Sequence record: SRR31156797_5453 | Direction: 5' to 3' (one strand) | DNA: 20,000 nucleotides | In this document: positions 1-20,000 of the stretch, piece by piece | Layout of the letters: each line of letters starts with the position of its first letter | Numbering within the stretch: position 1 is the first letter of the stretch | Translations under genes and position numbers: made by a program | Notes under the pieces: model-generated | Seen by the model: only the letters and a program-made list of their open reading frames with translations | Database searches by the model: none | What the model was told of the DNA's origin: nothing

Positions 1-1
1 T

Positions 2-868
2 CTTGATGAGTCGCTAGAGATCGAAACGTTAGCACAAGTCGCATCACTTTCTGTATTTTATTATCAACGCTTATTTACTCGCTTAGTTAAAATTTCTGTT
101 AGGGAATATATAAAACTGCGTCGTCTGGCCAGAGCCGCTGTTTTATTAAAAGACAGAAAAAGTCGAGTCATTGAGGTCGCATTTGAGGTTGGTTTTAACA
201 GCCATGCAGCATTTTCAAGAACCTTTAAGACCGTTTATGGACTTTCACCTTCTCTTTACCAAAAAGCGCCGATCGGTTTGCAAAATTTTGATAAGCCGGA
301 TCTATCTTTAGGGTATATTGTCACAGAAGAAGGCAATCCATTGATCAGCGAAGGAGTCGTTTTGGAGATTCAGAAGAAGCGAAATCAGCAACCGCTGGTT
401 TTTTGTGGCGTTGTTGGTTACTATCCATTTAAGTATGGAAAAATGCTGGGCCAACGAACAGGGATTGATCCGATTGACGATATTTGGCATGATTTTTATC
501 AAAAGACTGCCAATCAGCCTCGCACCGATCATTGCCTGATCGGTGTTTCATTTCCGGGAGATGCGCCTGAAGGCTATTCAAGTTATTTTGTTGGTCAAAT
601 ATCTGATGGTTCGCAATTTCTCAACTGCACTGAATGGACTTTACCAGAACGTGAGTATATTGTTTGCAGTTTTGATACGGTCTCAGAGCAACTGATCATC
701 AATATGGGAAAGGCGATGCGTTATACCCGTTTTTGGCTCAAGAAAAATGGCTGGATTGCTGAGAATTTTTTTCCTGAGCTTTATCAAAAAGGGGAAAATC
801 ATGTGGTTCATGTCGAATTATGGATTCCTTTTAAAAAAAGAATTAAGATGCAAGGAGGAACAGAATAA
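2..868 (+). CDS. AraC-family transcriptional regulator with C-terminal GyrI-like effector-binding domain (5'-truncated by window edge)
   Basis: The frame of ORF 278..868 is open back to base 2 and reads LDESLEIETLAQVASLSVFYYQRLFTRLVKISVREYIKLRRLARAAVLLKDRKSRVIEVAFEVGFNSHAAFSRTFKTVYGLSPSLY, a typical AraC double HTH. The C-terminal part (EWTLPEREYIVCSF...FWLKKNGW...ELY...VELWIP) resembles GyrI-like domains. The true start lies upstream of the window. Confidence 0.9.
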   Translation, partial: LDESLEIETLAQVASLSVFYYQRLFTRLVKISVREYIKLRRLARAAVLLKDRKSRVIEVAFEVGFNSHAAFSRTFKTVYGLSPSLYQKAPIGLQNFDKPDLSLGYIVTEEGNPLISEGVVLEIQKKRNQQPLVFCGVVGYYPFKYGKMLGQRTGIDPIDDIWHDFYQKTANQPRTDHCLIGVSFPGDAPEGYSSYFVGQISDGSQFLNCTEWTLPEREYIVCSFDTVSEQLIINMGKAMRYTRFWLKKNGWIAENFFPELYQKGENHVVHVELWIPFKKRIKMQGGTE

Positions 869-1359
869 TGACCCACCAGTATGAAGAAGGAATAAAGCTG
901 CTTGAAGAAAAATTCGGACATTTTAAAGACAATGTGATTGCCCTTGCGACGACAGCTTGTGACAAAACTGTAGAGGGACACATACAACCAGTCGTTCGAG
1001 AAGTTGATGCTTTTTATGAAGAGGGCGTTTTTTACGTGTCGACACACGAGCAATCCAATAAAATCAAGCAAATCAAAAAGAATCCAGCAGTTTCCATTGC
1101 CGTTAGCGGTGAATGGTTTACTGCGGTCGGTCAAGGGGAGAATTTAGGTTGGGTGCTAGACCCTAAAAATGCAGAATTAAGAAGCAAAATTCGCAAAGCC
1201 TTTGTCTGGTACGACGAAGTCAACAATGAGAATGATAAAGGCTGTTGCTTTCTAGCAATCCATTTGACCAAAGGAACGTTGAATATCAATCATTGGGAAA
1301 AGCTGTATCATTTTGATTTCGAGAAGAAAGTCACTATGGAGGATGGTGGAATTTATTAG
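868..1359 (+). CDS. Pyridoxamine 5'-phosphate oxidase-like FMN-binding split-barrel protein
   Basis: Motifs IALATT, P.VR.VDAFYEEGVFYVSTHEQSNKIKQIKKNPAVSI. RBS AAGGAGG upstream. TAATG stop/start overlap with the AraC gene. Confidence 0.8.
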   Translation: MTHQYEEGIKLLEEKFGHFKDNVIALATTACDKTVEGHIQPVVREVDAFYEEGVFYVSTHEQSNKIKQIKKNPAVSIAVSGEWFTAVGQGENLGWVLDPKNAELRSKIRKAFVWYDEVNNENDKGCCFLAIHLTKGTLNINHWEKLYHFDFEKKVTMEDGGIY

Positions 1360-1511
1360 CCAACAGAACCTACTGGCTGCAGGTGAGTTTCAATTGCCAT
1401 TCTATCGGATCTAGCAGATACTTCGATGGCTAAATTCTGAGAAGGTTTGCCTTTTGTGGTTTAAGCTAAGGAAAATTGTCGCTGAAAGAGCAGTAGATAG
1501 AAGGAAAAAGC

Positions 1512-1570
1512 ATAAAAACCGATCACAAGCGCGTGCCTCTTCGCAGCGCTTTTGTGGTCGGTTCTTTTAT
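1512..1570. terminator. Probable bidirectional intrinsic terminator between convergent genes
   Basis: Imperfect inverted repeat AACCGATCACAAGCGC...GCGCTTTTGTGGTCGGTT with an A-run on the left and CTTTTAT on the right. Confidence 0.7.
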
Positions 1571-1612
1571 TGATTACACTATGATTTTTTGATCCGAATA
1601 GACTGAGAGCAG

Positions 1613-3313
1613 CTAGGACTGTTTTAATCTCAAAATTCCCTCATCAGGTGTCACAAAAAGCGTTTTTTGATTCTCATAAATGACGAATCCAGGCTTGGCA
1701 CCATTCGGTTTCCGAATATGTTTGACTTGCACGTAGTCCACCGGTACTTGGGCAGATTGACGATATTTTGAGAAATATGCGGCAAGCTCTGCAGCTTCCA
1801 TTAAGGTTGTCTCACTAGGATCATCCGAACGAATGATGACATGCGAACCAGGAATGTTTTTAGTGTGCAGCCAGATATCACTCTTACGAGCTGTTTTTAA
1901 GGTCAGTTGGTCATTTTGTAAATTGTTTTTTCCGACGAAAATTTCAGTTCCGTCTGAAGAAAGAAATCGTTCTGGTTGCGAAGGAGCGGCTTTTTTACGC
2001 TGTTTCGTCCGATTTTTGACATAGCCTTGTGCAATCAGTTCTTCCCGAATAACCGCCAGATCCATTGGAGAGGCGATTTCTAATTGGGCTAACACGGATT
2101 CGAGATACGCGATTTCTTCTTTCGTTTCGGCAATCTGCTGATGGACCAGTTTGACAGCATTTTTTAATTTCTGATAACGTTGAAAATATTTCTGAGCATT
2201 TTGATTGGGAGAAAGAGCGGGATCTAATTTGATCGTCAAAAGCCGATTCTCATCATAGTAATTTTCCAAATCAACTGAAGCAGCACCACGGGGGACTTGA
2301 TTCATAAAGGTCGTCAAAAGCTCACCTTTTTGACGAAATTCTTCGGCGTTTTCTGAATCGATTAACGTTTGTTGGCGTTTCTTTAACTTCAATTGGTTCC
2401 GTTTCAGTTCATTCTCAATCTTCTTTAGTAATTCGCCACCTTGTTGTTTGACCCGATCTCTTTCCGCCTTGTCGTGATAAAACGCATCTAAAAGCTCGCT
2501 CAGACTCTGATAAGAGGTGACAGTGGTGGTCGCATCGATCAATGATGGATAGGGAATTGGTGTAAAATATTCCTTTTTCTCTGACTGGAGATAACTTGGT
2601 GCTAGCTCCTGGGTAAGCTCTGTAAAGAAAGCTTCCCACTGACGCAGTTTTTCATTGGGATTGGCATTGATTCGAGCGATTAATTCTTCTGCTGTATCGC
2701 GGCCTAAGCCTTGGAATCGTTGTTGAAGTTCTTTTGCCGTCAAGGGATCGATGGTCGATAATTCTTCAAAAATTTTGGTGCGAGAGGCTGTAAAAGGATT
2801 AAGTGTTGTTTGCTTTGGTGGTGCAATATAAGTAGCACCCGGTAATAAAGTACGATACGTATTTTGTGAATGACCAATGTGTTTGATTGTATCGACAATT
2901 TTTCCGCTCGTCTTATTCATTAATAAAATCGTGCTGTGACGGCCCATCAATTCGACAATCAAGACGAGGGATTGTAAATCACCTAGTTCATCTCGTCGAG
3001 TAAAATGAAAATGGATCACACGGTCATTGTCGATTTGTTCGATTGATTCTAAGATCGCCCCTTCTAAATATTTCCGCAGCATCATCAAGAAATTCGGTGG
3101 GGTTTCTGGATTGCTATAGGCGATCGTTGTGCATTGCACACGAGCATAGGTGGGATGTGCGGATAGCAAAAGTTTATGATTTTTCCCTTGGGCACGGAGC
3201 ACAAATACGACCTCATTTTCATAAGGTTGATGAATTTTGTTCACACGTCCACTGGTTAATTGATTTTGTAATTCTTTGACCATTAAATGGGTAAAAACAC
3301 CATCAAAAGACAT
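1613..3313 (-). CDS. rqcH: Rqc2/RqcH ribosome quality control protein (NFACT family; FbpA/PavA-type 'fibronectin-binding protein')
   Basis: 566 aa. N-terminal MSFDG, NDRVI and ELMGRHS motifs, coiled coil, NAQKYFQRYQKLK, C-terminal NFACT-R motifs VGKNNLQND, WLHTKNIPGSHV, AAYFSKYR and KPNGAKPGFVIY. RBS-like AAGAGGG upstream. Confidence 0.95.
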   Translation of the reverse strand: MSFDGVFTHLMVKELQNQLTSGRVNKIHQPYENEVVFVLRAQGKNHKLLLSAHPTYARVQCTTIAYSNPETPPNFLMMLRKYLEGAILESIEQIDNDRVIHFHFTRRDELGDLQSLVLIVELMGRHSTILLMNKTSGKIVDTIKHIGHSQNTYRTLLPGATYIAPPKQTTLNPFTASRTKIFEELSTIDPLTAKELQQRFQGLGRDTAEELIARINANPNEKLRQWEAFFTELTQELAPSYLQSEKKEYFTPIPYPSLIDATTTVTSYQSLSELLDAFYHDKAERDRVKQQGGELLKKIENELKRNQLKLKKRQQTLIDSENAEEFRQKGELLTTFMNQVPRGAASVDLENYYDENRLLTIKLDPALSPNQNAQKYFQRYQKLKNAVKLVHQQIAETKEEIAYLESVLAQLEIASPMDLAVIREELIAQGYVKNRTKQRKKAAPSQPERFLSSDGTEIFVGKNNLQNDQLTLKTARKSDIWLHTKNIPGSHVIIRSDDPSETTLMEAAELAAYFSKYRQSAQVPVDYVQVKHIRKPNGAKPGFVIYENQKTLFVTPDEGILRLKQS

Positions 3314-3421
3314 ATTGTTTCCCTCTTTTCTTATAAGGATAGTTTGACTGAGGGATTGATCCTTCCAATGTCAAATATTCCTATCTATTATACCGAAGAA
3401 TCCAAAGAAAAGCCATGGCAG

Positions 3422-3820
3422 CTAGCTTTCCTTTTTCTTGTTAGGTTGGTGATCGGTGGTTTGCAGTGCACGCTCAATTTCTTTGTTCAAGAAATAAGAG
3501 ATGACTGTTCGAATAATAACGACTGCAGCTAGACGTACGATGTCTTCGAAAGTAGGGTGGATGATCGTCTCAATAATATCTGCTGCAATCAAGATCTCAA
3601 GACCTAATAAGACATAACTCCCTAAATAATTGCGGATAAAATTATTCTCTCTGGCTGCCACCAAACGGTCCTTTTCTGTTAATTCGTAGCGCACGAAATC
3701 AATGCCTGCGATCAATACACCCCAAACGATGACGAAAATGGAGAGAAAGTTTAAACAGACAACAATGAAATCGAAGATTGGGTTGGCTCCAGTCATCAAA
3801 GAACTAGCTAGATTATGCAT
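3422..3820 (-). CDS. DUF1622-family small membrane protein
   Basis: Hydrophobic helices with the motif R.YLGSYVLLGLEILIAADIIETI..PTF.DI..LAAVVIIRTVISYFL.KEI. RBS AGGAG before the ATG. Confidence 0.85.
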   Translation of the reverse strand: MHNLASSLMTGANPIFDFIVVCLNFLSIFVIVWGVLIAGIDFVRYELTEKDRLVAARENNFIRNYLGSYVLLGLEILIAADIIETIIHPTFEDIVRLAAVVIIRTVISYFLNKEIERALQTTDHQPNKKKES

Positions 3821-3845
3821 AATGACTCCTTTACCGTTTTCTTTT

Positions 3846-3874
3846 ATCTTACCGAATTATCGAAGAAATGTGAA
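3846..3874 (-). promoter_or_regulatory. Putative sigma-A promoter for the DUF1622 gene
   Basis: Minus strand reads TTCACA-N17-TAAGAT. Confidence 0.55.
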
Positions 3875-3879
3875 GTTTC

Positions 3880-3908
3880 TTGACGTTCTAGAAGGGAATT
3901 GATAGTAT
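3880..3908 (+). promoter_or_regulatory. Putative sigma-A promoter (divergent, back-to-back with the previous one)
   Basis: TTGACG (3880-3885)-N17-TAGTAT (3903-3908), with extended -10 TG at 3900-3901. Confidence 0.65.
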
Positions 3909-3946
3909 GAATTAATAGTAGGATTTTTAAAAAAGGTGGGCAAATT

Positions 3947-4522
3947 ATGGAACAAGTTAGGAACTTTGTTCATTACACGAAAGAAAAAACAGTGGAAAGC
4001 TGGCAGGCTTTGTTAGATGATCTATACCGAGATCAGAAAAAAACGATTTTCACGCTGATCGGAGGCATTCTTTTCGCGCTGGTTTTTGCAGGCTTGATCG
4101 TTTTTTCTCAAAATCGCATCAACGCCTCTTTAGTGGATCGAATCGCTTTCGACAAGTTACCTTCGGAAAAAGTACAGCCATTACCATATTTGACAGCTGA
4201 TAAGACGATTCGAGAAACAAGAGCGATTTCTGTGATGTACAGTAAACCAAATGGCCCACAGCTGGATCAAGTGTTTGATCTGATCCAAGCACAGGAAGAC
4301 GAAATGAATCGAACATTTTTTTATTATCCGATCGTCTATGACGTGGCATTTTTCTCCAATGAATATGACATTGATCCTGATAAAGTGACCTTTGTCTTCT
4401 ATGAAGAAGGAGTCGAGAAAAATCGCTTTACTTTTGATTCATTTGAGCAGCCAACGACGGAATTCATCCCAGAATTGAATCGTTTACCCATGTGGACGAT
4501 TCGTTCTTCTGCCAATGATTGA
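3947..4522 (+). CDS. Hypothetical single-pass membrane protein, possible thioredoxin-like fold without CxxC
   Basis: 191 aa, RBS AAAGGTGG, one hydrophobic segment (IFTLIGGILFALVFAGLIVF). The C-terminal YDI....TFVFYEEGVEKNRF pattern recalls the thioredoxin fold. No cysteines. The fold call is inference. Confidence 0.65.
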   Translation: MEQVRNFVHYTKEKTVESWQALLDDLYRDQKKTIFTLIGGILFALVFAGLIVFSQNRINASLVDRIAFDKLPSEKVQPLPYLTADKTIRETRAISVMYSKPNGPQLDQVFDLIQAQEDEMNRTFFYYPIVYDVAFFSNEYDIDPDKVTFVFYEEGVEKNRFTFDSFEQPTTEFIPELNRLPMWTIRSSAND

Positions 4523-4525
4523 TAA

Positions 4526-4552
4526 AAAAATCTGACAATTTGACAGAAAATT
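4526..4552 (+). promoter_or_regulatory. Candidate tandem CodY boxes abutting the -35 of the transporter promoter
   Basis: ATTTGACAGAAAATT (4538-4552, 3 mismatches) and AAAAATCTGACAATT (4526-4540, 4 mismatches) versus consensus AATTTTCWGAAAATT. Confidence 0.4.
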
Positions 4553-4553
4553 G

Positions 4554-4582
4554 TTGACGTTTTTTTATCAATAGGCTAAACT
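4554..4582 (+). promoter_or_regulatory. Sigma-A promoter of the Trp-leader/ABC transporter operon
   Basis: TTGACG (4554-4559)-N17-TAAACT (4577-4582). Confidence 0.8.
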
Positions 4583-4626
4583 GAATTCAATCAAGAAAGA
4601 AAACAAGTTGAGAAGGAGGAACAATC

Positions 4627-4680
4627 ATGAAACTATTTATTCCATTGCAAGTGAAATCATGGCAAAACTGGCGTAGATAG
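4627..4680 (+). CDS. Putative Trp-sensing leader peptide MKLFIPLQVKSWQNWRR (17 aa)
   Basis: Strong RBS AAGGAGGA (4613-4620) 6 nt before the ATG. TGG codons at 4660-4662 and 4669-4671. Lies between the promoter and attenuator hairpins upstream of a TrpX-family transporter. Too short for the ORF track. Confidence 0.85.
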   Translation: MKLFIPLQVKSWQNWRR

Positions 4681-4766
4681 TTGTATTGATGGGACCTCAT
4701 TCCATAGATACAACTTTTTAGAGAACCTTCTAAAGTGCTGTATCTATGCTGGTAGTTGAATTTATC

Positions 4767-4797
4767 GCCGCATAGGACAACCTTCTATGCGGCTTTT
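4767..4797 (+). terminator. Leader terminator T1 (conditional)
   Basis: Perfect 9-bp stem GCCGCATAG (4767-4775)/CTATGCGGC (4785-4793) followed by TTTTGCTT (short U-tract). Confidence 0.65.
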
Positions 4798-4805
4798 GCT
4801 TACTT

Positions 4806-4838
4806 GCAATTGCCGTCACATAGGCAGTTGCTTTTTTT
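4806..4838 (+). terminator. Leader terminator T2 (conditional)
   Basis: Stem GCAATTGCC (4806-4814)/GGCAGTTGC (4823-4831) with one G-U pair, followed by T7. Confidence 0.8.
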
Positions 4839-4899
4839 GTTCTCAAAAACCGTAAAAACGAAAACATGAAAAACTTAAGCAGAAAAAGGAGAATGAAAA

Positions 4900-5952
4900 A
4901 TGAAAAACAAGGGATTAATTGCATCGGTTGCCGTTATTTTATTATTTTTAGGAGCGACCTTTGTCTATCAGTTAGGAATGAGAAGTGGGACCAATCAAGC
5001 CAGTGAGACTTCGGAACCAGTAGAAAAAGCTGAAAAAACAGTTGGGATCCTGCAGTTTGTCAGTCATGAAGCGTTAGATGCGATCACCGAGGGGATCAAA
5101 GAAGGCCTTAAAGAATCAGGCTATACCGAAGGGGACAACTTGACGATCGAATTCCAAAACGGCCAAGCGGATCAAAGTAAATTGGCAACGATGAGTCAGC
5201 AGCTGCTAAATAAAGATGCCGACGTTTTGGTTGGGGTAGCAACACCCGCAGCACAAGCGTTGGCGAATGTCACTCAGGATGTACCAATCGTTTTAGGAGC
5301 GGTCACTGATCCAGTTGGGGCAAATCTCGTGGCAGATATGGATCAACCCGGCGGAAATATCACTGGTGTTTCAGATAAAGCACCCGTCGCTGCGCAAATC
5401 AAACTAGCAAAAGATTTGCTACCGGAGGCAAAAACAGTCGGCATTTTGTATTCTTCGACCGAAGACAATTCGAAATACCAAGTGGCAGAAGCAGAAGCTG
5501 CTGCCGAAGAAAATGGCTTGACCAGCAAATCGTATGCCGTTCCTTCAAGTAACGAAATTGCTCAAATGGTGCAAGTGATGGCACGAGAAGTCGACTTTAT
5601 CTATATTCCGTTAGATAATACGATTGCAAACGCAATGCAGACGGTAGTACAAGAAGCCAATAAATCAAAAACGCCCATCATCACGTCTGTTGATACGATG
5701 GTGGAACAAGGCGGCTTAGCAACGGTTGGGCAAGATCAATTTACGATTGGGGTCGAAACCGGGAAGATGGTGGCAGCAATTCTTGACGGGACGGCCGAAC
5801 CTGCGACAACGCCGATCTATACATTCAGCGATGGCGAAACGATCATTAATGAAACACAAGCGCAGTTATTGGGAATCACTATCCCAGAAAACCTCAAAGA
5901 CGAGGCAAAATTGATTACAACGACACCGGAAAGTGAAGCAAGTGATGAGTAA
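4900..5952 (+). CDS. trpX: Tryptophan/aromatic amino acid ABC transporter substrate-binding protein (TrpX family)
   Basis: Motifs VGILQFVSHEALD, NGQADQSKL, VATPAAQAL, GAVTDPVGA, GGNITGVSD, EDNS, PLDNTIANA. N-terminal hydrophobic anchor without a lipobox Cys. RBS AAAGGAG. The Trp-rich leader supports the specificity. Confidence 0.85.
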   Translation: MKNKGLIASVAVILLFLGATFVYQLGMRSGTNQASETSEPVEKAEKTVGILQFVSHEALDAITEGIKEGLKESGYTEGDNLTIEFQNGQADQSKLATMSQQLLNKDADVLVGVATPAAQALANVTQDVPIVLGAVTDPVGANLVADMDQPGGNITGVSDKAPVAAQIKLAKDLLPEAKTVGILYSSTEDNSKYQVAEAEAAAEENGLTSKSYAVPSSNEIAQMVQVMAREVDFIYIPLDNTIANAMQTVVQEANKSKTPIITSVDTMVEQGGLATVGQDQFTIGVETGKMVAAILDGTAEPATTPIYTFSDGETIINETQAQLLGITIPENLKDEAKLITTTPESEASDE

Positions 5953-6027
5953 CAATTAGGAACAGCAATCACCTGCGATCACCGAGAGAGTCTTGAAAGA
6001 GAAAACTTGTAAGAATATGGAGGAAGA

Positions 6028-6915
6028 ATGATGATTGTTTCAGCAATAGGGCAAGGGCTACTTTGGGGAATCCTGGGATTAGGGATTTTTATGACCTATC
6101 GTATTTTGAATTTCCCGGATATGACGACGGAAGGGTCCTTTCCGTTAGGCGGTGCTGTCTGTGTGACAGCGATCACCCATGGGGTGTCGCCCGTCTTAGC
6201 GACTTTGTTAGGAGTATTGGCTGGGATGTGTGCGGGCTGTGTGACAGGACTTCTTTATACAAAAGGCAAAATTCCCGTGATTTTAGCAGGTATTTTGGTG
6301 ATGTCTTCATTGAACTCGGTCATGCTGTTTGTGATGCGCTCACCAAACCTCTCTTTATTAAACCAACCGAAAATTCAAGATTTTTTTACTAGAATGAATT
6401 TACCGAATTATTATGATACGGTGATTATCGGATTGATCATGGTCTTGTTGATTGGGGGCGTCTTGGTTTACTTTTTCCATACCAACTTGGGTCAAGCTTA
6501 TATTGCTACCGGGGATAATGAACACATGGCCAAGTCAATGGGAATCAATACGGATCGAATGAAAATCATTGGACTGATCGTCTCCAATGGCGTGATCGCA
6601 CTCTCAGGCGCATTGATCGCTCAAAACGACGGCTACGCCGACATAAGCAAGGGAATCGGTGTGATCGTTATCGGACTGGCGTCAATCATCATTGGTGAGG
6701 TATTATATGGTGAATTGACCTTGCTGGAACGTCTGATCGCTATCGTGATCGGCAGCATTATCTACCAATTATTGATACTATTTGTGATCAAAGCTGGATT
6801 TGATACGACTTACTTGAAGATCTTCTCTGCAATCGTCTTGACGATCTGCCTGTTGATCCCTCAATTTAAACAAGCCTTGCATCTACGCACTGGTTTTGAA
6901 ACGGAGGATGAATAA
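6028..6915 (+). CDS. ABC transporter permease (partner of TrpX)
   Basis: Multi-pass hydrophobic protein with RILNFPDMTTEGSFPLGGAV, ATGDNEHMA and GVIVIGLASIIIGE. RBS GGAGG. Confidence 0.92.
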   Translation: MMIVSAIGQGLLWGILGLGIFMTYRILNFPDMTTEGSFPLGGAVCVTAITHGVSPVLATLLGVLAGMCAGCVTGLLYTKGKIPVILAGILVMSSLNSVMLFVMRSPNLSLLNQPKIQDFFTRMNLPNYYDTVIIGLIMVLLIGGVLVYFFHTNLGQAYIATGDNEHMAKSMGINTDRMKIIGLIVSNGVIALSGALIAQNDGYADISKGIGVIVIGLASIIIGEVLYGELTLLERLIAIVIGSIIYQLLILFVIKAGFDTTYLKIFSAIVLTICLLIPQFKQALHLRTGFETEDE

Positions 6916-7673
6916 TGTTAGCCTTAAAAAAAGCCTTTAAAGTTGTCGGCAACGGACCGAATGAGAAAAAAGTGCTCTTGAATAAAATCGATCTTTCTTT
7001 AAAACCAGGAGAATTTGTCACGGTCGTCGGAGGAAATGGCGCCGGCAAAAGTACGCTATTCAACTGCATCTCAGGCACCATGCCCTTGACGAGTGGGCAA
7101 GTGATGATCGATGATCAAAACGTGACCGCACTTTCGGAAGAAAAACGTGCCCGCTTTTTGGCACGTGTCTTCCAAGACCCGAAAATGGGCACTGCTCCCC
7201 GTATGACAGTGGCAGAAAATCTGCTGTTAGCACAAAAAAGAGGGCAAAAACGGTCACTTGGTCTTCGACAACTCCAAGGACAAAGGGAAATGTTCTTTGC
7301 GCTTTGTAAAGAAATCGGCAATGGGTTGGAAAATCATTTGGATACGCCAACGGGCAGTTTATCTGGTGGTCAACGACAGGCACTAAGTTTATTGATGGCA
7401 ACGATTCAAACACCAAAACTGTTGTTGCTAGATGAACATACGGCTGCGTTAGACCCAAAGACCTCCAAACAGCTGATGCAAATCACTGCAAGACGCGTGG
7501 AAGAACAAAACCTAACTTGTCTCATGATCACCCATCGGATGGAAGATGCATTAAAATACGGAGACCGCCTGATCCTGCTCAGAAAAGGGGAAATCGTCAA
7601 GGATCTTTCAGCAGATGAAAAAGCTCGCTTAAGTTTACCAGAACTGTTACTGTTCTTTGAAGACGACTTATAA
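6915..7673 (+). CDS. ABC transporter ATP-binding protein
   Basis: Walker A GGNGAGKST, signature LSGGQRQ, Walker B LLLLDEH, H-loop ITH. TAATG coupling to the permease. Confidence 0.95.
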   Translation: MLALKKAFKVVGNGPNEKKVLLNKIDLSLKPGEFVTVVGGNGAGKSTLFNCISGTMPLTSGQVMIDDQNVTALSEEKRARFLARVFQDPKMGTAPRMTVAENLLLAQKRGQKRSLGLRQLQGQREMFFALCKEIGNGLENHLDTPTGSLSGGQRQALSLLMATIQTPKLLLLDEHTAALDPKTSKQLMQITARRVEEQNLTCLMITHRMEDALKYGDRLILLRKGEIVKDLSADEKARLSLPELLLFFEDDL

Positions 7674-7738
7674 GCCCTTGATAGAACAGTGTTTTCAAAA
7701 AAAATAATCAAATAAATGAAAAAAATAAGAAAAAATCA

Positions 7739-7767
7739 TTGACATCTTTCAAAGTTAAACCTATACT
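7739..7767 (+). promoter_or_regulatory. Sigma-A promoter of the aro operon, with upstream A-rich (UP-like) tract
   Basis: TTGACA (7739-7744)-N17-TATACT (7762-7767). Confidence 0.9.
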
Positions 7768-7802
7768 TAGGTCAATCTTACATCAGTTTGGAGCGAAGGA
7801 CT

Positions 7803-7868
7803 ATGCAAAAATTATTGCTAACGAACCCCACACAACTGAATAAATATTACTTTAGCTATTTTAGATAG
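7803..7868 (+). CDS. Putative Tyr/Phe-sensing leader peptide MQKLLLTNPTQLNKYYFSYFR (21 aa)
   Basis: Purine-rich GGAGCGAAGGA before ATG 7803. Codons TAT TAC TTT AGC TAT TTT AGA TAG give 3 Tyr and 2 Phe in the last 7 sense codons. Lies upstream of the operon that makes Tyr and Phe. Confidence 0.88.
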   Translation: MQKLLLTNPTQLNKYYFSYFR

Positions 7869-7945
7869 GTTTGTATTCATGAAGGCATGGGTACAAACGC
7901 TAAGTTTGTATCTATGATGGCTAGAGCATTTCGTAATGAATTCGC

Positions 7946-7983
7946 AGCCACGTAGATCGTAAAATCTATAGTGGCTATTTTTT
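7946..7983 (+). terminator. Leader terminator T1 (conditional)
   Basis: AGCCACGTAGAT/ATCTAT(A)GTGGCT stem with loop CGTAAA, followed by ATTTTTT. Confidence 0.75.
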
Positions 7984-8020
7984 ATATTCACATATCGGCG
8001 CTGTCGCTATGTAATGTTTG

Positions 8021-8067
8021 AAGGTGTTCACTGTAGATTCTTAAATTTACGGTGGACATCTTTTTTT
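8021..8067 (+). terminator. Leader terminator T2 (conditional)
   Basis: 19-bp stem with 4 G-U pairs, AAGGTGTTCACTGTAGATT/AATTTACGGTGGACATCTT, loop CTTA, T7 at 8061-8067, just before the aroE RBS. Confidence 0.85.
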
Positions 8068-8086
8068 GTTGAAAGGAATGAACCAG

Positions 8087-8956
8087 ATGAAACAAATGAT
8101 AACCGGTCACACACGGTTGGCGGCACTATTTGCCAAACCAGCCAAACACAGCATCTCTCCAGCGATGCACAATCTTTCTTTTGAAGAACAAGGGATCGAC
8201 GCCGTGTATCTGGCCTTTGATGTTGAGCCGGATGATTTAGCCGCTAGTATCCAAAGCATCCGTCAGTTGGATCTCTTAGGTGTCAATCTATCAATGCCCC
8301 ATAAAATGGCAGCAGTACCGTTGATGGATGAATGCTCACCAGCAGCCGAGCTGATCGGCGCAATCAATACAATCGTCAATCAAGAGGGGCGATTGATTGG
8401 GCACAATACAGATGGTATCGGCTTTATGCGCGCACTTGAAGACATTCAAGTGTCGATCATTGGAAAAACGATGACTGTGATCGGTGCAGGTGGAGCAGCG
8501 ACAGCAATCATTAGTCAAGCTGCACTAGATGGTGTCAAAACAATCCGTGTCTTTAACCGCAAGGATGAGTTTTATCCAATCATCCAGGAAAAATTGACAC
8601 AGATCGCAGAAAAGACCGCCTCTGAAATCACATTAACGGATTTAGAAGATCAGACGGCTCTAAAAACAGCCATCGATCAAAGCAGTCTTTTAGTTAATGC
8701 TACTGGCGTGGGGATGAAGTCGAATGATACGGTAAGTCCTCTAAAAGACAAAACACTCTTGCGGGAATCATTAGCTGTCTATGATGTCATCTATAATCCA
8801 AGAGAAACGCAGCTTTTGAAAGATGCGAAAGAAGTCGGTGCCAAAACTGCAAACGGCTTAAGCATGTTGCTGTATCAAGGTGCAGCTGCATTTAAACTTT
8901 GGACAGGCCAAGAAATGCCTGTTGAAAAAGTAAAAGCACTTATTGAGTCCATGTAA
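8087..8956 (+). CDS. aroE: Shikimate dehydrogenase
   Basis: HSISPAMHN, NLSMPHK, GAINTI, GHNTDGIGF, IGAGGAA, NATGVGM, DVIYNPRET, GLSMLLYQGA. Start moved from 8066 to ATG 8087 because RBS AAAGGA is at 8072-8077. Confidence 0.93.
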   Translation: MKQMITGHTRLAALFAKPAKHSISPAMHNLSFEEQGIDAVYLAFDVEPDDLAASIQSIRQLDLLGVNLSMPHKMAAVPLMDECSPAAELIGAINTIVNQEGRLIGHNTDGIGFMRALEDIQVSIIGKTMTVIGAGGAATAIISQAALDGVKTIRVFNRKDEFYPIIQEKLTQIAEKTASEITLTDLEDQTALKTAIDQSSLLVNATGVGMKSNDTVSPLKDKTLLRESLAVYDVIYNPRETQLLKDAKEVGAKTANGLSMLLYQGAAAFKLWTGQEMPVEKVKALIESM

Positions 8957-8996
8957 AAAATAAAAAAATTAGAAAAAACGAAAGTAGGAAGAAAAA

Positions 8997-10022
8997 ATGA
9001 TCGTAATTATGAAACCAGGCGCTACGCCAGAACAAGTTGAAGTTGTTGTAACTAGAATCAAAAAAGAAGGCTTAGATGTTCAAGTCAACCAAGGAAAAGA
9101 ACAGGTCGTTATCGGGTTAAAAGGGGATACACGCCGCATCCAAGATGTTGCTTTTCGCAGCTACGAAGGTGTCGAAGATGCCATTCGGATCTCAAATACT
9201 TACAAATTGACCTCTCGTGAGTTCCATCCGCAAGATACGGTTGTGGATGTAGATGGTGTGAAAATCGGTGACGGCAACTTTGTTACGATGGCTGGTCCAT
9301 GTTCGATTGAAGGCTTAGACCAAATTCGTGAATGTGCCCGAATCGCCAAAGCTGGTGGTGCACAAATCTTACGTGGTGGTGCCTTCAAACCCCGCACGTC
9401 GCCTTACGCATTCCAAGGGCTTGAAGAAGAAGGGCTAAAATACATTCGCCAAGCTGCTGATGAAACTGGCATGAAAATCATCACAGAAGTCATGGACGAA
9501 GGACATATCGATATGGTGGCGGAATACAGTGATATTTTGCAGATTGGTGCTCGGAACATGCAAAACTTCAAATTGCTAGCTGCCGTTGGAAAAACTGGGA
9601 AACCAATTGGCCTTAAACGAGGCATCTCAGGCACGATCGACGAATGGTTGAATGCAGCGGAATACATCGCTGTTCAAGATAAAAGTGAAGTGATTTTCAT
9701 TGAACGTGGGATCCGAACTTACGAAACAGCAACCCGTAATACCTTTGATCTAAGTGCAGTACCAATCATCAAAAAACTGAGCCACTTCCCAATCATCGTC
9801 GATCCTAGTCATGGAACAGGTATCTGGGATCTCGTACCACCAATGGCAAGAGCGGGTGTTGCTGCCGGCGCCGATGGGATGATCGTAGAGATCCATCCAG
9901 ATCCAGCCAATGCTTGGTCTGATGGTCCTCAATCACTTAACGAAAAAACGTACATGAACATGATGAAAGAAGTCCATATCATGGAAAAAGCGATGAAAGA
10001 AATCAAAGCGTTGCAAGACTAA
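8997..10022 (+). CDS. aroF: DAHP synthase (class I-beta, with N-terminal ACT/ferredoxin-like regulatory domain)
   Basis: MIVIMKP N-terminal regulatory domain, [57 protein letters not shown]. Confidence 0.95.
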
Positions 10023-10058
10023 GCGTGAAGACAACCAATAAAAGAGGTGCAAAAATCA

Positions 10059-11114
10059 ATGTTACACATTCACTTAGAAGACCATTCCTATGATATCCTC
10101 ATTAAACGAGGGGCGTTTCAAAAAGTCGGAACCTGGGTGCAACAGTTGTGGGACAAACAGCGCATTGCCGTCATTACAGACAGCAATGTCGCACCCCTGT
10201 ATGGCGGACAAATCGTCGATTCCATAACCGCTGCCGGGTTTGAAGCGACACTGTTAATCGTACCAGCCGGCGAAAAAAGCAAATCACTAGAGCAAGCAGC
10301 TAGTTTATATGATGGTCTTGCCCAATTCGGAATGACCAGAAGCGATGGGATCATTGCCCTTGGTGGCGGTGTGATCGGTGATCTCGGAGGATTTGTTGCT
10401 TCTACTTATATGCGCGGCATTGATTTCTTGCAGATTCCGACGACGTTATTGGCACAGGTCGATTCAAGTATCGGCGGAAAAACAGCTGTAAATACTGGCA
10501 GTGCCAAGAATCTCGTTGGCACGTTTGCCCAACCAGCCGGTGTGATGATCGATCCAGATTTACTTGAAAGTTTGCCGCTTAAACGCGTCCAAGAAGGCAT
10601 TGCTGAAATCATCAAGTCAGCCGCTATTGCAGATCCTGAACTTTGGCAAACGTTAGCAGGTTTGAATGATGAAGCCGATTTGTTGGCCCACGCTGAAAAT
10701 GTGATCACAGCTTCTTTAAAGGTTAAACAAAAAGTAGTGGAAGAAGACCCCTTTGATCATGGTAGTCGTCTGACACTGAACTTCGGTCATACGATCGGTC
10801 ATGGCTTAGAAAGAACGGCTGCTTTTGAGACAAGTCACGGAGAAGGCGTTGCGATGGGGATGATTATGATCACCCGACATGCAGAAGTCACCGGATTAAC
10901 ACCAAAAGGTACGACCCAGCAACTTACAGAAATGGTTGAGAAGTTTCACTTGCCGATTACACCAAGGGAAATAGATAAAGAGCAATTATACCAAGCAATC
11001 ACTCATGATAAAAAAGCCCGCGGGCAACAATTGAAGATTATTCTATTAGAAGCGATCGGTCAGGCGAAAATCGTGACGATCCCGACTGAAAAAATCAAAG
11101 ACTACCTAGTATAA
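10059..11114 (+). CDS. aroB: 3-dehydroquinate synthase
   Basis: GEKSKS, ALGGGVIGDLGGF, PTTLLAQVDSSIGGKTAVN, KNLVG, LNFGHTIGH, HGEGVA. Start placed at ATG 10059 (RBS GAGGTG 10044-10049). Confidence 0.96.
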   Translation: MLHIHLEDHSYDILIKRGAFQKVGTWVQQLWDKQRIAVITDSNVAPLYGGQIVDSITAAGFEATLLIVPAGEKSKSLEQAASLYDGLAQFGMTRSDGIIALGGGVIGDLGGFVASTYMRGIDFLQIPTTLLAQVDSSIGGKTAVNTGSAKNLVGTFAQPAGVMIDPDLLESLPLKRVQEGIAEIIKSAAIADPELWQTLAGLNDEADLLAHAENVITASLKVKQKVVEEDPFDHGSRLTLNFGHTIGHGLERTAAFETSHGEGVAMGMIMITRHAEVTGLTPKGTTQQLTEMVEKFHLPITPREIDKEQLYQAITHDKKARGQQLKIILLEAIGQAKIVTIPTEKIKDYLV

Positions 11115-11133
11115 GAAAGGAAGGTAACGGATC

Positions 11134-12300
11134 ATGCGTTATATTACAGCAGGCGAATCACATGGACCAGAGTTGACCGCCATTATCGAAGGGTTACCGG
11201 CAGGATTGCCATTAACAGCGGAAGACATCAATTTTGAATTAGCGAGACGACAAACCGGCTATGGTCGTGGGGGACGGATGTTGATTGAAAAAGACCAAGT
11301 CCGTATCACTTCCGGTATCCGTCATGGAAAAACATTAGGCTCTCCTGTGACTTTAGTGGTCGAGAACAAAGATTGGAAAAATTGGACCAAGGTCATGGCA
11401 ATCGAAGAGGTACCAGAAAAAGACCGCAAACTACGACGAGTGGCACGACCAAGACCTGGTCATGCTGACTTGGTCGGCGGCATGAAATACCACCATCAAG
11501 ATCTACGAAACGTCCTGGAACGTTCATCTGCCCGGGAAACGACTATGCGGGTAGCCATCGGCGCAATCGCGAAGAAAATTTTGAAGGAGCTTGGCATCGA
11601 TGTGGCAGGTCATGTAACGATGTTAGGCGGCATCAAAGCAGAAATTCCAGAAGGCTTGACTGTCAAAGAAATCGCACAACGCTCTGAAGCCTCGGAAGTA
11701 AGAGTCTTAGATCCATCTGTCGAGGAAGAAATTAAACAGTTGATCGATCAAACGAAGAAAAATGGTGATACGATCGGCGGCGTAGTGGAAGTGCTTGTTG
11801 GCGGCGTTCCTGCTGGTCTTGGCAGTTACGTGCAATGGGACAAAAAACTTGATGCGAAGATTGCCCAAGCCGTGGTCAGTATCAACGCCTTTAAAGGTGC
11901 TGAGTTCGGTGTTGGCTTTGAGGCAGGTGTTTTACCGGGTTCTAAAGTCATGGATGAGATTTTATGGGACGAACAACGGGGCTACACCCGTCGCAGCAAC
12001 AACCTAGGCGGGTTTGAAGGTGGCATGACGAACGGTGAACCAATCGTGGTTCGTGGTGTTATGAAGCCGATCCCAACCTTGTACAAGCCATTGCAAAGTG
12101 TGGATATCGACAGCAAAGAACCGTATAAAGCAAGCGTCGAACGCTCAGATAGCACCGCTGTACCAGCAGCCAGTGTTGTTTGTGAGAGTGTGGTGGCGAC
12201 AGTGGTGGCCAATGAACTATTAGAAAAGTTCCCAAGTGATTCATTCGCAGAATTGACTGCATCTGTTCAAGCGTATCGAGAATACTTGTTAACCTACTGA
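11134..12300 (+). CDS. aroC: Chorismate synthase
   Basis: [47 protein letters not shown]. Confidence 0.97.
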
Positions 12301-12344
12301 TTAAAGAACCAGCAAAAATTCCAGTAGAAATGAGGATTCTTTTC

Positions 12345-13430
12345 ATGAACCAAAATATCTTTGTCGCCGGTCTAGGGTTGATCGGCGCTTCCTTAGCAAA
12401 ATGTATCAAAACGTCACATCCCCAAACCTATCTAATGGGGTGGGATCACTGTCGCAAAACCAATGAGATCGCATTAGCAACAAGATTAGTAGATAAAGTG
12501 CCCCCTTCATTTTCTGAAGGTGCTGTCCGTGCCGACGTGATTCTGTTGGCATTGCCGGTAGAAATCACCAAAAAATATCTTGCCGAACTGGGGGCACTTT
12601 CATTAAAGCCTTCGGTCCTGGTAACAGACACCGGCAGTACCAAAGCAGAAATCACGCAATTCGCCGAGTCCTTTTCCTTTGATTTTATTGGGGGCCATCC
12701 GATGGCTGGCTCTCATAAATCAGGGATCACAGCAGCCGATGAGAACCTTTTCGAGAATGCTTACTATATCTTTACACCGACGAAAAGTCAGCGGATGGAA
12801 GAGCTGCAAGAGCTTTTTCGCGGCACTAGAGCCAAATATGTGGCGCTTGCGCCAAAAGAGCATGATCAAATCACAGGGATGTTGAGCCATTTGCCCCATA
12901 TTATTGCTTCGGGATTAGTCAATCAGGCAGATGCCTTCAACCACGAACACCCTAGAGCGCAGCAACTTGCAGCAGGCGGTTTTCGCGATATCACTCGCAT
13001 TGCTTCTTCAGATCCTCGTATGTGGACCGATATCTTATTGAGTAATCGACAGGAGCTGCTGCAGCTGATCGATGAGTGGCAAAAACAAATGACGACCATG
13101 GCTCACTGGTTGCAGAAAAAAGACGAAAGGGCGATCTTTCGGTTTTTTGAATCCGCGAAGGAAACACGGGATCAATTGCCGGTTCATCAAAATGGGGCGA
13201 TCCCAGCATTCTATGATCTATTCATCGATGTACCGGATCATCCCGGCGTTGTCGCTGAAGTGACGGGGCTATTGAGCGAACATCAGCTCTCTTTGATCAA
13301 CTTGAAAATTCTTGAAACTCGAGAAGATATTATTGGTGTTTTACAGATTTCATTCAAAACGCAAAATGATTTGCTGCAAGCAGAGCAGCTGATTCAAAAA
13401 AAGACGACCTATTCATGTCGAAAAAAATAG
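12345..13430 (+). CDS. tyrA: Prephenate dehydrogenase with C-terminal ACT domain
   Basis: GLGLIGAS, TDTGSTK, GGHPMAGS, HD....SHLPH, AGGFRDITRIA, ACT motif VPDHPGVVAEV. Start placed at ATG 12345 (RBS GAGG 12332-12335). Confidence 0.95.
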   Translation: MNQNIFVAGLGLIGASLAKCIKTSHPQTYLMGWDHCRKTNEIALATRLVDKVPPSFSEGAVRADVILLALPVEITKKYLAELGALSLKPSVLVTDTGSTKAEITQFAESFSFDFIGGHPMAGSHKSGITAADENLFENAYYIFTPTKSQRMEELQELFRGTRAKYVALAPKEHDQITGMLSHLPHIIASGLVNQADAFNHEHPRAQQLAAGGFRDITRIASSDPRMWTDILLSNRQELLQLIDEWQKQMTTMAHWLQKKDERAIFRFFESAKETRDQLPVHQNGAIPAFYDLFIDVPDHPGVVAEVTGLLSEHQLSLINLKILETREDIIGVLQISFKTQNDLLQAEQLIQKKTTYSCRKK

Positions 13431-15232
<1,802 letters not shown>

Positions 15233-15233
15233 A

Positions 15234-16115
15234 ATGAAGATTGGTTATTTAGGACCGAAAAGTTCCTTTACGCATTTAGCTGCGCAAGAAGCTTATCCGG
15301 AAAATACCTGTATCCCCTATGGATCGATTCCGCTTTGTATTCAAGCGCTAGCTAACGGCGTGATCGATCGCGCGGTCGTTCCGAACGAGAACTCATTAGA
15401 AGGATCTGTTCATGCCACGATTGATACGCTCTTTCGTCAAAATCAGTTGAGCATCGAACAGGAAGTTATTTTACCGATCAATCATCAATTGTTAGTTTCT
15501 CAGCAATCAGCAAAAGACAACCGTCCCATCACTAAGATAATTTCTCATCCGCAAGCCTTAGCGCAATGTGCCGACTTCATCGAAGCCCGATTTGCTGGAG
15601 CTACTGTTGAGGCGGTTGCTTCCACAACGACTGCAGCAGCCTACGTAGCAAAACATCCAGAAGAAGCAGTTGCGGCGATTGCTTCCAAAGAAGCGGCATT
15701 GGCCTATCAATTAACGATCAAAAAAACCAATATTCAAGATGTTGCCTTTAATCAAACCCGTTTTTGGGTTTTGACGAAGAAAGCAGCAAACACCCAATTA
15801 CCAGAGCAGACTGCTGAGAAAGCAACGATTTTTGTGACGCTCCCGGCAAATCGACCGGGGATCTTGCACAAAATCTTAGCAACCTTTGGCTGGCGAGAAA
15901 TTGATTTAAGCAAAATTGAATCGCGGCCTTCAAAAACCACCTTAGGGGAATACTTTTTCGTGATCGATCTGGTGATGGACAAGCCGTGGCAACTGATTGT
16001 AAATGCCTTTGAAGAGATTCAGTTGTTGGGTGGTCAAGTCCATCTTCTCGGCGTGTATTCCGTAAATGTTGTTGAGGAAGTGACAAAAAATGACTCAAGT
16101 CAAAATAAAATTTAG
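15234..16115 (+). CDS. pheA: Prephenate dehydratase (monofunctional, C-terminal ACT domain)
   Basis: YLGP..SFT, VP.ENSLEGSV, SHPQALAQC, NQTRF, LSKIESRP. Start placed at ATG 15234, just after the aroK stop. Confidence 0.95.
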   Translation: MKIGYLGPKSSFTHLAAQEAYPENTCIPYGSIPLCIQALANGVIDRAVVPNENSLEGSVHATIDTLFRQNQLSIEQEVILPINHQLLVSQQSAKDNRPITKIISHPQALAQCADFIEARFAGATVEAVASTTTAAAYVAKHPEEAVAAIASKEAALAYQLTIKKTNIQDVAFNQTRFWVLTKKAANTQLPEQTAEKATIFVTLPANRPGILHKILATFGWREIDLSKIESRPSKTTLGEYFFVIDLVMDKPWQLIVNAFEEIQLLGGQVHLLGVYSVNVVEEVTKNDSSQNKI

Positions 16116-16560
16116 CCATGATGAAACCCTTTTAGCAACGTTTCATAAAGAGATCCAAACACAGCACCATCAATGGTACCCAACGATTTTTAAGCCCTTT
16201 GATCAGTCAAGATTTGAACAAGCAATCACACAGCAGCTGCAAGAGCCAAGCCACCACTTTTTTATCGCTTGGTTGGCGGACCAGCCTTGTGGCTTTGTGC
16301 ATCTTCAAGAGGTCTGTTTGCCACAAAATGCGATGATGCATGAACGAAAGTGGCTGGAAATTGCAGCGATCGCTGTTGACCCTCGGTACCAAGGGATGCA
16401 TATTGGAAAACAATTGTTGGTATTTGCTGAAAATGTTGCGCTGGAAAAAGGCTTCGATGATCTCTCACTAAACTTTTGGTCGGCAAACCAAGTGAAATCA
16501 TTTTATGAGCAAGCAGGATTTGTGAGCATACGACAAGGTGCATCAAAGCATCTAAGGTAA
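16090..16560 (+). CDS. GNAT-family N-acetyltransferase
   Basis: Motif A IAVDPRYQGMHIGKQLL, plus N....SFYEQAGF. RBS GAGG inside pheA. Overlaps pheA by 26 nt. Confidence 0.88.
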   Translation: MTQVKIKFSHDETLLATFHKEIQTQHHQWYPTIFKPFDQSRFEQAITQQLQEPSHHFFIAWLADQPCGFVHLQEVCLPQNAMMHERKWLEIAAIAVDPRYQGMHIGKQLLVFAENVALEKGFDDLSLNFWSANQVKSFYEQAGFVSIRQGASKHLR

Positions 16561-16599
16561 AATATGAAGAAATTTCCTAGAAAAAGGTTAAAATTTCAG

Positions 16600-16657
16600 A
16601 AAATAGCTTTCTTTCTATAAGGTCTAGGGTATCCTTATAGACAGAGAGCTATTTTTT
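16600..16657 (+). terminator. Long inverted repeat, probable terminator of the aro-GNAT transcript
   Basis: 23-nt arms AAAATAGCTTTCTTTCTATAAGG (16600-16622)/CCTTATAGACAGAGAGCTATTTT (16633-16655), with one G-U and one mismatch, ending in T6. Confidence 0.6.
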
Positions 16658-16676
16658 AGTTGGAGGATCAGAAGCA

Positions 16677-17951
16677 ATGAGCAGGATGGAAAAAAATAAA
16701 AAACTGCATGAACGGCTAGAAAAGGAATCCAGTCAGGCAGCCAAAGAAAGTATCTTTGCCCGTCGAGAAGCCAAAAGAAGAAACCAGCGCGTCAGACCGA
16801 GTGATTCTACTTCTTCTGCTGATGAGCGAGTAGGAGACAGTCCTTATCAAAACACCGAGCATCCTAGGGCAAGCGACTCTCGTGCGGCTCAAAGTTCTCG
16901 AGAACAGTCACAAGTAGGAGCAATAAAATCTGAGGGACGAAAAAGCGCGATCCCTCCGCTATCTGCTCAGAGGCCTGCGATGCATCAAAGCCAGGAACAA
17001 AGCAAACAAAAACCGTCAAAGCTTAAGAAGACCAAGCAACCCAAACAAAAGAAAAAGCGGAAGCACCCAGTTCTGCGTATTGTGGTTCGGGTACTATTGG
17101 TGCTTTTTGCCTATTCATTGATTGCGTTTCTTGTCGGTCAGCAAGTCGCAAGAAGTGACGCTGCTTTTGCTACGACTGATGAAGAGACCTTTAATGGTAC
17201 GGCCGCTGCAAATGGTGCTCGGAATATATTGCTCATTGGTAGTGATAGTCGTGAAGGAGAAGCTGGACGAGCAGACACTATTATGGTTTTGCAATTAGAT
17301 GGTCCCAGTAAGCAACCGAAGCTACTTTCCTTTATGCGGGATACTTTAGTTACGATTCCCGGTTATGGCGAAAACAAGATCAATGCGGCTTATGCCTTTG
17401 GTGGTGCTGATTTGGTTAGACAAACGTTAGCGGAGAACTTCGGGCTAGAAACCAACTATTATGCAAAAGTTGACTTTCGTTCCTTTGAAAAAGTGATCGA
17501 CACATTGTTTCCCTCAGGCGTTGCTATCAACGCGGAAAAAGATATGAGTAAAAATCTTGAAGTTGCCATCAAGCAAGGGCAACAACAAATGAATGGGCTT
17601 GAGCTGTTGCAATACGCACGCTTTCGGATGGACGAAGAAGGTGACTTCGGTCGTGTAAGACGACAGCAGCAAGTAATGGATGCGATCTTTAGCGAAATGA
17701 AAAATCCTTTAGCTATTTTAAAATTGCCTTATGCAGCTGGAAAAGTCTTAGGCTATGCTTCCACCAACCTGCCAATGTCTTTCCTATTAAAAAATACCTT
17801 CTCGATTGCTCGAGGGGCGGGAGGAGTCGACAGTTTGACTGTCCCAGTCGCTGACTCTTGGCAATACGGTTCAAGTGCGAGTGCCGGAAGTGTGTTAGTC
17901 GTCAATCTTGAAACCAATCAACAAGCGATCAGGAATTTTCTTAATGAGTAA
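16677..17951 (+). CDS. LytR-CpsA-Psr (LCP) family glycopolymer transferase
   Basis: Long basic N-terminus, one TM helix, then NILLIGSDSR, RADTIMV, SFMRD, KINAAY, QYARFR, GDFGRVRRQQQV. RBS GGAGG. Confidence 0.94.
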   Translation: MSRMEKNKKLHERLEKESSQAAKESIFARREAKRRNQRVRPSDSTSSADERVGDSPYQNTEHPRASDSRAAQSSREQSQVGAIKSEGRKSAIPPLSAQRPAMHQSQEQSKQKPSKLKKTKQPKQKKKRKHPVLRIVVRVLLVLFAYSLIAFLVGQQVARSDAAFATTDEETFNGTAAANGARNILLIGSDSREGEAGRADTIMVLQLDGPSKQPKLLSFMRDTLVTIPGYGENKINAAYAFGGADLVRQTLAENFGLETNYYAKVDFRSFEKVIDTLFPSGVAINAEKDMSKNLEVAIKQGQQQMNGLELLQYARFRMDEEGDFGRVRRQQQVMDAIFSEMKNPLAILKLPYAAGKVLGYASTNLPMSFLLKNTFSIARGAGGVDSLTVPVADSWQYGSSASAGSVLVVNLETNQQAIRNFLNE

Positions 17952-17977
17952 GCAGAATGAAAAGTTCTGAAAACCAT

Positions 17978-18005
17978 TTGAAAGTAAGTAAATTTATGCT
18001 ATATT
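17978..18005 (+). promoter_or_regulatory. Putative sigma-A promoter for the DegV gene
   Basis: TTGAAA (17978-17983)-N16-TATATT (18000-18005), with extended -10 TG. Confidence 0.6.
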
Positions 18006-18044
18006 ATTAATGACGTTTGAAATTTGTTGAAACGAGGAAAAAGA

Positions 18045-18893
18045 ATGAAATTAGCCGTTGTTACTGACAGTACAGCTTATCTGCCGGAACGGATCAAAAA
18101 CCATGAAGATTTGTTTATCATACCGATCCCTGTTATTTTAGATGGAAAAGTCTACAATGAGGGCATCGACATTGAAGCTGATGAGTATTACGCTTTGTTG
18201 AAAAACAGCAAAGAATTCCCAACCACTTCTCAACCGGTATTAGGAGAAGTGTTAGCCTTATATGAGTCATTGAAAGATCGCGGTTACGACACGATCATTA
18301 GTATCCACTTATCAAGCGGTATCTCTGGATTTATCGGAACGCTTTATGGAATTACCGATGAAATCGAAGGCGTTCAAATCATTCCTTACGATTCGAAAAT
18401 CACAAGTATGCCGATGGGGCACATGGTAGAAACCGCTCTTGATCTGTCAAGTCAAGGCAAAACCGTAGAAGAGATCATTTCCCATCTGGACACTATCAGA
18501 GACAATACCTATGCCTATTTGATCGTTGACGACTTGAATAACTTGGTTCGTGGCGGTCGCTTAACCAATGGAGCAGCCTTGATTGGCGGATTATTAAAAA
18601 TCAAACCGATTTTGACCTTTGATCAAGGAAAAATTGTGCTTTACGAGCGCATTCGTTCCAGCAAAAAAGCATTCAATCGCGCGGAAGATATCATTGGTCA
18701 ACGGGAGCAAGAAATCGCATTGCCTGTTAAATTTTATGTAATCCACGCCAATAATTTAGAAGTAGCGAAAGAAGAAAAAGCGAAGCTTCAAGCGAAATAC
18801 CCAAATGCAGAAATTGAGATTGGTCACTTCGGACCAGTTATCGGCACGCATTTAGGGGAAAAAGCCATTGGCATCGCTATTTCAGCGCAATAA
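18045..18893 (+). CDS. DegV-family fatty acid-binding protein (FakB-like)
   Basis: VVTDSTAYL, PTTSQP, IHLSSGISG, L.RGGRL, LLKIKPIL, GPVIGTHLG. Start placed at ATG 18045 (RBS GAGG 18034-18037). Confidence 0.95.
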   Translation: MKLAVVTDSTAYLPERIKNHEDLFIIPIPVILDGKVYNEGIDIEADEYYALLKNSKEFPTTSQPVLGEVLALYESLKDRGYDTIISIHLSSGISGFIGTLYGITDEIEGVQIIPYDSKITSMPMGHMVETALDLSSQGKTVEEIISHLDTIRDNTYAYLIVDDLNNLVRGGRLTNGAALIGGLLKIKPILTFDQGKIVLYERIRSSKKAFNRAEDIIGQREQEIALPVKFYVIHANNLEVAKEEKAKLQAKYPNAEIEIGHFGPVIGTHLGEKAIGIAISAQ

Positions 18894-18947
18894 TTTTTAT
18901 TTTTTCTATGTTTATTCACGCCATTATCTCCTCAAGACAATGTATGT

Positions 18948-18985
18948 AAGAATCAGTTAGACGTTCGTCTAGCTGGTTCTTTTTT
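18948..18985 (+). terminator. Intrinsic terminator after the DegV gene
   Basis: AAGAATCAGTTAGAC-gttc-GTCTAGCTGGTTCTT followed by a T-run. Confidence 0.85.
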
Positions 18986-19004
18986 CTGCTTTTTTGAGAT
19001 TCGC

Positions 19005-19033
19005 TTGTAAAAAATCACACAAACTCGTACAAT
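19005..19033 (+). promoter_or_regulatory. Putative sigma-A promoter for the GNAT/TfoX pair
   Basis: TTGTAA (19005-19010)-N17-TACAAT (19028-19033). Confidence 0.7.
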
Positions 19034-19070
19034 AGGATCAAAATGAAGGACTGGCAAAGGAGGAATTGCT

Positions 19071-19613
19071 ATGAAGTGTTCCTTAAGAAGGTGGCAAATG
19101 AGCGATGCGCAAGATTTAGCCCATGCATTAAATAATCAATCCATCCACGATTATTTAATGCATGGGTTGCCATTCCCGTATACGGTCGCAGATGCACAAG
19201 CCTATATTCGATCTGTGGAAGAAGCAGAATTTGCCTTTGCAATCACTGTGGATGACCGAGCAGTCGGCAGTATCCGTGCTGTTCGCAAAGAAAATATCCA
19301 TTATAGAACGGCTGAGATTGGCTACTCTATTGCACAAGAGTACTGGGGAAAAGGTTTGATGACACAAGCCGTTCAACAACTATGTGACTATATATTTACT
19401 ACTTCAACTATCGTTCGTATTTCTGCTGAATCTTTTGCGAAGAATCATTCCTCTTGTCGTGTGTTGGAAAAGGCAGGTTTTACATTAGAAGGCGTTTTGC
19501 GAAAGCATGCGGAGAAAAACCAGCAGCTGTTCGATATGAAGCTCTATGCGTTGATTCGTCAAGAGGAAGACGGGCAGGATGACAACAATCAAAAAGGAGA
19601 AACCTATGAATGA
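19071..19613 (+). CDS. RimJ/RimL-type GNAT N-acetyltransferase
   Basis: LRRW..SDA, PFPYT, AEIGYSIAQEYWGKGLMTQAV, N.SSCRVLEKAGFTLEG.LRK. RBS AAAGGAGG. Confidence 0.92.
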   Translation: MKCSLRRWQMSDAQDLAHALNNQSIHDYLMHGLPFPYTVADAQAYIRSVEEAEFAFAITVDDRAVGSIRAVRKENIHYRTAEIGYSIAQEYWGKGLMTQAVQQLCDYIFTTSTIVRISAESFAKNHSSCRVLEKAGFTLEGVLRKHAEKNQQLFDMKLYALIRQEEDGQDDNNQKGETYE

Positions 19614-19863
19614 ACTGCAAAAGTTACCAAATGTAGGTCAAGTTTTAGCGGATCACCTGGTTCGTATCGGCATCAACACCCCTGAACAACTACGCACAAA
19701 AACGGCCGAAGAGGTTTTTCTAGCTATCCGCCAACAATGCGATACGGGCGCTTGCTTGCATATGCTCTACGGCATTGAAGGGGCGATCCAAGGCATTCCC
19801 AAAGCGCAGCTTGCAAGTGAGAGAAAGCAAGAATTGCGCCTTTTTTTCAATCGATTGAGTTAG
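19606..19863 (+). CDS. TfoX/Sxy C-terminal domain protein (HhH-like)
   Basis: MNELQKLPNVG..L...L..IGI.TPEQLR...CLHMLYGIEGAIQGI....L..ERKQEL. Start placed at ATG 19606 (RBS AAAGGAG). Overlaps the GNAT stop by 8 nt. Confidence 0.88.
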   Translation: MNELQKLPNVGQVLADHLVRIGINTPEQLRTKTAEEVFLAIRQQCDTGACLHMLYGIEGAIQGIPKAQLASERKQELRLFFNRLS

Positions 19864-20000
19864 TGAAGTTGAAGTAATGCGTCATAAAAAAGCACTTTTT
19901 AAGAGCGTTTGTTTTTAGATACTTTTTATCAAGTACTTTTTTACGACTTGTTTCCTCATTCAGCGAAGACACATTGGTCACATTGGTATTGGTTCCTGAA

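Follow-up and report, generated by a model that had tools for sequence, protein, structure and literature searches.

Candidate leader-peptide attenuators on one RNA scaffold precede a tryptophan-transport and an aromatic amino-acid synthesis operon

Results

Two neighbouring operons have similar leaders

The window, meaning the whole 20,000-nucleotide stretch of record SRR31156797_5453, contains an operon for tryptophan uptake and, beside it, one for aromatic amino-acid synthesis, each with its own leader 5' of it (Table 1). The trpX leader is followed by genes for a TrpX substrate-binding protein (NF041285, 464 bits; cut-off 390), a permease and an ATPase. A sequence-only reading of this DNA had listed, for both leaders, a promoter, a short open reading frame (sORF) with cognate codons at its 3' end, AGATAG and a shared core. 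All of these were found in the sequence, the sORFs ending WQNWRR-stop and YYFSYFR-stop, together with a Shine-Dalgarno (SD) site and terminators in each leader, and position 4554, where that reading had placed the start, falls on the -35 box. In both sORFs the stop codon is the TAG within AGATAG. Profile hits bore out the proposed agreement between the leader peptides and the downstream genes, with W-Q-N-W preceding the TrpX transporter and Y-Y-F-S-Y-F preceding aro/tyrA/pheA.

The motif TGTATCTATG occurs three times in the 20 kb window, once in each leader and once as its reverse complement inside the trpX leader (0.04 expected; count reached in 0/200 shuffles), and AGATAGN{0,2}TTGTATT occurs exactly twice (0.00 expected). 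The RNA following each promoter can be divided into six segments: A, the 3' end of the sORF including the sensor codons; B, directly after the stop; and then C, D, E and F. D would act as a hub pairing with A, C or E, B would pair with C, and E:F would form the terminator.

Table 1. Positions of leader features and operons in the window
Feature	Position	Strand	Basis or detail
trpX leader: promoter-like site TTGACG-17-TAAACT	4554..4582	+	consensus scan, 9/12
Shine-Dalgarno site GAAGGAGG of Trp sORF	4612..4619	+	sequence; SD+ATG kept in relatives
Trp leader sORF MKLFIPLQVKSWQNWRR, then stop	4627..4680	+	Trp codons 4660-4662, 4669-4671; stop 4678-4680
AGATAG of trpX leader	4675-4680		
Segment A (CTGGCGTAGATA), sORF 3' end; predicted to pair with D (anti-antiterminator)	4668..4679	+	A:D conservation
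Segment B (GTTGTATTGATGG), predicted partner of C, keeping C off D	4680..4692	+	contains TTGTATTGATGG
Segment C (CCATAGATACAAC), predicted partner of B or D	4702..4714	+	left arm of P1 in published trpB motif; Rfam alignment
Small apical hairpin between C and D	4715..4735	+	fold; 68% paired in relatives, MAFFT alignment weak there
Segment D (TGTATCTATGCTGG), predicted hub: partner of A, C or E (antiterminator)	4739..4752	+	TGTATCTATG at 4739-4748
Terminator 1 (E 4767-4777, F 4783-4793), then T-run	4767..4793	+	E:F conservation
Second terminator-like hairpin of trpX leader	4806..4831	+	
trpXYZ-like ABC transporter	4900..7673	+	binding protein 4900-5952, permease 6028-6915, ATPase 6915-7673; NF041285
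aro leader: promoter-like site TTGACA-17-TATACT	7739..7767	+	consensus scan, 11/12
Tyr/Phe leader sORF MQKLLLTNPTQLNKYYFSYFR, then stop	7803..7868	+	sensor codons 7845-7862; stop 7866-7868
AGATAG of aro leader	7863-7868		
Segment A of aro leader, predicted partner of D	7850..7865	+	MFE fold; relatives
Segment B (GTTTGTATTCATG) of aro leader	7869..7881	+	B:C conservation
Segment C (CATGGGTACAAAC) of aro leader	7886..7898	+	helix conservation
Segment D (GTTTGTATCTATGATGGCTAGAG) of aro leader, predicted hub	7904..7926	+	TGTATCTATG at 7907-7916
Terminator 1 of aro leader (E 7946-7957, F 7964-7976), then T-run	7946..7976	+	folds
Terminator 2 of aro leader, 5' arm (…CACTGTAGAT…) complementary to F	8020..8063	+	
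aro operon: aroE, DAHP synthase, aroB, aroC, tyrA, aroA, aroK, pheA	8087..16115	+	NCBIfam

Rfam already covers both elements, under different readings

The aro leader (7852-8042) gave an end-to-end match to Rfam RF02863, 'sRNA_2410' (85.8 bits; gathering score 61), and in the trpX leader segments C to F aligned to the whole RF04312 'trpB motif' model with 50.8 bits (E 2e-6), below its gathering score of 59. The earlier idea of an unnamed family thus gave way for the aro leader, a clear RF02863 member, and in part for the trpX leader, a sub-threshold relative of RF04312; the available portions of PMC5593968 and PMC11109978 do not describe the proposed sORF mechanism for either family. The words shikimate, leader and any form of attenuat- are absent from the main text of Sinel et al. 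2017 (PMC5593968). Narunsky et al. 2024 (PMC11109978, in excerpt) put the trpB motif forward as a 'strong riboswitch candidate'; they report covariation for P1 and for the terminator, and describe the right shoulder of P1 as holding an antiterminator.

The sORF and five alternative helices are conserved

About 135 related leaders were read; these loci are mutually related, so that the counts make the support look more independent than it is. A W-containing sORF ending 4-26 nt 5' of the motif was present in all of the 30 best RF04312 loci, which come from six families; it was spaced W-x-x-W in 26, W-x-W in 1 and had a single W in 3, and several weaker Trp-type leaders likewise had a single Trp codon. 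All 31 RF02863 loci had an sORF ending in (Y/F)FSYFR and a stop. An in-frame SD site and ATG without an intervening stop (duplex dG <= -5 kcal/mol) were present in 65/75 distinct leaders, with 10 failing at this threshold, compared to 0/75 in each other frame and 46/3000 shuffles. The sORF, its frame and its SD site are conserved and the N-terminus is not, with N-termini varying freely and lengths of 14-25 codons.

Compensatory changes preserve five mutually exclusive helices (A:D, B:C, C:D, D:E and E:F). Among the 46 sequences of the Trp set, pairing was 81.6% for A:D (double changes in 6/12 pairs), 85.2% for B:C (6/13), 98.8% for C:D (4/9), 88.3% for D:E (3/8) and 96.8% for E:F (8/9), with slid controls at 25-50%. 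Similarly, the Tyr/Phe set (45 sequences) gave 96% for A:D, 94% for B:C (double changes in 8/13 pairs), 92% for C:D and about 90% for D:E. Because the sensor codons sit within helix A:D, RNA constraints could account for some of their conservation. That both leaders have one RNA scaffold in common, as first read from the two of them, is upheld by the near-invariant core columns of a MAFFT alignment that joined 69 leaders of the two types, and by cross-matches between the Rfam models of the two types.

At least two terminator-like hairpins were present in 36/45 Trp-type loci. In the trpX leader the second terminator showed no significant complementarity to F. The F:G duplex of the aro type reached -13.8 kcal/mol, where shuffles averaged -4.5 (as low in 0/200 shuffles), computed on L009, the aro leader of the nearest genome, whose printed leader stretch equals that of the window, rather than on the window's own row; the same complementarity was found in 7/8 aroE-type relatives.

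Sensor codons track the downstream genes

Behind Trp-type leaders, 24 of 28 downstream proteins were TrpX over the NCBIfam cut-off, one scored 373 (cut-off 390) and three were TrpB. The 25 proteins behind Tyr/Phe-type leaders comprised 12 aroE, 2 DAHP synthase and 11 TrpX-like binding proteins, the last all under the TrpX cut-off (269-347 bits). Other downstream genes were pheA and aroC, preceded by Tyr/Phe codons, and TrpP, preceded by Trp codons. Ile/Leu/Val-rich sORFs lay 5' of acetolactate synthase (ilvB), IlvA (ilvA) and LivJ-like binding proteins, and a His-rich sORF lay 5' of a HisZ-like gene (hisZ). Leaders therefore exist in Trp, Tyr/Phe, Phe-only, Tyr-only, Ile/Leu/Val and His versions with matching genes behind each, and the proposal that one scaffold has been re-programmed by swapping its sensor codons, drawn from two leaders, extends to these further versions.

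That one core stands before genes of four amino-acid groups is easier to reconcile with a sensing ribosome than with a ligand pocket. A metabolite riboswitch, in which the C:D hairpin (P1) would bind tryptophan or a related compound, stabilising P1 and with it the terminator while the sORF is incidental, is the published working hypothesis for the trpB motif (PMC11109978, in excerpt) and would suit the highly conserved core. We consider it very improbable: the published model begins at C and omits the conserved upstream sORF, A and B, which covary with D and C; the conserved positions fall within helices that have several possible partners and form no pocket; and the leaders of Trp, Tyr/Phe, branched-chain and His genes have this core in common, their differences being confined to the sORF codons and the complement of those codons in D. 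Its authors themselves left a classic attenuator possible (same excerpt), and their ilvB-II candidate proved to be a uORF.

Ribosome position in folding models

RNA 3' of a modelled ribosome was folded up to the terminator loop, leaving F out as a kinetic approximation. Downstream of this ribosome the antiterminator is predicted to form only with the A-site on sensor codons: D:E probability was 0.83-0.90 only at leading edges 4670-4682 of the trpX leader (A-site W1(+10) to W2(+12)), and 0.91-0.96 at leading edges 7850-7872 of the aro leader (A-site from Y7845 through F7860). Once the stop codon occupied the A-site (+12), C:D was 0.79 (trpX) and 0.99 (aro), and D:E was 0.36 and 0.35. The naked aro leader with F left out already gave D:E of 0.6-0.7. 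Equilibrium folding with the complete terminator gave the terminator at every ribosome position except two of the aro scan (probability 0.98 for Trp; 0.74-0.96 for aro, apart from 0.47 with an AAA codon in the A-site, ext 12); a switch is seen only when F is omitted as in the kinetic approximation.

Discussion

We put at roughly 85% the probability that the two leaders belong to a single homologous family of leader-peptide transcription attenuators, which act through the ribosome and have been re-programmed by codon swaps. As regards the original proposal of leader-peptide attenuation, the anatomy, conservation and codon match hold in both leaders, and attenuation itself is a predicted function. 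After the promoter the sORF would be translated, its final codons acting as sensor (W-Q-N-W for trpXYZ, Y-Y-F-S-Y-F for aro/tyrA/pheA). Without a ribosome, A:D and B:C would form and leave E free, so that E:F forms and transcription terminates. When the amino acid is plentiful, a ribosome at the stop would cover A and B, and C:D (the published P1) and E:F would form, again giving termination. When charged tRNA is scarce, a ribosome stalled on the sensor codons would cover A and not B, B:C would hold C, and D would pair with E before F is made, allowing RNA polymerase to read through.

For the aro leader, complementarity suggests a further step: once free, F could pair with the 5' arm of terminator 2, and the decision may thus be relayed to that terminator. 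Two sRNA_2410 transcripts were seen on a Northern blot in E. faecium (PMC5593968, in excerpt), and these fit two tandem terminators.

That a factor acting on the core, either a TRAP- or PyrR-like protein or uncharged tRNA in the manner of a T-box, decides between D:E and E:F is likewise very doubtful. The core (GTATCTATG, CATAGATAC) is unusually conserved, and the excerpt of Narunsky et al. (PMC11109978) leaves protein binding possible; the multi-partner pairing of D alone, however, accounts for that conservation, and four amino-acid groups on one common core would require different factors. No candidate regulator gene is linked within the window, no specifier-loop or T-box sequence is evident, and there was no T-box match in the window at the gathering score or, in 4540-4900, at E up to 10. 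That the terminated aro leader mainly regulates other mRNAs in trans, its site 5' of aroE being secondary, is hardly credible even though RF02863 is typed 'Gene; sRNA' in Rfam, its RNA was detected in E. faecium (PMC5593968, in excerpt) and Sinorhizobium has attenuator-derived RNAs that can act in trans (PMC6614838, in excerpt), for in 25/25 tested cases the gene directly 3' of the element, in the same orientation, is an aromatic amino-acid gene or encodes a TrpX paralogue, a conserved sORF with alternative pairings is typical of cis control, and the anatomy is explained without an additional trans role, which could exist.

The best reading is that this attenuator family occurs widely in Lactobacillales, alongside T-boxes. 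The suggestion that it stands in place of T-boxes held for these two operons only: the nearest genome has 24 T-box matches, of which 17 exceed the cut-off, and among the matches are a tandem pair 5' of trpE and a single one 5' of pheS.

Comparison with known systems

Leader-peptide attenuation is classic in the enterobacterial trp, phe, his, leu and ilv leaders (trpL, pheL and others). Its mechanism is described in PMC9413887 (in excerpt). The present leaders resemble these in a short ORF, here predicted to be translated, with clustered cognate codons, in a stalled ribosome that would decide between antiterminator and terminator, and in termination as the predicted default both without translation and with full translation. 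Unlike them, they have six segments rather than four, a hub D with three partners, an extra B:C hairpin after the stop, tandem terminators and one scaffold for several amino acids, and in Lactobacillales their predicted targets are mostly ABC transporters and the common aro pathway. No Rfam leader family matched them in Rfam scans.

The leu/phe leader of Lactococcus lactis (RF01743) reportedly uses one scaffold with either Leu or Phe codons, which makes it a precedent from a member of the Lactobacillales. By model the families differ: RF01743 had no match in the trpX leader (E up to 10) or in 12 leaders (E up to 0.1), and across the order 0/151 genomes were over cut-off and 1/151 matched at E up to 0.01, with the L. 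lactis control matched.

T-boxes (RF00230) control the same kinds of gene in Firmicutes, also choose between terminator and antiterminator and respond to tRNA charging, but sense uncharged tRNA directly, need no translation and do not match these leaders. The ilvB-II element of Corynebacterium, with Ile/Leu/Val codons, was likewise first taken for a riboswitch candidate and later proved to be a uORF attenuator (Narunsky et al. 2023, via an excerpt of PMC11109978), and differs in phylum, sequence and its single specificity.

The trpB motif (RF04312) has the same gene association (ABC transporter, sometimes trpB) and the same antiterminator in the right arm of P1 (excerpt of PMC11109978); its model begins after the sORF, whereas here the Trp-codon sORF, A and B are conserved parts of the element. 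Sinel et al. 2017 (PMC5593968, in excerpt) presented sRNA_2410 as a candidate sRNA, and its Rfam model starts within the last codons of the sORF. Two databases thus list these switch-like leaders as a riboswitch candidate and a small RNA.

Leaders of the trpX and aro operons

Two leaders were found before two adjacent operons, in a region that has an EfbA/RqcH-like gene on one side and a long operon for aromatic amino acids on the other (see table). The first (leader 1, Trp-type) is followed by a TrpX-type ABC transporter (NF041285, 464 bits, cut-off 390) and the second (leader 2, Tyr/Phe-type) by, in order, aroE, DAHP synthase, aroB, aroC, tyrA, aroA, aroK and pheA. The strings that the sequence-only reading had quoted as shared between the leaders were all found and lie far from chance, with TGTATCTATG present 3 times (0.04 expected) and AGATAGN{0,2}TTGTATT present 2 times in the window (0.00 expected); the pattern TAGATAGNTTGTATT gave no match in the window, the two leaders differing by a 2-nt gap. 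The EfbA-type fibronectin-binding/RqcH-like gene (1613-3313, minus strand; NF038240, 1085.7 bits, cut-off 1025) is unrelated to the leaders.

Features of the two leaders, in window coordinates (sORF, short leader ORF)
Feature	Position	Remarks
Leader 1 (trpX)	4554-4899	strong Shine-Dalgarno site
Promoter-like site, leader 1	4554-4582	from a consensus scan
sORF, leader 1	4627-4680	MKLFIPLQVKSWQNWRR-stop; W-x-x-W
Terminator-like hairpins, leader 1	4767-4793 and 4806-4831	
Leader 2 (aro)	7739-8086	
Promoter, leader 2	7739-7767	near-consensus
sORF, leader 2	7803-7868	MQKLLLTNPTQLNKYYFSYFR-stop; YYFSYF
Terminator 1, leader 2	7946-7976	with T-run
Terminator 2, leader 2	8020-8063	

Each leader would be built of six RNA segments, in which A is the 3' end of the sORF including the sensor codons, B begins at or just after the stop codon, and C, D, E and F follow. 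As a hub, D would have three alternative partners, A, C and E (the last giving the antiterminator), B would pair with C, and E would pair with F to form terminator 1. Assembled RNA-library contigs (18 runs contain the stretch, of which 4 were examined) span both leaders and the genes, though such contigs carry no ends, strand or level. Contigs X1-X3, from three RNA-library runs, break and overlap exactly at 7845-7881, the sensor-codon/B region of the aro leader, as is expected if this stretch is repeated elsewhere in the organism, in a third leader; the breaks have no bearing on RNA ends.

Both leaders correspond to Rfam entries with other labels

The elements had not been recognised as a named family from the sequence alone, but both are already in Rfam under other readings, one over and one below threshold. 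The aro leader (7852-8042) passes RF02863, sRNA_2410, from end to end (model positions 1-196; 85.8 bits, E 4e-13, gathering score 61). The trpX leader (4701-4804) covers the full model length of RF04312, the trpB motif, with 50.8 bits, below the gathering score of 59 bits (E 2e-6), and its copy in G001, the nearest genome to the window, scores 49.2 bits. It can be aligned column by column with leaders (L011-L037) that score 59.1-70.6 bits on RF04312, it has the architecture of that motif (P1, whose right arm holds the antiterminator, and an intrinsic terminator), and its position upstream of TrpX is one in which the motif is expected, this being the 5' UTR either of trpB or of an ABC transporter of the amino-acid type. 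RF01743 (leu/phe leader) was rejected as the family, with no match for the trpX leader at E up to 10 or for 12 leaders at E up to 0.1; across the order, 0/151 genomes had a match over the cut-off and 1/151 at E up to 0.01.

The trpB motif was presented by Narunsky et al. (2024, PMC11109978) as a strong riboswitch candidate. By their account it has more than 900 representatives, from Firmicutes and Fusobacteria, most of which lie upstream of an uncharacterised ABC transporter, and it is made up of a hairpin, P1, followed by a terminator, with the antiterminator lying within the right arm of P1. P1 corresponds to C:D in our segments, and the published model starts at segment C, 3' of the sORF; its authors write that they 'cannot rule out' that a protein factor is involved or that the motif is an attenuator of the classic kind. 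sRNA_2410 was described as an E. faecium transcript of 195 nt, which a Northern blot confirmed 'as two transcripts' (Sinel et al. 2017, PMC5593968), in a paper whose main text contains neither shikimate nor leader nor any word beginning with attenuat-.

Sensor codons match the genes downstream

The sequence-only reading had proposed that the sensor codons match the amino acid handled downstream, and on related leaders this proved correct for the Trp, Tyr/Phe, Ile/Leu/Val and His classes. Codon class equalled gene class for 53/53 proteins tested (28 Trp-type and 25 Tyr/Phe-type). Behind Trp-type leaders were 24 TrpX proteins over the curated cut-off, 1 just below it (373 bits) and 3 TrpB; behind Tyr/Phe-type leaders were 12 aroE, 2 DAHP synthase and 11 TrpX-like binding proteins, all of which score under the TrpX cut-off (269-347 bits) and are therefore paralogues. 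Single cases were pheA, chorismate synthase, TrpP and a family-5 binding protein. TrpX paralogues were also found behind sORFs that use only Phe (ending FFFSFFR or GFFGFFR before the stop codon) or only Tyr (YYGYYR or YYSYYR). The nearest genome carries a third leader of the Tyr/Phe type, L010 (MLKTTVSPQLNIFYFSYFR-stop; contig C50:17432-17627, minus strand; RF02863, 83.6 bits). It is followed by a TrpX paralogue of 325 aa, which at 332 bits does not reach the TrpX cut-off.

The same scaffold, in another family of the order, carries sORFs ending NLLISVIR, VIITSIIR or AIIISIIIR before the stop (7/19 loci read, together with L096). These Ile/Leu/Val leaders precede biosynthetic acetolactate synthase (TIGR00118) and IlvA (TIGR01127), both over cut-off, and LivJ-like binding proteins (best family match, under cut-off). 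A His version, ending NHHNHHMK-stop, precedes a HisZ-like gene in 3/9 genomes of one genus, and as read from the sequence its CAT CAT codons pair with ATGATGG of segment D.

The leader ORFs are conserved

At 30/30 of the best RF04312 loci, which come from six families, an ATG-started sORF containing Trp ends 4-26 nt before the motif (26 with W-x-x-W, 1 with W-x-W and 3 with a single W), and at 31/31 RF02863 loci an sORF ending (Y/F)FSYFR and a stop is found at model position 17. The N-terminal parts of the peptides are unrelated and their length varies from 14 to 25 codons. An in-frame Shine-Dalgarno site and ATG without an intervening stop were present in 65/75 distinct leaders, compared to 0/75 in either other frame and 46/3000 dinucleotide shuffles. 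Both leaders of the window have the short ORF with a ribosome-binding site that is expected of a leader-peptide attenuator.

A (Q/K)-L-N motif, common to many Trp-type and Tyr/Phe-type leaders in several families, lies two to three codons before the sensor codons (window 7833-7841, CAACTGAAT, Q-L-N) and pairs with nothing in the folds. At the centre of its sensor block every type also has a codon for Ser (AGC) or for Asn/Ser (F-S-Y-F, I-S-V-I, W-Q-S/N-W; window 4666-4668 and 7854-7856). The AGC of Tyr/Phe and Ile/Leu/Val leaders is paired to a GCT that is invariant in D (A2 columns 13-15 and 109-111), which would explain why the sensor codons flank a Ser codon.

Mutually exclusive pairing depends on ribosome position in folding models

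In 46 Trp-type sequences aligned with MAFFT, and not fitted to structure, the proportion of cells able to pair was 81.6% for A:D, 85.2% for B:C, 98.8% for C:D, 88.3% for D:E and 96.8% for E:F, where slid-register controls gave 25-50%. Changes on both sides were seen at 6/12 pairs of A:D, 6/13 of B:C, 4/9 of C:D, 3/8 of D:E and 8/9 of E:F. Pairing in 45 Tyr/Phe-type sequences was 96% (A:D), 94% (B:C), 92% (C:D) and about 90% (D:E). By these alignments, all five predicted helices are kept, with compensatory changes.

Full-length leaders folded at equilibrium under a ribosome mask gave a terminator probability of 0.98 at all positions of the Trp scan and of 0.74-0.96 in the aro scan, with one exception (0.47, for AAA as the A-site codon and ext 12). 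As a probe of co-transcriptional choice this was uninformative, the terminator winning almost regardless of the mask; in classic attenuators the full terminator likewise wins at equilibrium and the decision is kinetic. A measure that counted any upstream partner of E, in folds that took in the 5' UTR, was discarded because spurious long-range pairs made it noisy. Helix-specific probabilities were used instead, in position-dependent folding of only that RNA which lies between the modelled ribosome edge and the terminator loop.

For the trpX leader, A:D and B:C dominated with edges up to 4666, except at about 4646-4658, where D:E reached 0.2-0.76, which we put down to probable pairing of upstream sequence with A in the model. 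With edges at 4670-4682, corresponding to the first Trp codon in the A-site (+10) through to the second (+12), D:E rose to 0.83-0.90, and once the A-site (+12) was on the stop codon C:D was 0.79 and D:E 0.36. Similarly, for the aro leader D:E was 0.91-0.96 with edges at 7850-7872, that is with the A-site on any of the six Tyr/Phe/Ser codons, and when it was on the stop codon (+12) C:D was 0.99 and D:E 0.35. Naked aro RNA already gave D:E of 0.6-0.7 in the truncated model, so the state without translation would rely on A:D forming first. Covariation and position-dependent folding together point to mutually exclusive pairings whose first segment contains or adjoins the sensor codons, as in an attenuator.

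These data bear on the published suggestion that the trpB motif is a metabolite riboswitch, for which conservation of the core sequence might call for a ligand pocket. As D has to match three partners, and C and E two apiece, the competing pairings can by themselves account for that conservation, and we infer that a pocket is not needed. The service of one core to four amino-acid groups was counted as indirect evidence against a metabolite riboswitch.

Tandem terminators

At least two terminator-like hairpins were present at 36/45 Trp-type and 18/30 Tyr/Phe-type loci. In aroE-type leaders F, which forms the 3' arm of terminator 1, and G, the 5' arm of terminator 2, are complementary. In L009, the copy of the window's aro leader in the nearest genome, the F:G duplex has an energy of -13.8 kcal/mol, compared to a shuffle mean of -4.5, with 0/200 shuffles as low, and the complementarity is found in 7/8 aroE-type relatives. 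Formation of D:E would free F, which would then block terminator 2, and this suggests that aroE-type leaders relay the decision to terminator 2. Relay control of terminator 2 was rejected for Trp-type leaders, in which F:G went beyond shuffles in only 3/29 (fraction for the window's leader, 0.29). The hairpin that corresponds to trpX terminator 2 (4806-4831) in relatives has GCAATT(T/G)CC as a conserved motif of its 5' arm. Some transporter-type Tyr/Phe leaders have no T-run after E:F, and in L010 the real terminator, as read from that locus, lies further downstream; an E:F hairpin of this kind looks like a relay hairpin only.

Distribution of the leaders

The comparative work was based on the nearest genome and a sample of 151 genomes from the same order. 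RF04312 matched 90/151 genomes at E up to 1e-3 (26 over cut-off) and RF02863 matched 85/151 at E up to 0.01 (42 over cut-off), with two families having no match to either model (0/2 and 0/18 genomes). A core model, R1, matched 105/151 genomes; it is essentially a sequence profile, its B:C pairs being off register, and its matches served only to locate candidates that were then read. Outside the order a core model with the correct B:C register (R2; C = 4702-4714) found only one further family (4/4 genomes), with sORFs ending FYFSYFRYGL-stop and similar before TrpX-like proteins, and RF04312 matched 1/150 other genomes of the phylum, at a locus (L110) in another family. That locus has a Tyr-rich sORF (ending KLNNAYYCNYYRQSLY-stop) and the same scaffold before a 437-aa protein, whose N-terminus resembles by eye the sodium:neurotransmitter-symporter family.

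Forty weaker matches were examined, and these comprised 15 Trp-type, 21 Tyr/Phe-type, 1 His-type, 1 Ile/Leu/Val-type and 2 false matches; among the 21, 1 duplicates a known locus and 4 have sORFs that were missed by the Shine-Dalgarno filter and read from the sequence. Three loci (L077, L081 and L125) were rejected as members, having neither sORF nor core. A Phe-type leader (L099) has its first long ORF, glucosamine-6-P-isomerase-like, 400 nt downstream, a doubtful association. In another (L119; G082 C1:461347-461448), ending NNFFFSFFR-stop, segment D is seemingly missing, C being followed directly by a terminator, and the long ORF that comes next encodes part of an ABC ATPase; this may be a decayed copy.

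Discussion

The central proposal of the sequence-only reading, that leader-peptide attenuators here share one scaffold re-programmed by its sensor codons, was borne out on comparative and folding evidence, and as a prediction from these analyses such a family holds. Our fuller account, to which we give a probability of roughly 0.7, is that one ancestral six-segment cassette radiated through the Lactobacillales and at least two other families of the phylum and was re-programmed on at least four occasions, for Trp, for Tyr and/or Phe, for Ile/Leu/Val and for His, through exchange of two to six sensor codons and of the bases in D that pair with them, that the trpB candidate (>900 members) and sRNA_2410 form one class of ribosome-dependent sensors beside T-boxes, and that the aro version relays to a second terminator.

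The main value would lie in reclassification of the two Rfam elements, in the frequency and modularity of attenuators in Lactobacillales and in codon-swap predictions that can be tested directly. If the account is true, the trpB motif, a widespread orphan 'strong riboswitch candidate', leaves the list of unsolved riboswitches, the Rfam 'sRNA' sRNA_2410 gains a cis-regulatory function, and leader-peptide attenuation is common and modular in Lactobacillales. The leaders would also offer a natural, compact example of an RNA switch re-targeted to another amino acid, useful for engineered sensors, and their codons predict the substrates (Tyr and/or Phe) of uncharacterised ABC transporters with TrpX paralogues.

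That these attenuators stand in place of T-boxes, as had been proposed, applies at these two operons but not genome-wide. The window had no T-box (RF00230) match at the gathering score, the only threshold used for the aro leader, and 4540-4900 had none at E up to 10. The nearest genome has 24 T-box matches (17 over cut-off), several before tRNA-synthetase genes, including pheS, and others before methionine genes, and the ribosome-based sensors are therefore no genome-wide replacement. Tandem T-boxes (L152 and L157; contig C56:240406-240930) precede its gene for anthranilate synthase component I (trpE), so the same lineage would sense Trp through tRNA for biosynthesis and through a stalled ribosome for uptake. 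In this lineage Trp uptake is predicted to be under ribosome-based sensors, as are the common aro pathway, together with tyrA and pheA, and the TrpX paralogue behind L010; Trp synthesis retains T-boxes.

A full-text literature search, with subscription journals and supplements outside its scope, returned only one paper with 'trpB motif', no paper with both 'trpX' and 'leader peptide', and no description of the family or its codon swapping. The main text of Ravcheev et al. (2013), on lactic-acid-bacteria regulons, contains no word beginning with attenuat-, nor leader peptide, nor aromatic. The mechanism itself is well known, and parts of the family are already in Rfam under other labels. Leader peptides for His were described in bacilli by Naville and Gautheret (2010), who state that none had been known beyond Proteobacteria and Actinobacteria; a Leu leader was described in Streptococcus by Millman et al. 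(2017), who call the leucine leader rare in Firmicutes; and His attenuators were described in the B. cereus group, Peptostreptococcaceae and Erysipelotrichales by Ashniev et al. (2022).

Follow-up and report, generated by a model that had tools for sequence, protein, structure and literature searches.

The described regulatory systems closest to the leader considered here include the enterobacterial trp leader trpL (RF00513) and the other classical leader-peptide attenuators (his, phe, thr, and leu). In these attenuators, a short open reading frame (ORF) led by a Shine-Dalgarno (SD) sequence carries codons for the regulated amino acid, terminator and antiterminator are mutually exclusive, the fold is set by the position of the ribosome, and starvation turns expression on. 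Another point of comparison is TnaC, the tryptophanase leader peptide, whose nascent chain senses free tryptophan while the ribosome is at the stop codon, with Rho-dependent induction at high tryptophan. In Firmicutes, regulation of this kind is usually ascribed to T-boxes, riboswitches, and RNA-binding proteins. Furthermore, Johnson et al. reportedly found in 2020 that transcription and translation are largely uncoupled in Bacillus subtilis, and uncoupling of this kind would make ribosome-mediated attenuation harder in Firmicutes. Ribosome-mediated attenuators have been described in Firmicutes for BmrCD and mef/mel.

An operon of the same kind as the one examined here, S. suis trpXYZ, is preceded by a T-box through which trpX is repressed by tryptophan (PMC9382623). 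Thus, induction at low tryptophan is the expected polarity for such genes. Both leaders would share this polarity and a choice between terminator and antiterminator, but the S. suis leader is ~680 nt long and reads uncharged tRNA-Trp directly with a specifier codon, without translation (PMC9382623). Two other RNAs are relevant. The trpB motif (RF04312) is an orphan RNA listed as SRC-39-1 and ranked a “strong riboswitch candidate” (Narunsky et al. 2024, Nucleic Acids Res 52:5152, PMC11109978). Its authors report more than 900 representatives, mention Fusobacteria, describe covariation in two hairpins with an antiterminator in the right shoulder of the first hairpin (P1), name an uncharacterized ABC transporter as the commonest neighbor, and state that a classic attenuator cannot be ruled out; an upstream ORF is not described in the available excerpts of that paper. 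The other RNA, sRNA_2410 of E. faecium, is filed as the gene of a trans-acting small RNA; it was picked up by RNA-seq, and Northern blots showed two transcripts (Sinel et al. 2017, Sci Rep 7:11067, PMC5593968).

The DNA analyzed is a stretch of 20,000 nt from sequence record SRR31156797_5453, hereafter called the window. We consider it likely that the ORF at 4627-4680 encodes the leader peptide of a ribosome-mediated tryptophan transcription attenuator controlling the operon of a TrpX-type ABC importer (Table 1). As part of this best explanation, the published trpB motif, which consists of P1 and the terminator, constitutes only the 3' half of the attenuator; the functional unit would begin ~75 nt further 5', thereby adding a Trp-codon leader ORF and a relay hairpin. 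A widespread orphan riboswitch candidate therefore most likely senses tryptophan via a stalling ribosome. An earlier account of this leader peptide was not found in the literature searched on the motif, on trpX operons, and on leader peptides of Enterococcus and Lactobacillales; Vitreschak et al. 2008 and Panina et al. 2003 (FEMS Microbiol Lett) could bear on priority.

Table 1. Coordinates of the proposed Trp leader, its regulated operon, and the aro leader in the window
Feature	Positions	Strand	Basis or details
Sigma-70-like promoter	4554..4582	+	TTGACG (4554) / 17-nt spacer / TAAACT; consensus match only
Shine-Dalgarno of leader ORF	4613..4620	+	AAGGAGGA; read from sequence
Leader ORF, 17 codons + stop	4627..4680	+	MKLFIPLQVKSWQNWRR, then stop; sequence; Trp codons 4660-4662 (universal) and 4669-4671 (73/105 leaders)
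H0 hairpin inside ORF	4631..4682	+	strand 1 (4631-4640) with strand 2 (4673-4682); folding, -16.7 kcal/mol
H2 (relay) hairpin	4680..4714	+	post-stop segment 4680-4693 with P1 left arm 4701-4714; covariation + folding
Rfam RF04312 (trpB motif) match, P1 + terminator	4701..4804	+	50.8 bits, E 2.8e-6, full model (positions 1-107)
Antiterminator	4744..4775	+	P1 right arm + extension 4744-4752 with terminator left arm 4768-4775; covariation + folding
Intrinsic terminator T1	4767..4799	+	stem 4767-4776 with 4784-4793, then UUUUGCU; ~96% paired
Second terminator-like hairpin T2	4806..4838	+	stem-loop 4806-4831, then UUUUUUU; -15.2 kcal/mol
Regulated operon	4900..7673	+	PF04392 substrate-binding protein, TrpX type (4900-5952); permease (6028-6915); ABC ATPase (6915-7673)
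Paralogous leader ORF before aro operon	7803..7868	+	MQKLLLTNPTQLNKYYFSYFR, then stop; three Tyr + two Phe in last seven sense codons
Rfam RF02863 (Enterococcus sRNA 2410)	7852..8042	+	85.8 bits; same stretch matches RF04312 weakly (26.4 bits, E 0.11)

A first-pass annotation of this DNA had proposed a 17-codon ORF with an SD sequence, beginning about 45 nt after the -10 box and carrying two Trp residues among its last six sense codons, and all of these features are indeed present. The frame starts at ATG 4627-4629 (atg aaa cta ttt att cca ttg caa gtg aaa tca), 45 nt after the end of TAAACT at 4582, and closes with TGG caa aac TGG cgt aga TAG, such that Trp occupies codons 12 and 15 of 17 and the stop codon ends at 4680. 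Between 4480 and 4920, no promoter-like site was seen other than the one listed. For a single sequence, two Trp codons in 17 are only mildly unusual (~1% by a rough estimate that assumes a Trp frequency of 1%), and so the weight of the case for the ORF falls on its conservation. The 18 RNA runs containing this stretch are metatranscriptome contigs, in which 3' ends, strand, and level are invisible; contigs X1, X13, and X2 span the leader into trpX, and contig X3 ends at 4926. The first-pass annotation had missed that the downstream RNA is the trpB motif, that the second Trp codon is dispensable, and that a paralogous leader lies 3 kb downstream.

Conservation of the Trp codons, which the same annotation had suggested as a check, was evaluated with 105 leaders from Lactobacillales (104 related loci plus the window) that represent at least six families of the order. 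A blind scripted search for an SD motif 4-13 nt 5' of an ATG found, for 104 of the 105 leaders, a mini-ORF that shares the frame of the conserved TGG and reads through it without a stop. In leader L096, which falls outside the scripted 104, the ORF is also in frame when inspected by eye, bringing the tally to 105/105. Candidates with SD and ATG numbered 110 in frame versus 4 out of frame, where chance predicts one third in frame. The first TGG is found in every one of the 105 leaders, and in the 104-sequence alignment its positions are invariant or at least 90% conserved while columns 5' of it vary. The N-terminal part of the peptide is variable, and the 105 leaders encode 93 distinct peptides that differ in length and sequence. 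The distance from ATG to TGG is 7-17 codons in 104/105 leaders and 27 codons in the other, for which the longest in-frame SD+ATG was taken. Among the 1239 leader peptide residues that precede the conserved Trp, there are no Trp residues.

The second Trp codon is more loosely maintained. W-x-x-W is present in 73 of the 105 leaders and a single W in 31, and the second Trp codon is thus dispensable. A leader with one Trp codon (31/105) is a thin sensor, and this observation counts against the attenuator model. The second TGG sits within a helix and can be replaced by other codons with compensating changes, indicating that nucleotide conservation at this site is partly structural. Also, CAA is near-invariant after the first TGG, for which the attenuator model gives no reason.

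The RF04312 match in the window scores below the gathering score of 59, as does that of the nearest genome (G001, 49.2 bits). Matches from other genera of the family to which the window belongs reach 59-71.6 bits and align with the window column by column. The architecture of the motif is present in the window, including two hairpins, the second being an intrinsic terminator with a U run, and an antiterminator in the right shoulder of P1. The PF04392 gene start at 4900 lies 96 nt 3' of the match, placing the RNA in the 5' UTR of an amino-acid-type ABC transporter gene. This is the commonest context among the representatives described in PMC11109978, and relatives of the window leader likewise precede trpB-like genes. 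Of 134 genomes searched in the family, 133 have a match (E <= 0.01), as do 90 of 151 in the order (E <= 0.001), and amino-acid-sensing leader peptides would thus be widespread in Lactobacillales. In a phylum-wide sample, RF04312 was found in 2 of 151 genomes, one of which is G001. Among the genomes sampled, the only representative outside the order is a weak match (L060) before a gene for an SNF-family symporter. Of 60 lower-scoring matches inspected, five (L081, L108, L111, L117, and L118) are without an SD-led regulatory ORF. These resemble ordinary hairpin-plus-terminator false matches; L081 and L117 have a chance SD-preceded ORF only, without Trp or other regulatory codons.

Because RNAalifold returned P1 plus the terminator alone as the consensus of the 104-sequence alignment, alternative helices were tested one by one. 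P1, formed by a left arm (4703-4714), an apical stem (4716-4735), and a right arm (4737-4748), is 97.9% paired in the alignment, and its variable apical part is 68% paired. For the relay hairpin H2, 89.2% and 87.1% of cells are paired and both sides have changed in 7 of 12 pairs, compared with 34-50% pairing for slid controls. H2 has a predicted stability of -12.9 kcal/mol and becomes the minimum-energy fold of the window once RNA 5' of 4675 is excluded. The antiterminator is 91.9% paired, with one pair appearing as CG 50, UA 23, and UG 17, and this fold is obtained for the window when H2 is formed. Furthermore, the 3' end of the ORF can pair with the right arm of P1 and its extension (85.8% paired, both sides changed in 6 of 12 pairs). 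Across the tested helices, partners slid by 1-3 columns were 14-57% paired. The nucleotides of P1 that are conserved are those required to pair alternately with three other strands. What computation has shown is the ORF with its in-frame conservation, the covarying alternative helices, and the correspondence of leader codons to operon function.

Based on these pairings, the RNA can be divided into six successive strands with mutual complementarity. Strand 1 is in the 5' part of the ORF (4631-4640), strand 2 comprises the end of the ORF and 14 nt beyond the stop codon (4673-4693), strands 3 and 4 are the left and right arms of P1 (4701-4714 and 4737-4752), and strands 5 and 6 are the terminator arms (4767-4776 and 4784-4793). 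In untranslated RNA, the pairings 1:2, 3:4, and 5:6 would form and transcription would terminate. When charged tRNA-Trp is in short supply, a ribosome would halt with UGG (4660 or 4669) in its A site, breaking pairing 1:2 and leaving uncovered the post-stop segment, which could then capture strand 3 as H2 once that strand has been made. Strand 4 would thereby be free to pair with strand 5 as the antiterminator, the terminator would not form, and the transporter genes would be transcribed. With plentiful tryptophan, the ribosome would reach the stop codon and cover strand 2, permitting P1 to form and the terminator to end transcription. From the computed features we infer that the ORF is translated, that ribosomes stall on it, that the helices fold in this kinetic order, and that the leader responds to tryptophan.

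Such a mechanism would differ from trpL in several respects. There are six alternating strands rather than four, and there is no sequence-family relationship; RF00513 was not among the 17 matches obtained at E <= 10 for positions 4450-4950, nor was it found in a gathering-score scan of the window. Also, what the ribosome would cover here on reaching the stop codon is the relay segment and not the antiterminator strand, which P1 would then sequester. The Trp codons occur as W-x-x-W or singly rather than in tandem, and the window leader precedes, and would control, importer genes and is found in Firmicutes.

The predicted switch was modeled by folding RNAs that begin 15 nt after the first Trp codon (stalled ribosome) or 15 nt after the stop codon. 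Under the stall model, 94/104 sequences have the antiterminator as their minimum-energy fold, P1 (the terminator state) forms in 94/104 under the stop-codon model, and both predicted states are obtained together for 85/104. The window behaves like this majority when RNA behind the ribosome is excluded. The remaining 19 sequences fail to give the pair of states, and seven of these stay “on” with a ribosome at the stop codon, including leaders ending in WQSH-stop. T1 forms in the full-length RNA fold of 101/104 sequences. When a 30-nt footprint mask was instead applied to the whole 5' leader of the window, P1 was the minimum-energy fold at every ribosome position. The model thus depends on a kinetic, co-transcriptional assumption, since no switching is seen unless the RNA behind the ribosome is left out. 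The footprint result weighs against the model without, in our view, refuting it.

A second hairpin, T2, complicates the region downstream of T1. Of 103 distinct related loci, at least 67 have a similar hairpin, and T2, if constitutive, would restrict read-through, which counts against the attenuator model. One candidate solution was that the right arm of T1, when freed in the “on” state, sequesters the left arm of T2. This pairing works in the window (-14.6 versus -15.2 kcal/mol) but is weak across loci, where T2 still forms in 51/67 “on” folds, 62/67 “off” folds, and 60/67 shuffled controls, and coupled release of T2 was therefore set aside.

The identities of the regulated genes provide an additional line of evidence. 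A total of 115 downstream genes were found, and 63 of these were scanned against Pfam. Within the scanned set, Trp leaders precede genes for PF04392 binding proteins, TrpB-like PLP enzymes (5 loci), and a TrpP transporter. PMC11925238 lists OG1RF_11022-11024 of E. faecalis as encoding a tryptophan ABC transporter. Sister leaders with Tyr and Phe codons precede genes for shikimate dehydrogenase, chorismate synthase, DAHP synthase, or a paralogous PF04392 protein. One of these is located in the window before an aro operon, 3 kb 3' of the Trp leader, and the RF02863 stretch that accompanies it would be the attenuator RNA of this aro leader, built on the trpB-motif scaffold. Leaders of the Tyr/Phe type are present in 30/30 RF02863 loci and in nine of the weaker RF04312 matches. 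The RNA known as sRNA_2410 has in common with the Trp leader the strand motifs AGAUAGGUUUGUAU and GUUUGUAUCUAUGAUGG followed by a terminator, but differs in the Tyr/Phe codons of its leader ORF and in its location before aro genes or the paralogous PF04392 transporter gene. The two transcripts seen on Northern blots (PMC5593968) fit a terminated leader RNA. Finally, among 26 genomes of one family, three have an NHHNHH leader in front of a his operon, where it precedes a HisZ-like gene; with only three genomes that are 92-100% identical, this His version is anecdotal. On a single scaffold, the leader codons change along with the genes that follow, and this was counted in favor of a Trp attenuator in the window. 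Moreover, the leader supports tryptophan as the substrate of the TrpX-type importer.

These observations bear directly on the published view of the trpB motif as a riboswitch candidate, in which tryptophan or a related ligand would stabilize P1 and thereby allow the terminator to form, with no relevance for the ORF. The ranking of the motif and the two covarying hairpins with an antiterminator in the P1 right shoulder (PMC11109978) agree with this proposal, as do the high conservation of P1 and the RNAalifold consensus. We nevertheless consider a metabolite-binding riboswitch improbable. A riboswitch needs no translated-looking ORF, whereas one with a Trp codon is present in 105/105 leaders. 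Also, the same scaffold precedes aro and his genes and carries Tyr/Phe or His codons there, which argues that the codons, rather than the RNA, set the specificity. Alternate pairing with three other strands accounts for the nucleotides conserved in P1, the apical part of P1 is variable, and no conserved internal loop was seen in P1 that might serve as a binding pocket.

A ribosome-mediated attenuator would also resemble TnaC in that a short Trp-containing leader peptide, through its ribosome, settles the fate of downstream transcription. It is therefore worth considering that the nascent peptide itself is the sensor, such that a C-terminal W-x-x-W-R-R-stop together with free tryptophan holds the ribosome at the stop codon, masks the relay, and terminates transcription. 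The polarity would be right (high tryptophan turning the operon off), and the WQNWRR-stop tail is strikingly conserved, being the commonest at 25 of 93 distinct peptides. However, 38 different tails follow the first Trp, with varied length and stop position (WQSH-stop, WQGQ-stop, WQSQNR-stop, WQSWRRSLYR-stop, and others), and the conserved nucleotides of the tail pair and covary with downstream strands. Runs of Tyr/Phe or His codons in the sister leaders are, furthermore, a signature of starvation sensing. The variable tail and stop position, and the use of an intrinsic terminator, also set the window leader apart from TnaC, and overall we view nascent-peptide sensing as very improbable. Least probable of all is a trans-acting factor, either a TRAP-like protein or uncharged tRNA-Trp in the manner of a T-box, that picks between terminator and antiterminator: S. 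suis trpX is under a T-box (PMC9382623) and the leader has several UAG/GAG triplets, the kind of unit bound by TRAP (PMC3064811), but these triplets are unevenly spaced and lie inside the alternating helices, no T-box or known cis-regulatory family besides RF04312 was found at E <= 10 for positions 4450-4950 or in a gathering-score scan of the whole window, and the TRAP gene (PF02081) was not found in G001, which is 100% complete, under conditions where the B. subtilis control was found.

The ribosome-mediated attenuator thus remains the preferred reading. The first-pass annotation had proposed that stalling during Trp starvation switches on the operon and that tryptophan is the transported substrate. 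Conservation of the TGG codon, the covarying terminator, antiterminator, and relay helices, the regulated genes, and the sister leaders support such a switch at the level of sequence. The assignment of the substrate gains support from the genes for PF04392 TrpX-type, TrpB-like, and TrpP proteins and again from the sister leaders.

If this reading is correct, an RNA class with more than 900 representatives (PMC11109978) would acquire a concrete mechanism, and effort spent hunting for its ligand could be redirected. Similarly, a Northern-validated “small RNA” of E. faecium would be re-read as the terminated leader of an aromatic-amino-acid attenuator. Leaders of this type would also serve as labels for genes, indicating tryptophan for the TrpX-type importer of enterococci and relatives and predicting tyrosine or phenylalanine for the paralogous PF04392 importer.

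More tentatively, there might be a single modular, reprogrammable scaffold in Lactobacillales in which codon swaps yield the Trp, Tyr/Phe, and His versions, the series of alternating strands extends into T2, and a single stall defeats two serial terminators, a proposal that we regard as possible but doubtful. Were it true, the orphan trpB motif and sRNA_2410 would be one device, the two paralogous PF04392 importers could be assigned (Trp versus Tyr/Phe) from their leaders alone, and ribosome-coupled attenuation would be a major amino acid sensor in a branch of Firmicutes where this role has been credited to T-boxes. With six strands in place of the textbook four, the relay would be a variant attenuator design that may serve as a compact synthetic part.

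A final structural feature is the H0 hairpin, which encloses the Trp codons and is the predicted state of the untranslated RNA. The same pairing is present by eye in L009-type leaders, and H0 is possibly an RNA polymerase pause hairpin.

The trpB motif (RF04312), known from more than 900 representatives among Firmicutes and Fusobacteria, has been presented as a "strong riboswitch candidate" whose neighbors are mainly an uncharacterised ABC transporter gene and sometimes trpB (Narunsky et al. 2024, PMC11109978). In the account of this motif, the right shoulder of the first hairpin, P1, holds the antiterminator, and no upstream ORF is mentioned; its authors "cannot rule out" that a protein factor acts on it or that it is a classic attenuator (PMC11109978). 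The motif is matched over the full model length at 4701-4804 of the window (50.8 bits against a gathering score of 59, E 2.8e-6), where it is made up of P1 and an intrinsic terminator and is the one meaningful Rfam match in an E-value scan of 4450-4950. It lies 3' of a short ORF carrying Trp codons, at which, according to the first-pass annotation, stalled ribosomes switch on a TrpX transporter operon. The ribosome binding site, the ORF, its Trp codons, and the spacing of about 45 nt between the -10 box and the ATG are as that annotation described them. A sigma-70-like promoter (TTGACG-17-TAAACT), the sole such site in 4480-4920, ends at 4582, 45 nt before the ATG, and the 191-aa ORF directly 5' of it (3947-4522) matches no Pfam family at E <= 0.001. 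Homologues of the transporter genes in E. faecalis OG1RF carry the label tryptophan ABC transporter, trpX, in one account (PMC11925238).

Features of the Trp and aro leaders in the window, with pairing statistics for helices among aligned relatives
Feature	Position	Strand	Remarks	Cells paired	Pairs changed on both sides
Shine-Dalgarno of leader ORF	4613-4620	+	AAGGAGGA		
Leader ORF	4627-4680	+	ATG at 4627; 17 sense codons, MKLFIPLQVKSWQNWRR; TAG ending at 4680		
Trp codons of leader ORF	4660-4662 and 4669-4671	+			
H0	4631-4640 with 4673-4682		hairpin within ORF; full-length fold		
H1	4668-4679 with 4741-4752		ORF 3' end with P1 right arm; alternative helix	85.8%	6/12
H2	4680-4693 with 4701-4714		from last stop-codon base, with P1 left arm; alternative helix	first segment 89.2%, second segment 87.1%	7/12 overall
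P1				97.9%	5/10
Antiterminator	4744-4752 with 4768-4775		alternative helix	91.9%	4/8
Terminator	4767-4776 with 4784-4793			about 96%	8/10
PF04392 ABC substrate-binding protein gene	4900-5952	+			
Permease gene	6028-6915	+			
ATPase gene	6915-7673	+			
Promoter-like site of aro leader	7739-7767	+	TTGACA-17-TATACT		
aro leader ORF	7803-7868	+	MQKLLLTNPTQLNKYYFSYFR and stop, preceded by SD; ~3 kb downstream of Trp leader, before aro operon		
RF02863 "Enterococcus sRNA 2410"	7852-8042	+	85.8 bits; start overlapped by aro leader ORF		
aro leader terminator	near 7946-7984				
Complete aro operon	8066-16115		3' of transporter genes		

Judged from sequence comparisons, the RNA is probably a ribosome-mediated Trp attenuator. 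The proposal of attenuation at a Trp leader is supported: the first Trp codon is conserved, the alternative helices covary, and changes in codon identity match the genes behind the leaders. Matches to RF04312 occur in 133 of 134 same-family genomes at E <= 0.01, in 90 of 151 genomes of an order-level sample at E <= 0.001, and in two of 151 genomes of a phylum-level sample, one being G001, the genome nearest to the window. Comparison of 120 loci (60 among the matches listed and 60 lower-scoring) yielded 104 leaders of Trp type, nine of Tyr/Phe type, and one of His type, plus one weak match before a symporter gene. Five other loci, without a leader-type ORF, were set aside as apparent false matches.

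A blind search was made in any frame for an ATG up to 110 nt 5' of the conserved TGGC, with a Shine-Dalgarno core 4-13 nt earlier. An ORF in frame with TGG and open through it was recovered in 104 of 105 leaders, the window's included, and the ORF of the exception (L096) is likewise in frame when read by eye; 110 candidate starts were in frame versus four out of frame. When the longest in-frame candidate is taken, the Trp codon lies 7-17 codons after the ATG in all but one of the 105 leaders and 27 codons after it in that one. These leaders encode 93 distinct peptides of 14-37 residues, and none of the 1239 residues before the conserved Trp is itself Trp. The alignment of 104 sequences has an invariant T in the first TGG, at least 90% conservation of the following GGCAA, and variable columns upstream. 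Thus, the expected conservation of Trp codons holds for the first codon and only partly for the second, since W-x-x-W occurs in 73 leaders, W-x-W in one, and a single W in 31.

The leader is built from alternately complementary strands (...UAUCUA..., ...UAGAUA..., GUUGUAU, CAUAGAUACAAC, GUAUCUAUGCUGG, CCGCAUAG, and CUAUGCGG). The minimum-energy fold of the full-length leader RNA in the window (z = -7.2 versus shuffles) contains H0, P1, and the terminator. Pair counts were taken on a MAFFT alignment that had not been fitted to any structure, and one H2 pair, for example, appears as AU 52, CG 14, GC 13, and UA 2. Because the sequences are related, shuffle controls overstate significance; more useful evidence comes from double changes and from controls in which the 3' partners were slid by 1-3 columns, which lowered pairing to 14-57%. 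Conserved nucleotides of the peptide tail also covary with downstream partners, and the tails take 38 different forms with movable stops, all of which makes TnaC-like sensing of free Trp unlikely.

Folding predictions suggest how ribosome position might select among these helices. The calculated energies in the window are -12.9 kcal/mol for H2 and -17.8 kcal/mol each for P1 and the terminator, with -3.8 of the P1 value contributed by an apical stem common to the two states. When RNA 5' of 4675 is removed, representing a ribosome whose A site holds the first UGG, H2 is the minimum-energy fold of the nascent RNA from 4716 onwards, and the antiterminator joins it from 4778 until the 3' arm of the terminator appears. 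Among the 104 aligned sequences, the antiterminator forms in 94 when the 5' end lies 15 nt past the first Trp codon, P1 forms in 94 when it lies 15 nt past the stop codon, and 85 give both predicted states; at full length, 101 of them fold into the terminator. The 19 deviating sequences include early-stop leaders (WQSH and stop) that stay "on" in these predictions. If the whole 5' leader is kept and pairing is forbidden only in a 30-nt footprint, the window's leader gives P1 at every ribosome position because the Shine-Dalgarno region pairs with the H2 loop region. The switch thus depends on the kinetic assumption usual in attenuation models; thermodynamics does not prove it. We regard the detailed relay model with moderate confidence.

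Related leaders precede other genes. The RF02863 stretch before the aro operon is a weak match to RF04312 (26.4 bits) and has the same strand motifs. Of 61 genomes sampled across the order, 34 carry RF02863, and at all 30 loci listed the leader ends in a [Y/F]YFSYFR-type run (24 by a strict Shine-Dalgarno pattern, six by eye). The 23 of these 30 whose downstream genes were scanned precede shikimate dehydrogenase (12), DAHP synthase (one), or a paralogous PF04392 binding protein (10). Behind the 120 RF04312 loci, 115 downstream genes were found and 63 were scanned against Pfam; those following Trp-type leaders encode PF04392 proteins, TrpB-like PLP enzymes (L001, L033, L035, L051, and L073), and a TrpP transporter (L100). 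Since the TrpX-type PF04392 protein lies behind Trp leaders and its paralogue behind Tyr/Phe leaders (the latter at L099, L101, L109, L110, L113, L121, L126, L130, L139, L140, L142, L144, L146, and L148-L150), the two transporters are predicted from their leaders to differ in aromatic substrate. A His version with an NHHNHH leader precedes a HisZ-like gene (PF13393) at L112 (the same locus as L151; G158:C1:1987594-1987854), at L152, and at L153; the three genomes, out of 26 searched in the family, are close relatives. For his genes of Lactobacillales, T-boxes and not attenuators have been listed (Ashniev et al. 2022, PMC9413887). At one locus (L103, G185:C35), the only such case, a Trp-type leader (MQFSNVQLNTWQSW and stop) precedes an SBP_bac_5 (oligopeptide-type) binding protein in place of a PF04392 protein, possibly part of a peptide importer co-opted for supplying Trp.

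Codon identity therefore tracks the function of the regulated gene while the RNA scaffold stays the same, a pattern that would be predicted by ribosome-mediated attenuation and not by a metabolite riboswitch. A riboswitch leaves both the ORF and the codon swaps without explanation, and we consider it quite improbable. Trans-acting control by a TRAP-like protein or T-box-like binding of tRNA-Trp is also improbable, given that PF02081 is absent from G001 (100% complete; the B. subtilis control was found) and that Rfam scans of the window and of 4450-4950 gave no T-box match. The presence of trpA in G001 makes Trp auxotrophy of the organism improbable, which is without effect on the argument for an attenuator.

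The RNA element is already catalogued and its mechanism is not, whereas leader-peptide attenuation as a class is textbook knowledge, and ribosome-mediated attenuators of antibiotic-responsive genes have been described in Firmicutes (PMC4191407, PMC4335068). The leader peptide, the six-strand relay layout, and the union of the trpB motif with sRNA_2410 in a single codon-swapped scaffold were not found in the open-licence literature. If the attenuator reading is true, a large class of riboswitch candidates would lose its orphan status, a validated sRNA would be read anew, and transporter substrates would be labelled; the principle itself is classical. The catalogued "small RNA" sRNA_2410 is most likely the terminated leader of the aro attenuator. 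Its two transcripts reported from Northern blots in E. faecium (PMC5593968) fit a terminated leader RNA and possibly also two successive terminators.

A second terminator-like hairpin lies at 4806-4831 (to 4838 with its U run), directly 3' of the attenuator's own terminator, and the aro leader likewise has a second strong hairpin at 8020-8063. A crude detector, blind to long loops, finds the former in at least 67 of 103 distinct relatives, with conserved position and compensatory changes. Within the window, the right arm of the first terminator, once freed, can pair with the left arm of the second; across loci this coupling is barely above shuffled controls in a weak test. The second hairpin may serve as a fail-safe or as another checkpoint, or it may be coupled to the first terminator.

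Two regularities, which may belong to the peptide or to the RNA, concern the leader codons. The codon after the first Trp (4663-4665 in the window) is almost always CAA (Gln) in the alignment. By eye, a Q-L-N motif (CAAYUGAAU; about 4645-4656 in the window) is also frequent in the peptide list, a few codons before this position, in leaders of the Trp and the Tyr/Phe type alike, and inspection by eye alone finds this stretch complementary to the P1-terminator linker in some genera.

Follow-up and report, generated by a model that had tools for sequence, protein, structure and literature searches.

The window, a stretch of 20,000 nucleotides from sequence record SRR31156797_5453, carries an aro operon in which aroE is followed by DAHP synthase, aroB, aroC, tyrA, aroA, an ORF of 168 aa (14726-15232) that is probably aroK, and pheA. 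According to the Pfam matches, the operon has tyrA and pheA and no trp genes. It is preceded by a leader with a promoter, a short ORF with clustered Tyr and Phe codons, and a chain of segments that can pair with one another in more than one way (Table 1). The sequence suggests a transcript start near 7774-7776. The 22 public RNA runs listed consist of assembled contigs. Those of four runs either extend through the leader as far as aroE or are interrupted at 7695/7704 and 7787/7790; as contigs they are uninformative, in either direction, on transcript starts, ends and levels.

Table 1. Features of the leader and the operon downstream of it (window positions)
Feature	Position	Strand	Remarks
Sigma-70-type promoter, TTGACA-17-TATACT	7739..7767	+	11/12 matches; equivalent visible upstream of homologous loci
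Predicted 5' helix, 7783-7791 with 7828-7839	7783..7839	+	MFE structures; encloses the leader SD (GGAG 7790-7793) and start codon
Leader ORF, 21 codons: MQKLLLTNPTQLNKYYFSYFR, then stop	7803..7868	+	Stop TAG 7866-7868; SD GGAG at 7790
Regulatory codons Tyr-Tyr-Phe-Ser-Tyr-Phe	7845..7862	+	Conserved aromatic cluster
Segment 0, 3' end of leader ORF	7850..7865	+	Pairs with segment 3b, 7911-7926
Segment 1, directly 3' of stop codon	7869..7881	+	Pairs with segment 2
Segment 2	7886..7898	+	Partner: segment 1 or segment 3a (7904-7916)
Segment 3, hub (three possible partners: 0, 2, 4)	7904..7926	+	Folding snapshots
Segment 4	7946..7957	+	Partner: segment 3 (T1 antiterminator) or segment 5
Candidate terminator T1	7946..7983	+	Hairpin 4:5, 7946-7976, -13.3 kcal/mol; then A + U6, 7978-7983
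Segment 5 and T1 U tract	7963..7982	+	Partner: segment 4 or segment 6
Spacer hairpin closing the 5:6 loop	7984..8017	+	-7.9 kcal/mol; sequence and length poorly conserved (A1 columns 165-200)
Candidate terminator T2	8020..8067	+	Hairpin 6:7, 8020-8039:8044-8063, -23.6 kcal/mol; U7, 8061-8067
aro operon, putatively regulated	8087..16115	+	Pfam hits, ORF list; aroE start possibly 8078, 8087 or 8096
Segment words, first part	TGTATTCATG 7872; CATGGGTACA 7886; TGTATCTATG 7907; CCACGTAGAT 7948		
Segment words, second part	ATCTATAGTGG 7964; TCACTGTAGAT 8028; ATTTACGGTGG 8045		

The preliminary description of this region had quoted seven segment words, and all seven are present, once each, at positions that differ from those first given by 1-2 nt at most. 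The arms of the small hairpin that it had drawn between segments 5 and 6, ACATA (7990) and TATGT (8008), are both there as well, and the predicted hairpin closes the loop of helix 5:6. The odd-numbered segments had been read as variants of one word. They are indeed similar, but they follow two distinct words: segments 1 and 3a have GTTTGTAT.(C/T)ATG in common (11/13 identical), segments 3b, 5 and 7 have AT(C/T)TA..GTGG in common, and segment 3 combines the two. A segment that must pair with two neighbours makes alternate segments alike in any case; since the relay itself forces this likeness, the suggested origin by internal duplication is not separable from convergence. Both registers that had been proposed, 1:2+3:4+5:6 and 2:3+4:5+6:7, are possible and are conserved in 115 non-identical homologues. 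In ViennaRNA folds at suitable transcript lengths, 1:2 and 2:3 each comprise 13 bp, 4:5 12 bp, 3:4 12 bp with one bulge, 5:6 12 + 7 bp (7963-7974:8028-8039 plus 7976-7982:8020-8026 in the snapshot folds), and 6:7 20 bp. The predicted folding energy of the 311-nt leader is -92.5 kcal/mol, compared to -64.8 +/- 4.0 kcal/mol for 100 dinucleotide shuffles (z = -6.98), none of which is as good. Segment 0 (7850-7865), with which the leader ORF ends, was not mentioned in the preliminary description, and its pairing with segment 3 is the minimum-free-energy state.

The leader ORF was compared across 120 homologous loci that were kept, and two alignments were used for the RNA, A1 with 59 aro-type leaders and A2 with 56 transporter-type leaders. 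An equivalent ATG ORF with an SD, 17-27 codons long, is found in 119/120 loci, with N-termini that vary in length and remain in frame. The sequence FSYFR is kept in 115/120 loci, and QLN, whose codons form the 3' strand of the predicted 5' helix, in 107/119 peptides. Among the six residues before the final Arg, five are aromatic in 106/119 peptides and four in the other 13, and Tyr and Phe interchange at these positions. The stop codon is TAG in 98 loci, TAA in 14 and TGA in 8. In the window, too, the short ORF lies inside the leader with its own SD, start codon and stop codon, and its cluster of codons matches the operon, which holds tyrA and pheA and no trp genes.

The conservation of the peptide, in QLN as in FSYFR, exceeds what the counting of codons needs. 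This could point to an arrest peptide, for which TnaC is the parallel: free Tyr or Phe in the ribosome would slow release at the stop codon and lock 2:3, T1 and T2. The kept FSYFR-stop end and QLN would suit such a mechanism, as would the placement of the stop codon, immediately before segment 1 in 115/120 loci and within it in the other 5. However, the conserved codons also form the 5' strand of 0:3, and RNA constraint alone explains their conservation; moreover, three stop codons are used, implying both release factors, and a Trp paralogue in the same window, described below, fits codon sensing more simply. Arrest is unlikely on this evidence, and sensing of the Tyr and Phe codons by the translating ribosome is the preferred reading.

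The RNA itself belongs to the Rfam family RF02863 (sRNA_2410): it scores 85.8 bits, well over the cut-off of 61 (E = 2e-14), with window positions 7852-8042 aligned to model positions 1-196, and no other match in the 20-kb window reaches gathering level. The family model lacks the ORF's 5' part and also the 3' half of the final terminator. Of 101 related genomes, 78 contain RF02863 and 82 a second family, the trpB motif. The element is not unique to the window; it belongs to a catalogued family that is widespread among the relatives searched. Between 7400 and 8400, other Rfam families gave sub-threshold matches no better than chance, except for a weak one to the trpB motif (26.4 bits) that reflects paralogy. 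No T-box family is among the 8 matches listed for this interval at E up to 10, which does not support a T-box.

Members of the family have been filed differently in the literature. In E. faecium, sRNA_2410 was reported as an sRNA gene whose 195-nt RNA was seen by RNA-seq and, as two transcripts, by Northern blot (Sinel 2017, PMC5593968). The gbs2033 5'-UTR element, reported ahead of ABC transporters as well as of the aroFBC-tyrA operon in E. faecium, was proposed as a putative riboswitch (Rosinski-Chupin 2015, PMC4448216); as described there, it is probably RF02863. The word 'leader' occurs 0 times in the former paper and 'leader peptide' 0 times in the latter. No earlier description of the leader peptide was found in the literature searched. 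As far as their consulted passages go, Naville & Gautheret 2010 and the S. pyogenes editing paper have no bearing on the leader. The two Northern transcripts were not counted for T1 and T2, since the Rfam consensus resembles a transporter-type copy with one terminator and a probe might pick up the aro copy as well by cross-hybridisation.

With this history, the RNA of ~200-300 nt might be taken chiefly for a trans-acting small RNA, as in Rfam and in the work of Sinel 2017, and its location ahead of the aro genes would then be secondary. The E. faecium transcripts would agree with this, and terminated attenuator RNAs are reported to act in trans in other bacteria (PMC6614838). On the other hand, a terminated leader is an expected by-product of attenuation, and the RNA has no known target. 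Its genomic position is also that of a leader: in the 120 loci it is followed, 86-333 nt further on, by the start of an ORF on the same strand, and in 114 of these the ORF is aroE-like (59) or a binding protein (55), the other 6 including DAHP synthase and permease. A chiefly trans-acting role is very unlikely, and a cis-acting attenuator remains the favoured explanation.

The complementarity of the segments is conserved in every helix. Helices 0:3, 1:2, 2:3, 3:4, 4:5, 5:6 and 6:7 are 83-99% paired in the 59 aro-type and 56 transporter-type homologues, compared to 22-50% for slid partners as a control, and RNAalifold independently returned 0:3, 1:2, 4:5 and 6:7 from the 59 aro-type leaders. 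Helix 0:3 is paired in 99.5% of cells in A1 and in 96.8% / 98.5% in A2, and it is frozen, with both-sided changes in 0/15 pairs (A1) and 2/15 (A2); its pairing is suggested by complementarity alone. Both-sided changes occur in 6/13 pairs of 1:2 in A1 and 9/13 in A2, and in 18/20 pairs of 6:7 in A1. Pairing amounts to 98.3% (A1) and 91.5% (A2) for 2:3a, to 96.2% and 88.2% for 3:4, and to 83.1% (9/19 pairs with a both-sided change) and 93.0% (6/9) for 5:6. The both-sided changes in the alternative helices 2:3, 3:4 and 5:6 lie above all 500 shuffles, except 2:3 in A2, which 1/500 equals; these shuffle controls overstate significance, as the homologues are kin. Candidate antiterminators, 3:4 against 4:5 and 5:6 against 6:7, are present as mutually exclusive helices, with 83-96% of cells paired.

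A second leader lies ~3 kb upstream in the window (4628-4850). It has a Trp-codon ORF that ends in SWQNWRR and a stop codon, and W-x-x-W stands at the corresponding place in 29/31 copies (the window copy and 30 homologues). Its match to the trpB motif (Rfam RF04312) scores 50.8 bits, below the cut-off of 59. Like the Tyr/Phe leader, it presents an ORF, a hairpin, a hub and hairpins with U tracts in this order, with recognisably related words; unlike it, it has Trp codons, has 2:3 rather than 0:3 as its MFE state, and precedes an ABC transporter. The trpB motif, with >900 representatives, is listed as a strong riboswitch candidate by Narunsky 2024 (PMC11109978).

A riboswitch, or a protein-binding RNA that senses an aromatic amino acid or precursor directly and has the small ORF only incidentally, has thus been proposed in print for both the gbs2033 element and the trpB motif. 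Segments 0, 1 and 3 are in fact nearly invariant across several bacterial families, beyond what is usual for simple hairpins. Nevertheless, these invariant bases are explained because they have two or three partners each, plus a coding role in segment 0. The consensus fold of the 59 aro-type leaders (RNAalifold) is a row of hairpins, with no multi-helix junction and no conserved unpaired core. A riboswitch would consist of an aptamer that works without translation and would need no conserved upstream ORF, whereas here a conserved ORF overlaps the most conserved bases. The start codon and SD in 119/120 loci, the variable in-frame N-termini, the turnover of stop codons and the interchange of Tyr and Phe all speak against an incidental ORF, and the paralogue changes exactly the regulatory codons to Trp. 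The passages of Narunsky 2024 on the trpB motif themselves leave a classic attenuator possible. We regard direct sensing as quite unlikely, compared to a leader-peptide attenuator.

The choice of partner by segment 3 was followed in folding snapshots with a masked ribosome footprint. With the 3' end of the window RNA at 7960, the leader folds into 0:3 + 1:2 when unmasked, into 1:2 + 3:4 when any one of the five aromatic codons is masked, and into 2:3 when the stop codon is masked. Among the homologues, segment 3 pairs with segment 0 in 44/59 aro-type and 49/56 transporter-type leaders when unmasked, with segment 4 in 57/59 and 52/56 when the ribosome is placed at the invariant first Phe, and with segment 2 in 57/59 and 46/56 when it is placed at the stop codon. 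The position of the masked footprint sets the partner of segment 3 in these computations. With the ribosome stalled at the last Phe codon, 16/59 aro-type and 28/56 transporter-type homologues form 2:3 instead of 3:4. The idea that ribosome position selects the register is supported by these snapshots; the putative sensor, a Tyr/Phe ORF, had been missed. Once segment 6 is out, 5:6 forms in 43/59 aro-type and 34/56 transporter-type leaders with the ribosome at a hungry codon, and in 24/59 and 16/56 without a ribosome. In the window, the MFE at this length contains 5:6 under every mask, none included, and gating of T2 would therefore rest on T1 persisting once formed.

The constrained folding that had been suggested, with the region of segment 1 blocked or free, switches the structure in the snapshots but not in the full-length equilibrium fold, where T1 and T2 form under every mask. 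The full-length fold does not discriminate between the states, and hence length-limited snapshots and barriers were used; for the same reason the switch must be kinetic. The findpath barrier from 3:4 to T1 is 12.0 kcal/mol, compared to 3.8 kcal/mol with segment 4 free, and that from 5:6 to T2 is 10.7 kcal/mol, compared to 4.4 kcal/mol for the unobstructed hairpin. Invasion of T1 by segment 6 faces a barrier of 13.2 kcal/mol. It is plausible that barriers of ~11-13 as against ~4 kcal/mol make each state a kinetic trap, findpath being a heuristic that only bounds the kinetics.

Two terminators in series, which might multiply the dynamic range, had been proposed for the leader. In the window, both hairpins have their U runs, at 7978-7983 after 4:5 and at 8061-8067 after 6:7; between the leader ORF and the first gene, a program scan reports T2 as an intrinsic terminator and a second scan reports T1 and T2. 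However, the U tract of the first terminator is not shared by the whole family: with at least 6 T in 9 counted as a U tract, it follows 4:5 in 42/59 aro-type leaders (17/59 being without) and in only 4/56 transporter-type leaders. Across the aligned sequences, the relay is a family trait, whereas the first terminator is not.

Collectively, we put a probability of roughly 70% on the reading that the element is a ribosome-mediated Tyr/Phe leader-peptide transcription attenuator of the aroE-aroF-aroB-aroC-tyrA-aroA-pheA operon, working as an eight-segment relay. The 21-codon ORF transcribed from the promoter at 7739-7767 would be translated, and its last codons, Tyr-Tyr-Phe-Ser-Tyr-Phe-Arg-stop, would double as segment 0. 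Every inner segment of the chain may pair with the neighbour on either side, with three registers as the predicted result. When no ribosome is present, 0:3 and 1:2 would form, segment 4 would be left free for 4:5 (T1), and a polymerase that escapes would meet 6:7 (T2), so that the operon would be OFF. This register of the untranslated RNA, 0:3+1:2+4:5+6:7, would be a third beside the two of the preliminary description. When Tyr and Phe are ample, the ribosome would reach the stop codon adjoining segment 1 and melt 1:2; segment 2 would then capture segment 3 (2:3), and 4:5 and 6:7 would form, again in the OFF state. When charged tRNA-Tyr or tRNA-Phe is scarce, the ribosome would stall at the aromatic codons and cover segment 0 with 1:2 left intact. 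The free segment 3 would pair with the emerging segment 4 (3:4), and the partnerless segment 5 would take segment 6 (5:6) with the help of the spacer hairpin; no terminator would form, and the operon would be ON. In transporter-type leaders, 4:5 without a U tract would act as an anti-antiterminator only, and the relay would be the sole route by which the ribosome reaches a single terminator ~110 nt beyond the stop codon. For this scheme, the leader ORF would have to be translated, the ribosome to stall, transcription to terminate at T1 and T2, and the pre-formed helices to hold long enough.

The E. coli trp attenuator has four segments. The preliminary description had cited only this attenuator and passed over the his leader of Salmonella and E. 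coli, with its six segments A-F and the alternative pairings A:B, C:D, E:F and B:C, D:E. Like the window element, the his leader uses a chain of more than four segments to pass a register shift started by the ribosome to a distant terminator; its chain is one step shorter, however, and it has a single terminator and no third partner for a hub.

Further parallels come from a review (PMC11802643), at the level of detail given there. The E. coli leaders of trpL-trpEDCBA and pheL-pheA also have a short ORF with codons for the end product, the position of the ribosome picks antiterminator or terminator, and untranslated RNA terminates (PMC11802643). The window element differs from them in having eight segments rather than four, two serial terminators behind one sensor and a Firmicute host, and in that a ribosome at the stop codon would free a decoy segment 2 and leave the antiterminator strand uncovered; it has no evident sequence similarity to them (no Rfam leader-family match). 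The aroR leader peptide of C. glutamicum (Phe-Tyr-Phe), located before aroF, resembles it in its Phe/Tyr codons, its shikimate operon and its Gram-positive host (Neshat 2014, as summarised in PMC11802643). The sequence is unrelated, the host is an actinobacterium, and the review describes a simple attenuator with a Phe-only response. Computational uORF candidates rich in F/Y have been listed before bacterial shikimate-pathway genes (Stav 2019, PMC6429828); the passages on these candidates mention no relay or tandem terminator, and Enterococcus and Lactobacillales have 0 occurrences in the main text of that paper.

A broader proposal is that a single translated Tyr/Phe sensor sets two serial terminators through six levels of mutually exclusive helices (0:3 or 2:3, 3:4, 4:5, 5:6, 6:7), and that sRNA_2410/gbs2033 and the trpB motif, two widespread RNAs of Firmicutes, are paralogous leader-peptide attenuators whose specificity was switched by a swap of Tyr/Phe for Trp codons; we consider it slightly better than an even bet. 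If true, two catalogued RNA families would move from small RNA and riboswitch candidate to ribosome-mediated attenuation, ligand hunts would be spared, and annotation would be mended in 78/101 (RF02863) and 82/101 (trpB motif) genomes. Classical leader-peptide attenuation would then be common where T-boxes are usually assumed. The anatomy would be instructive in its three-partner hub and in a decoy hairpin that reports a ribosome at the stop codon. An anti-antiterminator that acquired a U tract in the aro context and not in the transporter context would offer a natural comparison of one and two terminators on the same relay, just as the occurrence of a Trp paralogue alongside the Tyr/Phe leader in the window would amount to a natural codon-swap experiment. 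Finally, the sequence would be nearly frozen across families because of the multi-partner constraint, and such a constraint would call for caution when strong conservation is taken for evidence of an aptamer.

The 311 nt of the aro leader from position 7775 are predicted to fold at −92.5 kcal/mol, compared to −64.8 ± 4.0 kcal/mol for shuffled sequences (z −6.98), and the elements of this minimum free energy (MFE) structure are listed in the first table. Helices are named after the consecutive leader words, segments 0 to 7, that they join; hairpins 4:5 and 6:7 with their U runs constitute the predicted terminators T1 (7946-7983) and T2 (8020-8067). The preliminary description had proposed, from the sequence alone, a seven-segment relay gating both terminators, and its seven words and the arms of its small hairpin are all present at the positions it gave. 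It did not include the 21-codon open reading frame (ORF) whose 3′ end is segment 0, the 5′ strand of the outer helix. The downstream genes, as assigned by Pfam, are aroE, DAHP synthase, aroB, aroC, tyrA, aroA, and pheA; the operon serves Tyr and Phe biosynthesis, with no trp genes among the genes scanned. A further predicted helix (7783-7791 with 7828-7839) pairs bases before and into the leader Shine-Dalgarno sequence (UCAGUUUGG) with Q-L-N codons, QLN or KLN being present in 107 of 119 leader peptides, and might limit ribosome loading to a brief co-transcriptional window.

Features of the two leaders and their neighbourhood (window positions)
Feature	Position	Description
Second leader	4553-4850	upstream of ABC transporter; promoter-like TTGACG...TAAACT
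Trp leader ORF	4628-4681	MKLFIPLQVKSWQNWRR, then stop
ABC transporter	4900-7673	Pfam PF04392, BPD_transp_2, ABC_tran
aro leader		400 nt, between ABC-transporter ATPase gene (end 7673) and aroE
Promoter	7739-7767	TTGACA-17-TATACT, near-consensus
Leader ORF	7803-7868	21 codons, MQKLLLTNPTQLNKYYFSYFR, then stop; GGAG 9 nt upstream of ATG
Outer helix 0:3 (MFE)	7850-7865 with 7911-7926	encloses hairpin 1:2
Hairpin 1:2 (MFE)	7869-7881:7886-7898	13 bp, inside outer helix
Hairpin 4:5 (MFE)	7946-7976	12 bp, then A-U6
Spacer hairpin (MFE)	7984-8017	small
Hairpin 6:7 (MFE)	8020-8063	20 bp, runs into U7
168-aa ORF	14726-15232	between aroA and pheA; outside the Pfam scan

The interval 7852-8042 matches the Rfam family RF02863, 'Enterococcus sRNA 2410', with 85.8 bits (cut-off 61). 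At E ≤ 0.001, the model has matches in 78 of 101 related genomes (63 of 101 above the cut-off) and in none of 14 control genomes, and many genomes carry two copies. Among the listed matches, 122 were examined (30 loci and 92 fetched), with the contig-end matches G034:C87 and G060:C6 left out; an 18-nt anchor was located in 122 of 123 records, L120 having no anchor match, and removal of two mis-anchored loci (L057 and L074) gave 120 loci including the window. BLAST with the window's proteins showed that the first downstream gene is aroE-like in 59 loci and encodes a lipoprotein ABC substrate-binding protein in 55; those of the remaining six include DAHP synthase and a permease.

An ATG ORF of 17-27 codons with a Shine-Dalgarno sequence is found in 119 of the 120 loci, its N-terminus varying in sequence and length with the frame kept, and FSYFR is retained in 115 of 120. 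Of 119 peptides, 106 have five aromatic residues among the six preceding the final Arg and 13 have four; Tyr and Phe interchange (YYFSYF in most aro-type leaders and FYFSYF in most transporter-type ones), and Trp occurs in just 2 of 119. The stop codon (TAG in 98, TAA in 14, and TGA in 8 loci) directly adjoins segment 1 in 115 loci. In five transporter-type loci (L104, L109, L112, L117, and L118) it lies inside segment 1, because the ORF is three codons longer (ending …FRNCL, …FRSCL, …LRCCL, or …FRVCL), and a ribosome at this stop would melt 1:2 still more fully. Alone in the family, L103, upstream of a DAHP-synthase-like gene, has no ATG leader ORF that could be recognised; this locus, with a changed anchor (…TTATTTAAGCTATTTTAGATAA), is possibly a decaying copy.

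This family has been described in other terms. An E. faecium RNA of RF02863 was reported as an sRNA giving two bands (Sinel 2017, PMC5593968), in the accessible text of which the word 'leader' is absent. The accessible text of Rosinski-Chupin 2015 describes a 270-nt 5′ UTR upstream of the S. agalactiae transporter gene gbs2033, conserved in Lactobacillales and also preceding E. faecium aroFBC-tyrA, and proposes that it is a novel riboswitch responding to aromatic amino acids or to precursors of these, with no leader peptide mentioned there. From the published description, we infer that this 5′ UTR is RF02863.

The helices were evaluated in two alignments, A1 (59 aro-type leaders) and A2 (56 transporter-type leaders), after removal of identical sequences and of L114, which contains Ns; in A1, the window stands in for L023, which is identical to it, and L046 and L087 were lengthened manually. 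Pairs were counted on the structures of the window for A1 and L033 for A2. RNAalifold on A1 yields 0:3, 1:2, 4:5, and 6:7, the OFF set; neither alignment had been adjusted to accommodate the alternative helices. Slid-partner controls gave 22-50% paired cells for all helix sets in both alignments, and shuffle counts are not probabilities here because the aligned sequences are related. The near invariance of segments 0 and 3 is expected if segment 3 has to match segments 0, 2, and 4 and segment 0 is coding as well. Aro-type leaders differ widely in how long the spacer hairpin is and in its sequence, and some have none (A1 columns 165-200); any role looks geometric, namely closure of the 5:6 loop, and not dependent on sequence.

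Comparative support for the helices in aro-type (A1) and transporter-type (A2) leaders
Helix	Cells paired, A1	Cells paired, A2	Pairs changed on both sides, A1	Pairs changed on both sides, A2
OFF set (0:3, 1:2, 4:5, 6:7)	93.2%	92.5%		
0:3			0/15	2/15
1:2			6/13	9/13
2:3	98.3%	91.5%	3/13	5/14
3:4	96.2%	88.2%	1/12	2/11
4:5			2/12	5/11
5:6	83.1%	93.0%	9/19	6/9
6:7			18/20	11/13

In folding of the full-length leader at equilibrium, T1 and T2 form under every mask (ribosome footprint barred from pairing), so that the switch, if real, must be kinetic. Classical attenuators are likewise kinetic switches. Snapshot folds were therefore made with the 3′ end at 7960, where segment 4 has just emerged, and a mask from −15 to +12 of the A-site codon. 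The window adopts 0:3 and 1:2 without a ribosome, leaving segment 4 free. Placing the ribosome on each of the five aromatic codons in turn yields 1:2 and 3:4, and placing it on the stop codon yields 2:3. Among the homologues, segment 3 pairs with segment 0 without a ribosome (44/59 aro-type and 49/56 transporter-type leaders), with segment 4 when the ribosome is at the invariant first Phe (57/59 and 52/56), and with segment 2 when it is at the stop codon (57/59 and 46/56); at the last Phe, pairing with segment 4 is found in just 43/59 and 27/56. Once segment 6 is out, 5:6 forms in 43/59 aro-type and 34/56 transporter-type leaders under the hungry-codon mask (ribosome stalled at a Tyr or Phe codon) compared to 24/59 and 16/56 without a ribosome; in the window itself, the MFE structure contains 5:6 under all masks.

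Barriers were estimated with findpath, as heuristic upper bounds. Conversion of 1:2 + 3:4 to 1:2 + T1 is near-isoenergetic (−29.7 to −30.4) with a barrier of 12.0 kcal/mol, compared to 3.8 kcal/mol if segment 4 is free, and that of 5:6 to T2 has a barrier of 10.7 kcal/mol, compared to 4.4 kcal/mol for unpaired segment 6. The cost is also high for segment 6 invading a T1 already formed (13.2 kcal/mol) and for reversal of 1:2 + 3:4 to 0:3 + 1:2 (17.1 kcal/mol). These values are in line with a relay in which the first-formed helix lasts for the approximately one second that the polymerase requires.

The two leader types differ in their terminators. With a U tract defined as 6 or more T among the 9 nt beyond segment 5, 42/59 aro-type leaders but only 4/56 transporter-type leaders have one downstream of 4:5, in concordance with a terminator scan. 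Because this tract is rare in the transporter type, 4:5 would act there as an anti-antiterminator only; the single predicted terminator, 6:7, lies ~110 nt from the stop codon, and at this distance the relay would be the sole route for its control by the ribosome. This is the strongest argument for a functional chain. Longer chains have a precedent in the his leader with its six segments. In aro-type leaders, 4:5 is a predicted first and weaker terminator (in the window, −13.3 compared to −23.6 kcal/mol for 6:7). If a polymerase escaped with T1 formed, segment 6 would remain available for T2, and total leakage would equal the failures of the two terminators multiplied together.

In the second leader of the window, the Trp-codon ORF is followed by hairpins of related words, and U runs come after two of these hairpins. 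Against the Rfam trpB motif RF04312, this leader scores 50.8 bits, below the cut-off of 59 (E 2.8e-6); this model matches 82 of 101 relatives, 27 above the cut-off. An ATG ORF with a Shine-Dalgarno sequence ends 6-26 nt upstream of the motif in 31/31 loci (30 listed matches plus the window), with W-x-x-W near its end in 29 and a single W in two. Narunsky 2024 (PMC11109978) considers the trpB motif, in its accessible text, a strong riboswitch candidate and acknowledges a classic attenuator as a possible alternative. Trp replacing Tyr/Phe codons on the same scaffold points to codon sensing and is hard to reconcile with other readings. The order of Trp-type leader, ABC transporter, Tyr/Phe-type leader, and aro operon (window 4553-16115) recurs in relatives (G001:C99, G003:C5, G008:C8, and others), and many of the listed matches to the two models share contig and strand at a spacing of ~3 kb.

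Leader-peptide attenuators are established in C. glutamicum aroR and E. coli pheL and trpL (review PMC11802643). In Stav 2019 (PMC6429828), a figure legend presents two F/Y uORF candidates upstream of shikimate genes, and the accessible main text names neither Enterococcus nor Lactobacillales. No published YYFSYFR or WQNWRR peptide, nor the relay, was found in the literature searched, although closed supplements may hold more. Collectively, the model of the Tyr/Phe leader as a ribosome-triggered register relay with serial hairpins appears right in its core: the registers, ribosome trigger, and serial hairpins proposed in the preliminary description hold in silico, to which segment 0 and the family context, both missing from it, are added. 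The main value of this analysis is that two catalogued 'orphan' RNAs, RF02863 and the trpB motif, can be re-read as paralogous leader-peptide attenuators.
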